From an uncultured Acidobacteriaceae bacterium (lineage in GTDB: Bacteria > Acidobacteriota > Terriglobia > Terriglobales > Acidobacteriaceae): a stretch of DNA of 64,000 nucleotides. This document shows, in pieces, positions 1 through 64,000 of this stretch; position 1 is the first letter of the stretch, and each line of letters opens with the position of its first letter. The stretch covers positions 30,378 through 94,377 of the forward strand of contig CAIMKZ010000076.1 in the NCBI GenBank assembly GCA_903842065.1, written 5' to 3'. The translations under genes were made by a program, and so were the position numbers. The notes beneath the pieces are model-generated. The model did not search any database, was not told the origin of the DNA, and saw nothing but the letters and a program-made list of their open reading frames with translations.

Positions 1-1472
1 GCGCCTGCCTGAACGACGGTTTCAAGGCCGTCCGGGAAGGGGAAGAATGCGTCGGAGGCGGCGACACAGCCCTTGAGATCGAGAGCCGCCTTCATGGCTC
101 CGAAGCGGGCGGCGTCGACACGGCTCATCTGTCCGGCGCCGATGCCGAGGGTCTGGCCCTCGCGGGCGTAGACGATGGCGTTGGACTTGACGTGCTTACA
201 AACGCGCCATGCGAAGAGCAGACTGCGCATCTCTGCGGCCGAGGGTGCGCGTTTGGTGACGACCTTCAGGGCTGACTCGTCAACGTGGCCGGTGTCGGCG
301 TCCTGCATCAAAAATCCTCCCGACACGTGCTTGACGACGGGGCGGGGCGAGGCGGGCTTGACTTCGATGATGCGCAGATTCTTCTTGGCAGCGAAGCGTT
401 CGCGGGCCTCGGGGGTAAAAGAGGGTGCGGCGATGGCTTCGACGAAGAGCTTGGCGATCTCTTCGGCGGCGGCTGCGTCCACTTGGCGGTTGATGCCTAT
501 GACGCCGCCGAAGGCTGAGACGGGATCGCAGGCCAGGGCCTTCAAGTAGGCCTCAAGGATGGTGGCTCCGGTGGCCGCTCCACAGGGGTTGGTGTGCTTG
601 ACGATGGCGACGCCGGGGGAGTCGAACTCCTGGGCCAGATCCCAGCAGGCGTCGAGATCGACGAGATTGTTGTAGCTGAGTTCCTTGCCTTGCCATTGGG
701 TTGCGCAGGCTACACCGAGGCCGGATTGGTTGGAATATAGCGCGGCGCGCTGATGGGGATTCTCGCCGTAGCGCATGGTCTGAGAGAGCGGCATGCTGAT
801 GCGTAACGTGGAGGGAAAGCTGTTGGTGTCGAAGGATGCGGGCTCGGCTGGAGCGGGGGCGTCTGCGATCTGCTCGAGCGAGGAGGCTATGGCTGAGTCA
901 TAAGCGGCGGTGGTGGCAAAGGCTTGCTTGGCAAGCTTCCAGCGCGTTGCGCGGGTCAACGAACCGCTATTTGCCGCAAGCTCTTCAGCGAGGGCAGGGT
1001 AGTCCGAGACGCGGGTTACGATGGCTACATCTTCGAAGTTCTTGGCGGCCGAGCGGACCATGGACGGGCCGCCGATGTCGATGTTTTCAATGAGATGGCC
1101 GAAGGCTACGCCGGGCTGGGCGGCGGTCTTTTCAAATGCATACAAATTGACGACGACCATGTCGATGGGCTCGATGCCGTGCGCGGCCACTGCGGCTTCG
1201 TGTTCGGCGTTTCCACGGATATAGAGCAGGCCGCCGTGTACGCGGGGGTGCAGGGTCTTGACGCGCCCGTCGAGCATCTCGGGGAAGCCGGTGAGGTCGC
1301 TGATGTCCTTAACGGCGAGGCCTGCGGTACGCAGTGCGGCGGCGGTGCCGCCGGTGGAGACCAGTTCCACGCCGAAGCCGGAGAGAACGCGGGCGAAGTT
1401 CACCAGCCCGGTCTTGTCGGTGACGCTCAAAAGGGCGCGGCGGATCGGTATCAGTTGCTGCTCACTGGACAC
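1..1472 (-). CDS. purH: Bifunctional AICAR transformylase/IMP cyclohydrolase (3' end runs off window)
   Basis: Not in ORF track (open at window edge). Manual translation from GTG at 1472: [23 protein letters not shown]...[11 protein letters not shown]...[11 protein letters not shown]...MRYGENPHQ...[10 protein letters not shown]...KHTNPCG; AAGGAG SD upstream. Confidence 0.95.
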
Positions 1473-1657
1473 GTATCTACTCCTTGATTGCTTGAAATAA
1501 GTGGGCCGCCGGATGCGATGGCGGAGCGATGTAGGTATACATCCAGATTACAACCTCGGAGAAGGCATCTTGCGCCGGACGTTGGCGGCGTAAGCGCGCG
1601 ACTTATCGCCTGTTCGCATCGTCATATCAAAAGATGCGTAGAATTTGACAGATACAG

Positions 1658-1663
1658 TAGAGT
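1658..1663 (+). promoter_or_regulatory. Candidate -10 box (TAGAGT) 6 nt before rhomboid ATG; leaderless-type
   Basis: TAGAGT-taaagc-ATG, no SD visible. Confidence 0.4.
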
Positions 1664-1669
1664 TAAAGC

Positions 1670-2554
1670 ATGGGTAGTTTTCCCCCCGAAGCCAACCCGG
1701 CCAATCCAGTTCCTTTGGAGAACGCCGAGGTTCTGCCTCCTGAAGGCAGGTACATGCCGCCAGCCGGAATGCCTGTGCGCCGGCGGCGTCCTACCTGGGC
1801 AGCGGCTCCAGCCACGCATGTGCTGATCGCGGTCAACTGCCTTGTGTTTCTTCTGATGGTGGCGCGCGGGATTAGCCCAATGAATCCGGGCGTGGATCAG
1901 TTGATGCACTGGGGCGCAAACAACGCGGGCAGCATCCTGATAGATGGCGAGTGGATGCGGATTGTGACCGCGATGTTTTTGCACGTGGGCCTCATTCACC
2001 TGGCCACCAACATGTGGTGTTTGTGGAACCTGGGCCTGCTGGCTGAGCCCTTAATGGGGTCATTCGGGCTGCTGGCCGCCTACATTCTCACCGGCGCCGC
2101 GGGGAACCTGTTGTCGTGCTGGGCCAACTGGGTGTGGCCGATCCGGGAGAGCGGAACGATCTACTTTCCGGCAGGCGCAGGCGCATCGGGCGCGGTCTTC
2201 GGGATCGCGGGGATACTGATCGTTCTGTTGAAGTCGAACCGGCTTCCGGTTCCTCAGCGGGAGTTGAAGAAGCTGCGCCGGTCGGTGATCTACTTTGCCG
2301 CGATCAATCTGGCGATCGGGTTTTCAATCTGGGGCGGCAACCAGGTGTTGCACTCTGGCCTGAATATCGACAATATGGCGCATCTGGGCGGATTCGTCGG
2401 GGGCCTGATGATGGCTGCGCCTATGGTGCCTCGCGTCGGCTCTGATCCCGGTTCTTTCCGGTCTCGCCTGCGTATTGCTCTGCTGGCGATGATAGGCCTG
2501 CTGGTGCTCTTCAGCTTTTATATAGACCATGTTCCGCCGCCGCAGAACTTTTAG
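1670..2554 (+). CDS. Rhomboid family intramembrane serine protease
   Basis: WRIVTAMFLH-like (WMRIVTAMFLHVGLIHLATNM), catalytic GASG and HLGG motifs, multiple TM segments. Confidence 0.92.
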   Translation: MGSFPPEANPANPVPLENAEVLPPEGRYMPPAGMPVRRRRPTWAAAPATHVLIAVNCLVFLLMVARGISPMNPGVDQLMHWGANNAGSILIDGEWMRIVTAMFLHVGLIHLATNMWCLWNLGLLAEPLMGSFGLLAAYILTGAAGNLLSCWANWVWPIRESGTIYFPAGAGASGAVFGIAGILIVLLKSNRLPVPQRELKKLRRSVIYFAAINLAIGFSIWGGNQVLHSGLNIDNMAHLGGFVGGLMMAAPMVPRVGSDPGSFRSRLRIALLAMIGLLVLFSFYIDHVPPPQNF

Positions 2555-2569
2555 CGTGTCTTTCCTGCT

Positions 2570-2947
2570 CTATCGCGTAGCTGTAGTCGCGAACTTCTTG
2601 ATCATCGCGAGCAGCAGCTTGCGGTCGCTCTCATTCAGGTTGGCGGAGTAGCGCCGGATCTGGGTGAGGAAGCGAAGCTCGTCGTCGGAGAGCTTCTGCG
2701 TGTTGAACTGCTTGCCCAGTGTCTCATCGACGAAGAACTGCGCGATGGGCAGGTCGAGGGCCTGAGCGATCTTGGACAGGGTGTCGAGCGACGGGACGGT
2801 GTGGCCGTTCTCAACGCGGGAGAGGTAGCAGCGGAGCAGGCCGGTCTTCTTCTCGATGTCTCCCTGCGAGAGGCCCTTTTGCAGTCTATAAGCGCGGATC
2901 GTTGTGCCGATCTTCATACGGTTGAGCCCCCAGCTCGGTGCTGCCAT
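2570..2947 (-). CDS. XRE/Cro-C1 family HTH transcriptional regulator (true start may be 2917)
   Basis: IRAYRLQKGLSQGDIEKKTGLLRCYLSRVENGHTVPSLDTLSKIAQAL is an HTH_3 pattern. Confidence 0.88.
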   Translation of the reverse strand: MAAPSWGLNRMKIGTTIRAYRLQKGLSQGDIEKKTGLLRCYLSRVENGHTVPSLDTLSKIAQALDLPIAQFFVDETLGKQFNTQKLSDDELRFLTQIRRYSANLNESDRKLLLAMIKKFATTATR

Positions 2948-3107
2948 TTACTGGCTTGGTAGCAATGGAATTACTATTATCATCATAGTTAACATGGCCC
3001 GATGGGGAATGCAAGAGGAAATCTCGGCGCAAACCGGTCTGTGCGCGGGTTAGAGCAAAAAGAGTGTAACGAATTGTAAAGGCACGGGAATTGCGGTAAC
3101 CACCGTA

Positions 3108-6100
3108 GTGCCTGATCCGTCCATCAGTGTAGATAGAGGCAGTTCAGGAGCTCGGGCATTGCAGCAGATCAAAGGAATCATCAGAGCAGTGGCGGCAGCC
3201 GCAGTGGTTGCGGCCGGTTTTGCGATGGCGCAGAGCGCGCCTCCTGCGCCGGCAGCGGAGTCTGCCGCGGCGGTGCAGCCCAGCGCAGCGCCGGTAGCCG
3301 GCGGGCGTTTGCATGGCGTGGTGAAGAGCGGGAGCATTCCACTGCCCGGCGTGGCCGTAACCGCGCAGAACACGCTGACGGGCAGGCGCTACGCCACTAC
3401 GACCGATATCACCGGCTCGTGGTCGATGCAGATTCCGCAGAACGGGCGCTACGTGGTGCGAACCGAGTTCGCGGCGTTTGCGCAGTCGTCGCAGGAAGCA
3501 GTGTTGAACGCAACCCTGCACGAGCACACCCTCGATTTTCAGCTGGTCCTTGCATCTCGTGCCGCAGTTGAAGAGCAGCAGCAGGCCAGACAGGAGCAGG
3601 CGGGCGCAAATGGGATTGTTCAGGCGATTCAACAGCTGGCTGGAACGAATGTGGAGAGCCTGAGCCTGACCAGCACACTCAACGCCGAGACGGAGAGCGC
3701 GGCGGGCGCCACGGCCTCGCAGGGCGCGGAGCTTCCGACGGTAGCGAACAGTGCGGACTTTGGCACGGAGTCGGTGGCAATCAGCGGGCAGTCTGGCCAG
3801 GTGAGCCCGCTGGCCGGCGTAAACATGGATCAGCTGCGGGATGCTCTTGAGACCTTCCGCTCGCAGAACGGTGGTGCGGACGCTGCTATGGGCGGGCTGT
3901 TCAGCGGCGGCGCTCCAGGCCTTTTCGGCGGCGGCGGTGGTGGTATTGCCGGCGGTGGCTTTGCAGGCGGAGGTCCGGGCGGCGGAGGTGCTATGGGAGG
4001 TGGTCGGATGAACTTCCGCAACTTCAACCCTAACCAGCCTCACGGAGCCATCTACTGGAACGGAAGCAACTCGGCGTTGAACGCGCTGCCGTTTTCGTTG
4101 AGCGGCCAGCCGCAGTTGCAGCCGGCTAACGGGACGAATCAATTTGGTTTGACGCTGATGAGCGCGCCGTATATTCCGGGCGTGAGCACGAAGGCAAACC
4201 GGGGTACGGTTTCACTGTCGCTCACAGGCCAGCGCAGCTCGAGTCCGCAGGACTTTTACGCGACCGTGCCGACGCAGGCGCAGCGCGGCGGCGACTTTAC
4301 CGCGTCGGGGCTGGCGGCGATCTACAACCCGGCTACAGGGCAGCGGTTCAGCTATCTGGGCACGCCGAACGTGATGCCGCCGGGACAGATCGCGCCGCAG
4401 GCCGCAGCGCTGCTCGCTTATATGCCGCTGCCGAATCTGACCGGCGCGAATGTGGTGAACAACTACAACTACCATCTGCTGACGACGTCACAGTCGAACT
4501 CGACGCAGGCGGGGTTGCGCTACATGCGGAGCTTTGGCGCCAATGCCATGCAGCAGGGCGGGCGCGGCGGCATGGGAGGAGCAAAGGGCGGCAGATCGAC
4601 GCAGACCGTGCAGGGCCTGCGGCAGAGCATGAGCGCAAACTTCAACTGGTCGCAGTCGGACTCGGATCAGGTGAACATCTTTCCGCAACTGGGTGGCAAG
4701 AGCGGGTCGAACTCGTATTCGGTGCAGGCCGGATACACGCTGGGCTACAAGCGGCTGACCAGCATCTCGAACCTGAGCTGGAATCGCTCGAACAGCCACA
4801 CGACGAACTTCTTCACGAATACGACGACCAATCCAGAGCTGGCGGCGGGGATAGCGGTTCCCAATAATGTGCCGCTGAACTATGGACTGCCGAGCATCTC
4901 GCTTAGCAACTTTACGGGCATGAGCCAGACGCAGCCGAACTTCTCGGTCTCGCAGACGATTGCGTTTTCTGAGACCGTGTCGTGGATGCACGGCAAGCAC
5001 AATATTCGCTTTGGCGGCGACTTCCGGCGGGTGCATCGCGACTTCCTTGCCGGCTCAAACGCAACCGGGCAGTTCACGTTTACCGGAAGTTTCTCCGCGC
5101 AGTACTCGGGGGGGAGCGCGGTGGCGAACACTGGCTCGTCGCTGGCGGATTTTCTGCTCGGGCTGCCTCAGCAGACGACGCTGAACTCATCGCTGCAGAA
5201 GAGCTACCTGCGCGAGAACGTACTGGACGCTTACATTCAGGACGATTGGCGGGTGAAGTCTTCTCTGACGTTGAACTATGGGTTGCGCTGGGAGTACTTT
5301 GCGCCCTACACGGAGAAGTATGGGCGTCTTTCCATGGCGGACACGAATCCCAACGCGATGTTCGCAGGGCAGGGCGAGGTGTCGGCGGGAGGCGTGGGGC
5401 CGGTGAGCGGTCTCAGAATGCCTGAGTCGCTGGTTTCGCCGTGGCGCAAGGCGTTTTCGCCGCGTGTGGGGCTGGCCTGGCGGGTTCCGAAGATAAAGCA
5501 GACCGTGGTGAGAGCCGGTTTCGGAATGAACTATACGGTGGGCGAGTACGCCACTTTCGCGAATTTGATGGCCCGTCAACCGCCATTTACCAACCAGCAG
5601 ACCAATGTAGCGGCGGTGGGCAACGCGCCTTCGATTGCGTGCGTAGCAACGTCGAGCTGCTTCACGCTGGCGAGTGGATTTACTGCGAACGGGGCCTCGG
5701 TGGGCAACTTTGCGCTCGATCCGCACTACGGGCTGCCTTACGTGATGACGTGGAACCTTGACGTGCAGAAGACGCTGCCGCTGGGGATAGTGCTGAATCT
5801 GGGCTACAACGGCTCGCGGTCAAATCATCTGGACATGAAGCTTGCGCCGCGGCGGCTGCCCGCGAGCGCCGGGACCGATCCGAGCGGGCTGATCTTCAAC
5901 TGGGATCAGGCTTCGGGGTTCTACAAGATGAACGCAGGCACGGTGCGCGTGAACAAACGGCTGCAGAAGGGCATTTCGCTGGGCGCAAACTATCAGTTCT
6001 CGCACGCCATCGACAATGCCTCTTCGGTGAACGGCAGTTCGGGTGCGGTGGTGCAGAACTGGCTCGATCCGGCGGCCGATGCAGGCAACTCGAGTTTGGT

Positions 6101-6650
6101 GGCGCGCCACTCGGTGAGCGGGAACTATACGTACGAGCTGCCTTTAGGCGAGGGCCGCATGTGGTTCACGACCGGCGTGCCTAACCGCATCTTGCAAGGG
6201 ATTTCGGTTTCAGGCACCTTTACCTTTGCGAGCGGCGGATGGCTGACGCCAACATTTACATCCACGGCGATCGGCGTTACCTGCGGCACGGCCGGAGCGC
6301 TGCGCGCCAATCGTATCGCGGGTGTTGCGGCGGTTCAGGGCGGGAGGCAGTGGGTGAATCCCGCGGCCTACAGCATGCCTTCGGCGACGCCGGGTTACTG
6401 CGACGCCTTCGGAAACGCCGCGCGCAACTCGATCAATGGACCGGGCAAGATGCTGAACAACATGTCGATGTCGAAGACCGTCAGCATGGGCAGTACGCGC
6501 AGCATGGAACTGCGCGCCAATATCAACAACGTCTTCAACACGGTTCAGTACGCAGGCGTGAACACGACCGTCGGCACGCCGACCTTCGGGCAGGTGAGTT
6601 CGGTGGGTTCGATGCGGTCGTTCCAGTTTACGGCGCGGTTCAGGTTTTGA
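3108..6650 (+). CDS. Outer-membrane TonB-dependent-receptor-like (Oar-type) beta-barrel with N-terminal carboxypeptidase-regulatory-like domain
   Basis: Signal-like N-terminus, LHGVVKSGSIPLPGVAVTA...TTTDITGSW domain, barrel motifs (YIQDDWRVKSSLTLNYGLRWEY, FSPRVGLAW, RTMELR-like, GTPTFGQV), C-terminal QFTARFRF beta-signal. Confidence 0.85.
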   Translation: MPDPSISVDRGSSGARALQQIKGIIRAVAAAAVVAAGFAMAQSAPPAPAAESAAAVQPSAAPVAGGRLHGVVKSGSIPLPGVAVTAQNTLTGRRYATTTDITGSWSMQIPQNGRYVVRTEFAAFAQSSQEAVLNATLHEHTLDFQLVLASRAAVEEQQQARQEQAGANGIVQAIQQLAGTNVESLSLTSTLNAETESAAGATASQGAELPTVANSADFGTESVAISGQSGQVSPLAGVNMDQLRDALETFRSQNGGADAAMGGLFSGGAPGLFGGGGGGIAGGGFAGGGPGGGGAMGGGRMNFRNFNPNQPHGAIYWNGSNSALNALPFSLSGQPQLQPANGTNQFGLTLMSAPYIPGVSTKANRGTVSLSLTGQRSSSPQDFYATVPTQAQRGGDFTASGLAAIYNPATGQRFSYLGTPNVMPPGQIAPQAAALLAYMPLPNLTGANVVNNYNYHLLTTSQSNSTQAGLRYMRSFGANAMQQGGRGGMGGAKGGRSTQTVQGLRQSMSANFNWSQSDSDQVNIFPQLGGKSGSNSYSVQAGYTLGYKRLTSISNLSWNRSNSHTTNFFTNTTTNPELAAGIAVPNNVPLNYGLPSISLSNFTGMSQTQPNFSVSQTIAFSETVSWMHGKHNIRFGGDFRRVHRDFLAGSNATGQFTFTGSFSAQYSGGSAVANTGSSLADFLLGLPQQTTLNSSLQKSYLRENVLDAYIQDDWRVKSSLTLNYGLRWEYFAPYTEKYGRLSMADTNPNAMFAGQGEVSAGGVGPVSGLRMPESLVSPWRKAFSPRVGLAWRVPKIKQTVVRAGFGMNYTVGEYATFANLMARQPPFTNQQTNVAAVGNAPSIACVATSSCFTLASGFTANGASVGNFALDPHYGLPYVMTWNLDVQKTLPLGIVLNLGYNGSRSNHLDMKLAPRRLPASAGTDPSGLIFNWDQASGFYKMNAGTVRVNKRLQKGISLGANYQFSHAIDNASSVNGSSGAVVQNWLDPAADAGNSSLVARHSVSGNYTYELPLGEGRMWFTTGVPNRILQGISVSGTFTFASGGWLTPTFTSTAIGVTCGTAGALRANRIAGVAAVQGGRQWVNPAAYSMPSATPGYCDAFGNAARNSINGPGKMLNNMSMSKTVSMGSTRSMELRANINNVFNTVQYAGVNTTVGTPTFGQVSSVGSMRSFQFTARFRF

Positions 6651-6656
6651 GGGGCA

Positions 6657-6683
6657 GCGGAGTTAGCGGTGTTAGCGGAGTTA
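6657..6683 (+). repeat. 9-mer tandem repeat GCGG(A/T)GTTA x3 just after the barrel stop codon
   Basis: gcggagtta gcggtgtta gcggagtta read directly. Confidence 0.75.
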
Positions 6684-6703
6684 GGGGCGGGAGCAGCGAG
6701 CAG

Positions 6704-8875
6704 ATGAGAAATGTATTTCGGCAGGTTGGAGCTGGATTGGCGCTCGGGGCGCTGTTGATGCCGGTAATTCCGGTGAGCGCGCAGGAAGCGGGGCAGGTCT
6801 CTTCGACTCCGCAGGGCGGCTTTACGCTCAAGGTGAATGGCGAACTGGTTCTGACCAACGTTGTAGCGCGCGACACGAAGACCGGCGAGTTTGTTCGCGA
6901 CCTGAAGCAGAGCGACTTCAAGATTTATGAGGACGGCAAGGAGCAGCCAATCTCGACGTTTGATTTTCAAAGTGTCGAGATGGCTGAGCCGCTCAAAGAG
7001 GCAACCGTGAGTGGACTGGCTGCGGGTCCGGCGAACGGTGGGCCTACTGCGGTTGTTGTTGCCAAGCCCGAGGAGTTGCGCAATCACCGGCTGATCGTGA
7101 TGTTCTTCGATCTGACCTCGATGCAGCCCGAGGATCTGGAGCGCTCGGTCGATGCGGCGCGGGATTTTCTAAAGAACAAGATGCAGCCGGCCGATCTGGT
7201 GGCGCTGGTCTCGCTCGGCGACACGCTGAAAGTGGATCAGGACTTTACAGCGGACAAGGACGCGCTCACCCGCGAGGTAGGCATCTACAACGGAACCGAG
7301 GGCGAGGGCTATCTGACGGCATCGAGCGCCAACCAGACCGAAGACGCAACCGCCTACACGCCAGACGAGAGCGAGTTCAGCGACATCAACACCGACCGTG
7401 AACTGTTTGCGCTCAAGACAATCGCCAAGTCGCTCGAGAAGATCACGGTTAAGAAGTCTCTGCTGTTTTTTTCTGGCGGCATCTCGCGCAACGGCATTGA
7501 GAACCAGGCGTCGCTTCGGCAGGCGATCAATGCCGCGGTGCGCGCCAACCTGGCCGTCTACAGTGTTGACACGCGGGGCTTAGAGGCAGTGCTGCCGATG
7601 GGCGACTCTTCAAAGGGAAGCATGCGCGGGCAGGGCGGATTTACCGGAGCGGCTCTGACCAACAACATGAACCAGAACTTTGCCACGCAGGAGGTGATGG
7701 CGTCGCTGTCATCCGACACCGGTGGCAAGGCCTTCTTCGACTCGAACGACTTTGCGCCGGCCTTTGCGCAGGTGCAGAACGACAGTTCAGCCTATTACGC
7801 CCTCGGCTACCACTCGTTGAATCAGGCGCGTGACGGCAAGTTTCGCAAGCTGACGGTGAAGCTCAACCGGCCCGGCATCAAGTTAGAGTACAGGCCGGGC
7901 TACTACGCTCCGGCAGACTTCCAGCACTCCGGCAAGCAGGACCGAGAACAGGAGTTGCAGGACCAGCTTGCGAGCGATCTGCCTGCCACCGACATTGCGG
8001 TCTATCTCGACGCCATGTTCCTCAGGCTCGATCAGAATCGCTACTATATGCCGGTCTCGCTGCTGGTTCCGGGTTCACAGATACCATTTGTGAAGGGTGG
8101 CGATAAGGACAAGGCCACGCTGGATATTCTTGGCGCGGTTGTAGATGAGGTGCGGAGGCCGATCGGGCGCGCGCGTGAGACCGTCAAGCTGAATCTGGAC
8201 CAGACGATGGGCGCGCGGCAGAAGAACATCCAATACACGACGAGTTTCAATCTGCCGCCGGGCAAGTACACGCTCAAGTTTGTGGTGCGGGAGAATCAGA
8301 CTGGGCGAATGGGGTCGTTTGTCGCTACGATTACTCTGCCCGATATGCGGAAGGCTCCGCTGAAGATGAGCTCGATTGTACTGGCCTCGCAGCGGCAGCC
8401 GGGCAAGACGCCGGAGAAGAGCGGCAAGGGGCAGGAGAGGAACGTCGATCTGCTCATCCGCAATGGACAGCAGTACGTTCCCAACATCAGCCACGTCTTC
8501 CAGCAGGATCAGCACATGTACCTGCTCTACGAGGTCTACGATCCGGCGCGCGAGAAGGCGCAGGCGGGAGCGAAGGAGCAGCCGGGTGCGATCAATTTGA
8601 TCAGTAGCCTTGAGCTGATTCAGGGCTCGACCAAGGTCTACGAGACGCCGATGGTACATGCAAAAGCGATCAACGTTGAGGGCCGCGGAGCGGTTGCGAT
8701 AGAACTCGATGTGCCGCTCGCTGGCCTGAAGCCGGGCCAGTACATCTGCCAGTTGAATGTGGTGGACGATGCGGCGGGCAGCTTTGCCTTCCCGCGTTTT
8801 GCGATTCTGGTGCGTCCGCCTGTTGCGGCGGTCGAGGCGCCGGCAGCGGCTCAGCCCGCGGGCGGGGGGAACTGA
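6704..8875 (+). CDS. Secreted VWA-domain protein of the acidobacterial VWFA type with C-terminal beta-sandwich extension
   Basis: ATG 6704 (the track's 6239 start overlaps the upstream gene); signal peptide; LVLTNVVARD...DLKQSDFKIYEDGKEQPISTF; K-K-L(L)FFSGG, AAVRANLAVYSVD, DTGGKAFF, YALGY, RKLTVK, YRPGYYAP. Confidence 0.85.
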   Translation: MRNVFRQVGAGLALGALLMPVIPVSAQEAGQVSSTPQGGFTLKVNGELVLTNVVARDTKTGEFVRDLKQSDFKIYEDGKEQPISTFDFQSVEMAEPLKEATVSGLAAGPANGGPTAVVVAKPEELRNHRLIVMFFDLTSMQPEDLERSVDAARDFLKNKMQPADLVALVSLGDTLKVDQDFTADKDALTREVGIYNGTEGEGYLTASSANQTEDATAYTPDESEFSDINTDRELFALKTIAKSLEKITVKKSLLFFSGGISRNGIENQASLRQAINAAVRANLAVYSVDTRGLEAVLPMGDSSKGSMRGQGGFTGAALTNNMNQNFATQEVMASLSSDTGGKAFFDSNDFAPAFAQVQNDSSAYYALGYHSLNQARDGKFRKLTVKLNRPGIKLEYRPGYYAPADFQHSGKQDREQELQDQLASDLPATDIAVYLDAMFLRLDQNRYYMPVSLLVPGSQIPFVKGGDKDKATLDILGAVVDEVRRPIGRARETVKLNLDQTMGARQKNIQYTTSFNLPPGKYTLKFVVRENQTGRMGSFVATITLPDMRKAPLKMSSIVLASQRQPGKTPEKSGKGQERNVDLLIRNGQQYVPNISHVFQQDQHMYLLYEVYDPAREKAQAGAKEQPGAINLISSLELIQGSTKVYETPMVHAKAINVEGRGAVAIELDVPLAGLKPGQYICQLNVVDDAAGSFAFPRFAILVRPPVAAVEAPAAAQPAGGGN

Positions 8876-8880
8876 GCAAG

Positions 8881-9069
8881 TTACTCTTCGGGCTTCTTTT
8901 CGGATATTTCGAGGGTCCGGAAGGGGCAGTGGCGGCAGTTCGAATTGCAGCAGCGGCCGCGATTGCGGTAGTAGGAAGGCTTCAGGACGACGTAGCGCCC
9001 GGCTATGAAGTACTCCGAGGGCTTCAGGCCCGAGAGGTCGTCGTCGGCGTACTGGGGATCGCTGTCCAT
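8881..9069 (-). CDS. Small Cys-rich protein, DUF5522-like
   Basis: GRCCNSNCRHCPF resembles the G-x-CC-x3-CRHCP(Y/F) DUF5522 signature. Confidence 0.7.
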   Translation of the reverse strand: MDSDPQYADDDLSGLKPSEYFIAGRYVVLKPSYYRNRGRCCNSNCRHCPFRTLEISEKKPEE

Positions 9070-9103
9070 GTGGCTAGTGTCGCACAGGGAGCGAGAGTCT
9101 CGT

Positions 9104-9109
9104 TACAAT
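9104..9109 (+). promoter_or_regulatory. Candidate -10 box (TACAAT) 6 nt before kdsC ATG; leaderless-type
   Basis: TACAAT-cgagac-ATG; flanked by inverted repeat gtctcg/cgagac. Confidence 0.5.
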
Positions 9110-9115
9110 CGAGAC

Positions 9116-9775
9116 ATGGCACTCACGGCACAGGAACGCGCAAGCAAAATCAAAGTCATCATCTTCGACGTGGACGGTGTATTCACCGACGGAACCATCT
9201 GGCTTGTCCCGGGTGCTGCGCACGGCGGTCTCTTGGATAAGATCAAGAGCAATGACAGCAAGGACACGAGCCTCGGCGTGCAGTCCGACATCCTGATGGA
9301 AGTCAAAGGCTACGGCGCGCACGACGGTATGGGAATCTCGCTGGCCAAACTGGCAGGGCTCAAGTGCGGCATCATCACCAAGCGAATCTCTGAGACGGTG
9401 GCGACTCGCGCACGGGACTTGAAGCTCGAATACATCTACCAGGGCCAGGCCTTCAAGATGAAGCCGATCGAGGAGATCTGCGCCAAGGAAAGCATCGGGC
9501 TCGACGAGATATGCTATGTGGGCGACGACATTATCGATCTGCCGGTGATGCGCCGCTGCGGATTTGCCGTCGCGGTGGCCAATGCGCGCCCGAATGTGAA
9601 GGCCGAGGCACATTACGTGACGCCGAATCGCGGCGGCTATGGCGGCGCGCGAGATGCGATTGAATTCATCCTCGAGGCCAAGGGAATTCTGGACAAGTGC
9701 GTTGAGGACTATCTCGACGAGGGCAAGTCGATTGCGCCGTCGATGGACCTGAGCGCCAGCGGAGGCCCAAGGTGA
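9116..9775 (+). CDS. kdsC: KDO 8-phosphate phosphatase (KdsC/YrbI HAD family)
   Basis: [11 protein letters not shown] motif I, DGMGI, GDDIIDL, AVANA; ATG 9116. Confidence 0.88.
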
Positions 9776-10461
9776 GCAGGCGGGCCGTTGTACTGCTGAG
9801 CGGGGGGCTGGACTCGGCCACCGTGCTGGCCATTGCGCGCAGTCAGGGTTATGAGTGCTACGCGCTCTCATTTGCATACGGCCAGCGGCACGCGTGGGAG
9901 TTGGAAGCGGCTGAGCGTGTGTCGGACGCACTCGGGGCCAAAGAGCACAAGATCGCAACGATCGACCTGCGCTTCTTCGGCGGATCTGCTTTGACGGCGG
10001 AGATCGATGTGCCAAAAGGGCGCGCGCCGGATGAGATGAGCCACGGGATTCCGATTACTTATGTGCCGGCGAGGAATACGATCTTTTTGTCGTTTGCTCT
10101 GGCGTGGGCCGAGGTTCTCGACGCGCAGGACGTGTTTATCGGCGTGAATGCACTGGACTACTCGGGCTATCCGGATTGCAGGCCGGAGTATATCGAGGCC
10201 TTTGAGAAGATGGCGAACCTGGCCACGAAGGCCAGTGTCGAGGGGGTTCAGCGGCTGAAGATTCATACGCCGCTGATCGCGATGACCAAGGCGCAGATTA
10301 TTGCCAAGGGGATTGAGCTGGGCGTCGATTACTCGCTTACCTCAAGCTGCTACGATCCAGGGCCCGATGGCAGGCCGTGTGGCGGGTGCGACTCGTGTCT
10401 GCTGCGCGAGAAGGGGTTCAAGGAGAACGGGATCGTGGACCCGGTAAGGGCAAGCTGTTAG
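9772..10461 (+). CDS. queC: 7-cyano-7-deazaguanine synthase
   Basis: [25 protein letters not shown]...CGGCDSC Zn ligands. Confidence 0.96.
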
Positions 10462-10564
10462 CTATTAGCTTTTAGCTGCTAGCTTGTTTTGTGCGGATTC
10501 AACGGTGACGACTTTTGTAAGGATGAGCTAATAGCTAGAAGCTAGAAGCTAGAAGCTAAGAGCT
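10453..10564. repeat. Inverted pair of heptameric AGCT-NNN arrays (5 + 6 units)
   Basis: AGCT at 10453, 10460, 10467, 10474, 10481 and 10526, 10533, 10540, 10547, 10554, 10561. Confidence 0.9.
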
Positions 10565-10570
10565 GCTTTT

Positions 10571-11407
10571 ATGTACTCCGTTAAAGAGATCTTCTATACG
10601 TTGCAGGGCGAGGGTGCGCAGACCGGGCGCGCAGCGGTGTTCTGCCGCTTTGCGGGGTGCAATCTGTGGTCGGGGCGTGAGGAAGATCGGGCTGCGGCGG
10701 TTTGCAGGTTCTGCGATACGGATTTTGTTGGGACTGCCGGACAGAGCGGTGGGAAGTTTGCTTCGGCTGAGGAATTGGCGGAGGCGATTGCGGCTTGCTG
10801 GCCTTTGGGCAAGGCAACTGCTCCGGATGTCAGTGGTGGGTTGAGTGTTGAACTATCCCAGGTCCCCAAATGCGAGGGACCTGGGGCACCCAGCGTTGTG
10901 GCTGGTTCAGAAAAGACAACCGCAGGTCCTTCGACTCCGGTCGCAGCGGCGACCTCCGCTCAGGATGACAGTGGCTTTAATGTTGATGTCAGTGGCTTGA
11001 GTAAAGTTGATGACAGTGGCGGGCAGAAGTTTGTTGTTTGTACGGGTGGCGAGCCGCTGTTGCAACTCGATGTCGCGCTGATTGAGGCGTTGCACGCGCG
11101 CGGGTTTGAGATCGCTGTCGAGACCAATGGCACCTGCGCAGCTCCGGCGGGACTGGATTGGGTTTGCGTGAGCCCAAAGGCGGGCGCCGATTTGAAGCAA
11201 ACAAGCGGCGACGAACTCAAGCTGGTGTTTCCGCAGCAGGGGATCGAGCCGGAGCAGTTTGCAGGCTTGAGTTTTCGCTATTTCTTTTTGCAGCCGATGG
11301 ATGGACCGGATCGAGAGCGAAACACCGAGCTTGCCGTGCACTATTGTCTAGAGCATACGCGGTGGCGGGTGAGCTTGCAGACGCACAAGTTGCTGGGGAT
11401 CGCGTAA
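10571..11407 (+). CDS. queE: 7-carboxy-7-deazaguanine synthase (radical SAM, CX14CX2C type) with ~70-aa internal insertion
   Basis: KEIFYTLQGEG, FCRFAGCNLWSGREEDRAAAVCRFCDTDF, VCTGGEPLLQ, ETNG, VSPK, SLQTHK. Confidence 0.95.
   Translation: MYSVKEIFYTLQGEGAQTGRAAVFCRFAGCNLWSGREEDRAAAVCRFCDTDFVGTAGQSGGKFASAEELAEAIAACWPLGKATAPDVSGGLSVELSQVPKCEGPGAPSVVAGSEKTTAGPSTPVAAATSAQDDSGFNVDVSGLSKVDDSGGQKFVVCTGGEPLLQLDVALIEALHARGFEIAVETNGTCAAPAGLDWVCVSPKAGADLKQTSGDELKLVFPQQGIEPEQFAGLSFRYFFLQPMDGPDRERNTELAVHYCLEHTRWRVSLQTHKLLGIA
10856..10893 (+). repeat. REP-like palindrome family A, copy 1 (inside queE, in frame)
   Basis: TCCCAGGTCCC-AAATGCGA-GGGACCTGGG-GCACCCAG; 10-bp stem. Confidence 0.9.
10922..10970 (+). 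repeat. Second palindromic element (GCAGGTCCTTCGACTCC...CGCTCAGGATGACA type) inside queE
   Basis: Internal hairpin GGTCGC-AGCG-GCGACC; resembles an intergenic repeat family I recall from other genomes; only one copy in this window. Confidence 0.6.
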
Positions 11408-11410
11408 AAG

Positions 11411-11440
11411 CAGGGACTAAGGGACGGAGGGAGTCGGGAA
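11411..11440 (+). repeat. Octameric GGGAC-type tandem repeat after queE stop
   Basis: cagggact aagggacg gagggagt cgggaa. Confidence 0.7.
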
Positions 11441-11460
11441 TCGTTGCCCGAGTCCACTCA

Positions 11461-11922
11461 TCACTGTCCACTTGCTTTTGCTTTGGCTTCGGCTTCCGCC
11501 AGCCAGCCGCGGCGCAGTTTCTCCTCGGGAATGTTGGACAGATATGGCTTGATGTCGAGGACCGGCGTGCGATCGAGCATGTCTACGCCGCGAACGTAGA
11601 GGGACGCTCCGTCGCGGCGGAGTAGTTCGACGACAGTGATCGCAATCGGGTTGGGGCGCTTGGGCGAGCGGGTGGCGAAGAGTCCGTGTTCGACGCCGAG
11701 CGCATTTGGCGGGCTGGACAGAAGCGTGTAGCCCTCCGAGCGATCGAACTCCCAGAGGATGTAGAGGTGCGAGAAGCCCTCGATGTCTTTGAGCCCCTCT
11801 TCGAACTCGCGCAGGACCTCGATGACGCCTTCGGCATCGTGCTTGGCGTTCATGCCCTTTGGAATGGACGAGGTGTCGAGGTGTGGGGTGTGGACGTAGG
11901 CGATCGGTTGGGATGTAAACAT
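11461..11922 (-). CDS. trmO: tRNA (N6-threonylcarbamoyladenosine(37)-N6)-methyltransferase TrmO/TsaA family
   Basis: GLKDIEGFSHLYILWEFD, GLFATRSPKRPNPIAIT, VRGVDMLDRTPVLDIKPY. Confidence 0.88.
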   Translation of the reverse strand: MFTSQPIAYVHTPHLDTSSIPKGMNAKHDAEGVIEVLREFEEGLKDIEGFSHLYILWEFDRSEGYTLLSSPPNALGVEHGLFATRSPKRPNPIAITVVELLRRDGASLYVRGVDMLDRTPVLDIKPYLSNIPEEKLRRGWLAEAEAKAKASGQ

Positions 11923-12025
11923 AGTGGTGTTCCGCCTCGGAAGAATATCGTAACTGATGAGAGTGATTCGCGGACGAAATTGCCCGCGATAGCTATTGGA
12001 TGCAAATACCACGAGGAGAGATTCG

Positions 12026-12976
12026 ATGCGCGCAGCCGTTGTTACCGAACTTGGAAAGAGCCCCCAGTACCTTGAGTTTCCCGAACCTGTGATCGAAGCC
12101 GGCGAGCAACTGGTTCATGTGCGCGCGGCAGGGCTGCACAATCTGGTGAAGGCGCTGGCCAGGGGGGCGCATTACGCGGGCTCAAACGAGTTACCGTTTG
12201 TTGCGGGCGTGGATGGCGTCGGAACGCTGGACTCTAGCGAACGGGTCTACTTTATCTTTGCGCGCAGGCCGTGGGGCACGATTGCCGAGCGTGCTCCGGC
12301 TGAGAAGGCGCTTTGCGTGCCGCTTCCGGCAGGGATCAGTGACGTGGATGCGGCGGCGGTGGTGAATCCCGGCATGGCGGCCTGGATCAGCCTGAAGCAT
12401 CGGGCGCGGGTGGCGGCAGGGGAGACGGTGGTGATTCTGGGCGCGACCGGAGTGGCCGGGAATCTCTCCATTCAGTCCGCGCGTCTGCTTGGCGCAAAGC
12501 GCATTGTGGCTGTGGGGCGCAGCGTGGAGCTGATCGATGCGGCGAGCGTGGACCGCATTATCTGCCTGAACGACGGCGAAGAGGCTGTGAGCAAGGCCCT
12601 GGCCGAGGAGGCTGCTGCCGGCATCGACGTGGTGATCGACTACATCTGGGGCAGACCGGTGGAGTTGCTGATCGATGCGCTGACAAAGCAGTTCGACCGT
12701 AACCGGACGCACCCGACGCGACTGGTGCAGATTGGCGATATGGCGGGCAAGACGATTACGCTGGCTGGCTCGACGCTGCGCAGCGTCGATTTGACGCTTA
12801 TGGGCAGCGGGATCGGCTCGGCGCCGATGAAGCTGATTCTTGAGGCGGCTGCGGAGCTATTCGCGATGGTTGCCGAGGGGAAGATGCAGGTACAGACTGT
12901 AGCCGTGCCGCTGGCGGAGGTCAACGAAGCCTGGGGCCGGGTGGAGAAGGCGCGCAGGATCGTGCTGACGATTTGA
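12026..12976 (+). CDS. MDR-family (zinc-type alcohol dehydrogenase-like / quinone) oxidoreductase
   Basis: MRAAVV...VHVRAAGL, GVDGVG, ILGATGVAG Rossmann motif, DVVIDYIWG; GAGGAG SD. Confidence 0.85.
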   Translation: MRAAVVTELGKSPQYLEFPEPVIEAGEQLVHVRAAGLHNLVKALARGAHYAGSNELPFVAGVDGVGTLDSSERVYFIFARRPWGTIAERAPAEKALCVPLPAGISDVDAAAVVNPGMAAWISLKHRARVAAGETVVILGATGVAGNLSIQSARLLGAKRIVAVGRSVELIDAASVDRIICLNDGEEAVSKALAEEAAAGIDVVIDYIWGRPVELLIDALTKQFDRNRTHPTRLVQIGDMAGKTITLAGSTLRSVDLTLMGSGIGSAPMKLILEAAAELFAMVAEGKMQVQTVAVPLAEVNEAWGRVEKARRIVLTI

Positions 12977-13027
12977 TCTCATCAAAATCACGTTTTGTGG
13001 AAATCTGGACACAAATGGACGTGACTG

Positions 13028-13057
13028 GGAACACTTTAGCCCCTTGCCGGTGTCTAA
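13028..13057 (+). promoter_or_regulatory. Candidate ECF-type promoter GGAAC-N19-GTCTAA upstream of the ECF sigma gene
   Basis: GGAAC 13028-13032 and GTCTAA 13052-13057; ECF sigmas commonly autoregulate. Confidence 0.55.
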
Positions 13058-13274
13058 GAGAATAAGGGTGCGTCCATCCGGCAACCACCGGGGGCGTCTC
13101 TCATCCGTTCGGCGGGCTCGGATTTCAGGGCTTGGCGGGCGGAGCAACTGGCGGTGGGCACCTGTGCCGGTGCATGGCATAGGGCAGGTTGATTACGGGC
13201 CAATATTTGATTGGCGCCGGACCAGCCTGAGTTGCGGTAAGGTGGGAGAAACTGATCTGCGGACGGACCTCACC

Positions 13275-13919
13275 ATGGGCAATCTAACCAGCGCGCTTAC
13301 GTTTCAGTCCGAAGAAGCGGCTCTCGTCGCCGAGCTGAAGGCCGGCTCCGAGGAGGCGTTTGCGTGGCTCATCGAACGCTATCATCAATCGATTTACTCG
13401 CTCCTGGCGCGCACCGTCCAGGATCAGGGAGACGCTGCCGATTTAGCGCAGGAAGTATTTGTAAAGGTCTTCCGCGGGATCGGGAGTTTCCATGGGGAGT
13501 CGTCGCTGCGTACCTGGATTTACAGGATCGCGCTGCGCGAGGCCTCTAACCAGCGGCGCTGGTGGATGCGGCACTGTCAGCACGAGGTTCCGATGGACCA
13601 GCCAATTGGAGAGCAGGGTGAGGGAACTCCGATACTGCTTAGAGACACACTGGTCGATCCGGGCGTGTCACCGTATGAGCGGGCGGCGCAGGAAGAAGAA
13701 CGGACGCGGGTGGAATGGGCTCTGGAGCAGGTTCCCGAGCCGTATCGCACAACGCTGATCCTGCGCGATGTAGAGGGATTCATTTACGAGGAAGTGGCTG
13801 AGATGCAGGGAGTGAATCTGGGGACAGTGAAATCGCGGCTGGTACGTGGCCGCGCGATCCTCAGACGCCTGCTTGAGGCCCCATCGTCCAGCCAGCAGCC
13901 TGTAGCAGTGGCTGGGTGA
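13275..13919 (+). CDS. ECF RNA polymerase sigma factor
   Basis: DAADLAQEVFVKVF, FHGESSLRTWIYRIA, region 4 LILRDVEGFIYEEVAEM...GTVKSRLVRGR. Confidence 0.93.
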   Translation: MGNLTSALTFQSEEAALVAELKAGSEEAFAWLIERYHQSIYSLLARTVQDQGDAADLAQEVFVKVFRGIGSFHGESSLRTWIYRIALREASNQRRWWMRHCQHEVPMDQPIGEQGEGTPILLRDTLVDPGVSPYERAAQEEERTRVEWALEQVPEPYRTTLILRDVEGFIYEEVAEMQGVNLGTVKSRLVRGRAILRRLLEAPSSSQQPVAVAG

Positions 13920-13944
13920 GGATGCCCTTCGGAGAGGAGGCGCA

Positions 13945-14628
13945 ATGAACGGCTGCGATAAAATTCGTAATTCGATTTCGGATTATCTTGACGGGCGGTT
14001 GACCGGGCGCGAGATGCAGGTGATCTGCTCGCATCTGGATCGGTGCCGGGAGTGCGCGCTGGAGTACCGGCTGACGGAGGACACGCAGCGGTCGCTGGCC
14101 CGGCTTGGCCCCGTTGCTGAGCCGCCTGATATGTTGTTGCGGATTCGCGTGGCTGTGAGCCATGAACGCGCGCGCAGCCAGCGCAGGATGCTGGACGGGT
14201 TCGAACTGATGTGGAAGAACACGCTGGGCCCCTTCCTTTTGCAGGCATCCGCGGGTTTTGCCAGCGCGGTTCTGCTGCTGGGCACGGTAGTGTTTCTGGT
14301 AACCATGTTCACGCAGCCGGCGGCAGTGCAGGCCAGCAAGGACGAGCCGTTGGGCAACGCCACGGCGCCGCGTCTGCTTTATCTTTCCAGCCCCGCAGTG
14401 GGCGATCAGATCAACGCCTCGGCTACTCCGGTAGTGGTGGAGGCATATGTGAACGGCTCCGGACAGGTGTACGACTACCGGATTATCTCCGGGCCGACCG
14501 ATCCGGTCACTCGCTCGGAGGTGGAGAATATGCTTCTGTTCAGTGTCTTTGAGCCGGCGCGATTCTTCGGTCAGCCGGTGCGTGGGCTGGCGGTGCTGTC
14601 GTTCTCAGGGGTTGCCGTACGCGGATAA
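13945..14628 (+). CDS. Zinc-binding (ZAS, zf-HC2) anti-sigma factor with one TM helix and TonB-C-like C-terminal domain
   Basis: ISDYLDGRL...HLDRCREC (HxxxCxxC), TM at SAVLLLGTVVFLVTMF, VVVEAYVNGSGQVYDYRII...FEPARFFGQPV. Confidence 0.8.
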   Translation: MNGCDKIRNSISDYLDGRLTGREMQVICSHLDRCRECALEYRLTEDTQRSLARLGPVAEPPDMLLRIRVAVSHERARSQRRMLDGFELMWKNTLGPFLLQASAGFASAVLLLGTVVFLVTMFTQPAAVQASKDEPLGNATAPRLLYLSSPAVGDQINASATPVVVEAYVNGSGQVYDYRIISGPTDPVTRSEVENMLLFSVFEPARFFGQPVRGLAVLSFSGVAVRG

Positions 14629-14721
14629 GCGCGGCGTCCTGAGTTCACAGCCGGTATCTTTCTTTCACTTTCGTTTGACCCTGCTCCTGCGTCTAACTAG
14701 ACTTACGAGCAGGGTCTTTCA

Positions 14722-16497
14722 TTGATGACAGCTTCGAGATACTTCCGTTTTGTCTCCTTCGGTGCAGCCGCTGCTCTGCTGCTCGCCGCGTCTTTACCCG
14801 TTTCCGCGCAGTCGTCATCGAGCAGCAGCCAGTCTGGCTCCGCGCAAGGGCCGGCTTATACGCGCGAAAAGGCTCCCACGCAACTCGATCCAGCCGGCCC
14901 CACCATTTCGCTGATCAGCGCCGAGCCGGTATTTGTTATGGCCGCGTCGCTGAACGCGTGCGGCTACGACAACGGGCTGGAAGCGAGCGATCCGGTACGC
15001 GCCAAAGTGCGCGAGCAGGTTGCGCAGGCGCTGGCCAAGAGTGAAGAAGCGCGCACCAATCGCGATGCGTTCTGCCTATACGTCGCGCAGCACAATCTGA
15101 CCGGCGGCCAGAAGGATATCTCGCAGTACATCTCGCTCTCGCTTTATCTGACGCCGCCGCCGGAGATGGAGGTAACGGCCGATCAGACCGAGATGCCTCC
15201 TGACGCCAACCAGGTCTTTGAAGTGCTGCCCATGCTGCGCGCTTTTGTACAGTCCGTGGACCTGCACGGCATCTGGCTGGCGACCAACCATTATTACGAC
15301 GAACAGATCAGCAAGCTGCACGATCCGCTTTCGCAGATGATCGTGAACACGAACACGTATCTGAAGATTCCGGCATCGTCCTATGTAGGGCGGCGATTCA
15401 TCGTCGTCATTGAGCCGATGCTTTCTCCCGCGCTGGTTAATGCGCGCGTATACGGCACGGATTACATCGTGATTCTCTCGCCGGTCGACGGAAAGATCCG
15501 GCTGACGGATGTAAAGCATACGTATCTGCATTATGTTATCGATCCACTTCTGTATGCGCGTTCGAATACCATCGAGCGTTCGAACCCGATCATCAAGGTG
15601 GTAAGCGATGCGCCGATGAACTTCCGCTACCGCTCCGATCCGGTTCCTCTGACCATCGAGTGCATGATCAAGGCGATCGAGGCGCGGACGATGGAAACGG
15701 GGATTCCTGCTTACCGGATTCCGTCCGGCGTGGATCGCTCTGCTCTTCCGCGATACGAGCGCGAGCGGCAGCAGGTAGAGCAGAAGAGGGAGGCCGTGCG
15801 CCAGGCTGCGCTGAACCACAACATGGCTCAGGGGTTTGTGCTGACGAAGTATTTCTACGATGCGATGAAGCTGTTTGAGCGCGATCCGGCCAGCCTGACC
15901 GACACTATTGGAGAGATGGTCTACAGCATGGATGTGGACGCGGAAGTGAAGCTGGCGCGCCAGATCGTATTCGACAAAGAGGCTGACGAGGACGTTCTTG
16001 AACGCAGCGCCCCGCGCAAACTTTCCGGGATGGAACTTGCCGAAGTCAGGCTCTCGCTTGGCGATACGACTCAGGCCGCGGCGATGGCACGGCAGGTGCT
16101 GGCCAAGGAGACCGACACGATACAGTCGGTCGCCGATGCCGCCCGCGCGAACTTTATTCTGGCGCGCGTGAACCTGATTACCGGCCACCCGGAGCAGGCC
16201 TATGACGAGTTTCAAAAGACCCTGACGACGAGCAAAGATCAGCGGGTACTGGCCTGGTCGCACATCTACCTGGGGCGGATGCTCGACCTCCAGTGCAAGC
16301 GCGAAGATGCGCTATCGGAGTACAAGGCGGCACTTGCTGATCGCGATGGGCGGCAGGACACGCGCCTGGCGGCCGAGCGCGGCGTGAAGAGCGCCTACGC
16401 CGTGCCGGGCCACGAAGCCTGTGAAGATGACAGCGACCTGGAAGACGAGCCCGGCGCGGATGCTCCGCCTCAGGCCGGACCAGCGAAAACAAAATAG
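14722..16497 (+). CDS. Secreted protein with gluzincin-like (HxxxH) domain and C-terminal TPRs
   Basis: Signal peptide; KHTYLHYVIDP...TIECMIKAIE; TPR-like ANFILARVNL, WSHIYLGRMLD...ALSEYKAAL. Confidence 0.6.
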   Translation: MMTASRYFRFVSFGAAAALLLAASLPVSAQSSSSSSQSGSAQGPAYTREKAPTQLDPAGPTISLISAEPVFVMAASLNACGYDNGLEASDPVRAKVREQVAQALAKSEEARTNRDAFCLYVAQHNLTGGQKDISQYISLSLYLTPPPEMEVTADQTEMPPDANQVFEVLPMLRAFVQSVDLHGIWLATNHYYDEQISKLHDPLSQMIVNTNTYLKIPASSYVGRRFIVVIEPMLSPALVNARVYGTDYIVILSPVDGKIRLTDVKHTYLHYVIDPLLYARSNTIERSNPIIKVVSDAPMNFRYRSDPVPLTIECMIKAIEARTMETGIPAYRIPSGVDRSALPRYERERQQVEQKREAVRQAALNHNMAQGFVLTKYFYDAMKLFERDPASLTDTIGEMVYSMDVDAEVKLARQIVFDKEADEDVLERSAPRKLSGMELAEVRLSLGDTTQAAAMARQVLAKETDTIQSVADAARANFILARVNLITGHPEQAYDEFQKTLTTSKDQRVLAWSHIYLGRMLDLQCKREDALSEYKAALADRDGRQDTRLAAERGVKSAYAVPGHEACEDDSDLEDEPGADAPPQAGPAKTK

Positions 16498-16530
16498 CTG
16501 TTGCCCACTCCACCCACAGGAGCCTACAGG

Positions 16531-17316
16531 GTGAACGATTCATCGGGACTCAGGGAACTCGAAAAGGCGCTGGGCCATTCCTTTCAACAGCCGGAGTGGC
16601 TGGAGAGGGCGCTCACGCACCGGTCGCTTGCTCACGAGCTGGCGCAGGAGACCGGCGAGTGCGCACCGGCTTCCGGCGACAACGAGCGGCTCGAGTTTCT
16701 GGGCGACGCAGTTCTCAATCTTGCCGTCGGCGAGGCTCTCTTCGAGATGCATCCAGAGTGGAGAGAGGGTGAATTGACTCGGGTTCGGTCGCGCCTGGTG
16801 AGCCGCGAGCATATGGCGCATGTGGCTGCGGCCATCGAACTGGGCGATTATCTGAGGCTCAGCAAGGGCGAGGAGCACAGCGGCCTGCGTCGCAAGAGCA
16901 CCGTGCTTTCCGACACGATGGAGGCAGTTGTTGGGGCACTTTACCTCGACGGCGGTTTCGAACCGGTTCGGAATTTCGTGCGTTCCCAGGTGATGGATGG
17001 AGAGGTGGAGCATCTGGAAGCTGAACTTCGCTCCGGAGCCGCACTGGGCAACTTCAAGTCGGCTTTGCAGGAGAAGCTTCAGGCCGAGCACGCGGGAACA
17101 CCGGTCTATCGGGTCAAGAGCGAGAGCGGCCCGGCCCATCGCAGGCGGTTTCTTGTCGAAGTACGCCTGAAGAACGAAGCCGGCCAATTCAGCGAGCCGC
17201 TGGCGAGGGGAACCGGAACGACCAAGAAACATGCCGAGCAGGACGCGGCTCAACGGGCGCTTGCGAAACTGGCAACCGATGGGGCCAGTGTGGACGCCGC
17301 GCGGGCGAAAGAGTAG
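16531..17316 (+). CDS. rnc: Ribonuclease III
   Basis: ALTHRS, NERLEFLGDAVL, DTMEAVVGALYLDGG, dsRBD (KSALQE...GTTKKHAEQDAA); GGAG 8 nt before GTG 16531. Confidence 0.96.
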   Translation: MNDSSGLRELEKALGHSFQQPEWLERALTHRSLAHELAQETGECAPASGDNERLEFLGDAVLNLAVGEALFEMHPEWREGELTRVRSRLVSREHMAHVAAAIELGDYLRLSKGEEHSGLRRKSTVLSDTMEAVVGALYLDGGFEPVRNFVRSQVMDGEVEHLEAELRSGAALGNFKSALQEKLQAEHAGTPVYRVKSESGPAHRRRFLVEVRLKNEAGQFSEPLARGTGTTKKHAEQDAAQRALAKLATDGASVDAARAKE

Positions 17317-17323
17317 CGGAGCG

Positions 17324-18073
17324 ATGATTGGATGGTCACAGCTTCGGCTTCAGATGCCCGCTCTGCCAGATGCGCTGGCATCGCTGCTGCGTACCGTGGT
17401 GGTGGCGCTGTTTGTGCTGACGTTCGTTCTTCAGCCGTTTCTGATCCCTTCAGAAAGCATGGAGCACACGCTGCTGGTGGGCGATTTTCTGTTGTTCAAC
17501 AAGCAGGTTTTCGCGCAACCCGGTCCGATGAGCCGCTGGGTGCTGCCTTACCGGCCGATCCAGCGTGGAGATATCGTCGTCTTTCATCATCCCGATCCGC
17601 CTCTGCTTGTGAAGCGCGTGATCGGCCTGCCGGGTGACAGGCTGCGCATCGAGAGTGGGCGCGTGGTGATAAACGGCAATAAACTCGACGAGCCCTATGC
17701 TTCGTTTGAGCCGGCGCAGGCCAACGCCTTCCGCGACAACTTTCCAGCAGCGATATACACCGATCCCGAGGTCGATCCGGATTGGTGGCGGCTGATGCAA
17801 AGCCTGACACAACAAGGCGAGCTGGTGGTGCCTCCGGACGAGTACTTTGTGCTCGGCGATAACCGTAATCACAGCATGGACTCTCGCTTCTGGGGTCTGG
17901 TGCCGCGACAGGCCATCGTAGCGCGTCCGCTGGTGATCTACTTCTCTCTTAGGCGAGCTTCGAAGACCGATGTCGAACAGGCTCAGGATGATAGACTCGG
18001 ACACAACAGGATGATTCTGAATCGGTTGGCGGAATTTGCTCGTTGGAGCCGCATCTTCCGCGTAGTGCGCTGA
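17324..18073 (+). CDS. lepB: Signal peptidase I (copy 1)
   Basis: IPSESMEHTLLVGD (Ser), LVKRVIGLPGD (Lys), FVLGDNRNHSMDSRFWG. Confidence 0.92.
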   Translation: MIGWSQLRLQMPALPDALASLLRTVVVALFVLTFVLQPFLIPSESMEHTLLVGDFLLFNKQVFAQPGPMSRWVLPYRPIQRGDIVVFHHPDPPLLVKRVIGLPGDRLRIESGRVVINGNKLDEPYASFEPAQANAFRDNFPAAIYTDPEVDPDWWRLMQSLTQQGELVVPPDEYFVLGDNRNHSMDSRFWGLVPRQAIVARPLVIYFSLRRASKTDVEQAQDDRLGHNRMILNRLAEFARWSRIFRVVR

Positions 18074-18119
18074 TTATTGAGTCGGTCCGGTACGAATTCC
18101 CTAATCGAGCGACGGAAGA

Positions 18120-18953
18120 ATGGGATCCAGACAGTCAAGAGCTGCGACGCCGGCAGCCGAACCCAAGGCCGGGACACTGGCTCCGGAAAGGGTGGAAGAG
18201 ACGCCTTTCGAGGCGCTCGCCAGCATCTGTTCGGTGCTGGTTATCGGCCTTTTCATTCTCACTTTCCTGGCACAGAACTTTGTGATTCCCTCCGGCTCGA
18301 TGGAGAAGACTCTGTTGATCGGCGACCACCTTGTAGTGGACCGCATCAATCTGGCTCCGCCAGCCAAGTGGATGCCTCTGGTGAGATATCGCGAGCCGAA
18401 GCATGGCGACGTAGTGGTCTTCATCAAGCCGGTGTCTGAGCCCGAACTGGACAGCGAAGGAAAGCCTCAGTACCTGTTTCTGGTCAAGCGGCTTGTGGGC
18501 GTTCCCGGAGATCGCATTCACCTGCGCAACGGCGTAGTGATTCTGAATGGAGTAGCGCAGGAGCAGCCCTACGCTCAGCCGACCACGGCAGAGAACTTCA
18601 CTGAATTTCTCGACGAGTTTCCGGTGATTCCCCCGGGCGACGTTCCCGGCTCGACCGAAAGCTGGGCGGTAAGCTTCCGCCAGTATGAACACAACGGCGA
18701 ACTCGTGGTTCCGCCAGGCATGTACTTCATGATGGGCGATAACCGGCATAACAGCCTGGACTCGCGCTACTGGGGCTTTGTGCCGCGCGCCAACATCGTA
18801 GGCCGCCCGCTATTCAACTACTGGTCCTTCGATACGCCGGAGTCTCAGTACGAAATGAGCGGGCTGGGCGCAAGACTGGCCTGGATGGGACACGTGGCGA
18901 TACACTTCTTCACCGAGACGCGCTGGACGCGGACCTTCCACGTTGTGCACTAA
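18120..18953 (+). CDS. lepB: Signal peptidase I (copy 2)
   Basis: IPSGSMEKTLLIGD, LVKRLVGVPGD, FMMGDNRHNSLDSRYWG. Confidence 0.93.
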   Translation: MGSRQSRAATPAAEPKAGTLAPERVEETPFEALASICSVLVIGLFILTFLAQNFVIPSGSMEKTLLIGDHLVVDRINLAPPAKWMPLVRYREPKHGDVVVFIKPVSEPELDSEGKPQYLFLVKRLVGVPGDRIHLRNGVVILNGVAQEQPYAQPTTAENFTEFLDEFPVIPPGDVPGSTESWAVSFRQYEHNGELVVPPGMYFMMGDNRHNSLDSRYWGFVPRANIVGRPLFNYWSFDTPESQYEMSGLGARLAWMGHVAIHFFTETRWTRTFHVVH

Positions 18954-18971
18954 TCGAAGACCGGAACGAAG

Positions 18972-21479
18972 ATGAGCGAAGAAGCGCAGGACGGCAAAAC
19001 TTCAACATCGGGCGTCAAACGCATGTGGCGCGGCCGGATGCGAATCATCCTCGCTGCCATCCTGGTGCTGTTGATCGCTTTCATCGTTCCGCCGTGGATC
19101 AGCATTGGCCGCTACCAGAAGCAGATCGTTCGAATACTTTCAGACTCGGTTGGCAGGCCGGTTGAGATGTCTTCGGTGGAGATGCGCCTGCTTCCACTGC
19201 CGGGATTCATCCTCTCGAACCTGAGCATCGCCGAGGATCCTGCCTACGGGTCTGAGCCGGTGCTGCACGCCAACTCCGTGCGCGCCAACATCCGGCTGCT
19301 CTCGCTGTGGCGCGGCCGGCTTGAGATAGGCAGCATCGTTGTGGATGAGGCGAGCCTGAATGTCGTCCGCGCTGGCTCGGGCCGGTGGAACCTGGATCCA
19401 CTGCTGCATAATGCCGCCAAGGCAGGCGCCAATACAGGCATGGGGCAGGTTGTACGCTTCCCATCGCTGACGGCTACGAACTCTCGAATCAACTTCAAGA
19501 ATGCAGCCGAGAAACTGCCGTTCTCGCTCGTCAACACAGATCTGAGTTTTTGGCAGCAGAGTCCAACCGAGTGGCGGATACGGCTTTTAGGTCAGCCGTC
19601 GCGGACCGATTTCGCGCTTCAGCAGGGCGACACTGGAACGGTACGCATCGAGGCCAGCATGAAGCGCGCCGCTCAACTGAGCGATCTGCCCATGAATGTG
19701 GATCTCGAATGGAAAGATGCTCAACTTGGACAACTCTCGCGTCTGGTCTTCGGCTCCGATCCAGGCTGGCGTGGCGACCTGAGGGGCAATCTGCACATCG
19801 ACGGGACTCCGGGAGATGCGCATCTGATCGCGCGACTGCGTGCAAGCGGTGTGCATCGCGAAGAGTTTGCGTCGCCCAATCCGCTGGACTTCGATGTGAA
19901 TTGCGGTCTGTCCTATCACTATGCCGAGCGCAGAGTTGAAGGGCTCAGCTGCGATTCACCGCTTGGCAATGGGCGCATCAGGGTTACAGGCGGAGTTCCC
20001 GGAGGCGGCGATCCGGCTCACTTCACCTTCGAGCTGGACAAGATTCCGGTAGATGCGGGACTGGACATGCTGCGCACGATGCGCAGTGGCTTGGCCGCGG
20101 ATCTGCTGGCAGCGGGTACCGTAAGCGGACGGATCGATTACGCTGAGCCAGCGATCTCAGAGAAGGCAAACCTGCGACCGAAACGCGGGCAGAAACGGCC
20201 TGAGATACAGCAGGCATTGAAGGGGTCGCTGACGGTCAGCGACTTCTCACTCAAGGGCGGTTCGCTCAGTCAGCCGATTACAGCCGAGAAGACTGTGCTT
20301 ACAGCAGTCAGCTCCGCAACCGGAAGTCAGGGGCTTGGCGGAACAGCCAATTTCAACCTGGGCGGGTCGGAGCCGTTGAGTGTCGGCCTGATTCTCGGAG
20401 GCTCTGGCTACGAGGAGAATCTGCACGGTCAGGTGTCGATCGACCGTGTGCGGGAACTGTTGCTGAGCACAGGTTGGCAGCAGGCCGCGGCGCTCAAGGA
20501 CCTGAGCGGAGATCCGCTGGCCGTTGGTATTGCTATCAAGGGACCTTGGATCGCATCGGTCGACAACGGGCTGGAAAGGGTCTCTCGCGACACTGTGCAG
20601 GGAACGGTCGCAGTACGGAACGCGCACTGGAAGTCTGAGTACCTTGCCAATGCAGTCGATATCGCTCAGGCAACGCTCAACCTGAGTTCGGCTGCGATGC
20701 GCTGGGAGCGAGTTGCGTTCGCTTACGGTCCGGTGAAGGGAACTGCCGCCGTTTCGCTCGCGCTTGGCTGCTCGCCGCTGGATTCGGAGTCGCCATATTG
20801 TGCGCCTGAGTTCAAGGTCGAGTTTGGCAGCATGGATGCGAGCGTTCTTGAGGCGGCGATTCTGGGCGCGCACGAGAAGGGTTCGGTGATCTCTAACCTC
20901 ATTGGGCGGCTGCGGCCTTCTGCGCCGACAGTGTGGCCGAAGATGCGCGGGACGGTGAGCGTTGAGTCGCTGACGCTTGGCCCGGTGAAGCTAGAGAAGG
21001 CATCGTCGATGGTGGAGTTTGCCGGCGATTACGCCAATCTGACCGCGCTCAAGGGCAGGCTGCTTGGAGGCTCTGTGGATGGCAGCGGAACGGTTCGCTG
21101 GTCGCAGGGCGATTCACGTCCTCCTTCCTATGCGATCGAGGCACGCTGTGAGCGGATGAGCGCAACTCTGCTGGGACAACTGCTCGGGCAGAAGTGGTCA
21201 GGCGGGCCGATCGCAGTCGAGGGCAAGTTGGATGCGACTGGATTCACGGAGCAGGATCTGTCAGCAACCGCGAAGGGTTCGCTGCACTTTGGCTGGAGTC
21301 GAGGTACGATGGCCGCAACGCGATTCGAGTCCTGGAGCGGAGACGCGGCGATCGGCAACGGCGAGGTTACGATCGGCAAGAACGAGATCTCTTCGAGCGG
21401 GAAGAAGCAATCAGTTGAAGGTTCCGTTGCGTTCGGAGCTTCAGTGAAGGCTCAGCTTGGCGTTGCCAGGGCTCAGTAA
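18972..21479 (+). CDS. AsmA-family protein
   Basis: N-terminal TM then SDSVGRPVEMSSV...EIGSIVVDEASLNVVRAGSGRWNLD; long beta-rich body. Confidence 0.75.
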   Translation: MSEEAQDGKTSTSGVKRMWRGRMRIILAAILVLLIAFIVPPWISIGRYQKQIVRILSDSVGRPVEMSSVEMRLLPLPGFILSNLSIAEDPAYGSEPVLHANSVRANIRLLSLWRGRLEIGSIVVDEASLNVVRAGSGRWNLDPLLHNAAKAGANTGMGQVVRFPSLTATNSRINFKNAAEKLPFSLVNTDLSFWQQSPTEWRIRLLGQPSRTDFALQQGDTGTVRIEASMKRAAQLSDLPMNVDLEWKDAQLGQLSRLVFGSDPGWRGDLRGNLHIDGTPGDAHLIARLRASGVHREEFASPNPLDFDVNCGLSYHYAERRVEGLSCDSPLGNGRIRVTGGVPGGGDPAHFTFELDKIPVDAGLDMLRTMRSGLAADLLAAGTVSGRIDYAEPAISEKANLRPKRGQKRPEIQQALKGSLTVSDFSLKGGSLSQPITAEKTVLTAVSSATGSQGLGGTANFNLGGSEPLSVGLILGGSGYEENLHGQVSIDRVRELLLSTGWQQAAALKDLSGDPLAVGIAIKGPWIASVDNGLERVSRDTVQGTVAVRNAHWKSEYLANAVDIAQATLNLSSAAMRWERVAFAYGPVKGTAAVSLALGCSPLDSESPYCAPEFKVEFGSMDASVLEAAILGAHEKGSVISNLIGRLRPSAPTVWPKMRGTVSVESLTLGPVKLEKASSMVEFAGDYANLTALKGRLLGGSVDGSGTVRWSQGDSRPPSYAIEARCERMSATLLGQLLGQKWSGGPIAVEGKLDATGFTEQDLSATAKGSLHFGWSRGTMAATRFESWSGDAAIGNGEVTIGKNEISSSGKKQSVEGSVAFGASVKAQLGVARAQ

Positions 21480-21495
21480 GGCTGTTCCCAGCTTC

Positions 21496-21501
21496 TAGAA
21501 T
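21496..21501 (+). promoter_or_regulatory. Candidate -10 box (TAGAAT) 6 nt before HAD gene ATG; leaderless-type
   Basis: TAGAAT-caaggt-ATG. Confidence 0.5.
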
Positions 21502-21507
21502 CAAGGT

Positions 21508-22191
21508 ATGGTTCTTTCCACTTCCGGCACATCTGTTTCCATTCCATTTCAAGGAATCCTGTTCGACTTCGACGGGATTCTGATCTCGTCGCTGGCTTCG
21601 GCTGAGCGTTGCTGGAGCGAGTGGGCGCGAATGCGCGGCGTCGATCCTGCGCTTGCGGTGAGAACGATGCATGGTCGCAGAGCGATCGAGACGGTTGCTC
21701 TTCTTTGTCCGGATCGCGATCCCGAGGCCGAGCTGAAAAGTATTGAAGGTCTGGAGATGGAGGACAGTGAGGGGCTCACTGTTTTGCCCGGAGTGCTGCG
21801 GCTGCTTGGATCGCTGCCGCCGGAGCGGTGGACGGTGGTGACGAGTTCGACCGAGCGGCTGGCGCGGGTGCGGATGCGTGTGGGTGGCGTGCCGGAACCG
21901 GCGAGGCTGGTGACTGCGGAGTGTGTGACATGGGGCAAGCCGCATCCGGAGCCGTTTCTGGCCGGGGCGAAGCTGCTGGGCTTTGAGGCTGCCGAGTGCG
22001 TGGTGTTTGAGGACGCACCGCCGGGAATCGAGGCCGGTCGAGCGGCTGGATGCACGGTTGTGGCGACTACCTTTTCACTGCCGGCCGCGGAACTGGGTGC
22101 GGCGAACTACATCGTTGCCGACTTGACTCAGGTGACGGTTGAGCCGGGCGCGAGTGGAATGGTCCTGCGGCTTGGTCAGCTAGCCAGCTAG
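21508..22191 (+). CDS. HAD-superfamily sugar-phosphatase-like hydrolase (YfbT/YniC-like)
   Basis: LFDFDGILI, VVTSST, GKPHPEPF, VFEDAPPGIEAG. Confidence 0.88.
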   Translation: MVLSTSGTSVSIPFQGILFDFDGILISSLASAERCWSEWARMRGVDPALAVRTMHGRRAIETVALLCPDRDPEAELKSIEGLEMEDSEGLTVLPGVLRLLGSLPPERWTVVTSSTERLARVRMRVGGVPEPARLVTAECVTWGKPHPEPFLAGAKLLGFEAAECVVFEDAPPGIEAGRAAGCTVVATTFSLPAAELGAANYIVADLTQVTVEPGASGMVLRLGQLAS

Positions 22192-22202
22192 TCAGCACGC
22201 AG
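22177..22202 (+). repeat. Octameric CAGCTAGY repeat supplying the HAD stop codon
   Basis: cagctagc cagctagt cagcacgc; TAG 22189-22191 lies inside. Confidence 0.7.
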
Positions 22203-22222
22203 TTGCTCCCTTTGTTCCTGAT

Positions 22223-22966
22223 CTACTTTGTGGCCTCGATCTTGCGTTTGTTGAGGTCCTGGATGGGCCGCGTGTTCATCTTGTAGATGGCTTCGAAGGT
22301 GTTGAGCTGGGAGCGGCTGATGGAGACGGGGTTTTCATAGACGAACCAGCTTACGCCCTCGGTGCAGGGAGGCGTGGTGAGTGAGCCGGAGTAGGTCCAG
22401 TAGGCGCGGTCGGTGGGGAGCAGTCCGCCCGGGTTGACCATAACGTCGATGGTCTGGGACTTGCCGGCCTGTTTGGGCAGATTCTGCCAAAGGGTGGCGA
22501 GGACGGCGTTGGGATACTGTCCCTCTTCGCTGAGCAGGACTCCGAGGACGGCGAGCTTGCCGTCGGCAGAGCGATGGACGAGATGCACCTCCATGTCAGC
22601 GTACTTGCCGCGGACGGTGTGCTCGCTGGGATGGTGGAAGTGGAACCCGACGAGGTCGTAGCGGGCGCCTGCGGCTACGATGTAGCTGCCCTTATGTACA
22701 TCGACCTGGATGGTGTGGCCGTCGTTTTCGATAGTGACTCCGCCGGTGATGTAATGGAACTCGATGGGCTTGAGCTCGACGTTGATGCGGGCGTTGCGGA
22801 TGTCGATGGGGGACTGTAGATCTCCCTTGGCGCAGACTTCGTAGCTGGGGTCGAGTTTGCCCCAGACGAGCGCGCCGGTCTTGCCCTGATAGGTCCAGTC
22901 GGCGTGGGACTGGGCGAAGGCTGCGGTGGAGGCGAAGAGCAGAAGGGCGATGAAGCGTGAGCGCAT
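22223..22966 (-). CDS. Secreted alpha-class carbonic anhydrase
   Basis: Signal peptide MRSRFIALLL; WTYQG, QSPIDI, FHFHHPSEH...EVHLVH Zn ligands, YSGSLTTPPCTEGV. Confidence 0.93.
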   Translation of the reverse strand: MRSRFIALLLFASTAAFAQSHADWTYQGKTGALVWGKLDPSYEVCAKGDLQSPIDIRNARINVELKPIEFHYITGGVTIENDGHTIQVDVHKGSYIVAAGARYDLVGFHFHHPSEHTVRGKYADMEVHLVHRSADGKLAVLGVLLSEEGQYPNAVLATLWQNLPKQAGKSQTIDVMVNPGGLLPTDRAYWTYSGSLTTPPCTEGVSWFVYENPVSISRSQLNTFEAIYKMNTRPIQDLNKRKIEATK

Positions 22967-23129
22967 GGCGTACTCCCCGGGGCGGGTTTGAAGCTCAGAG
23001 AGCATTCTACGGTATGGGCAGGGCGGTTGAAGAGCTTTCGAGAAAATATCCGGTTCAAGGGTATAAACGTAAGAAAATAGTAGAGTTAAGTTGGCTCCTC
23101 TCTGCCAAGTGCCGAGATCTAAAGCTGTT

Positions 23130-23160
23130 GCAGGTATCTGATTCAAAACCAATAACTTAC
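23130..23160 (+). repeat. Degenerate copy of the GTAAG...CTTAC / IHF-like element
   Basis: GCAGGTATCTGATTCAAAACCAATAACTTAC, similar to 40057-40083. Confidence 0.45.
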
Positions 23161-23175
23161 GTGGATATTCCTAGC

Positions 23176-23288
23176 TGAGGGGGGCAGGTCTTCAGGGGAA
23201 ATTCACCCGAAGACCGCCCACTCCCTCTCCGCACAGGACCGCAGTGCCCAGCTGCCGTCATGCGCGCGTCGGCTCCACGTGGCGCCTA
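23176..23288 (-). ncRNA. Candidate structured small RNA / leader (unassigned)
   Basis: Long hairpin 23182-23219; minus-strand TATAAT at 23315-23320 and CAGAAT at 23295-23300 upstream; no family recognised. Confidence 0.3.
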
Positions 23289-23489
23289 ATTCTTATTCTG
23301 CACAAAAGCTGGAAATTATATGCAAGTGGGGCGAAAGAATTTTTTTGGGACGGGGAAGATGGTGGATGCGAGGGCATGGGGATGAGGAATCGATCGAATC
23401 CAGACAATCTCTACAGTGTGGTGCTTTGCGAGACGGTGACGAATCGCTTCATCGATAATCGGAAGGAATGACATCAGGGAGGAATACCA

Positions 23490-23864
23490 GTGAGTTTTTC
23501 AGCAGCGTTGCTTGAAGTGCTAAAGATGGACGGCGTGGTGGCAATTGCCACTCTGGGCCCGGACGGGCCGCATATGGTGAATACCTGGAACAGCTACGTG
23601 CATGCTGATGACGATGGCCGTTTGTTCATCCCGGCGGGGAACTATCGCAAAACCGAGGCCAACATTACATTCAACAACCAGGTTCTTGTGACTTTGGGTA
23701 GCAGCAGGGTGCAGGGATCGCATGGTCCGGGGACCGGCTTTCTGCTTAAAGGCAAGGCTTCCTTTTTGACGGAAGGCGCGGAGTGCGATGCCATGAAATC
23801 GAGATTCCGCTGGGCACGGGCGGTTTTATGCATCACGGTCGATTCCGCAACGCAGACGATTTAG
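23490..23864 (+). CDS. Pyridoxamine 5'-phosphate oxidase-like FMN-binding protein
   Basis: GVVAIATLGPDGPHMVNTWNSY...KTEANI...LGSSRVQG...GTGFLLKG; GGAGG SD. Confidence 0.85.
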   Translation: MSFSAALLEVLKMDGVVAIATLGPDGPHMVNTWNSYVHADDDGRLFIPAGNYRKTEANITFNNQVLVTLGSSRVQGSHGPGTGFLLKGKASFLTEGAECDAMKSRFRWARAVLCITVDSATQTI

Positions 23865-23905
23865 TTCTGGCCGGTTCCACAATTGGCCGGTTGAGAGTCG
23901 ATCTT

Positions 23906-23943
23906 TCCCAGGTCCCCAAGTGCGAGGAACCTGGGGCACCCAG
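23906..23943 (+). repeat. REP-like palindrome family A, copy 2
   Basis: TCCCAGGTCCCCAAGTGCGAGGAACCTGGGGCACCCAG. Confidence 0.9.
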
Positions 23944-23986
23944 AGTTGTGGTGGGTTGAGAGATTGAGCGGGTTATTGGGAGCAAT

Positions 23987-24025
23987 AAAAGAGGGGCAGC
24001 GCCTGTTGGCGCTGCCCCTTTGTTT
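23987..24025. terminator. Bidirectional intrinsic terminator
   Basis: AAAAG-AGGGGCAGCGCC-TGTT-GGCGCTGCCCCT-TTGTTT between convergent genes. Confidence 0.85.
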
Positions 24026-24048
24026 GCTTAGTTGTTTGAGCTGCTTTG

Positions 24049-25194
24049 CTACTTAGCCTGAGCGGCGAGCGCGGCTGCCTTGTCGGTGGCTTCCCATGTG
24101 AAGTCCGGCTCGGTCCGGCCGAAGTGGCCGTAGGCCGCGGTCTGTCGGTAGATGGGGCGGCGGAGGTTGAGGCTCTCGATGATGCCCTTGGGCTTGAGCG
24201 AGAAGTTCTTGCGGACCAGCTCGGTGAGCTTGGCTTCGCTGATCTTTCCGGTGCCGAAGGTTTCTACGAGGACGCTGACGGGATCGGCGACGCCGATGGC
24301 ATAGGCCAGCTCGACTTCAGCCTTGTCGGCCAGACCTGCCGCGACGATGTTTTTGGCGATGTAGCGCGCCATGTAAGCTGCGGAACGATCGACCTTTGAC
24401 GGGTCCTTGCCGGAGAATGCGCCGCCGCCGTGACGGCCCATGCCACCGTAGGTGTCGACGATGATCTTGCGGCCGGTGAGACCGGTGTCTCCCATGGGAC
24501 CGCCGATGACGAAGCGGCCGGTGGGATTGATGTGGTACTTGGTGTTGGCGTCGAGCAGGTTGGCGGGCAGGACGGCTTGGATGACGTGCTTGAGGATGTC
24601 GGCGTGCAACTCGTCGTTGGAGATGGACTCGGCGTGCTGGGAGCTGATGACGACAGCGTCGATGCGCGCAGGCTTGCCGTTCTCATCATATTCAACAGTC
24701 ACCTGGCTCTTGCCGTCGGGCCGCAGATAGGAGAGCTTGCCGGACTTGCGGACGGTCGAGAGCTGGCGGGTGAGCTTGTGGGCGAGCGAGATCGGGGCTG
24801 GCATCAGCTCGGGGGTCTCGTTCGAGGCATAGCCGAACATCATGCCCTGATCGCCTGCGCCGCCGGTATCGACGCCCTGTGCGATGTCGGGCGACTGGCG
24901 GTTGATGGAGGAGATGACCGAGCAGGTGTTGGAGTCGAAGCCGTAGAGTGCGTTGTCGTAGCCGATGGAGGCGATGACGCCGCGCACGAGGGACTGGAAG
25001 TCGACGTAGGCCTCGGTGGTGATTTCGCCAGCGACGACAACGAGTCCGGTGCAGGTCAGCGTCTCGGCGGCAACGCGGCTCATGGGGTCTTTCTCGAGGC
25101 AGGCGTCGAGAATGGCGTCGGATACCTGGTCGGCGATCTTATCGGGATGGCCTTCGGTTACCGATTCGGAAGTGAAAAGAAAACGGTCGCTCAA
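24049..25194 (-). CDS. metK: S-adenosylmethionine synthetase
   Basis: [36 protein letters not shown]. Confidence 0.98.
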
Positions 25195-25203
25195 GTTGAA
25201 AAA

Positions 25204-25266
25204 CTCCTTCCCATAGATGGGAAATTGGCTACACAGTCAATGCTCTCAATATGTTAAATGGAGCAC
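25204..25266 (-). promoter_or_regulatory. Candidate SAM-II/SAM-V-like riboswitch variant upstream of metK
   Basis: Minus strand GTGCTC-CATTTAACATATTGA-GAGCAT-TGACTGTGTAGCCAAT-TTCCCATCTATGGGAAGGAG; P1 stem, AUUU loop, AUUG/CAAU pseudoknot pairing, SD adjacent. Confidence 0.55.
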
Positions 25267-25288
25267 GGGGGGCTGGGCAAAGGAATAC

Positions 25289-25330
25289 AGGGAAGAGGGA
25301 ATAGGGACGGGAGAACGGGGAGAAGCAGGG
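25289..25330. repeat. Degenerate AGGGA-type heptamer repeat
   Basis: agggaag agggaat agggacg ggagaac. Confidence 0.55.
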
Positions 25331-25357
25331 TGCGAATGGAGGAGCGCATCCGGGTGG

Positions 25358-25873
25358 CTAGCCAAGGTGGAGGAGTTTGAGGGCCGCTTGCCAGAGGTGC
25401 GAGCACCATGCCTCAAAGGAATAGATGGTGGGCCAGGGCATGATGGAGTGCCACCATCCTGCGCGGAAGCCGTAGTAGCGGGCGGTGAAGAATGCTCCGG
25501 AGACGATGAGCAGCAGCAGTAGCAGGACGCCTGCCCAGCGGAGCCTCATCTCAGCGGCTTCGCGGCGGAGTATGCGTGCGCGTCCGACGTTGGAGGCGAA
25601 GGCGGTCCAGTTGCGGTCGTCGTCGTTGGAGAGGCCAGAGGCGTTGCATGCTTTGGTAAAACGGGCGAGCCAGTCGTCTTGATCGAGGCCGACAGCGCCG
25701 ACGTAGCCGCGGACGATGCCTTTGCTGAGTATGCCACCGGGGAGAAGACGAAAACGATCCTGCTCGAGCGCCAGCAGGTGACGCGGGCTGATCTTGGTCT
25801 TGGCCGTGATATCTTCAAGCGCGATGCCGCGGGAGAGCCGCTCCATGCGCAGGTCTTCACCAAAACTACTCAT
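25358..25873 (-). CDS. RodZ-like HTH membrane protein (short, HTH plus TM only)
   Basis: FGEDLRMERLSRGIALEDITAKTKISPRHLLALEQDRF..LPGGI..KGIVRGY followed by one TM. Confidence 0.75.
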   Translation of the reverse strand: MSSFGEDLRMERLSRGIALEDITAKTKISPRHLLALEQDRFRLLPGGILSKGIVRGYVGAVGLDQDDWLARFTKACNASGLSNDDDRNWTAFASNVGRARILRREAAEMRLRWAGVLLLLLLIVSGAFFTARYYGFRAGWWHSIMPWPTIYSFEAWCSHLWQAALKLLHLG

Positions 25874-26085
25874 TAGGCAGGCCCCGGAAACGTGCAATAG
25901 CCAGGCAAGTGGAATTGCATCTTCAAGATAAACCTGCCAGTTTGCAGAGTCAAAAAGAAATTGGCCGCATTGCCGGTATGAAGTGCCGGAACAGTAGCTG
26001 GTCCAGACATGGAGTTGCGGATGGCTGCTGTTACCCTTGAATGAGGGCCAGGGAATCCGGATTGGCCGCCGAAACCGGGAGTGCG

Positions 26086-27189
26086 ATGAACAAGCTCATC
26101 TTAGCCAATCTGCTGCACAGGCCTGTGCGATCGATTATCAGCATTCTGGCCGTGGCCATTGAAGTGGTCATGATTTTGTCGATCGTGGGCATTTTCATGG
26201 GGATGCTGAACGACCAGAAGGCGCGGACGAACGGGATCGGCGCGGACCTTCTTTTGCGACCCTCGAATGCGAGCTACATGAATGGTGTGGGCGGAGCGCC
26301 CATGCCGATCAAGAACATTGAAGCGATTCGGCGACTGCCGCACGTGGCAGCGGCCTCACCGGTGATCCAAAACCTCTCCACGGCTGGCAAGGTCGAGGTT
26401 CTGTACGGGATTGAGTACCAGAGCTTCAATTCCCTGAAGCCGTTCGTGTTTCTGTCGGGCAGTCCGTTCCAGGGGCCTTACGACGTGATCGTGGACGATG
26501 TATTTGCCGGGTCGGACGGGGGCTATCATGTGGGCGACTCGATTCCGATCATGAAACAAAACTTTCGCATCTCGGGGATTGTGGAGCACGGCAAGGGCGG
26601 GCGGAAACTGGTGCCGATTGAGACGATGGGCACGATGATGGGCGCCGATGGTAAGTCTTCGGTTTTTTACATCAAGTGCGACAACTCTGCGAACGCGGAT
26701 GCGGTGATGGCGGAGATCCATGGCACCAGGGGGTTGGAAGATACGCAGATACAAACCATGGACGAGTGGCTTTCAATGATGACACCGGAGAAGCTTCCCG
26801 GGTTCAACATCTCTTTGAACGTGGTGACAGGGATCGCGGTGGTTGTGGGCTTTCTGGTTATCTTCCAGTCGATGTACACGGCGGTTCTGGAGCGGACGCG
26901 GGAGATCGGGATTCTGAAGTCGATGGGCGCGTCGAAGGTCACGATCGTGAGCATGGTACTGCGCGAGAGCGGACTGATGGCGTTGGCCGGGGTAGCGGTG
27001 GGGATGCTGGGCGCAGTGGGTATACGTATTTTGCTGGCGCATGCATTTCCGACGCTTTCGGTTGAGATTCCAGGGGTATGGCTGGTGCGCGGCGCCCTGA
27101 TCGCGTTTGCGGGAGCGATCTTAGGAGCGCTGTATCCGGCGTGGATCGCGGCGCGGAAGGATCCTATCGACGCGCTGGCTTACGAGTAG
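26086..27189 (+). CDS. ABC transporter permease, MacB/FtsX family
   Basis: NLLHRPVRS, VLERTREIGILKSMGAS, ALYPAWIAARKDPIDALAYE. Confidence 0.9.
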   Translation: MNKLILANLLHRPVRSIISILAVAIEVVMILSIVGIFMGMLNDQKARTNGIGADLLLRPSNASYMNGVGGAPMPIKNIEAIRRLPHVAAASPVIQNLSTAGKVEVLYGIEYQSFNSLKPFVFLSGSPFQGPYDVIVDDVFAGSDGGYHVGDSIPIMKQNFRISGIVEHGKGGRKLVPIETMGTMMGADGKSSVFYIKCDNSANADAVMAEIHGTRGLEDTQIQTMDEWLSMMTPEKLPGFNISLNVVTGIAVVVGFLVIFQSMYTAVLERTREIGILKSMGASKVTIVSMVLRESGLMALAGVAVGMLGAVGIRILLAHAFPTLSVEIPGVWLVRGALIAFAGAILGALYPAWIAARKDPIDALAYE

Positions 27190-27221
27190 CAAGCTAGCAA
27201 GTCAGCTGGCCAGCGGGTCGG
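27190..27221 (+). repeat. Octameric tandem repeat immediately after permease stop
   Basis: caagctag caagtcag ctggccag cgggtcgg. Confidence 0.65.
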
Positions 27222-27230
27222 CGATACTGG

Positions 27231-28247
27231 TTGTGCATGAGCGCGACTGATAACAAGACAACTGAGTTGGTGGGGATCGATGCGATTCGCGCGGCAGCGC
27301 GGCGGATCGCGGGGATCGCTGTGCGTACGCCGCTGGTGAAGGCGCCGTTTGCATGTCTGGCGGATCGCGGCAGCGGGCGGGAGATATGGCTCAAGGCCGA
27401 GAGCTTGCAGCCGATCGGTGCGTTCAAGATTCGCGGCGCGGCGAACAAGATTCTGCAACTGAAGCCGGAAGAGCTGGCGCGGGGCGTGATTACCTACTCG
27501 AGCGGCAACCACGCGCAGGGCGTGGCTTATGTGGCGCGCGAGGTGGGCGCGAAGGCGGTGATTGTGATGCCGTCGAACGCACCGGCGATCAAGCGCGCGT
27601 CAACGCTGGCCATGGGCGCGGAGATTGTGGACGTGGGCGTGGCTTCAAGCGAACGTCATGCGATGGCGGACAAGCTGATCAAAGAGCACGGATACGCTGT
27701 TGTGCCGCCTTACGACGACGATGAAATTATCGCCGGGCAGGGAACGTGCGGGCTGGAGATCGTTGAGGACTTGCCGGATGTGGATCTGGTGGTGACTCCG
27801 ATCTCAGGCGGCGGGCTGCTGGGGGGCGTATCTGCGGCGGTGAAGCAGTTAAGGCCGCAGGCGAAGGTGTTTGGGGCCGAGCCGGAGCTGGCCGGGGATG
27901 CGACGGAGAGCTACCGCACGGGAAAGATCGTTACATGGGATGCGGAAGCGGTGAGCCGCACACTGGCCGATGGGCTGCGGACGCAGAGCGTGGGCGAGAG
28001 GAACTTCCGGCATCTGAAGGCCTTTGTGGATGGAATGGTGACGGTGACGGAAGGCGAGATTCGCGCTGCGATGCGGGCGATTGTGGCAACGACAAGATTG
28101 GTTCCGGAGCCGAGTGGAGCGGTGGCTGTGGCGGCGCTGCTGTTTCATGGCGACGAGCTGCCGCCGTACCGGAAGGCCGTGGCGGTGGTGAGCGGGGGAA
28201 ATGTGGACCCGGGGCTGCTGGCAGAAGTTTTGAAAGACAGGGACTGA
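27231..28247 (+). CDS. PLP-dependent threonine/serine dehydratase (serine racemase-like, no ACT domain)
   Basis: LKAESLQPIGAFKIRGA, SSGNHAQG, GQGTCGLE, SGGGL, EPSGA, VSGGN. Confidence 0.9.
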   Translation: MCMSATDNKTTELVGIDAIRAAARRIAGIAVRTPLVKAPFACLADRGSGREIWLKAESLQPIGAFKIRGAANKILQLKPEELARGVITYSSGNHAQGVAYVAREVGAKAVIVMPSNAPAIKRASTLAMGAEIVDVGVASSERHAMADKLIKEHGYAVVPPYDDDEIIAGQGTCGLEIVEDLPDVDLVVTPISGGGLLGGVSAAVKQLRPQAKVFGAEPELAGDATESYRTGKIVTWDAEAVSRTLADGLRTQSVGERNFRHLKAFVDGMVTVTEGEIRAAMRAIVATTRLVPEPSGAVAVAALLFHGDELPPYRKAVAVVSGGNVDPGLLAEVLKDRD

Positions 28248-28263
28248 GGGACTTGGGACTCAG
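28238..28263 (+). repeat. GGGACT octamer repeat supplying the dehydratase stop
   Basis: cagggact gagggact tgggact cag; TGA 28245-28247 inside. Confidence 0.75.
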
Positions 28264-28320
28264 AGATCTGTGCTTACTTGGGCCTTAGTGGTGCGTCGGT
28301 TGGAGTGGGAGTCGATTGAG

Positions 28321-29343
28321 ATGAGGCAGAAGACGGTGATTCGATGGATGTGCTTCGTGGCGGTGGTCTGCGTCGCGTTGACGGCAGGGGCGCAGAAGCC
28401 GAAGAAGGACGAGACTGTAAAGCCGATGGCGGGGCCGCGGGCTACGGCTCTTGCCGTTACCACGCTGAATGTTTCGGCGAATGGTGACGCTGCGCGTGTG
28501 GGCAAGGTGCAGATAGGCCGGGAGATGGTGGTGGCCGGCAGGAGCGGGGAATGGCTTAAGGTCTATGCCAATACCGACATAGCGGAGATGCAGGATGACC
28601 GCGATGAGCCGATGGTAGGCGAGGATTCGACGCCGCCGCCGATCTCGGGCTGGGTTCGGGCCAAGGGGATCGTGGTGGAGGATACGGCGAACGGCGACCA
28701 GATCGTGATGGGCACAGCGGCGAACGAGGAGGCATTGGCATCTGACCCGCGTGGGCCGGTGAACGCGGCGGCGGCGGCGAGGCTGCTCTACCGGCGGGTG
28801 ATGGAGATGTTCCCGAACTCGCCTCTGGCTCCGGAGGCGGCGTGGCGTTCGGCCGACATTCAGTGGCAGATTGAGAAGTCAGACAACGCGACGCTGGCTT
28901 CGAACCGTGAGCGCGATCCTAGTCTGCGGCCGGAGATGAAGGACAGCGAACTGAAGAAGGTGATCAAGCAATATCCGCGGACGCGGTGGGCGGCGCTTGC
29001 TGCCTTCGACCTGATCGACGCGAAGCTGTGCGGGCAGTGGGAGGGCAGGACAGAGTGTCCGGCGAAGGAGTCAGACGTCTACCTGAAATACGCCGAGGAT
29101 TATCCTGACGGTCCGCGTACGGCTAGGGCGCTGTACGAGGCGGCTTACAGGCTGGCGGTGCTTACCAACATGTACCAGGGAGAAAACAACGAGGGGAAGA
29201 GCCGCGATGCGCATCAGCGGGCGAGCGAGATAGCGGCCCGTCTGCGGACGCGGTTTGCCGATTCTGAGTACAGCTGGCGAGCCGGTTCTCTGGTCTACAA
29301 GCTCGATCAGGGCGTGCCTGTGTACGGGATCGACCTGAATTAG
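28321..29343 (+). CDS. Secreted hypothetical protein (SH3-like N-terminus, TPR-like helical C-terminus)
   Basis: Signal peptide; GKVQIGREMVVAGRSGEWLKV...SGWV; YRRVMEMFPNSPLAPEAAW, YPDGPRTARALY. Confidence 0.6.
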   Translation: MRQKTVIRWMCFVAVVCVALTAGAQKPKKDETVKPMAGPRATALAVTTLNVSANGDAARVGKVQIGREMVVAGRSGEWLKVYANTDIAEMQDDRDEPMVGEDSTPPPISGWVRAKGIVVEDTANGDQIVMGTAANEEALASDPRGPVNAAAAARLLYRRVMEMFPNSPLAPEAAWRSADIQWQIEKSDNATLASNRERDPSLRPEMKDSELKKVIKQYPRTRWAALAAFDLIDAKLCGQWEGRTECPAKESDVYLKYAEDYPDGPRTARALYEAAYRLAVLTNMYQGENNEGKSRDAHQRASEIAARLRTRFADSEYSWRAGSLVYKLDQGVPVYGIDLN

Positions 29344-29556
29344 GACAAGGGCCTTGCGGCGGGTTATTCTCGTAGATGAGGCGCCGAATACTGCGTTTTC
29401 ATCCTGGAATCAAATACGCGGAGTAGATTGCGTAAGTATCGGTGCGCCATACCCCTGGGCGCGGCATCCGCAGGCGCGGGCAGAGACAACGCAGCCAGTC
29501 CGGTACGCCTGTCCAGTAGATAGCAGCCACGAATTTTCAGCGGTTCGGGAGGATGA

Positions 29557-30462
29557 GTGAATCCCTATTTCATGTCGGTATTGTTGGGCATTGTGGAAGG
29601 CCTGACGGAGTTTCTGCCCGTAAGTTCGACGGCGCATCTGCGCATCAGCGAGGCGCTGCTGCATGTACCGTTGAGTCCGGCGGCGTGCCAGGTGGGCGAT
29701 ACGCTGTGTTTGCAGGATGTTTCGTACTGGGCGATGTACACGATCGTGATCCAGGCGGGCGCGATTCTGGCGCTGTGCCTGCTTTTCCTGAGCAGGATTC
29801 TAGGCTTTGTGCGCACGTTCCCACGCGGGGAAGAGGGCAACAGTTCGTGGTGGAATCACCCGATCACGATAACCGCAGTGGCTTTTGTGGTGACGGCCGT
29901 GCTGTCGCTCGGAGCACATAAGTGGAGCGAGAAGAATCTTGGCAGCCTGAACGCGATGGCTCTGGCGCTGGTGGTTGGTGGCGTGATCATGTGGATGGTG
30001 GACGTGTGGGCGGATCGGAGAGAACCCGGCACCGAGCATGTGGAACAGATGAATATACTACAGGGCATCTGGATCGGTTTCTGCCAGACGGCCTCGGCGG
30101 TGTTTCCCGGGATGTCGCGCTCGATGTCGACGATCGCGGCCGGGCAGCTGACCGGGCTTGACCGGCCAACGGCTCTCGAGTTCAGCTTTCTGGTTTCGAT
30201 TCCGACGATGATCGCGGCAACGGGCTGGGATCTGGTCAAGGAAGTCCACCACAAGGCCGGCGAGGCTTCGGCGCAGGTAGAGATGAACCAGGACCGGTGG
30301 CTGATTCTGCTTATCGGCTTTGTTGTCTCGTTTCTGGTGGCGCTGGGCGTGGTGGAGTGGTTCCTTGCCTGGGTGCGCCGTCGCGGTTTCACGATCTTCG
30401 CTGTGTACCGGATACTGCTGGGCCTTGTGCTATTGATCTGGGGCTCAAAGATCATCGGGTAG
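29557..30462 (+). CDS. uppP: Undecaprenyl-diphosphate phosphatase
   Basis: GIVEGLTEFLPVSSTAHL, FPGMSRSMST, EFSFLVSIP, FAVYRI. Confidence 0.95.
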   Translation: MNPYFMSVLLGIVEGLTEFLPVSSTAHLRISEALLHVPLSPAACQVGDTLCLQDVSYWAMYTIVIQAGAILALCLLFLSRILGFVRTFPRGEEGNSSWWNHPITITAVAFVVTAVLSLGAHKWSEKNLGSLNAMALALVVGGVIMWMVDVWADRREPGTEHVEQMNILQGIWIGFCQTASAVFPGMSRSMSTIAAGQLTGLDRPTALEFSFLVSIPTMIAATGWDLVKEVHHKAGEASAQVEMNQDRWLILLIGFVVSFLVALGVVEWFLAWVRRRGFTIFAVYRILLGLVLLIWGSKIIG

Positions 30463-30491
30463 CAGGTAAGCAAGTTGACCAGAGGATTCAG

Positions 30492-30528
30492 GCGGGGGTG
30501 GACAGTATGGTTCCCCCCGCTTTGTTTT
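30492..30528 (+). terminator. Candidate intrinsic terminator after uppP
   Basis: GCGGGGGTGGAC-AGTATG-GTTCCCCCCGC followed by TTTGTTTT. Confidence 0.55.
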
Positions 30529-30650
30529 GCCTGGAAGCGGGCTCAGGGGCCGAGATAATTAGAAATGCTCTGGGACTCGCCTGCCTGCGACCGTCCGCTG
30601 GAGGCGGCAATGTGCGCCCCGGGACACTGCGCAAGCGGAGACGCCCTGCC

Positions 30651-33278
30651 ATGAAACCGATCACGATAGTCCTCGCGCCTACTCGCAGCCGCGCAGCGAA
30701 CATCTTTCTGGGGATGGTGCTGCTGCTCGTCTCGGTTCTGCTGTTTTTAGCACTGGCGACCTACCATGCCTCCGATCCCTCACTGAATACAGCCTCTGCT
30801 GTGGCGGGCCCGCGCGCGATTGAGAACTGGGCGGGCGTCTTCGGGGCGTATCTGAGCGATCTGATGTTACAGGCGTTTGGCGTGGCCGCGTTTTTTCTGC
30901 CGTTGTGGATGGCGCGGATCGGCTGGACGTGGATGCGCTCGCGGCCAAGCGGCTCGGCGTGGCTGAGCTGGACCGGGATTCTGCTAACGCTGGTGTTTGT
31001 GCCCACCGTGGTTGCTCTGATGCCATGGCGCTGGCTGTGGATGCACCAGGTGGCGGCCGAGGGAGTGGTCGGCAGGCTGATGTCCGCGATGCTGGTGGCT
31101 TACCTGAATGTGCAGGGCTCGTGGATTGTGGCGGCTGTGCTGTCTTTTGTGGGCATCTACTTTGCGCTGGCCATCAGCTTCGGGGCAATCTGGGAGTCGA
31201 TTGAGTATCGCTGGCAGCGTGTGATGAACCTGCTGGATCGGTGGCGGAACTGGCGTGAGGAGCGGGCCGAACTGCAGGCCGAGCAGTACGTGGAGCACGG
31301 CGCGGCGTTCCGTGAAGAAGAAGAGTTGCATCCGCTGTCGGGTTCAGGTCTGGTGGAAGAGAAGCCGAAGGGGCGGTGGTTTGCCCGTTGGTTCCGGGGC
31401 AGGAAGGCCGCGGATGTCGATCCGATCGAGGATGTGCCTGCCTTCCGGCGCGCGCCGATCGAATACGGAGGCGGCGAGTCCGCTGCGATCATGTCGCGAC
31501 AAACGGCAAGGCCCGCCTGGACTCCCGCGGAGCCTGCGCGGCGAGAGGTTGAGACAGTTGCTATGCCGGCCGCGGTTTCAGCAGCAGAGCTTACGCCGGC
31601 AGAACGCGTGGAAGACTGGCTGATGGGCAGGGAACCAGTGGAAGCCCCGCGCGCGATTGAGCCGGAACCTATGCCAGAGCCAGTGCCCATGGCTGAACCG
31701 GTTCGCGCGGCAGCGCCGGCTCCGGCGAAGCAGCGGACCGGAATCGAGATCAACGAGCGGGCCGACGCCGAGGTGCGCACAAAAACTGTGGCGGCGAAGA
31801 ACGTGAGCGGATTCCGTTTGCCGCCGAGTACGCTGCTGACCGAGGGCGAGGGGCCGCAGGCCGTTCGCGAAGAGGCTCTGCGCGACGAGGCGCGGGTGCT
31901 GGTGGAGAAGTGCTCCGAGTTCGGCGTACACGGGCAGGTGGTGCAGATCAACCCCGGTCCGATGGTGACTACCTACGAGTTCAAGCCGGATGCGGGCGTG
32001 AAGTACTCGCGGGTGACGAGCCTGGGCGACGATCTGTGCCTGGCGATGCGAGCCGAGAGCATTCTGATTGAAAGAATGCCGGGCAAGAATACGGTAGGCA
32101 TCCAGGTTCCGAACTACGAGCGCGAGACGATTCACCTGCGCGACGTAATAGAGAGCGAGACGTTCATCAAAGCCAAGTCGCGGCTGACGCTGGCCATGGG
32201 CAAGGATATTAACGGGCGCATTGTGACGGCGGATCTGTCGACGATGCCGCATGTGCTGATCGCGGGTTCGACGGGCTCGGGCAAGTCGGTGGCGATCAAC
32301 GCCATGATCATGAGCCTGCTCTACCGCACGACGCCGAGCCAGGTGCGCTTGATTCTTGTGGACCCCAAGCGCGTGGAACTTGGCATGTACGAGGGGATTC
32401 CTCACCTGTTCACGCCGATCATCACTGAGCCCAAGCTGGCCGCGAACGCGCTGCGCAACGCGGTGCGGGAGATGGAGCGGCGGCTGAGGCTGCTGGCATC
32501 GAGAAGCGTGCGCAACATCGACCAGTACAACAAATTGTTCGAGAGCTCCGCGCCTTCACTCTTTGGACCGGAGGATGGGCAGGAAGAAGAGAGTCCTCTG
32601 CCGTTCATCGTGATCATCATCGACGAGCTGGCAGACTTGATGATGCTGGACCGGTCGAACGTCGAGGAGAGCATCACACGGCTTGCGCAGATGGCGCGCG
32701 CGGTGGGGATACATCTGATTCTGGCTACGCAGCGGCCGAGCGTGGACGTGATTACTGGGCTGATCAAGGCCAACGTGCCGACGCGGATCAGCTTCCGACT
32801 GGCGACGAAGGTGGATTCGCGCACGATTCTGGACACGAACGGGGCCGAGGCGCTGCTGGGACGCGGCGATTTACTGTTTCTGCCGCCGGGGACGAGCCGG
32901 CTGATGCGTCTGCATGCGCCGTATGTAAGCGAGAAGGAGACGGCGGCGGTGGTGGGCTTCTGGAAGGAGCAGGGCGCGGCCGAGTACGTCCAAGGTTTCC
33001 TTGAATCACCGAAGGAAGAGGCTGGCGCAGTAGAGGGTTCGAACGGAGAGAACAGCGACGATCCGATGATGGACGACGCGATACGGCTGGTCTTTGAGTT
33101 CGGCAAGGCGTCGACGTCTCTGTTGCAGCGGCGGCTGAGGATTGGATATGGCCGCGCGGCGCACCTGATCGATTTGATGGAGCAGGACGGGCTGGTTGGT
33201 CCGGCCGACGGCTCGCGGCCCCGCGAGCTGCTGAAGGCGCCGGGATGGCTGCATGAGATTCCGGCGGTGAATGAGTAA
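30651..33278 (+). CDS. ftsK: DNA translocase FtsK
   Basis: N-terminal TMs (YHASDP, NWAGVFGAYLSD), Walker A IAGSTGSGKS, IIDELADLM, LATQRPSVDV, gamma domain STSLLQRRLRIGYGRAA. Confidence 0.96.
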   Translation: MKPITIVLAPTRSRAANIFLGMVLLLVSVLLFLALATYHASDPSLNTASAVAGPRAIENWAGVFGAYLSDLMLQAFGVAAFFLPLWMARIGWTWMRSRPSGSAWLSWTGILLTLVFVPTVVALMPWRWLWMHQVAAEGVVGRLMSAMLVAYLNVQGSWIVAAVLSFVGIYFALAISFGAIWESIEYRWQRVMNLLDRWRNWREERAELQAEQYVEHGAAFREEEELHPLSGSGLVEEKPKGRWFARWFRGRKAADVDPIEDVPAFRRAPIEYGGGESAAIMSRQTARPAWTPAEPARREVETVAMPAAVSAAELTPAERVEDWLMGREPVEAPRAIEPEPMPEPVPMAEPVRAAAPAPAKQRTGIEINERADAEVRTKTVAAKNVSGFRLPPSTLLTEGEGPQAVREEALRDEARVLVEKCSEFGVHGQVVQINPGPMVTTYEFKPDAGVKYSRVTSLGDDLCLAMRAESILIERMPGKNTVGIQVPNYERETIHLRDVIESETFIKAKSRLTLAMGKDINGRIVTADLSTMPHVLIAGSTGSGKSVAINAMIMSLLYRTTPSQVRLILVDPKRVELGMYEGIPHLFTPIITEPKLAANALRNAVREMERRLRLLASRSVRNIDQYNKLFESSAPSLFGPEDGQEEESPLPFIVIIIDELADLMMLDRSNVEESITRLAQMARAVGIHLILATQRPSVDVITGLIKANVPTRISFRLATKVDSRTILDTNGAEALLGRGDLLFLPPGTSRLMRLHAPYVSEKETAAVVGFWKEQGAAEYVQGFLESPKEEAGAVEGSNGENSDDPMMDDAIRLVFEFGKASTSLLQRRLRIGYGRAAHLIDLMEQDGLVGPADGSRPRELLKAPGWLHEIPAVNE

Positions 33279-33281
33279 GAG

Positions 33282-33316
33282 CAGCCTCTAGCTGCCAGCT
33301 CTTGGCTTTCAGCTTG
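33282..33316 (+). repeat. Heptameric AGCT-type repeat after ftsK stop
   Basis: cagcctc tagctgc cagctct tggcttt cagcttg. Confidence 0.75.
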
Positions 33317-33337
33317 TTTCTTGGAGGGCATAGGGTT

Positions 33338-33384
33338 ATGCGCCCCACCCTGACGACTAAGTGTGTCGTTAGGGTGGGGCGCAT
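33338..33384. repeat. Long palindrome between convergent ftsK and dsbA-like gene (REP-like and/or terminator)
   Basis: ATGCGCCCCACCCT-GACGAC-TAAGTGT-GTCGTT-AGGGTGGGGCGCAT. Confidence 0.75.
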
Positions 33385-33424
33385 ATATTTTGGGGTTGAG
33401 ATTCTGGGTGAGGGTCGAGCTTAG

Positions 33425-34381
33425 CTAGTTTGCCGGTTTTGCGGGTTGGGCGGCGGGTGCGGGCGGCGGCGGGGGCTCTATGCCGCGGGCGCGCAGAGCG
33501 CGATCGATAGAGGCCCAGAGCTGCGAAGCGGGTACAGCGCCGCCGATTCGCTCGCCATCGACCCAGAGGTTTGGAGTGCCGGAGATGCCGAGCGACTCGC
33601 CCTCGGTCATGGAGGCGCGGATACGGGTCTGGTCCTGCTTGGCGAGGCAGGCGTCGAGGGCGGCTGCGTCGAGTTTGGCGATGGTTGCATGCTGGCGGGC
33701 GATGCGGTCCAGAGCGGCTGCGCTCTTTGCCGGATCACGGTCGGGGCCGGTGACTTCCTCACCGTGGGCGTGGAGGTAGTCAACGTAGGCCCAGTAGACG
33801 GGTGTGCTCTGGGAGGCGATGCAGTTGGCATCGACGGCGGCGCGCATGGCCCAGGGATGGATCTCGGTAAGCGGGAAGTCCTTGTAGATAACCCGGACTA
33901 GGCCCTTGTAGTGGTCGGCGGTGGTGGGGAAGAGCTCCTCGTGCATGCGGCCGCAGTATGGGCACTCGAGATCGTCGTAATTGATGATGGTGACGGGCGC
34001 GTTCTCGGGTCCGCGGATGGGGCGGCCTGCGAGGTCGATGGAGTCGCCGGGAGTGTGGGTGAGGTCGAGGGTGTCGAGGCGGGCGAGCTTGGAGTTATCG
34101 GTGGTGATCAGGAAAGAGAGCTTCTGGCTCATGCCGGCGCGGGAGATGGTAACGGGCAGATTCTGGTAGCCGTTAATGTCGCTTGGCGTACGCTCACCGA
34201 TGGCGAGATCGACGTCGGGTGGCAGGTCGTACTGCGAGCGGATGAGCACCTCGATGCGGCGGTTGAGAGCGGCGCTGGGGCCGGGAGGCGGCGTCTGCGC
34301 GCGGCAGCCGATGACGAGAGCAAGCAAGATGAATGAAGCCAGATAGCGACGAAGGGACAAGGCGGTTTCCTCTCTTGGCAA
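33425..34381 (-). CDS. DsbA/DsbG-family thioredoxin-fold lipoprotein
   Basis: Lipobox-like LVIGC, GPENAPVTIINYDDLECPYC, KDFPL..IHPWA, GISGTP. Confidence 0.88.
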   Translation of the reverse strand: MPREETALSLRRYLASFILLALVIGCRAQTPPPGPSAALNRRIEVLIRSQYDLPPDVDLAIGERTPSDINGYQNLPVTISRAGMSQKLSFLITTDNSKLARLDTLDLTHTPGDSIDLAGRPIRGPENAPVTIINYDDLECPYCGRMHEELFPTTADHYKGLVRVIYKDFPLTEIHPWAMRAAVDANCIASQSTPVYWAYVDYLHAHGEEVTGPDRDPAKSAAALDRIARQHATIAKLDAAALDACLAKQDQTRIRASMTEGESLGISGTPNLWVDGERIGGAVPASQLWASIDRALRARGIEPPPPPAPAAQPAKPAN

Positions 34382-34394
34382 GGATAACGCACGG

Positions 34395-34417
34395 GGGACT
34401 GAGGGACTTGGGGATTA
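34395..34417 (-). repeat. GGGACT octamer repeat at plsX stop
   Basis: gggactga gggacttg ggatta. Confidence 0.65.
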
Positions 34418-35446
34418 GTTGGATTCGGGGGCGGGGGTGTTGATGGCCTGGCTGGCGAGTTCTTCTTCAATGCACTGGTTTGCTCCGGAGCGGGCGAACT
34501 CGGCTGCGACGCGGATGCCGTTGTAGATGGCGCGGTCGTTTGAGGAGCCGTGTCCAATGACGCAGACGCCGCGGACGCCGAGCAGGGGTGCGCCGCCGTA
34601 TTCGGTGTAGTCGAGGCGGCGGCGGAAGTCGTTGAACGCCTTGCGGGCGAGCAGCGCGCCTACCTTGGCCTTGATGGTTCTGGTGAGGGACTCGCGGAGC
34701 ACGTCGCGGACGAAGCGGGCCACGCCCTCGCTGGTCTTGAGGGCGACGTTGCCAACGAAGCCGTCGCAGACGATGACGTCGGCGTTGCCGTTGTAGATGT
34801 CGCGTCCCTCTACGTTGCCGATGAAGTTGAAGGGCAGCTGCTTGAGGAGGGCGAAGGCCTCGTGAGTGAGGTCGTTGCCTTTTGATTCTTCTTCGCCGAT
34901 GGAGAGCAGTCCGACGCGGGGGCTATCGATCTTGAGAACGCTGCGTGCGTAGACCTCTCCCATGACGGCGAATTGTGCGAGGTTGCGGGCTTTGCAGTCG
35001 ACGGTAGCGCCGACGTCGAGCAGGACGCAGGGGTTGCCCTTGGTGGTTGGCATGGGAGTGGCGAGAGCCGGGCGATCGACGCCGGGCAGTCCGCCGAGAA
35101 CCATCTTTGCCGAGGCCATGGCCGCACCGGTGTTTCCGGCGGTAAAGAAGCCGCCGCAGACGCCTTCGCGAACAAGCTTGAGGCCGACGCGGATGGAGGA
35201 GTCTTTCTTGGAACGGACTGCCGTAGCAGCCTTCTCATCCATGGCGATGCGCTCGGTAGCGTTGTGAATGACGATGGGCAGGCGTCCGGCGCCGGGGTGC
35301 TTCAGGAGAAGCGCACGCAACTCCTCCTCCGGGCCCACTAGATGGACTCGGACGGGGAGAGAACGGCACGCCATGATAGCGCCCCGGATCTCTGGATCCG
35401 GAGCCTGGTCAGTGCCTACGGCGTCTAACGCTACGTCTGTGAGCAT
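34415..35446 (-). CDS. plsX: Phosphate acyltransferase
   Basis: [24 protein letters not shown]-like, [29 protein letters not shown]. Confidence 0.95.
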
Positions 35447-35473
35447 GGGTTGAACCGGAGTAATTGCCCGGGG

Positions 35474-35662
35474 CTACTTCTCGGCTTCCTTAACGTCGAG
35501 AACGGCGCGACCCTTGTATGCACCGCACTTGGGGCAGGCGCGATGGGGGAGCTTCTTCTCATGGCAGCTGGGGCACTCGGAGACGCCAACAGCGGTGAGG
35601 AAGTCGTGGGCACGGCGGGTGGCAGTACGGCGCGTGGAGTGGCGCCTCTTCGGATTCGGCAT
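35474..35662 (-). CDS. rpmF: 50S ribosomal protein L32
   Basis: MPNPKRRHS...CPSC...HRACPKCGAY. Confidence 0.96.
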   Translation of the reverse strand: MPNPKRRHSTRRTATRRAHDFLTAVGVSECPSCHEKKLPHRACPKCGAYKGRAVLDVKEAEK

Positions 35663-35749
35663 GGTAGATCCCTCTCAGTTAAACTTCCCGGAGCAAAATC
35701 TGCCGCGACGCGCGATGGCGGGTGGCACAGTACACGGGAAGCGGATTTC

Positions 35750-36301
35750 TCAGGACTTGACCTGGCCTCGCAAACCAGACAGCGCCGCCCAGCGGGGGTC
35801 GTTAGGACCCACATCGCAACCGCAAGCCTGCTGATTTCGGTTTGCGCCGCATCGCGGGCAAAGTCCTTTGCAATCGGGCTTGCATAGAATCCGGGCGGGC
35901 AGGGCCAATAAAACCTGCTCGCGCAGAACATCCTCAAGCGCAAGACTGTCTTTATGATAATAACCGATTTCGGTCTCTGGTGCGGTGATAGAACGCTCGG
36001 CGGGACCCGGGTCGGCACCGATGGGGCGGAAGATAAGGTCGTAGTCGCCTTCGAGTGGCATCTCGACAGGCTCGACGCAGCGGGCGCAGGGGAGGACGAA
36101 TCTGCTGGAGTAACGACCGCGGAGGCGGACGTCGGCGACGATATCCTTGGGGCCGCGGTGCTCATGAATGACTTCTGCACAGCCTGAGGCGGCCAGAGGA
36201 CCGGCTTGTGTGGCCTCTTCTCCAAAGTCGATGGCGCCCGGGGCGAGGGCTAGGTCGTAGTCGATAGGCTCTTTTTCGAGGTCGACGATGCGGAATTCCA
36301 T
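35750..36301 (-). CDS. yceD: YceD/DUF177 family protein
   Basis: CARCVEP, EQVLLALP, CKPDCKGLCPRCG, DPRWAAL; canonical position before rpmF-plsX. Confidence 0.92.
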   Translation of the reverse strand: MEFRIVDLEKEPIDYDLALAPGAIDFGEEATQAGPLAASGCAEVIHEHRGPKDIVADVRLRGRYSSRFVLPCARCVEPVEMPLEGDYDLIFRPIGADPGPAERSITAPETEIGYYHKDSLALEDVLREQVLLALPARILCKPDCKGLCPRCGANRNQQACGCDVGPNDPRWAALSGLRGQVKS

Positions 36302-36307
36302 AAAGAG

Positions 36308-36313
36308 AGATTA
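36308..36313 (-). promoter_or_regulatory. Candidate -10 box (TAATCT) 6 nt before yceD ATG; leaderless-type
   Basis: Minus strand TAATCT-ctcttt-ATG. Confidence 0.45.
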
Positions 36314-36353
36314 CACCCGGCGGCGGTGGAGAAATCGGGACGGAATAGGCGCG

Positions 36354-36385
36354 GGTGGTTAGGTGGTTAAGTGGTTAGGTGGCCA
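36354..36385. repeat. Octameric GGTGGTTA repeat x4
   Basis: ggtggtta ggtggtta agtggtta ggtggcca. Confidence 0.8.
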
Positions 36386-36425
36386 GGTGTTGCCGGATCA
36401 GGGCATTGTGGACGATTCTGGATTC

Positions 36426-36938
36426 ATGGCAGATGAAGTGGGAGTTGGGGAAGGTGGAGTGGTCTTTCGAGTGGCGAATGCAGCCGATGGGCCACGACTG
36501 ATCGAGATGATCAACGCGGCGTTCCAGATCGAGGCGTTCGTAGGCGGGACGCGGACCGACGCGGAGCGGCTGGCGCGAAGTATGGAAACGGGCGAGATTC
36601 TGCTGGCCGAGGACGGTGCGGGCAGGATGCTGGGCTCGGTGTACATGGAGCGCAAAGGCCGGCGGGGTTTTCTGGGGATGCTGGCGGTAGACCCGGCCGA
36701 GCAGCGGCGGGGAGTGGCGCGGATGCTGCTGGAGGAGGCCGAGAGGCGGCTCCGGGCCGAGGGGCTGGAGGCCGCGGACATCATGGTTCTGAACCTGCGG
36801 CCGGAATTGCTGCCGGTGTACGAGCGGATGGGCTACGAGGTACAGGGAAGGAAAGAAGTGAAGCTGGGCCGGCCGCTCAAAGACGGGTTGGAGTGCTGGG
36901 GACTGGTGATGAGCAAGAAACTAGACGCAGCGAGTTGA
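36426..36938 (+). CDS. GNAT family N-acetyltransferase
   Basis: LAVDPAEQRRGVARMLL motif A, YERMGY motif B. Confidence 0.9.
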   Translation: MADEVGVGEGGVVFRVANAADGPRLIEMINAAFQIEAFVGGTRTDAERLARSMETGEILLAEDGAGRMLGSVYMERKGRRGFLGMLAVDPAEQRRGVARMLLEEAERRLRAEGLEAADIMVLNLRPELLPVYERMGYEVQGRKEVKLGRPLKDGLECWGLVMSKKLDAAS

Positions 36939-36994
36939 GGATTAGATAGTTGGTGGCCTGATCCATCTATCTTCTTTTTGAACGAGACCGCGGA

Positions 36995-37606
36995 TTGCAG
37001 CAGTGGAGGGAGTTCGCTTTGGATGCAACAGAGAGTTTGGCCGTTGTCCGGGCCTGGCGCAAAGCGAAACGAGCTGAGTTGCTGAAAGCGCGTTCCGGGC
37101 TTATGCCCGAGACATACCAGAAATACAGCCGTAAGGTAAACCAATGCCTGATCGACAACGTGCGCGATTTATGCTCAGGTACGGTTGGCCTGTATTGGCC
37201 GTTTCGCGGCGAAATCGATCTACTGCCATTTGCCAACAAGGTCTATGAGTGGGGTGGATCGATAGCGCTGCCCGTTGTCGTGGGCAAAGGTCAGCCCCTT
37301 GAATTTCGCCGTTGGAAAGTAGGCGATGATCTGCAAGAGGGTGTGCTGGGCATTCCCTTTCCAGCGCATGGCGCAAAGGTTGAGCCCTCAACATTTGTAA
37401 TTCCGGTGGTCGCCTTCGATCGAGAATTTTTCAGACTGGGCTATGGTGCCGGGTACTACGACCGAACGCTGGGTGTTGCGCCCCATCGGCCGACCGCTAT
37501 TGGAGTCGGCTTTGAACTCTCCAGGGTAGAAACCATCTACCCACAGGCACACGACGTCCCGATGGACATGATCGTAACCGAACTTGGATTACAGCGCCGG
37601 TCATAG
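36995..37606 (+). CDS. 5-formyltetrahydrofolate cyclo-ligase
   Basis: LYWPFRGEID, ALPVV, VIPVVAFD...RLGYGAGYYDRTL, IYPQAHDVPMDMIVTE. Confidence 0.9.
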   Translation: MQQWREFALDATESLAVVRAWRKAKRAELLKARSGLMPETYQKYSRKVNQCLIDNVRDLCSGTVGLYWPFRGEIDLLPFANKVYEWGGSIALPVVVGKGQPLEFRRWKVGDDLQEGVLGIPFPAHGAKVEPSTFVIPVVAFDREFFRLGYGAGYYDRTLGVAPHRPTAIGVGFELSRVETIYPQAHDVPMDMIVTELGLQRRS

Positions 37607-37747
37607 GACACGCCGGAGAGAGTCCGCGAACGTCAGAACTATGATTCCAGCAGTCAAAAACTGCTGATACCTGTGGCCTGCCCGATTCTTTGTACCAGTA
37701 GCGGTGATAGGGTAGCGCAGATCTGGACGGGGTCTGGACTGAAATCC

Positions 37748-37824
37748 TGGTGGCGGAGGACGGGATCGAACCGTCGACCTTGGGGTTATGAATCCCACGC
37801 TCTAACCATCTGAGCTACTCCGCC
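37748..37824 (-). tRNA. tRNA-Met(CAT), elongator-like, CCA encoded
   Basis: GGCGGAGTAGCTCAGATGGTTAGAGCGTGGGATTCATAACCCCAAGGTCGACGGTTCGATCCCGTCCTCCGCCACCA folds as a cloverleaf; Ile2(CAT) not formally excluded. Confidence 0.95.
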
Positions 37825-37959
37825 GGGAGTGAAGGACACGCGAACCTGGGGATGGAACACAAGGCGATTCGCGAGGTGCTGCTCTCTCGATGATAAGGGT
37901 CGTTGGACCCTGAGGTCAAACCCGCGAATGGGCGCGGGCGGCGAGCAGGGCTGGTCTTG

Positions 37960-37965
37960 TAAACT
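37960..37965 (+). promoter_or_regulatory. Candidate -10 box (TAAACT) 7 nt before kdsB ATG; leaderless-type
   Basis: TAAACT-cggctgc-ATG. Confidence 0.45.
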
Positions 37966-37972
37966 CGGCTGC

Positions 37973-38719
37973 ATGAGCAGATTGCGGATTGCCGGAGTGA
38001 TCCCTGCGCGGCTCCATTCGACGCGGTTGGCGCGCAAGGTTCTGCGCGAGATCGCGGGCAGGCCGATGGTGGAATGGGTTTGGCGCGCGGCGCAGTCGAG
38101 CGGAAGGATGGACTCGGTTCTGGTGGCGACCGACGCCGAGGAAGTGGCCGCGGTTTGCCGCGCTCGCGGGATTCCGGTAGTGATGACTTCTCCGGATTGC
38201 GCCAGCGGATCGGATCGGGTGAGAGAAGTAGCTCGCCAGGTCGAGGCCGATATCTACGTCAACGTCCAGGGCGACGAGCCGACGCTGACTGCGGAGTTCT
38301 TTACGCCGCTGCTGGACTTGTTCGAGCGGCCTGAAGTTGATGTTGCGACGCTGGCGGTGAAGTGCGCGCCGGAAGATGTCGCTAATCCGAACGCGGTGAA
38401 GCTGGTGACTGCGATGGATGGACGCGCGCTCTACTTCTCGCGGGCGACGATTCCGTTCGACCGCGATGGATCGGGGTTCGCGGGCTACAAGAAGCATCTC
38501 GGCATCTACGCGTACCGGAAGGCGGCGCTGGAACGGTTTGCGGCGCTTGAGCCTTCGCCGCTTGAGCGGCTGGAGAAGCTGGAGCAGTTGCGGATGCTTG
38601 AGAACGGCATCGCGATCTACGTTGCCGATGCGCCGCGAGACACGATCGGAGTCGATACGGAAGAGGATCTGAAGCGGGCTGAAGAGGCGATGAATCAGCT
38701 TCTAGCTGCCAGCTCCTAG
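37973..38719 (+). CDS. kdsB: 3-deoxy-manno-octulosonate cytidylyltransferase
   Basis: IPARLHSTRL, SGSDRV, VNVQGDEP, ALYFSRATIP, HLGIYAY, LEKLEQLR. Confidence 0.96.
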   Translation: MSRLRIAGVIPARLHSTRLARKVLREIAGRPMVEWVWRAAQSSGRMDSVLVATDAEEVAAVCRARGIPVVMTSPDCASGSDRVREVARQVEADIYVNVQGDEPTLTAEFFTPLLDLFERPEVDVATLAVKCAPEDVANPNAVKLVTAMDGRALYFSRATIPFDRDGSGFAGYKKHLGIYAYRKAALERFAALEPSPLERLEKLEQLRMLENGIAIYVADAPRDTIGVDTEEDLKRAEEAMNQLLAASS

Positions 38720-38730
38720 CTTCCAGCTTG
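38696..38730 (+). repeat. Heptameric AGCT-type repeat supplying kdsB stop
   Basis: cagcttc tagctgc cagctcc tagcttc cagcttg. Confidence 0.85.
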
Positions 38731-38830
38731 GTTGTGCGCTTGCCGGCGGAATGTGCTGTGATCGGGATTCCGAATTGGGCGCAAGATCCGGAGTGCGCGA
38801 TTGGGACGTTTGCGCGACGATGAGATTGCC

Positions 38831-39889
38831 ATGATGAAGCGGACGAATCCACCCATTGACTCAGAGATTGCATGGAAACAGGTTGCGGCGCGCGACGGTT
38901 CGGCGCGGTTCTTCTACGGCGTAACGACGACCGGAGTTTTCTGCCGGCCGAGTTGCGCGAGCCGCAGACCGTTGCGGGCGAACGTGCGGTTCTTCGCGAC
39001 TGTAGATGAGGCGAAGGCTGCGGGATTTCGGCCTTGTCTGCGTTGCCGGCCGATTGCATCGAGCAGTCCTTTGAAGCTGGTTCGTGAGCACATCGAGCGG
39101 AATTACGAGCGCGCGATTCCGCTTGCCGAGCTTGGACGAATCGCCGGTTTAAGCCCTTTTACTGTGCAGCGACTCTTCAAGCAGACGATGGGAGCCAGTC
39201 CGCTTGAGTACCAGAGATCGCTTCGCGCGGGTGCGCTTCGAGCTTCTCTTAAAAGGAAGGTTTCCGTGACAGATGCTTTTTATGAAGCCGGGTTCGGCTC
39301 TTCAAGCCGTGGGTATGATGGTGCGGCGCTGGGAATGACACCGGCTCGTTTCGCTCAGGGTGGGAAGGGCGAGAGGATTTTCTTTTGGGCGGCGGCTTCA
39401 CCGTTTGGCTGGGTGATTGTTGGAGCGACCGAGCGCGGGCTGTGCTGGCTGGCGCTGGGCGGTACCAAGGCCGAGGCCGAGGCCAGTCTGCGGGAGGAGT
39501 TTCCGGCGGCGGAGTTGAAGCGCGATCCGGGGCTGGCTGGGTGGATTGAGGCGGCGGTGGAGGCTGTTCAGAAGGGCACTTCCCACAACCAAGACCAAGA
39601 CGGGACGAAGTTCCTCGACCTGCGGGGGACGGTGTTTCAACTGAGGGTGTGGCAGGCTCTCAGGCAGATTCCGCGGGGTGAGACTCGGACCTACTCCGAG
39701 TTGGCGCGGGAGATGGGCGAGCCAAAGGCGACGCGGGCGGTGGCTCGGGCCTGCGCGATGAACCGGGTCTCGGTTCTGGTGCCGTGCCACCGGGTGGTGG
39801 GCAAGGACGGGTCGCTGACCGGGTACCGGTGGGGAGTGGAGCGGAAACGGCGGCTGCTGGAAGCGGAGAAAGCAGCTTCCAGCTATTAG
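38831..39889 (+). CDS. ada: Bifunctional Ada regulator / O6-methylguanine-DNA methyltransferase
   Basis: GVFCRPSC...FRPCLRC Zn motif, AraC HTH, FQLRVWQAL, PCHRV active site. Confidence 0.95.
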   Translation: MMKRTNPPIDSEIAWKQVAARDGSARFFYGVTTTGVFCRPSCASRRPLRANVRFFATVDEAKAAGFRPCLRCRPIASSSPLKLVREHIERNYERAIPLAELGRIAGLSPFTVQRLFKQTMGASPLEYQRSLRAGALRASLKRKVSVTDAFYEAGFGSSSRGYDGAALGMTPARFAQGGKGERIFFWAAASPFGWVIVGATERGLCWLALGGTKAEAEASLREEFPAAELKRDPGLAGWIEAAVEAVQKGTSHNQDQDGTKFLDLRGTVFQLRVWQALRQIPRGETRTYSELAREMGEPKATRAVARACAMNRVSVLVPCHRVVGKDGSLTGYRWGVERKRRLLEAEKAASSY

Positions 39890-39900
39890 CTTTTAGCTTC
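39873..39900 (+). repeat. Heptameric AGCT-type repeat supplying ada stop
   Basis: cagcttc cagctat tagcttt tagcttc. Confidence 0.85.
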
Positions 39901-39985
39901 TGCCGTGGCGGGTTGGGGGTGTGGCCGGGCCGTATCTCCGTGCCGCTGCCTGCCCCCCTCCTGTATCACCCCCCCTCATTTTTAA

Positions 39986-40083
39986 GCAAGTAAGCCTGAA
40001 TCAACGGTTTACAGGGCGGGTATCGTTGTAACCCCAAGAAACCAAATAGTTTGTTTGCAAGTAAGCCTAGATCAATAACTTAC
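39986..40083 (+). repeat. Direct repeats GCAAGTAAGCCT-N-ATCAA-N4-TTAC containing IHF-consensus sites
   Basis: 39986-40012 and 40057-40083, 71 bp apart, with a degenerate copy between; AATCAACGGTTTA and GATCAATAACTTA fit (W)ATCAA-N4-TTR. Confidence 0.65.
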
Positions 40084-40363
40084 GGACGCCCCAGCACCGT
40101 GAGGTGATGGTCTGCCTGATTCTGATTGTGCACAGAATGGAATAATAATCGGCAATTTTGGGAAGGGATATTTTTGGGCGGAGAGAAGGTGGGTTGGGCC
40201 GGTTGAGAGGGAAAGTGCATCCATGGTCCATGGATTGTTCGAGGTGGGTGGAGAGTGGATGGTTGAGAGTCGGTCTCTCCGGCGGGGGGAGTTGATTTTG
40301 CGGAGTTGATGCCAAGGATAAATCCCTGGCCTACCCGCAGTGCCCTTTCGAGGCGGTATGGAC

Positions 40364-40527
40364 GCCGTCCCTCCGGGACTCACAATTTCAACTTGCCTCA
40401 TACCCCTCGCTGAAGCGCGGGGCTAACTAGCGTTGCGCCTACGGCGCGGGGCGGGGTGGTTGTTTTCGGGGCTGAAGCCCCTTTTTCCTTTTGGGCTCGG
40501 ATTCAGGGGCCTGAAGGCCCCTGCTCC
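40364..40527. repeat. Composite cluster of REP-like palindromes
   Basis: GCCGTCCCTCCGGGAC; CCCCTCGC-TGAA-GCGCGGGG; GCGCC-TAC-GGCGC; GGGGC-TGAA-GCCCC; GGGGCC-TGAA-GGCCCC. Confidence 0.7.
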
Positions 40528-40550
40528 TTCCGATTTCTACGGGTTGAGGG

Positions 40551-41888
40551 TCAGAAGCGGCCGGGTTTGGTGATCCATTTGTCGGCGAAGTCGAAGGCGC
40601 GTTTGAAGGGGTCGCCGTACTCGGCGCCGCAGGCGGAGAAGAAGTGGGTTGCGCCTTCGACGCCCACGTACTCCTTGTCTTTGGCGGGCGAGTTGTCGTA
40701 GGAGATCTCAAGCACTACAAGGTGGATGGAGCAGGTTCCTGCGAGGATGAGCGTGGGGACGTGGATTCCCTGAATGCTGCCCGGGACGCTGTTGGGGGTG
40801 CTGCGCCAGACGACGCCGAGCATGTTGTCGGGGGTGATGCGGTAGTCGGGCGTGACGCGCAGGGCCTGCGTGGAAAGATAGTGGCGGACGGTGACTTCGT
40901 AGGTGGTGCGGAAGAGCATGTCTTCGGCGTCGGGCGAGGGCTTTTCCACGGTGATGCGGGGGATGATCTGGACCGGTTCTGTGCCGTCGGCCTTGAGCAG
41001 CGGGTGTGGGTTGTGGGTTTTGGCGAGGAGGCGGACATCGGCCAGTTCGGCGCGCGCGCCGTTGATGGTGAGCGCTCCGCCGGCGACGATGAAGGGCTCG
41101 TCGTCCTTGTAGTCGCCCTGGCCCTTGTTTATGAACTCAAGACGGCGGAGGGCCTCATCGATGATGCGGTTGGCCTTGGCGACCTTGGCGGCGAAGAACT
41201 TTTTGAGGAAGTCGTCGCTGTAGGTGGCGCGCAGGGTGGTGGGGTCGAATCCGTTTTTGGGGCTGAACATGTCGAGGTCGGGGTCAACCTGGCGGGGGTG
41301 GAACTCGTCGATGGCGGGGTTGAGTCCGGCGGTGCGGTCGGGGGTGCCGGTGTTGGCGTCGAAAAGTATGAGGCCGTCAGCTTTGGGCAGGTTGTCGAGT
41401 CCCTTACCGTCGCATTTGTAGACGCGATCGGCACCCTGGCAGGCTGCGGGTCCGTTCTCGGCTACGTCCTGATAGGCGGTGAGCTGGGCTCCGCCGGTGG
41501 AGTGGCCGACGAGGATGACCTTCTCAACGCCGGGGATGGCGCGCAGAGCCTTGATGGCCGCGGCGACGGGCGCGATGAGGTCGTAGTAGGAGGTCTCCGG
41601 CATGTAGTCGTTCAGCATCATGGCGCGATAGCCGTACTTGGCAAGCGCGTGGCCGGTGAAGTAGTTGAAGTTGTTGATGCGCTCGGGATGGGTGACGAGG
41701 ACGGCAATGCGGCTGCGGACGGGGTCGGGCGTGACCGGCTCGACGAGGATGGCATTTGCGTTGTTGGCCAGAGGGATGAAGGTGGTTTTGGTGGGCTGTC
41801 CGGTGAGTAGAGTGGGCGAGTACTGGGCGGCCGCGGGAATGCTAGCGGCGAGGATGGCGAGGACCAGGATGGCGAGGATGTTCTTCAC
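40551..41888 (-). CDS. Secreted alpha/beta-fold hydrolase
   Basis: Signal peptide from GTG 41888; nucleophile elbow LVGHSTGG; VPTLILAG...VEGATHFF. Confidence 0.8.
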   Translation of the reverse strand: MKNILAILVLAILAASIPAAAQYSPTLLTGQPTKTTFIPLANNANAILVEPVTPDPVRSRIAVLVTHPERINNFNYFTGHALAKYGYRAMMLNDYMPETSYYDLIAPVAAAIKALRAIPGVEKVILVGHSTGGAQLTAYQDVAENGPAACQGADRVYKCDGKGLDNLPKADGLILFDANTGTPDRTAGLNPAIDEFHPRQVDPDLDMFSPKNGFDPTTLRATYSDDFLKKFFAAKVAKANRIIDEALRRLEFINKGQGDYKDDEPFIVAGGALTINGARAELADVRLLAKTHNPHPLLKADGTEPVQIIPRITVEKPSPDAEDMLFRTTYEVTVRHYLSTQALRVTPDYRITPDNMLGVVWRSTPNSVPGSIQGIHVPTLILAGTCSIHLVVLEISYDNSPAKDKEYVGVEGATHFFSACGAEYGDPFKRAFDFADKWITKPGRF

Positions 41889-42010
41889 GGTGCGCTCCTT
41901 GGGTGGAGTTTGAGAGCAGCACCATATTACGGCGATCTGGAGCTGAGCGCGGGACAAAGTGGGAACAAATAGCGGGGACGGAGAAGTAGAGCGTAGAACA
42001 ACAGGAAGGG

Positions 42011-42053
42011 TTGCAGCGGCGAGGGGAAGGGTGTATTTTACTAACCAGTTAGT
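42011..42053 (+). promoter_or_regulatory. sigma70-like promoter overlapped by a TetR-type palindromic operator
   Basis: TTGCAG-N17-TATTTT followed immediately by ACTAAC-CA-GTTAGT (42040-42053). Confidence 0.55.
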
Positions 42054-42394
42054 TAAATAAGAATTCGCGATGTCTCAGGGGTTGGGAGTTGGGTGCTGGC
42101 AGGCGCGGGGCGGTGAGTTTTCGCGGCAAATTTGGCCCCTGTTTCGTGTGAATTTCAGTCGAAAGTGGTAGGGTGGACATGGGATTTTAGGATGGATATG
42201 AGTGGTCTATAGGGAACGAAATCCGGTTTTGCACCGTATTTGATATAGAGCATTTTTGTGTTTGGCAGAGAAAACAGGACAGTAGCCTGAAGGTAAGAAC
42301 CTGTACGGCAAAGTCATTGACTAGAGCAAGATAGGGGCCGAAGGGCCTGAGCTTGCTGGTTCGGCGTTGATAAGACGAGAAGCAGTGGCAGCAA

Positions 42395-44452
42395 ATGTGC
42401 GGAAGGGGTGGAAGAGTGAGAAGCGATAAACGGCGGTCGGAGAATGGCAAGTTGCGGAGTGTGGCGGCGGTATTGCTGATGCTGGTATCGACGATGCCTT
42501 CGGGCTTTGCGCAGCAGGCAGCGAGCGGAGCGGGATCGAATGGGCCGGACAGAGCGGCCTCGTCACTGCCCGCGGCACCGGCTCCCGCACTGACTCCGGC
42601 GCTGAAGACGTCGTTGAGGGACTACTCGAAGGCCTATGCGAACTACAAGGGTCTGCCGTTCCGGGTCTGGATGCCGACGACGATGGCTCCGGCGAGCTTT
42701 ACGAACTCAGTTCGTCTTGCGGACATGGTGAAGGACGGCAAGATCTACCTGAGCCTTTCTGACGCGATTGCACTGGCGATCGAGAACAACTACGACATCG
42801 CGATTGCTCGCTACAACCTGGACATTGCGGACACGGACATTCTGCGTACGCGGACGGGTGCGGCTCCGATGGGCGCGCCTTCAGGCCTGGTGACGGGCAC
42901 GCTGGGCGGCTCGACATCGACGCTGAGCACGGGCGGCGGTCCTGGCGGCACGACGGTCGGCGCGGGCGGCGCGGGCTCGGGCGTGAGCGGATTGACGCTG
43001 ACGACTTCTGGCGCGGGACCGGCACCGGCGGCACTCGATCCGACGCTGACGGCGGCGATCCAGTTTGACCGCAACAAGCAGCCGGCGATGAGCTTCTTTC
43101 AGAACGGCACCAGCACGACGAACACCTACAACTTTACTTTCGCGCAGGGACTTGTGACCGGCACCAACGTACAGGTTGCAATGAACAATACCTACGCGGC
43201 GACATCGAACGCGATTCAGCAGTACAGCCCGCTGCTTTCTTCGACGTTCAAGGCGACGGTTACACAGCATCTGCTTGCCGGGGCGGGGATCTGGGTGAAC
43301 AAGCGGTTCATGTACCAGGCGCTGAACGACCGGCGGATCACGGATGCGTCGTTCCGGCAGCAGCTTTTGTACACGGTGAACCAGGTGGAGTCGATCTACT
43401 GGGGGCTGGTGCAGGCCTACGAGAGCGTAGAGGCGAAACAGCGCGCCCTGGATCAGAGCTCGAAGCTGCTTGAGGACAACAAGAAGCAGTTGGAGATCGG
43501 TTCGATGGCGCCGCTGGATGTGGTGAACGCGCAGTCGACGGTGGCGACCGACAAGCAGGGATTGATCAGCGCGCAGAATGCGCTGAACTATCAGCAGCAG
43601 ATTATCAAGCAGGCGATTGCGAGAAACCTGAACGACGCGACGCTGACTTCCGCGCCGGTGATACCGACGGATCGTGTGAGCCTTGAGGCTATCTCAGAGG
43701 AGAGCCAGCCGGTTGAGGCGCTGGTGCAGGAGGCGTTCCAGCAGCGTCCGGAGCTTGAGCAGGCGGTGATGACGCTGCGCAACGACGAGATTTCGCTGAA
43801 GGGCGCGCGGAACGGACTTCTTCCGACGTTCGATGTGTACGGGTACTGGATGGGCCAGGGCGTGGGCGGCTCGGTGAACAAGAACCTGAACTGCTCTTTC
43901 TATGGCGGCACCTGCCCGACGCTTCCGAGCACAGGCTACGGAACAACGCTGGATCACACGTTCAACAACTCCGCTCCGGACCGGGGCATGGGGTTCAATC
44001 TGAGCATTCCGATCCGCAACCGGACGGCGCAGGCTGTTCATGAGCGGTCGCTGATGGAGTACCGTCAGGCGGAGCTGAGGCTTGAGCAACTGTATACGCA
44101 GATCCGGATGCAGGTGGTGAATGCGACCTTTGCGCTGACCAACGATCGCGCGGCTGTGGAAGCGTCGCAGGCGGCGCGAGACTACAACCAGCAGAGTCTG
44201 GATGCGGAGTTGAAGAAGCTGGAGCTTGGCGCTTCAACGACGGCGAACGTATTGCAGCAGCAGCGTGCGCTGGCGGCGGCGGAGTCGAATCTGATTGCGG
44301 CTCATGCGGCGTATGCGAAGGATCGGGCGGGGTTGTATCAGATTCTGGCTTCGACCTTACAGCACTACGGGATCAATATGCAGGATGCGGCCAAGGGTGT
44401 GGTGAGTGAGCAGCCTACGGTGCAGGTGGTAAAGGCGGCCGGGACGAAGTAA
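42395..44452 (+). CDS. TolC-family outer membrane efflux protein (start uncertain)
   Basis: LSLSDAIALAIENNYDIA, IYWGLV, QLEIGSMAPLDVV, PTFDV, LSIPIRNR, KLELGAST. Confidence 0.9.
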   Translation: MCGRGGRVRSDKRRSENGKLRSVAAVLLMLVSTMPSGFAQQAASGAGSNGPDRAASSLPAAPAPALTPALKTSLRDYSKAYANYKGLPFRVWMPTTMAPASFTNSVRLADMVKDGKIYLSLSDAIALAIENNYDIAIARYNLDIADTDILRTRTGAAPMGAPSGLVTGTLGGSTSTLSTGGGPGGTTVGAGGAGSGVSGLTLTTSGAGPAPAALDPTLTAAIQFDRNKQPAMSFFQNGTSTTNTYNFTFAQGLVTGTNVQVAMNNTYAATSNAIQQYSPLLSSTFKATVTQHLLAGAGIWVNKRFMYQALNDRRITDASFRQQLLYTVNQVESIYWGLVQAYESVEAKQRALDQSSKLLEDNKKQLEIGSMAPLDVVNAQSTVATDKQGLISAQNALNYQQQIIKQAIARNLNDATLTSAPVIPTDRVSLEAISEESQPVEALVQEAFQQRPELEQAVMTLRNDEISLKGARNGLLPTFDVYGYWMGQGVGGSVNKNLNCSFYGGTCPTLPSTGYGTTLDHTFNNSAPDRGMGFNLSIPIRNRTAQAVHERSLMEYRQAELRLEQLYTQIRMQVVNATFALTNDRAAVEASQAARDYNQQSLDAELKKLELGASTTANVLQQQRALAAAESNLIAAHAAYAKDRAGLYQILASTLQHYGINMQDAAKGVVSEQPTVQVVKAAGTK

Positions 44453-44473
44453 TCCGGCTGATTGAGTGGATGC

Positions 44474-44503
44474 AAAAAGGCCCGGCGATTGCCGGGCCTT
44501 TTT
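44474..44503. terminator. Bidirectional intrinsic terminator
   Basis: AAAAA-GGCCCGGC-GATT-GCCGGGCC-TTTTT between convergent tolC and aroA. Confidence 0.92.
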
Positions 44504-44522
44504 GTTGTTGAGTGAATGAAGA

Positions 44523-45824
44523 TTACCGCTCGGCGATGTTGTTGAAGATGTCGAAGAACTCGGGGAAGCTGATGGCGGCGGATTCCGCGCCCTGGATGAT
44601 GGTGTCGCCGGTGGCGCGCAGGGCGGCCACGGAGAAGGCCATGGCGATGCGGTGGTCGCCGCCGGAGTCGATGGTTGCGCCGTGGAGTTGCTGGCCGCCG
44701 GGAACGTCGAGTCCGTCTTCGAACTCGATGACCTCCGCTCCCATGGCGCGGAGGTTCTGGGCGACGAGGGCGATGCGGTCGGACTCTTTGACGCGGAGTT
44801 CTTTGGCGTCGCGGATGCGGATTCCGCCTGAAGTGTAGGGGCCGATGGCGGCTAAGGCGGGCAGCTCGTCGATGAGCTGGGCGGAGAGCGCGCCGGTGAT
44901 AGCGGTGGTGCCGAGGCCCTCGGCGGGGCCTGAGATCTGGATGGTTCCGACGAGTTCGGAGTGCTTCTCTTCGAGGTTGAGGACGCTGATCTTTGCGCCG
45001 AGAGCGGTGAGTACGTCGAGCAGAGAGGCGCGGGTGGGGTTGAGGCCTACGGCGTCGAGGACGAGGTTTGAACCGGGAAAGATGGAGGCGGCGCAGAGGA
45101 AGAATGCGGCCGAGGAGAGATCGCCGGGGACGGCGGCCTCGATGGCGTGCAACTGCTGCGGGCCGGAGATGGAGATGGAGTCGGAGGTGCGGGCGAGTGT
45201 AGCACCAAAGGCGCGCAGGGCGAGTTCACTGTGATCTCGTGTCCGGACGGCTTCGCGGACGGTGGTTGCGCCGGAGGTCTGGAGTCCGGCGAGCAGGACG
45301 CAGGTCTTGACCTGGGCGCTGGGGACGGGCGTAGTGAAGTCGATGGCCTTGAGTGGGCCGCCGACGATGGTGAGGGGGGCGTGGCCTTCGGTGAGCGTGA
45401 GGTTTGCGCCCATCAACTCAAGCGGAGTCTTGATGCGGCCCATGGGTCGGCGGGAGAGGGAGTCGTCGCCGATGAGGGTGAAGGTGCCCTGCTGCGCGGC
45501 GAGGAGGCCGGACATCATGCGCATGGTGGAGCCGGAGTTGCCGCAGTCCAGGGGGTTGGCCGAGGGCGTGACGCGGCCTGCGACGCCGGTGATCTCAATG
45601 GCTCCGCCGCCGATGCGGTTGACGCGAGCGCCGAGGGCTTCCATGCAGCCGAGGGTAGAGGCGCAGTCTGCTCCGGTGGAGAAGTTGGTGAATCGCGACG
45701 TTCCCTGAGCAAAAGCCCCGAGCATAGCGTAGCGGTGGGAGATGGACTTGTCGCCGGGGAGGGCGAGGGAGCCGGAGATGTTGCGGGCCGGCCGGATGAG
45801 GCGTTGCTGGGCTGCTGTGGACAA
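44523..45824 (-). CDS. aroA: 3-phosphoshikimate 1-carboxyvinyltransferase (class II)
   Basis: LPGDKSISHR, CGNSGSTMR, SAQVK, RDHSE, GDLSSAAF, LRVKESDRI, DHRIAM. Confidence 0.97.
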   Translation of the reverse strand: MSTAAQQRLIRPARNISGSLALPGDKSISHRYAMLGAFAQGTSRFTNFSTGADCASTLGCMEALGARVNRIGGGAIEITGVAGRVTPSANPLDCGNSGSTMRMMSGLLAAQQGTFTLIGDDSLSRRPMGRIKTPLELMGANLTLTEGHAPLTIVGGPLKAIDFTTPVPSAQVKTCVLLAGLQTSGATTVREAVRTRDHSELALRAFGATLARTSDSISISGPQQLHAIEAAVPGDLSSAAFFLCAASIFPGSNLVLDAVGLNPTRASLLDVLTALGAKISVLNLEEKHSELVGTIQISGPAEGLGTTAITGALSAQLIDELPALAAIGPYTSGGIRIRDAKELRVKESDRIALVAQNLRAMGAEVIEFEDGLDVPGGQQLHGATIDSGGDHRIAMAFSVAALRATGDTIIQGAESAAISFPEFFDIFNNIAER

Positions 45825-45912
45825 AGGGGCTCCGTGGGAGTTGTTGTGACTTTCAGTTTATCGGATGGGGGCAGATGGTTTGCTGGGCTGTGGCGGGTCG
45901 AGGGTTCGTGAT

Positions 45913-45947
45913 TCCCAGGTCTCAAAATCGAGACCTGGGGCACCCAG
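45913..45947 (+). repeat. REP-like palindrome family A, copy 3
   Basis: TCCCAGGTCTC-AAAATC-GAGACCTGGG-GCACCCAG. Confidence 0.9.
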
Positions 45948-46060
45948 TTTTGTAGGTGGTGAGTGTGGCTGGTTTGGGGGTGGGAGTTCCACACCGGCAG
46001 CGGGGAGGGTAGACGATACAATCGCAGGCAGACGGTTTGTGCGTTCAGGAGTGAAGAGCG

Positions 46061-47893
46061 ATGGGTTATCAGGTGCTGGCGAGGAAGTATCGACCGCAAC
46101 GGTTTGCCGATGTGGCTGGCCAGGACCACGTGACCGTGACGCTGATGAATGCGCTGACGCAGAACCGGGTGGCGCACGGGTACATCTTCTCGGGGCATCG
46201 GGGCATTGGCAAGACTACGATTGCCAGGATTCTGGCTCAGGCGCTGAACTGCCGGAAGGAAGTGGGAAGCGCGGAGCGGCCGACGCCGGAGCCGTGCGGG
46301 GTTTGCGAGTCGTGCACCGAGATCAAGCAGGGCAACGCGGTGGACGTGATCGAGATCGACGCGGCCACGAATCGCGGCATCGACGAGGTTCGCAAGCTGC
46401 GCGACGATGCGCGCTACGATCCGGCCCGGGACCGCTACAAGATTTACATATTGGATGAGGCGCACCAGATTACAGAGGCGGCGTTCAACGCGCTGCTGAA
46501 GACTCTGGAGGAGCCTCCGTCGCACGTTGTGTTTATGATGGCCACGACGGAGCCGGAGAACATTCCGCAGACGATTCGGTCGCGGTGCCAGCACTTCAGC
46601 TTTCACGCGGTGAAGTTCGACGACATTCTGGCGCAGTTGCGAATGATTGCCGATGCCGAGCAGGTGACGGCCGAGGCCGATGCCCTGGCATTACTGGCCG
46701 AGGCCGGCGACGGTTCCATGAGAGACGCGTTGTCGATTATGGATCAGGCGATTGCGTCGGCTCCGATCGAGGACGGTAAGGCGAAGTTGAGCGCGGCGCA
46801 GATCCGCGAGCTTATGGGTTCGGTGCCGAATGCTGTGTTTGAGCGGCTGATGGAGGCCGTTGCGCAGGGCCAGAGCGCGGAACTGATGCAGCAGTTGAAT
46901 GTGCTGGTGAACGCGGGTCACAGCGCGTCGTCGCTGGCGCGGCAGATGGCGCGGTACTTGCGGAACACGTTGATGGCGAAGCTGGCCGGCGAACAGACGG
47001 AGCTGTTGCAGATCTCGACCGACGAGCGGGCGCGCGTGGCGCGTACGGCGATGCTGTTCACCGAGGAAGAGATCACGCGCAACATGCAGATTGTGTTGCG
47101 GACGTTCGACGAACTGAATTATCGCCAGGAACAGCGGTTCCATCTTGAGCTGGGCATGATGAAGCTGATCCACGCGCAGAGGCTGCTGCCGATTGAGGAA
47201 CTGCTGAGCGGAGTGGCGGCGGGGGTTGTGGCGAGACCGGCGGCGCAGGCAACACCTCGTCCGGCTGCTGCGCCTGCGAGCAGGCCAGCTGCCGCACCGG
47301 TGGCGCACTCGCCGTTTGGCGGCGGTGGCGGTGGTGGATGGAGTTCGACGAAGCCGAGCGCGCCGCTGGGTCCGGTTGCGGTGAAGAAGAGCACAGAGCA
47401 GGGCTTTACAGCGGCGGCTGAGCCGGCGCGCGGGTTTGCGGAGACAGCGACGGAGACGGTGGGGGCGCTGGCGGTTGCACCAGATGTTTCGGGCATGGGC
47501 GCGCCGGAAGCGGATGCGATTCGCGCCAGTGTACAAGGGGCGCTGGAACATTCAGGACATGCGAGCGCAGCCGTCCTGCTGGGTGCGGCGGTGTGGACCG
47601 TGGATGGCGCCACGGTGCGGATCGAAGTGGCCGTCATGGGCAAGAAGATGCTGGCGCTGACGGTGAACGCGGCGGCGGAGAAGGTCATCCGGCAGGAGTT
47701 GACGAGGCTGGGCGCGCCGGGGCGTTTCCTGATCGTGCCGGGCACGGGCGCTGGCGCGGCTGCGGCTCCGACGGCGGTGCAGCCGGTTATGGGCAGCGTG
47801 CAGGCTGAGGCGCTGAAGCATCCGATGGTGGAGCGGGCGCGTGAGATCTTCAAGGCCGAGGTGCGCAGCGTGCTGGACCTGAGGCAGAAGTAG
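46061..47893 (+). CDS. dnaX: DNA polymerase III subunit gamma/tau
   Basis: LARKYRPQRF, GHRGIGKTT, EIDAATNRG, IYILDEAHQ, NALLKTLEEPP, SRC, GSMRDA. Confidence 0.97.
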   Translation: MGYQVLARKYRPQRFADVAGQDHVTVTLMNALTQNRVAHGYIFSGHRGIGKTTIARILAQALNCRKEVGSAERPTPEPCGVCESCTEIKQGNAVDVIEIDAATNRGIDEVRKLRDDARYDPARDRYKIYILDEAHQITEAAFNALLKTLEEPPSHVVFMMATTEPENIPQTIRSRCQHFSFHAVKFDDILAQLRMIADAEQVTAEADALALLAEAGDGSMRDALSIMDQAIASAPIEDGKAKLSAAQIRELMGSVPNAVFERLMEAVAQGQSAELMQQLNVLVNAGHSASSLARQMARYLRNTLMAKLAGEQTELLQISTDERARVARTAMLFTEEEITRNMQIVLRTFDELNYRQEQRFHLELGMMKLIHAQRLLPIEELLSGVAAGVVARPAAQATPRPAAAPASRPAAAPVAHSPFGGGGGGGWSSTKPSAPLGPVAVKKSTEQGFTAAAEPARGFAETATETVGALAVAPDVSGMGAPEADAIRASVQGALEHSGHASAAVLLGAAVWTVDGATVRIEVAVMGKKMLALTVNAAAEKVIRQELTRLGAPGRFLIVPGTGAGAAAAPTAVQPVMGSVQAEALKHPMVERAREIFKAEVRSVLDLRQK

Positions 47894-47898
47894 AAAAA

Positions 47899-47933
47899 CA
47901 GCTATGAGCTGCTAGCTTCTAGCTCCTAGCTCG
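47899..47933 (+). repeat. Heptameric AGCT-type repeat after dnaX stop
   Basis: cagctat gagctgc tagcttc tagctcc tagctcg. Confidence 0.85.
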
Positions 47934-48032
47934 CTTGTGCCTGAGCGGGTTTTGAGGGTATGGCGGAGTGAAAGAAGCACGAACGAAGCATGACGAATGA
48001 GCCGACGGTATCGGCGATCAGAGGGAAATGCA

Positions 48033-48362
48033 ATGTTTAATCCGCTGAAGATGGGAGAGATGCTGTCGAAGGCCAACGAGGCGCAGGAGGAGATCAAGCG
48101 CCGGCTGGGCGAGACGGTGGTGGAGGGCGAGAGCGGCGGCGGTGCTGTGCGAGTGACGATGAACGGCAAGAAAGAGCTGATGAAGCTGCGGCTCGATCCG
48201 GCGGCAGTGGTGGGGCTGGCAGGCGAGAAGCCCGACGTGGAGATGCTTGAGGACCTGATTGTGGCGGCGGTGAACGCGGCGGCGCGCAAGGCCGATGATG
48301 CGATCCAGTCGAACATAAAGGGGATGCTGGGCGGGTTGAATATTCCGGGTTTGGGTGGGTAG
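48033..48362 (+). CDS. ybaB: YbaB/EbfC nucleoid-associated protein
   Basis: VEGESGGGAVRVTMNG, EMLEDLIVAAVNAA; position between dnaX and recR. Confidence 0.93.
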   Translation: MFNPLKMGEMLSKANEAQEEIKRRLGETVVEGESGGGAVRVTMNGKKELMKLRLDPAAVVGLAGEKPDVEMLEDLIVAAVNAAARKADDAIQSNIKGMLGGLNIPGLGG

Positions 48363-48471
48363 GGCGAGATTTCCTATAGGGTCAGCCCCTATATGTTTGC
48401 GTGAGCAGATGTACGGTCTAAAGCCCATACCCATTAAGACAGAATAAGAAGGCAGGGCAAGAGTAAGGGTC

Positions 48472-48509
48472 TCCCAGGTCCCCAAAAGCGAGGGACCTGG
48501 GGCATCCAG
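48472..48509 (+). repeat. REP-like palindrome family A, copy 4
   Basis: TCCCAGGTCCC-CAAAAGCGA-GGGACCTGGG-GCATCCAG. Confidence 0.9.
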
Positions 48510-48537
48510 GTTCAGTGGGTTAATAAGGGAGAAGGAT

Positions 48538-49137
48538 TTGGCACGTTTTGCCGAGCCGATGGCGAAGCTCATTGAAGAGCTGAAGAAACTGCCTGGCGTG
48601 GGTTCGAAGACGGCGCAGCGGTATGCGTTTCATCTGCTGCGGACGAGCGACGAGGACGCGGCGGCGCTGGCGGAGGCGGTTCGCGGCTTGAAGGCCGGCC
48701 TGCGGCTTTGCTCGATCTGCAACAACGTGACGGATGTGGACCCGTGTGCCTACTGCGCGAGCGCGTCTCGCAACCACCGGCTGGTGTGTGTGGTCGAGGA
48801 GCCGACCAATATTGAGATCGTCGAGCGGACGCGGGGCTTTGCGGGCGTTTATCACGTGCTGCATGGGACTTTGAGCCCTCTGCATGGCGTGGGGCCGGAT
48901 CAGCTGAGAACGCGGACGCTGGTAGATCGCGTGGAGCGGGGCGAGGTGGACGAGGTGATTCTTGCAACCAGTCCTACGCTCGAGGGCGAGGCGACGGCGG
49001 CTTGGCTGGCCGCTGCTCTGAAGGCCCACCCGGTACGGGTAACGCGGATTGCGACGGGAGTTCCGGCGGGGAGCGATATCGATTATGCCGACGAGGTGAC
49101 GATGTCGCGGGCGCTGGAGGGGCGGCGGGAACTCTAG
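48538..49137 (+). CDS. recR: Recombination mediator RecR
   Basis: LPGVGSKTA, CSIC...CAYC, YHVLHG, EVILATSPTLEGE, TRIATGVPAG, YADEVT. Confidence 0.96.
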   Translation: MARFAEPMAKLIEELKKLPGVGSKTAQRYAFHLLRTSDEDAAALAEAVRGLKAGLRLCSICNNVTDVDPCAYCASASRNHRLVCVVEEPTNIEIVERTRGFAGVYHVLHGTLSPLHGVGPDQLRTRTLVDRVERGEVDEVILATSPTLEGEATAAWLAAALKAHPVRVTRIATGVPAGSDIDYADEVTMSRALEGRREL

Positions 49138-49169
49138 CAAGTCAGCAGGTTAGCGAGTCAGCGAGTCGG
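49138..49169. repeat. Octameric repeat at the recR/kdpC convergence, supplying kdpC stop
   Basis: caagtcag caggttag cgagtcag cgagtcgg. Confidence 0.75.
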
Positions 49170-49812
49170 CGGGCTTAACGGCAGATTGGTTGTCCAGAGC
49201 CAGATTCAATTCCAAAACATTGATGCGGGGCTCGCCGAAGAGGCCGAGGTCGCGGGGTTTTGTGTGCGCGGCGATGAGGCTGTTGACAGCGTCGATTGAG
49301 AGGTTGCGTGCCTGAGCGACGCGGGCAGCCTGAAACGCGGCGTTGTCGGGGGTGATGTCGGGGTCAAGGCCGGAGGCTGAGGTTGTAAGCATGTCGATGG
49401 GAACGGGCTGGCCGTTGCTGGCGGTTGTGAGTTTGTCGATGTCGGACTGGATGCGCTGGGCGAGCTTGGCGTTCGATAGCGAGAGGTTGGTTCCGCCCGA
49501 GGCGGTGGCGTCGTATCCGTTGCCGGCTGCCGAGGGGCGGGGATGGAAGTACTTGTCGGCAGTGAAGGATTGCGCGAGTAACTGAGAGCCAATGACCTGG
49601 CCGTCTTTGAGGAGGAGGCTGCCGGTGGCCTGGCGGGGAAAGAGGACGTGGGCCGCGACGGTGAGGAAGAGTGGGTAAAGCAGGCCGAGCAGGATGGTGG
49701 TGAGGATGGTGAAGCGGATGGCGGTTCCCCATACAGAGTGATGGACCGGCGGCGGGACGTGGGGGATGTGGGCGGCGTCGAGGATTGGGGCGTGATTGGT
49801 AGTGGTTTGCAT
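49150..49812 (-). CDS. kdpC: K+-transporting ATPase subunit C
   Basis: GSQLLAQSF...YFHPRPS, SGGTN, TTSASGLDPDI, GEPRINVLELNLAL. Confidence 0.95.
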   Translation of the reverse strand: MQTTTNHAPILDAAHIPHVPPPVHHSVWGTAIRFTILTTILLGLLYPLFLTVAAHVLFPRQATGSLLLKDGQVIGSQLLAQSFTADKYFHPRPSAAGNGYDATASGGTNLSLSNAKLAQRIQSDIDKLTTASNGQPVPIDMLTTSASGLDPDITPDNAAFQAARVAQARNLSIDAVNSLIAAHTKPRDLGLFGEPRINVLELNLALDNQSAVKPADSLTR

Positions 49813-49836
49813 GGAGGCTTCCTTGAATCGATCGGG

Positions 49837-51870
49837 TTATGCCAGGTGGAGCGCGACCAGGCAGAGGTCGATGGCCTTGATGCCGAGAAAGGGAATCAGA
49901 ATTCCGCCGAAGCCGTAGACGAGCAGGTTGCGGCGAAGGAGGATATCTGCGGGTTTGGGATCGTAGCGGACGCCTTTTAGTGCGAGAGGGATGAGCGCGA
50001 CGATGATGAGTGCGTTGAAGATGACGGCGGAGAGGATGGCGGACTGCGGGTTGGCCAGGTGCATGATGTTGAGGGCGTTGAGCACCGGGAAGACACCGGC
50101 GAACATGGCTGGGATGATGGCGAAGTACTTGGCGACGTCGTTGGCGATCGAGAAGGTGGTGAGTGCGCCGCGGGTCATGAGGAGCTGTTTACCGATCTCG
50201 ACGATTTCGATGAGCTTGGTGGGGTTGGAGTCTAGATCGACCATGTTGCCGGCTTCTTTGGCGGCTTGCGTGCCGGAGTTCATGGCGACGCCTACGTCGG
50301 CCTGGGCGAGAGCGGGTGCGTCGTTGGTGCCGTCGCCTGTCATGGCGACGAGCTTGCCTTTGGCCTGCTCGCGCTTGATGAGGTCCATCTTGTCTTTTGG
50401 TTTTGCTTCGGCGAGGAAGTCGTCGACGCCGGCTTCGCGGGCGATGACGGCGGCGGTGAGGGGGTTGTCTCCGGTGATCATGATGGTGCGAATGCCCATG
50501 GCGCGGAGGCGGGCGAGGCGGTCCTTGAGTCCGCCCTTGACGATGTCCTTGAGGTAGATGACGCCGAGGGCTGTCGAGTTTTCCGCGACGACGAGGGGGG
50601 TACCGCCGAGGCGGGCGATCTCTTCAACGGAGTCGCGAACCTTTTGCGGGAGCTTGCTGCCCTGTTCTTCGAGGAAGCGTGAAATGGCATCGACAGAGCC
50701 CTTGCGGATGCGGGTGCCGGGGAGGTTGATGCCGCTCATACGGGTTTGAGCTGTAAAGGGAACGAACTCGACATGCGAGCCGGCGAGATCGCGTCCGCGC
50801 AGGTTGTACTTATCCTTGGCGAGTACGACGATGGAGCGGCCTTCCGGGGTTTCGTCGGATAGAGAGGAGAGCTGAGCGCAGTTGGCTAGCCGCTCGGCGC
50901 TGACGTCAGGGGCAGGGATGAACTCGGTCGCCTGGCGGTTGCCGAGGGTGATGGTGCCGGTCTTGTCCAGGAGGAGCGTGTTGACGTCACCGGCAGCTTC
51001 AACGGCGCGGCCGCTCATGGCGAGGACGTTGTATTGGACGAGACGGTCCATGCCGGCGATGCCAATGGCCGAGAGCAGACCTCCGATGGTGGTGGGGATG
51101 AGGCAGACCAAGAGCGAGACGAGGACGAAGATGGTCTGTGGGGCGTGGGAGTAGATGGCGAAGGGCTGAAGGGTAACGACAGCGAGCAGAAAAATGATGG
51201 TGAGGCCAGAGAGCAGGATGGAGAGGGCGATCTCGTTGGGCGTCTTTTGACGGGATGCGCCTTCGACGAGAGCGATCATTCGGTCGAGGAAGGTCTCGCC
51301 GGGGTTGGAGGTGATGCGGACCTTGATCCAGTCCGATAAAACTTTGGTTCCGCCGGTTACGGCCGAGCGGTCGCCGCCGGCCTCGCGGATGACGGGTGCG
51401 GATTCGCCGGTGATGGCGGACTCGTCGACCGAGGCGACACCCTCGATGACTTCTCCGTCGCCGGCAATGTAGCTGCCGGCCTCGACGTAGATGATGTCGC
51501 CCAGGCGCAGCAGGGCGGACGGAACCTGTTCGAAGGAGCCGTCGGCCTTGTAGCGGGTGGCTACAGTCTCGCCCTTGGCCTTGCGGAGGGTGTCGGCCTG
51601 GGCCTTGCCGCGCCCTTCGGCCATGGCTTCGGCGAAGTTGGCAAAGAGGACGGTGAACCAGAGCCAGAGCGTGATCTGGAGGTTGAAGGCGAAGCCTGGA
51701 CGGTGATGGATACCGTTGTCGATGAGGATGAGTGTGGTGAGGAGGCTGCCGACCTCGACGACGAACATGACGGGGTTCTTGACCATCGTGCGGGGGTCGA
51801 GCTTGCGCACAGAGCCCGTGAGGGCCTGCTTTACGATCGCTGCGTCCCAGAGTTTTCTGTTCTCGGCCAT
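49837..51870 (-). CDS. kdpB: K+-transporting ATPase subunit B
   Basis: KNPVMF, AITGES, DKTGTIT phosphorylation motif, [10 protein letters not shown]; start MAENRK at 51870. Confidence 0.97.
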
Positions 51871-51911
51871 GGTGTATCCGTTGTGTGCCTCGTGGTTCGA
51901 TGGGAACCTGG

Positions 51912-53630
51912 TTAGAAGAGTTGTTTGGCGTTGAGGAGCAGATGTTCGAGCACAGGGCCGAGACTGACGGCCGGGAAGAAGGTTAACGCTCCAACGATGA
52001 CAACGACGCCGATCAGCAGAACAGTGAAGAGCGAGGAGTTGACGGGAAACGTGCCGGGCGAGGGCGGGACGCTCTTCTTTCTGGCGAGGTTTCCGGCCAG
52101 TGCGAGGACGGGAATCATCATGAGGAAGCGACCGGTGAGCATGTCGAAGGCCATCGCGATGTTGTACCACCAGTTGGTGCCGAGCCCGGCGAAGGCCGAG
52201 CCGTTGTTGCCGGCGCCGGAGACGAAGGAGTAGAGGATCTCAGTGAATCCGTGGGGGCCGGGGTTGTTGGTGACGCCTGTGCCCTGGGGAATGAGAACGA
52301 AGATGGCGGCGAGAGAGAGGACGACGAGCGGGAAGATGAGCGCGTAGAGCATGGCCATCTTGACGTCGTAGCCTTCGATCTTCTTGCCGAGGTACTCTGG
52401 TGTGCGGCCTACCATGAGTCCGGCGATGAAGACGGCGAGTACGACAAAGATCAACATGCCGTAGAGTCCGGAGCCAACGCCGCCGAAGACGACTTCGCCG
52501 AGCATGATGTTGGCGAGAGGAACGAGTCCGCCGAGAGGGGTGAAGCTGTCGTGCATGGCGTTGACCGCGCCGCAGCTGGCGTCGGTGGTGATGGTGGCGA
52601 AGAGCGTAGAGGATGCGACGCCGAAGCGGACCTCTTTGCCTTCCATGTTTCCGGCGGGCGCGGTGAGCGAGCCGGACTGTGCAGCGCCGTGGATAGCGTT
52701 ATAGGGCTGGGATTCAGCCCAGTAGCAGGCGGCGAATCCAGCGGTGAAGAGGACGAACATGGCGGCGAATACGGCCCATCCGTGTCCCTGCGATCTGGTC
52801 ATGCGGCCCAGAGCGTAAGTGAGTCCGGCGGGGATGAGGAAGATGGAAAGCATCTGAAGCAAGTTCGAGAAGGGGGTGGGGTTTTCAAAGGGGTGCGCGC
52901 TGTTGGCGTTGAAGAATCCGCCGCCGTTGGTGCCCAGCATCTTGATGGCTTCCTGGCTGGCGACGGGGCCCTGTGCGATGGTTTGGGTTGCGCCTTCGAG
53001 GGTGTGTACGGCGGTGTAAGCGGATAAGTTTTGGGGTACGCCCTGCCATACAAGAAGGAGTGCGTAGACGATGCAGGCGGGGAGCAGAATCCAGAGCGTA
53101 GTGCGCGTGAGGTCGACCCAGAAGTTGCCGATGGTGGCGGAGGTTGTACGCCGGATGCCGCGAATGAGAGCTACAGCAACGACGATACCGACGGCTGCGG
53201 ACCAGAAGTTATGTGTGGCGAGCGCGGCCATCTCGGTGAGATAGCTCATGGTGGATTCGGGCACGTAGAACTGCCAGTTGGTGTTGGTGGTGAAGCTGGC
53301 TGCGGTGTTGAATGCGAGATCGGGAGCGACGCCGGCGAGATGCTGGGGATTGAAGGGAAGCCAGGACTGAATGCGCTCGATGATGTAGGTGAAGACGAGC
53401 GTGACGGCGGAGAAGCCGAGCATGGCAAAGGCGTACTCGCGCCAGTTCATCTCGGAGTCGGGCCGGACGGCGCAGAGCCGGTAGGTGAGTCGCTCGATGG
53501 GGCGCAGGATGGGATCGAGCCAGGTGCGCTCGCCCTCGAAGACGTGGGCGAGATAGATGCCGACAGGTTTGACAGTAGCGAACAGCACGATGGAGAAGAT
53601 GGCGAATTGCAGCCAGCCGTTGGCGGTCAT
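51912..53630 (-). CDS. kdpA: K+-transporting ATPase subunit A
   Basis: [46 protein letters not shown]. Confidence 0.97.
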
Positions 53631-53632
53631 TT

Positions 53633-53728
53633 TTAGAATTTCTCCGGGAAGAGAAGCGTGGCGGTGAGGTAAATGAGCAGCAGGACGGAGAGGATGAGGC
53701 CGATGGCGGTGATGAGATCGAGTTGCAT
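53633..53728 (-). CDS. kdpF: KdpF peptide (31 aa; absent from ORF track)
   Basis: MQLDLITAIGLILSVLLLIYLTATLLFPEKF; YL..LL.PEKF signature, stop 2 nt before kdpA ATG. Confidence 0.92.
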   Translation of the reverse strand: MQLDLITAIGLILSVLLLIYLTATLLFPEKF

Positions 53729-53745
53729 GTGCGCTCTCCGTTGGG

Positions 53746-53832
53746 TTAGTTCAGCTTGTGGCATGCCCTGACATAGAGAAATGCCAGGACGAAAAACAGG
53801 GCGGTAAACAAGAGCATGACGAGGTCTTGCAT
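53746..53832 (-). CDS. 28-aa hydrophobic peptide upstream of kdpF (KdpZ-like; absent from ORF track)
   Basis: MQDLVMLLFTALFFVLAFLYVRACHKLN; GGAG SD upstream. Confidence 0.75.
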   Translation of the reverse strand: MQDLVMLLFTALFFVLAFLYVRACHKLN

Positions 53833-53888
53833 CTGCGACTCCCGAAGATGATTGTGGCGGGAGGGAAGAGAAGATGGGGAAAGGAAAA

Positions 53889-53905
53889 CCTAAATTGTTT
53901 GTAAA
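53889..53905 (-). promoter_or_regulatory. Candidate KdpE binding site
   Basis: Minus strand TTTACA-AACAA-TTTAGG (11-bp period), upstream of CACAAT -10 at 53851-53856. Confidence 0.6.
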
Positions 53906-53913
53906 GGGGGAGA

Positions 53914-53947
53914 CAGGGACCAGAGACTGAGGGACTAGGGACTGAGG
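53914..53947. repeat. GGGACT 7/8-mer repeat downstream of kdpE
   Basis: cagggac cagagact gagggact agggact gagg. Confidence 0.75.
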
Positions 53948-53960
53948 TGGTGTGCGGCTG

Positions 53961-54647
53961 CTATTCGTCGATGCCTTCGGGGATGAATCGGTATCCGACC
54001 CAGGGCTCGGTCTGGATGTATTGCCGGCCGGTTTCGGCCTCTAGTTTTTTTCTCAGTTGGCCGACGAAGACGCGGAGGTACTCGGGCTGGTGCGCCGATT
54101 GAACTCCCCAGACGGCAGTGAGCAGAGCGCGGTGGGTTATGACCTTGCCGGCATGCAGGCCGAGGTGGGCGAGCAGATCGAACTCCTTGGGTGTGAGGTG
54201 AATGGGCTTTCCCTGGACGACGACAGAATGGGCGTCGGGGTCGATTAGGAAGTCTCCTGCCTCGATAGTCTCAGAAGCGCGCTCGGGTGAGCGGCGGAGG
54301 TGGGCGCGGACGCGGGCAAGAAGTTCCTGAATGGAGAAGGGCTTGGTGACGTAGTCGTCGGCTCCGGCGTCGAGGGCTTCGACCTTGGAGCGCTCGTTCT
54401 CACGGACGCTGAGGACGACAATAGGGGTATCCGAGCGGCCACGGATCGATCGGCAGACGTCAATTCCGGAGAGGCCGGGCATCATGAGGTCGGTGATGAC
54501 GAGGTCAGGTTCCCACTCGCGGAAGACCAGGAGGCCTTCTTCGGGATCGTTGGCGGTGCGGACGTCGTAGGCCTGTGCTGCGAGTGAGGCGCGCAGCACG
54601 CGTGTGATCTGCGGTTCGTCGTCGATAACCAGTATCTTTCCAGGCAT
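53961..54647 (-). CDS. kdpE: KdpE response regulator
   Basis: ILVIDDEPQI, DLMMPGL, ALDAGADDYVTKPF, YLRVFVGQLRKKLE, TEPWVGYRF. Confidence 0.9.
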   Translation of the reverse strand: MPGKILVIDDEPQITRVLRASLAAQAYDVRTANDPEEGLLVFREWEPDLVITDLMMPGLSGIDVCRSIRGRSDTPIVVLSVRENERSKVEALDAGADDYVTKPFSIQELLARVRAHLRRSPERASETIEAGDFLIDPDAHSVVVQGKPIHLTPKEFDLLAHLGLHAGKVITHRALLTAVWGVQSAHQPEYLRVFVGQLRKKLEAETGRQYIQTEPWVGYRFIPEGIDE

Positions 54648-54709
54648 GAGAATCTCTCAGGGCAGATTACACCATCCGCGCGGCGCGGGTATGATTCTGA
54701 TGGAGAAAT

Positions 54710-56182
54710 ATGAGCGCACGACTCACGCCGAGAACGATATTTCGCTTGCTTGGGGCCACGGTTGCGGCGGCCGCGGTGACGTATGTGCTTGAGGCTACGC
54801 ACTCGAACCCTGCGACGGCCGGGATTGTATATCTGGCGCTGGTGGTGTATCTGGCCACGCAGACCGGTCTCTGGCTTTCGTTATTTGTTGCGGCGATTTG
54901 CGCGGGCGGGTTTGACTACTACTTTCTGCCGCCCTATTTGACATTCTGGCTTACTGGTCCGCAGGCGTGGATCGACCTTTTTGCATTTGTGGCGAGTTCG
55001 GTGGTGGTGAATCGAGTGGCGGAGCTTGCGCGCAAACAGACAATACACGCCAAAGAACGGCAGCGGGATCTGGAGCGGCTGTACTCGCTGAGCCAGGAGA
55101 TGATGCTGTACAGCGACGCCGAAGAGCTGATCCGCGCGTTTCCGATGGTGATCGCGCGGACGTTCGATTTGAATGCTGTTGTGTTGCTGGTAGAGGATCG
55201 GGACCGGGTGTATTCGTTCCCGGGCGATTTGCCGCCGAGCGTTGAGGCCGGCGTACGTGGGCTGTCGCGCGGGGAGCCCCCGATGGTTGAGCTTACGCTG
55301 GGCTACAACGCGGTGTCTCTGATGGTGGGGCAGCTTCAGGTGGGAGCACTGGCGTGGCATCCGGGCGCGGGGCTGCAACGGGAGGTGGCGACGGCAGTGG
55401 CGGCGCAGGTGGCGGTGGTGCTGGCGCGGGCGTTGACGATGGAGGCCTCGGCGCGGATGGAGGCGTCTCGGGAAGCGGACCGATTGCGGGCGGCTCTGGT
55501 GGATTCTGTGACGCACGAGCTGCGCACGCCGCTGACGGCGATTCGAGCGGCTTCCACGACGTTGCTGAGTCCGGGGAGTCTGGATGAGGATTCGCGCCAG
55601 GACTTGGTACGGGTGATCGACGAAGAGGCTTCTCGGCTGGACCGGTTGATAGGCGAATCGGTGCAGATGGCCGAGGTGGACGCGCAGGTTGTGCGGGTGA
55701 GGCTGGCGCCGCAGCCGCCGCGGGAGTTTCTCGAAGAGGCGGTGGAGGAGTCGCGAAAGGCGCTCGCGGGCCGGGCGGTAGAGATCGATGGGGACGATTC
55801 GATCGAGGTGGTGTGGTTCGACGGGCAACTGCTGGGCCGGGTGTTGCGGCACCTGCTGGAGAATGCGGCCAGTTATACTCCCGCGGGAAGCCGGATACGG
55901 CTTTGGTACGGGCGACGCGGCGGAAGTCTGGAATTCCGTGTGGAGGATGACGGTCCGGGGATAGATGCGGCGGATCTGCCACTGATCTTTGGCAAGTTCT
56001 ACCGGGGCCGTCGGGGAACGGTATCGAGAAAGGGTTCGGGGATGGGGCTGGCTATAACCAAGGAGATTCTGACCGCGCATGGGGGAGGGATTGAGGCGAC
56101 GAGCGAACCGGGCGGGGGAGCTCGCTTCCGGTTCTGGGTGCCGCTGGTGGAGAAGGAGCCTGGCGCGGCAGGGCAGGAATAG
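54710..56182 (+). CDS. kdpD: KdpD-like sensor kinase lacking the N-terminal KdpD/Usp domains
   Basis: Starts at the 4-TM (DUF4118-like, FDYYFLPPYLTF) module, then GAF-like region, SVTHELRTPL, LLENA, DDGPG, GSGMGL. Confidence 0.78.
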   Translation: MSARLTPRTIFRLLGATVAAAAVTYVLEATHSNPATAGIVYLALVVYLATQTGLWLSLFVAAICAGGFDYYFLPPYLTFWLTGPQAWIDLFAFVASSVVVNRVAELARKQTIHAKERQRDLERLYSLSQEMMLYSDAEELIRAFPMVIARTFDLNAVVLLVEDRDRVYSFPGDLPPSVEAGVRGLSRGEPPMVELTLGYNAVSLMVGQLQVGALAWHPGAGLQREVATAVAAQVAVVLARALTMEASARMEASREADRLRAALVDSVTHELRTPLTAIRAASTTLLSPGSLDEDSRQDLVRVIDEEASRLDRLIGESVQMAEVDAQVVRVRLAPQPPREFLEEAVEESRKALAGRAVEIDGDDSIEVVWFDGQLLGRVLRHLLENAASYTPAGSRIRLWYGRRGGSLEFRVEDDGPGIDAADLPLIFGKFYRGRRGTVSRKGSGMGLAITKEILTAHGGGIEATSEPGGGARFRFWVPLVEKEPGAAGQE

Positions 56183-56281
56183 CAGTTGTGGGGGATCAAA
56201 CCTATATGATAGGTTTGCTGGAACAAATGCGGCCGGAGGTGCGCGAAGCTGGCCGTGGAAGATGAAAGAGGAGCGATTGTG

Positions 56282-57379
56282 ATGAAACCGATTACCTTGC
56301 CTGAGAATCCGCGTCGTTGGGATGTGTTGAGCCTGGGAGAAGTGATGCTGAGGCTCGATCCCGGCGAGTCCCGCATACACACAGCCCGCCAGTTTCAGAT
56401 ATGGGAGGGCGGCGGAGAGTATAACGTGGCGCGCGGCCTGCGCAAGTGCTTTGGGCTGCGGGCGGCAGTGGCGACGGCGCTGGCGGAGAATCCCGTAGGA
56501 AGGCTGATCGAGGATTTCATCCTTCAGGGCGGCGTGGATACGTCGCTGATCAAGTGGGTTCCCTATGACGGCGTGGGCCGTACGGTTCGCAACGGGCTGA
56601 ACTTTACCGAGCGCGGCTTTGGGCCGCGGGCGGCGGTGGGCTGCTCAGACCGCGGACTGAGCGCGACGAGCCAGTTGAAGAAGGGCGACTACGAGTGGGA
56701 TAAGATCTTCGGCGACCGGTGCGGTGCGAAGTGGCTGCACACGGGCGGCATCTTTGCGGCGCTTTCAGCGACGACGGCCGAGGTGGCGGTTGAGGCGATG
56801 GATGCGGCGCGCAAGAACGGGACGCCGGTCTCCTACGACCTGAATTATCGCGATTCGCTGTGGAAGTCGATCGGCGGCAAGGCCAAGGCGCAGGAGGTGA
56901 ATCGCGAGATCGTGCGCAAGGTGGACCTGCTGCTGGGCAACGAGGAAGACTTCTCGGCGATGCTGGGCGTTGAGATCAAGGGTGTCGGCGAGGACTTCGA
57001 CGAGCTGCCGATTGCGGGCTACGAGGAGATGCTGCGCGAAGTTGCGGCGGCTTATCCCAATCTCAAATTGGTGGCGAGTACGCTGCGCACGGCGAAGTCG
57101 GCAAGCGTGAACGGCTGGGGCGCGATCGCGCTCTACGAGGACAAGATTGTGCACGTTCCGCAGCGGGATGTGGAGATCTTCGACCGCGTGGGCGGCGGAG
57201 ACAGCTTTGCATCGGGCCTGATTTATGGATTGCTGGCGGGCAAGGGCATCGAGTGGGCCGTGGCCTGCGGTGTGGCCCATGGCGCGCTGGCGATGTCGAC
57301 GCCGGGCGATACCAGCATGGCGACGAAGTCCGAGGTCGAGCGCGCTATGAAGGGCGGTTCGGCAAGGATTGCGAGATAA
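56282..57379 (+). CDS. kdgK: PfkB-family 2-keto-3-deoxygluconate kinase
   Basis: LGEVMLRL, GGGEYNVA, YDLNYR, DRVGGGDSF; followed by eda. Confidence 0.85.
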   Translation: MKPITLPENPRRWDVLSLGEVMLRLDPGESRIHTARQFQIWEGGGEYNVARGLRKCFGLRAAVATALAENPVGRLIEDFILQGGVDTSLIKWVPYDGVGRTVRNGLNFTERGFGPRAAVGCSDRGLSATSQLKKGDYEWDKIFGDRCGAKWLHTGGIFAALSATTAEVAVEAMDAARKNGTPVSYDLNYRDSLWKSIGGKAKAQEVNREIVRKVDLLLGNEEDFSAMLGVEIKGVGEDFDELPIAGYEEMLREVAAAYPNLKLVASTLRTAKSASVNGWGAIALYEDKIVHVPQRDVEIFDRVGGGDSFASGLIYGLLAGKGIEWAVACGVAHGALAMSTPGDTSMATKSEVERAMKGGSARIAR

Positions 57380-57381
57380 AG

Positions 57382-57402
57382 CAGCTTTTAGATGTTAGCT
57401 AT
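57382..57402 (+). repeat. Degenerate heptameric AGCT-type repeat after kdgK stop
   Basis: cagcttt tagatgt tagctat. Confidence 0.55.
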
Positions 57403-57427
57403 GTTGTGGCTGGTTGTAAGTTGTGGT

Positions 57428-57462
57428 TCCCAGGTCTCAACATCGAGACCTGGGGCACCCAG
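57428..57462 (+). repeat. REP-like palindrome family A, copy 5
   Basis: TCCCAGGTCTC-AACATC-GAGACCTGGG-GCACCCAG. Confidence 0.9.
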
Positions 57463-57483
57463 AGTTGAGTGAATGAGGAGAGT

Positions 57484-58128
57484 ATGGCTGAGACGACGAA
57501 AGAGATTATCGAGCGGGTTGGATTGATTCCGGTGCTGCGGGCCAAGAGCGTTGCGCAGGGCCGGGCGGTTGTGGATGCGATGCTGGCCGGCGGCGTGACG
57601 GTTGTGGAAGTTACGATGACGGTTCCGGGAGCTATCGATCTGCTCAAGGAATTGAAGAAGACGTACGGCGACAAGCTGCTGCTGGGGTCGGGAACGGTGA
57701 TTACGGCAGAGCAGGCGCAGGCGACGATCGATGCCGGTGCGGAGTTTGTGGTGAGTCCGAGCACGCATCCGGATGTGATCGAGGTGACGAAGAAGAACGG
57801 GAAGGTGTCTTGCCCCGGAGCGCTGACGCCGACTGAGGCGATTACAGCGTGGAATGCGGGCGCAGACTATGTGAAGATCTTCCCCTGCTCGGCAGTGGGC
57901 GGAGCGAGCTATCTGAAGGCGCTGCTGGCGCCGTTCCCGTTTTTGAAGATTGTGCCGACGGGCGGCGTGACGCTGGCGACGGCGGAGAGCTTTATCAAAG
58001 CCGGGGCGCGGGCGCTTGGCGTAGGTTCGGATTTGGTCGATCTGGCCGCGATTGACTCGGGGAATCCTGGAAAGATCACCGAGACGGCGCAGGCATATCT
58101 GAAGGTTCTGGCTGAGGCGCGGAAGTAG
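57484..58128 (+). CDS. eda: KDPG/KHG aldolase
   Basis: VEVT, GSGTV, AGAEFVVSP, PGALTPTE, VKIFP, PTGGV. Confidence 0.92.
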   Translation: MAETTKEIIERVGLIPVLRAKSVAQGRAVVDAMLAGGVTVVEVTMTVPGAIDLLKELKKTYGDKLLLGSGTVITAEQAQATIDAGAEFVVSPSTHPDVIEVTKKNGKVSCPGALTPTEAITAWNAGADYVKIFPCSAVGGASYLKALLAPFPFLKIVPTGGVTLATAESFIKAGARALGVGSDLVDLAAIDSGNPGKITETAQAYLKVLAEARK

Positions 58129-58155
58129 CTTCAACCCTGCGTATTGGAGACATGA

Positions 58156-58986
58156 ATGAAGGTTGTTTCATTTTCGCAGGGCGGTGGCGCGGTCAGGCCC
58201 GGTGTTCTGTTTGAAGAGACGGGCACGATTCTGGATTTGAGTCTGCACGGCTATGCTTCGACTCTCGACGTGATCGAGCGCGGACTGCCGAGGGTGGTTG
58301 CCGCGGGCAAGATTCCGCTGGGCGAAGTGAAGCTGCATGCGCCGATCGGCAATCCGCCGCGGGTGTTTGCGATTGGATTGAACTATAAGGACCACGCGGT
58401 CGAGGCGAAGCTGGAGCTGCCGAAGTACCCGATAGTCTTTTTCAAGCTGACGACGGCGATCGTGGGGCCGGGCGATGCGATTGTGCTCCCCGTTAACTCG
58501 ACCAAAGGGGACTACGAGGCCGAACTGGCGGTGGTGATCGGCAAGGGCGGCTACCGGATTCCGGCGGCCGAGTGGCGGGAGCACGTCTTCGGGTACACGA
58601 TGGTGAACGACGTAAGCGCGCGCGACATTCAGGCGCACACGGCGCAGTGGTCGCTGGCCAAGAGCTTTCCGACATACTGCCCGCTGGGTCCGGCGATTGT
58701 GACGGCGGACGAGATCGCCGATCCGCATGAACTTGCGATCAGTTTGAGCATCGACGGAGAGGTGCTTCAGAACTCGAACACTCGGGAGTTGATCTTCAAG
58801 ACGCCGGAGCTGATCGAGTATATCTCTTCGATTACTCCGCTGCTGCCCGGGGACGTGATCTCGACGGGCACACCTGCCGGAGTAGGGCTGGGGAAGACTC
58901 CCCGGCGCTGGCTTAAACCCGGCGAAACGGTGACGGTGAAGGTGGAAGGGCTGGGCGAGCTGGTGAATCCGGTGGTGGCGGAGTAG
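58156..58986 (+). CDS. Fumarylacetoacetate-hydrolase-family protein
   Basis: IGLNYKDH, DYEAELAVVIG, NDVSARD, KSF.T.CPLGP, GDVISTGTPAGVG. Confidence 0.92.
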   Translation: MKVVSFSQGGGAVRPGVLFEETGTILDLSLHGYASTLDVIERGLPRVVAAGKIPLGEVKLHAPIGNPPRVFAIGLNYKDHAVEAKLELPKYPIVFFKLTTAIVGPGDAIVLPVNSTKGDYEAELAVVIGKGGYRIPAAEWREHVFGYTMVNDVSARDIQAHTAQWSLAKSFPTYCPLGPAIVTADEIADPHELAISLSIDGEVLQNSNTRELIFKTPELIEYISSITPLLPGDVISTGTPAGVGLGKTPRRWLKPGETVTVKVEGLGELVNPVVAE

Positions 58987-59123
58987 TGGAAAAGTAGGGA
59001 AGGCATAACTCCTTTGTGGCATTACGCCGTAGAAGTAAGGGCGGTACGATCAAGTCGAAACTCGAGGAATATCGAGTTGCCGATCTGGTCACAGCCGCCC
59101 GCCGGGGCGCAAAGGAGTAGCGA

Positions 59124-59828
59124 ATGGGCCTTCTTCCAATCAACCATCAATTCGCAGGTACGCCTGGGGCGATGCTTGGCAGCCGTGTATCCGCAGGGTT
59201 CGAGACCGGGTTGTGCCGGCGGAATCCCGGAGTGCTCGAGATTCATTTGGAGCAGATCCGGATCAACGAGGCGCTGAGGCGGCTGGTTCAGCCGGAGTGG
59301 AATAGCGTGAGTATTGGCGGTCAGGCCAAATCACAACTGGGACTGCTGCGGGAACTGGCTCCGACCGGGCTGCATGTCGCCCTTGGATTGGGGAAGCAGA
59401 AAACAGCGAAGTTCGAGCAGGGTTCTGCGACCTTGTGTTCGGGATGGGTTGAGCTCGAAGGCCTGGTTGGTGACCGCGGCTACTCGCTGATAAGGATAGA
59501 GGCCGAGGGCGCAGAGGAACTGGTGCTGCGGGAGGCGCGGGAGACGATCGCGCGTTGCCGGCCGATGATCGTCTTTGAGAGCACACTGGACGGAGCGCGA
59601 CGGCTGGGACTGAGGCGCGAAGATGTCTTCAGTCTGCTCTACGACGAGATGGGATACGAGATATTTCTGCCCCGCGAAGTGTTGCGCGACGGCCGCGGGC
59701 TGGAGCTTGCGGGTTTTGAGAAGGCGGCGCTGTTTCCATATCTGGCGTTTCACTTCATCGCGATTCCGCGAGAACAGTGTTCGCAGGGGCGTTGGGCCGC
59801 ACGAGTTGAGTACAGGTTGAGCGCCTGA
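59124..59828 (+). CDS. Degenerate FkbM-like methyltransferase homolog
   Basis: LIRIEAEGAEELVL...RPMIVFE matches the KIDVEG.E..VL...P.I.FE pattern; SAM motif I is altered. Confidence 0.6.
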   Translation: MGLLPINHQFAGTPGAMLGSRVSAGFETGLCRRNPGVLEIHLEQIRINEALRRLVQPEWNSVSIGGQAKSQLGLLRELAPTGLHVALGLGKQKTAKFEQGSATLCSGWVELEGLVGDRGYSLIRIEAEGAEELVLREARETIARCRPMIVFESTLDGARRLGLRREDVFSLLYDEMGYEIFLPREVLRDGRGLELAGFEKAALFPYLAFHFIAIPREQCSQGRWAARVEYRLSA

Positions 59829-59853
59829 CAAGTTGTCGAAACACGAATGGCGA

Positions 59854-59888
59854 GGCCGGTGGAGATTGAGTCCACCGGCCATTTTCTT
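59854..59888 (+). terminator. Candidate intrinsic terminator
   Basis: GGCCGGTGGA-GATTGAG-TCCACCGGCC-ATTTTCTT. Confidence 0.75.
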
Positions 59889-59989
59889 GTTCGAACACAG
59901 AGTCATTTGCAGGCTCTGTTGCGCGCGAGTCAGCAGGAGATGTTCGAGCTGGCCGGAAAGCAGATTGCAAATTCAGAGATTGGGTATGA

Positions 59990-60137
59990 GTAAATTGCTT
60001 CCACGAGGAAGGCGTGATCTTCCGGATTCCCATTGTCTGGCACCCAGATCTGAATGGGCCTCAGGCCCTGCTGGCGTAGGCGCTCACGATGCGCAGACCA
60101 TAACGATGGAGGTGGCGGGTTGGACGTGGGCGGCCAT
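59990..60137 (-). pseudogene. DUF3018 (MazE-like antitoxin) remnant
   Basis: AHRERLRQQGLRPIQIWVPD...EDHAFLVEAI; nearest SD-preceded ATG (60137) is out of frame. Confidence 0.7.
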
Positions 60138-60197
60138 GGGGAGTTCTCTCGGTTAAATGTAACCGTAGCGTGAATTTGAAGCCGATGCAACGCATCG

Positions 60198-61127
60198 TCA
60201 AATAATGCGCTCAAATTCTAGGGAATAGTGCAGAGGCGAAGGAGACGCTCGGAATACCCTAACCGAGGGGTTGATCGAAATTGCGGCTTGGATAGCATGA
60301 TCTTGATTGTCTGCGTCCACCCGGCACCCCAAAAAGACGCTGGTTACTTCTTCTGGATGATAAGGCATAAGTATATTAGTTAATCCGGGCTCGATACACC
60401 CAGGAACATACAGACGGAACTCATGTTCGTACTCCCAATCTTGGCTCTTGGTAAAAACCATCCGCTCAAGGGCAACCCTACCGGATTCTGCTTTTGACAA
60501 GGTAATAGTATTTTGAAGGAATTCTTGTGGGTTTGCATAGAGAACAGGTCTTTCAGTTGAATACTTGACTGGTTTCGACGCCAGAAAGACAGAGTCTTTT
60601 TCTATGTTTGGAGTGAACTCGATAACAGCTCCACGATGACTATCTGCATAATGTGCCCACATTAAAAGATTCCGGAAACTGCTCGACGAACAGAAGACTC
60701 CGTCGTTTTCTAACGACTGGCGAATACGCATGATTGTTTCCTGCTCTACCTGTTCAAGTCTCACGAGATTAAACATTGAGTCGATTGGTGTGTCGGCTAG
60801 TTGCTTCCGCAACTGGTCTATATGTCCAGGAGGTCCCATTCTGAGGAGTCTGTCGAATACGAAAAGCATGTCCCTATAACGCGACGCGGGCAGAGACGAT
60901 ATATCGGAAAGGCTTTCAAGGAAATCCAGAAATCCTGTCTTGATACCTTCACAAAAAGTCTTCTTATCTATCCCGAAGCCACCTTGGAGGTACATATCGA
61001 AAGGGTCATTGAAATCACTTGGCTTCGACAGGCGGAATGTACATCCTTCGATGGTGTTGCAAAACCCATCGAATGTAAGTTATTTGTAGATTCGCTCTGG
61101 ACATGAATAGTGTTTCAAGTGTGCCAC
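60198..61127 (-). pseudogene. DUF2971-like gene with an in-frame TAA near the 5' end
   Basis: PERIYK*LTFDG...FRLSKPSDFNDPFD continues in frame into the 60198-60995 ORF (LMWAHYADSHRG, KSQDWEYEHEFR, VFLG); visibly AT-richer than flanks. Confidence 0.75.
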
Positions 61128-61156
61128 GCGCTGAAAGGCTTGTGCAGTGTCTGAAA

Positions 61157-64000
<2,844 letters not shown>

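What the first reader, a model, noticed from the sequence alone, without database searches (positions are those of the whole stretch)
10814..11024. QueE carries a ~70-aa in-frame insertion made of palindromic repeats
Seen: QueE is 278 aa with an extra segment between WPLG and KFVVCTGGEP. It contains a full copy of repeat family A (10856-10893, read as SQVPKCEGPGAP), a second palindromic element (10922-10970) and four GATG(T/A)CAGTGG units (from about 10827 and 10965-11016). The frame stays open and the CX14CX2C motif and C-terminus are intact. Known: Burkholderia-type QueE is about 210 aa with only a few residues here; in-frame palindromic insertions are described for Rickettsia RPEs. Inference: non-coding repeats have been exapted as protein sequence in a surface loop of a radical SAM enzyme, by stacked insertions.
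Basis: partly seen in the sequence, partly recalled or inferred. Interest (0 to 1): 0.68.

Follow-up and report, generated by a model that had tools for sequence, protein, structure and literature searches.

The report
Selfish hairpin repeats translated inside QueE
A soil acidobacterium's queuosine-pathway enzyme QueE carries a 70-residue floppy loop made of mobile hairpin DNA repeats that landed in frame. The same repeats sit in frame in at least 16 other housekeeping genes, so this is a clear new example of a phenomenon already known from Rickettsia and a few other bacteria.

Summary
The queE gene (10571-11407, 278 aa, Cx14CxxC type) has 70 extra residues (K81-G150, nt 10811-11020) exactly where the solved B. 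multivorans enzyme is continuous.

The insert consists of:
- a copy of repeat family A (306 copies in this genome);
- a copy of family B (77 copies);
- a 24-nt tandem amplification of B's tail.

Family A is a REP-type element. Two intact RAYT transposase genes and one truncated one are each flanked by inverted A copies.

Sister alleles from metagenomes already carry B. A 90-nt block containing A is unique to this genome, so the insertions were stacked.

Fifteen of 17 species of the genus have an empty site. Across about 130 relatives, the insert state needs at least 15 gains or losses, so this loop is a recurrent landing site.

A or B copies also lie in frame in ValRS, IleRS, TrmD, TrmFO, MnmE, MnmG, Era, UvrC, PriA and others.

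The insert is predicted to be disordered. The QueE core is conserved, queE is single-copy, and the rest of the queuosine pathway is present. The insert is therefore most likely tolerated selfish DNA, with no evidence of a new function.

This is a new member of a known kind (Rickettsia palindromic elements, intragenic REPs).

The parts
10571..11407 (+). queE, 7-carboxy-7-deazaguanine synthase, Cx14CxxC type, 278 aa, single copy in the genome
   Evidence: ORF list. TIGR04508 at 350 bits. 4NJG hit at E 4.9e-85. It is the only full QueE match in G000.
10811..11020 (+). Whole repeat-derived in-frame insert: 210 nt, 70 codons, K81-G150
   Evidence: Gap between the two TIGR04508 / 4NJG stretches. Empty site in 15 of 17 species of the genus. 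pLDDT below 50 and no secondary structure.
10811..10835 (+). Duplicate of the B head (AAGGCAACTGC, read as KATA) followed by a B-tail-like unit (TCCGGATGTCAGTGG)
   Evidence: Direct repeat D2: 10820-10836 versus 10958-10974, 88% identical. The KATA KATA head duplication is present in the sister alleles.
10818..10907 (+). 90-nt (30-codon) block absent from the two sister alleles; it holds the family A copy. Boundaries are ambiguous by a few bases.
   Evidence: DNA alignment A2 with L031 and L033, columns 44-133.
10836..10903 (+). Family A REP-type element. Its hairpin arms are 10857-10866 and 10876-10885 (10 of 10 complementary). It is read as SQVPKCEGPGAP.
   Evidence: nhmmer 67.4 bits, E 1.8e-18. 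Inverted repeat I3. 100% identical over 38-44 nt to other genomic copies.
10912..10971 (+). Family B element: conserved head ...CAACCGCAGGTCCTTCGACT, inner palindrome GGTCGC/GCGACC (10939-10944 / 10949-10954), conserved tail CGCTCAGGATGACAG. It is read as KTTAGPSTPVAAATSAQDDS.
   Evidence: nhmmer 59.3 bits. Family printout. Shared with sister alleles.
10964..11020 (+). 24-nt tandem array, 2.5 copies, amplifying the B tail (GATGWCAGTGG units). It is read as DDSGFNVDVSGLSKVDDSG.
   Evidence: TRF score 75. Pattern count 4 against 0.08 expected. A similar array is present in the sister allele L033.
9772..10461 (+). queC, directly upstream; this synteny is conserved in the sister contigs
   Evidence: ORF. 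QueC Pfam family on the upstream gene of L031, L032 and L033.

Best explanation
The 70 extra residues of this QueE are translated copies of two genus-specific dispersed palindromic DNA repeat families that landed in the coding sequence of the connection between helix alpha-1 and strand beta-2.

Family A is a REP-type hairpin element. Its cognate REP-associated tyrosine transposase (RAYT) genes lie elsewhere in the genome, each bracketed by inverted A copies. Family B has a conserved head and tail around a hypervariable palindrome.

The insert grew stepwise:
1. A B copy, with a duplicated head, was already present in the common ancestor of this allele and two metagenomic sister alleles.
2. B's tail was amplified by 24-nt slippage.
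3. A 90-nt block carrying an A copy entered just upstream of B in this lineage only. This recreated the A-then-B module found 11 other times in the genome.

The inserts persist because they are multiples of three and stop-free in the frame used. They also sit in a connection that precedes a beta strand, on the face of the radical-SAM partial barrel opposite the active site, where they form a disordered surface loop.

The enzyme most likely still makes CDG. The insert itself is tolerated selfish DNA with no demonstrated function.

Shown: repeat identity, copy numbers, the RAYT association of A, empty sites in relatives, the order of events, conservation of the core, and predicted disorder.
Inferred: RAYT-mediated transposition as the insertion mechanism, the position relative to the active site, and retained activity.
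For: Insert position. TIGR04508 and 4NJG align contiguously across the site.

Repeat families. A has 306 copies and B has 77. Both are confined to the genus: 145 and 58 exact core hits here, against 0-2 in the sister family.

RAYT association. The Y1_Tnp hits at C99:20338-20622, C5:140407-140646 and C62:14633-14785 (truncated) each have an A- copy on one side and an A+ copy on the other. The two full-length ORFs (C99, C5) score 95 and 97.8 bits on NF047646 REP_Tyr_transpos, cut-off 80.

Order of events. The core tree groups this allele with P0002 and P0003 at 98/96 support. The DNA alignment shows the shared B, the tail array shared with P0002, and the private 90-nt block. The A copy is 100% identical over 38-44 nt to other copies, so it is recent.

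Composite module. There are 12 A-then-B composites with a 6-11 nt gap.

Empty sites. 15 of 17 species of the genus lack the insert. The insert state needs at least 15 changes on the tree, at least 5 of them forced by strongly supported branches.

Genome-wide pattern. In-frame copies split or sit inside Pfam domains of ValRS, TrmD, Era, GcvPB, IspE, Dus, TrmFO, ABC-F, UvrC, an MFS transporter, PriA, MnmG, IleRS, MnmE, a RimO-like enzyme and penicillin amidase.

Tolerance:
- The insert is modelled at pLDDT 27-46 with no secondary structure, between H66-76 and E153-158.
- The model's best fold match is 4NJG.
- The core deviates from consensus at 2 of 129 highly conserved columns; the family median is 1 and the maximum 5.
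- queE is single-copy.
- tgt, queA, queD, queF and queC are present.

Not an assembly artefact. A 919-nt scaffold from another metagenome assembly is 100% identical to 10520-11438.
Against:
- Activity of the enzyme is inferred, not measured.
- The terminal branch of this allele is long (0.32 against a median of 0.09), which could mean some relaxation of constraint.
- The N-terminal half of both AlphaFold models is of low confidence. The loop's position relative to the active site therefore rests on general barrel topology.
- No transposase was linked to family B.
- A lacks the GTAG/CGTC tag of the described REP superfamilies and never forms inverted doublets, so the transposition mechanism may differ from the textbook one.
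- The strong recurrence at one loop could reflect targeting, or even selection, rather than mere tolerance.
Confidence: 0.8

Rival explanations
1. The loop has been co-opted. The disordered, acidic Gly/Ser/Asp-rich insert would give QueE a second role such as partner binding, localisation or regulation. Alternatively, the hairpins would act in the mRNA as pause or stability elements.
For: The same loop is occupied in about 40 of the 131 scored relatives, and whole clades retain an insert. In QueE, B is always read in one frame (A[GD]PST...AQDD) and in one orientation. There is a precedent for a peripheral QueE region that is largely dispensable for catalysis yet carries a second function: E. 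coli E45-W67 (PMC11142719).
Against: Insert content, length (20-99 aa) and reading frame of A differ between lineages. Sister alleles differ even in B's palindrome. Fifteen of 17 species of the genus do without the insert. The conserved stretches of the insert are the DNA-level conserved parts of the repeat family, not protein-specific ones. The same peptides occur in unrelated enzymes. The list of relatives is biased towards insert-bearing sequences because candidates were chosen by shared words. The RNA fold of the whole insert is not exceptional, z = -1.86.
Confidence: 0.1
2. The allele is an assembly artefact or an inactive, decaying gene.
For: The genome is a draft of 106 contigs. Repeats promote chimeric joins. 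Read support could not be checked. The terminal branch is long.
Against: An independent scaffold is identical across the whole gene. The frame is open, the insert is a multiple of three, and sister alleles share its B and tail parts. Only 2 of 129 conserved columns deviate, and the cluster cysteines are intact. The gene is single-copy in an otherwise complete pathway.
Confidence: 0.05
3. The 90-nt A block did not transpose into queE. It was copied in by homologous recombination or gene conversion between the resident B copy and another A-then-B composite locus.
For: Eleven other A-then-B composites have the same spacing. The block is preceded by a B-tail-like unit that the sister alleles lack. 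The three sister alleles have different palindromes between near-identical B heads and tails, as if B copies were exchanged.
Against: No other composite matches the QueE copy over its full length. The best match is C12:7315-7411 at 86.6% over 97 nt. RAYT genes with flanking A copies show that a transposition route exists. All 61 adjacent A-A pairs are co-oriented, which fits directional insertion next to an existing copy as well as recombination does.
Confidence: 0.25

Closest known systems
Rickettsia palindromic elements (RPE; Ogata et al. 2000 Science 290:347, Ogata et al. 2002, as cited in PMC10969869 and PMC3733652)
   Same: Dispersed palindromic repeats inserted in frame in many unrelated housekeeping genes. 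They are translated as extra peptide segments thought to be compatible with fold and function, and the same elements also occur between genes.
   Different: The phylum differs: these are free-living soil Acidobacteriota with 4-7 Mb genomes. The sequence families are unrelated. The units are shorter (about 60-75 nt) and stack into composites. A cognate RAYT gene is present for family A. The same loop is hit repeatedly in many lineages.
Intragenic GTAG/CGTC-tagged REPs (Di Nocera et al. 2013, PMC3733652)
   Same: REP elements found inside known genes in several species, including tRNA synthetases, UvrC-type repair genes and tRNA-modification genes. They encode 20-80 extra residues, often as dimers or clusters. 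The authors argue that they are tolerated rather than functional.
   Different: Family A carries neither the GTAG nor the CGTC tag (consensus). Its multimers are all head-to-tail rather than mostly inverted. Acidobacteriota appear in that paper only for Koribacter TIR-type elements.
REP/BIME and REPIN-RAYT systems of Escherichia and Pseudomonas (REPtrons; from my own knowledge: Nunvar 2010, Bertels and Rainey 2011, Ton-Hoang 2012)
   Same: A high-copy short hairpin repeat, mostly extragenic. The RAYT gene is bracketed by inverted copies. Different modules form mosaic clusters, as in BIMEs.
   Different: There are no inverted doublets (REPINs). The modular A-then-B composites have fixed spacing. 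A noticeable share of clusters, about 6-9%, lies in frame inside conserved genes.
E. coli QueE region E45-W67 (PMC11142719)
   Same: A lineage-specific peripheral segment of QueE that is largely dispensable for queuosine synthesis.
   Different: That segment is structured (two helices), lies elsewhere in the fold, is conserved among enterobacteria and has a shown second function. The segment here is repeat-derived, variable and predicted to be disordered.

Membership tests
QueE, Cx14CxxC type (TIGR04508) | Whole-protein score above the curated cut-off | tested here: met
   350.2 bits against a cut-off of 240.
QueE, Cx14CxxC type (TIGR04508) | CX14CX2C cluster motif and conserved C-terminal substrate-binding block | tested here: met
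   C30, C45 and C48 and the QPMDG / SLQTHK blocks are invariant columns. Only 2 of 129 conserved columns deviate.
QueE, Cx14CxxC type (TIGR04508) | CDG synthase activity | not testable with these tools
   Only indirect evidence: the gene is single-copy and queC, queD, queF, tgt and queA are present.
REP / RAYT system (family A) | Short palindromic repeat in high copy number, mostly outside genes | tested here: met
   306 copies in 4.09 Mb. About 28 of 305 repeat clusters pass an in-frame coding test on both flanks; the rest do not.
REP / RAYT system (family A) | RAYT gene flanked by inverted copies of the repeat | tested here: met
   Three loci have an A- copy on one side and an A+ copy on the other. 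The two intact ORFs score 95 and 97.8 bits on NF047646, cut-off 80.
REP / RAYT system (family A) | GTAG or CGTC tetranucleotide tag next to the hairpin (superfamilies of PMC3733652) | tested here: not met
   Neither tag is present in the family consensus on either strand.
REP / RAYT system (family A) | REPIN-type inverted doublets | tested here: not met
   Of the adjacent A-A pairs, 61 are co-oriented and 0 are inverted.
REP / RAYT system (family A) | RAYT binds and cleaves the hairpin; the element is mobile | not testable with these tools
   Only copy-number differences between species and near-identical copies suggest recent activity.
REP / RAYT system (family B) | Cognate transposase next to copies | tested here: not met
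   No B copy lies within 1.2 kb of any of the 9 Y1_Tnp matches.
Rickettsia palindromic elements | In-frame insertion of a dispersed palindromic repeat in many unrelated conserved genes | tested here: met
   QueE plus 16 Pfam-verified genes.
Rickettsia palindromic elements | Membership of RPE-1 to RPE-10 sequence families of Rickettsia | not tested
   The phylum and the consensus differ. I claim only that it works like an RPE, not that it is one.
MITE | Terminal inverted repeats plus target-site duplication | tested here: inconclusive
   Conservation of solo A copies ends about 21 nt before and about 14 nt after the hairpin, without terminal inverted repeats. No clean empty site close enough to read a duplication was available.

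The most novel reading that the evidence does not exclude
The QueE alpha-1/beta-2 loop would be a self-reinforcing landing pad. Each resident element carries the target for the next one, so REP arrays grow directionally inside a coding loop. Supporting observations are that all 61 adjacent A pairs are co-oriented, that A sits at a fixed 6-11 nt from B heads in 12 composites, and that several alleles start their A copy right at the Trp77 codon. This would make RAYT-driven repeats a fast generator of disordered protein loops across this genus, concentrated in translation and tRNA-modification enzymes. Some of these loops, possibly the clade-wide QueE ones, may since have acquired a role.
Probability: 0.15. 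Interest if true: 0.65.

Novelty: new member of a known kind. Interest (0 to 1): 0.42.

Why it matters
This case shows, with its order of events resolved, how selfish hairpin repeats lengthen an essential-pathway radical-SAM enzyme by a third without breaking it. In this acidobacterial genus that is routine: at least 17 conserved genes are affected in one 4-Mb genome, and one loop has been refilled many times across lineages.

Practical consequences:
- Such inserts inflate and fragment domain hits, which affects annotation. Pfam's Radical_SAM model just reached its cut-off here.
- They mark loops that tolerate large insertions, which is useful for protein engineering of QueE and the other enzymes.
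- They provide a free-living, RAYT-linked counterpart to Rickettsia RPEs in which the mobilisation mechanism could be tested.

Tried and rejected
An identical independent scaffold is used as a weaker substitute.
- First census. It used 11-mers with up to 1 mismatch. I discarded it because about 66 chance matches are expected and it even missed the QueE copy. It was replaced by iterated nhmmer profiles.
- GTGG target for family A. I considered this because A's 5' arm starts at or near a GTGG or TGG in QueE alleles. The conservation profile of 139 solo copies shows only a weak GG there, so it remains a lead.
- AlphaFold. Both runs (25 and 110 sequences) left the N-terminal, cluster-binding half at low confidence. 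I therefore made no distance measurement from the loop to the active site.
- QueE structure paper. The 4NJG paper was not in the searchable library.
- RNA folding. Folding the whole insert gave z = -1.86, which is unremarkable.
- Not attempted: dN/dS on the insert (too few, too divergent alleles) and the orientation of intergenic copies relative to genes.

Full report
**1. The observation**

The ORF at 10571-11407 (+) encodes 278 aa.
- It matches the NCBIfam equivalog for Cx14CxxC-type QueE (TIGR04508) at 350 bits, well above the 240-bit cut-off. The match comes in two stretches that leave residues 79-148 unmatched.
- Against solved structures, residues 2-82 and 152-277 align to contiguous residues 23-103 and 104-229 of B. 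multivorans QueE, 4NJG.

Inside this segment:
- a perfect 10-bp inverted repeat lies at 10857-10866 and 10876-10885;
- GATGWCAGTGG occurs four times, at 10826, 10964, 10985 and 11009, against 0.08 expected;
- the last three of these units form a 24-nt tandem array at 10964-11020.

The cluster cysteines C30, C45 and C48 and the C-terminal motifs are invariant columns in alignments of 25 and 110 homologues.

**2. What the insert is made of**

A short-word BLAST of the insert against the whole draft genome (4.09 Mb, 106 contigs) shows two pile-ups and a unique 3' part.

Iterated nhmmer profiles give 306 copies of family A and 77 copies of family B. The consensus sequences are:
- A: ...GGCGGGTTGAGGGTTGTGCTTTCCCAGGTC-loop-GACCTGGGGCACCCAGTTTTGTGG...
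- B: AAAAGCAACCGCAGGTCCTTCGACT-palindrome-CGCTCAGGATGACAG

The QueE copies lie at 10836-10903 (A) and 10912-10971 (B).

The A copy is 100% identical over 38-44 nt to copies on other contigs.

A followed by B in the same orientation, with a 6-11 nt gap, occurs 12 times in the genome, including in QueE.

Exact cores of both families are abundant throughout the genus. The A core ranges from 1 to 145 hits, with this genome highest; the B core ranges from 0 to 119. Both are essentially absent (0-2 hits) from the sister family of the same order.

**3. Family A is a REP with its own RAYT**

Nine Y1_Tnp (PF01797) matches exist in the genome. Three of them are bracketed by an A- copy on one side and an A+ copy on the other, with the downstream copy starting about 10-15 nt after the stop codon:
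- C99:20338-20622
- C5:140407-140646
- C62:14633-14785, which is truncated

The two intact ORFs score 95 and 97.8 bits on NCBIfam NF047646, 'REP-associated tyrosine transposase', whose cut-off is 80. They differ from the QueE copy only by a compensatory stem change: GGTGCC/GGCACC versus GGTCCC/GGGACC.

This is the classical REPtron arrangement. That RAYTs mobilise their REPs is established knowledge for Proteobacteria and is an inference here.

Two features differ from described REPs:
- there is no GTAG or CGTC tag (compare PMC3733652);
- all 61 adjacent A-A pairs are head-to-tail and none is inverted.

No transposase was found near B copies.

**4. Empty sites, order of events, recurrence**

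Within the genus:
- 13 of 17 other species have a 9-residue loop, as in WPAGAEPGNRFVV;
- two have 14-residue loops that carry none of the repeat-family motifs;
- two carry repeats. G015 has a solo A read in another frame (PGLKSETWGTQ). G012 has a degenerate A followed by B.

Among the 120 best database homologues, about 40 carry 20-99 extra residues at this same site. These are built from B (A[GD]PST...AQDD), from A in two frames, and from at least two other repeat-like motifs (HST..AQGRLS and EGWGT). The share is inflated, because candidates were picked by words shared with the query.

A maximum-likelihood tree of the core, with the insert removed, needs at least 15 gains or losses of the insert. 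At least 5 of them are forced by well-supported branches.

This allele groups with P0002 and P0003 at 98/96 support. Their contigs are syntenic: DUF5522, a hydrolase, queC, queE, trmO.

The DNA alignment shows the following:
- the duplicated B head and the B copy are present in all three alleles;
- the 24-nt tail array is shared with P0002;
- a 90-nt, 30-codon block (about 10818-10907) holding A is found only here.

An oddity is that the three alleles have different palindromes between near-identical B heads and tails.

**5. This is a genome-wide habit, not a QueE curiosity**

I grouped the copies into 305 clusters and asked which are spanned by an open frame whose two flanks both score as coding in that same frame. 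This gave about 28 candidates.

Pfam confirmed 16 of them as insertions within or between domains of conserved proteins:
- ValRS, IleRS, TrmD, TrmFO
- MnmG, MnmE, a Dus enzyme, a RimO-like radical-SAM enzyme
- Era, GcvPB, IspE (three A copies), an ABC-F protein
- UvrC, PriA, an MFS transporter, penicillin amidase

The frames used are SQVxKxRPGAP in the sense orientation and GAPGxxxLGTWE in the antisense orientation. These are the two frames most often free of stops among all genomic A copies (183 and 221 of 279). No special coding adaptation is therefore needed.

**6. Is the enzyme still good, and where is the loop?**

- queE is the only full copy in the genome.
- tgt, queA, queD (three hits), queF and the adjacent queC are all present.
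- The core deviates from the family consensus at only 2 of 129 highly conserved columns. The family median is 1 and the maximum is 5.
- Its terminal branch is nevertheless long (0.32).
- Two AlphaFold runs put the insert between helix 66-76 and strand 153-158. They model it with no secondary structure at pLDDT 27-46, while the C-terminal half reaches 85-95. The model's best structural match is 4NJG.
- A connection that leads into a beta strand lies on the face of a (beta/alpha) barrel opposite the active site. That step is inference from fold topology, not measured, because the N-terminal half was poorly modelled.

**7. Is it real DNA?**

However, a 919-nt scaffold from a different ENA metagenome assembly, seen in two samples, is 100% identical to window 10520-11438. 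It ends in the simple tandem arrays that flank queE.

**8. Comparison with what is known**

In-frame palindromic repeats in housekeeping genes are the hallmark of Rickettsia RPEs. They have also been catalogued for GTAG/CGTC REPs in Opitutus, Thauera, Xanthomonas and others, including tRNA synthetases and UvrC-type repair genes (PMC3733652; PMC10969869).

I found no paper describing this for Acidobacteriota. Earlier notes of this scan report several analogous cases in the phylum. Those are leads that agree with my reading, not evidence for it.

E. coli QueE has a peripheral region that is largely dispensable for catalysis and carries a second function (PMC11142719). This keeps a functional reading of the loop conceivable but unsupported here.

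**Verdict**

The insert is a tolerated, stepwise-built, REP/RAYT-type selfish insertion in a permissive loop, and a new member of a known kind. The recurrent use of one loop, the strictly co-oriented arrays and the modular B element are the parts that go beyond the textbook picture.

Noticed in passing
G000 genome-wide; window 10912-10971 is one copy: Family B has a conserved head and tail around a hypervariable palindrome. Among 66 copies there are 63 distinct centres, 3-33 nt long, with covarying stems. Even the three sister queE alleles differ in it. About a dozen copies sit inside a longer imperfect palindrome of about 150 nt. How the centre turns over is unexplained.
   Followed up: partly
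G000 genome-wide: Adjacent family A copies are always head-to-tail (61 co-oriented, 0 inverted), in arrays of up to 5. The only inverted pairs are those bracketing RAYT genes.
   Followed up: partly
G000 C99:20338-20622, C5:140407-140646, C62:14633-14785 (outside the window): Three RAYT loci are flanked by inverted A copies. The C62 copy is truncated at its N-terminus, and the upstream sequence continues in another frame. Four further IS200-like Y1 transposases (C16, C95, C106, C103) are not associated with A or B.
   Followed up: partly
G000, 16 loci listed: In-frame A or B copies are notably frequent in tRNA-modification and translation genes: TrmD, TrmFO, MnmE, MnmG, Dus, a RimO-like enzyme, QueE, ValRS, IleRS, Era and the S1 N-terminus. 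This may only reflect that conserved genes are easier to recognise.
   Followed up: no
window 10453-10565 and 11411-11440: NAGCTNN-type and GGGACT-type short tandem arrays flank queE directly after the queC and queE stop codons. The independent metagenome scaffold L040 begins and ends within them (10520 and 11438), so they break assemblies.
   Followed up: no
QueE homologues P0024, P0028, P0031, P0041, P0064, P0095, P0037, P0104, P0038, P0065: Other alleles fill the same loop with further repeat-like peptide motifs not seen in this window: HST..A.A..AQGRLS..EGWGT/KGWGNQ, and PQRRRPV[VA]GD. These suggest additional repeat families in related genomes.
   Followed up: no
window 23885-23953, 45892-45956, 48452-48520, 57408-57467: Four more family A copies lie in the window, all on the + strand like the QueE copy.
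   Followed up: no
window 10571-11407: The core of this QueE sits on a long terminal branch (0.32 changes per site against a median of 0.09), although conserved columns are kept.
   Followed up: partly
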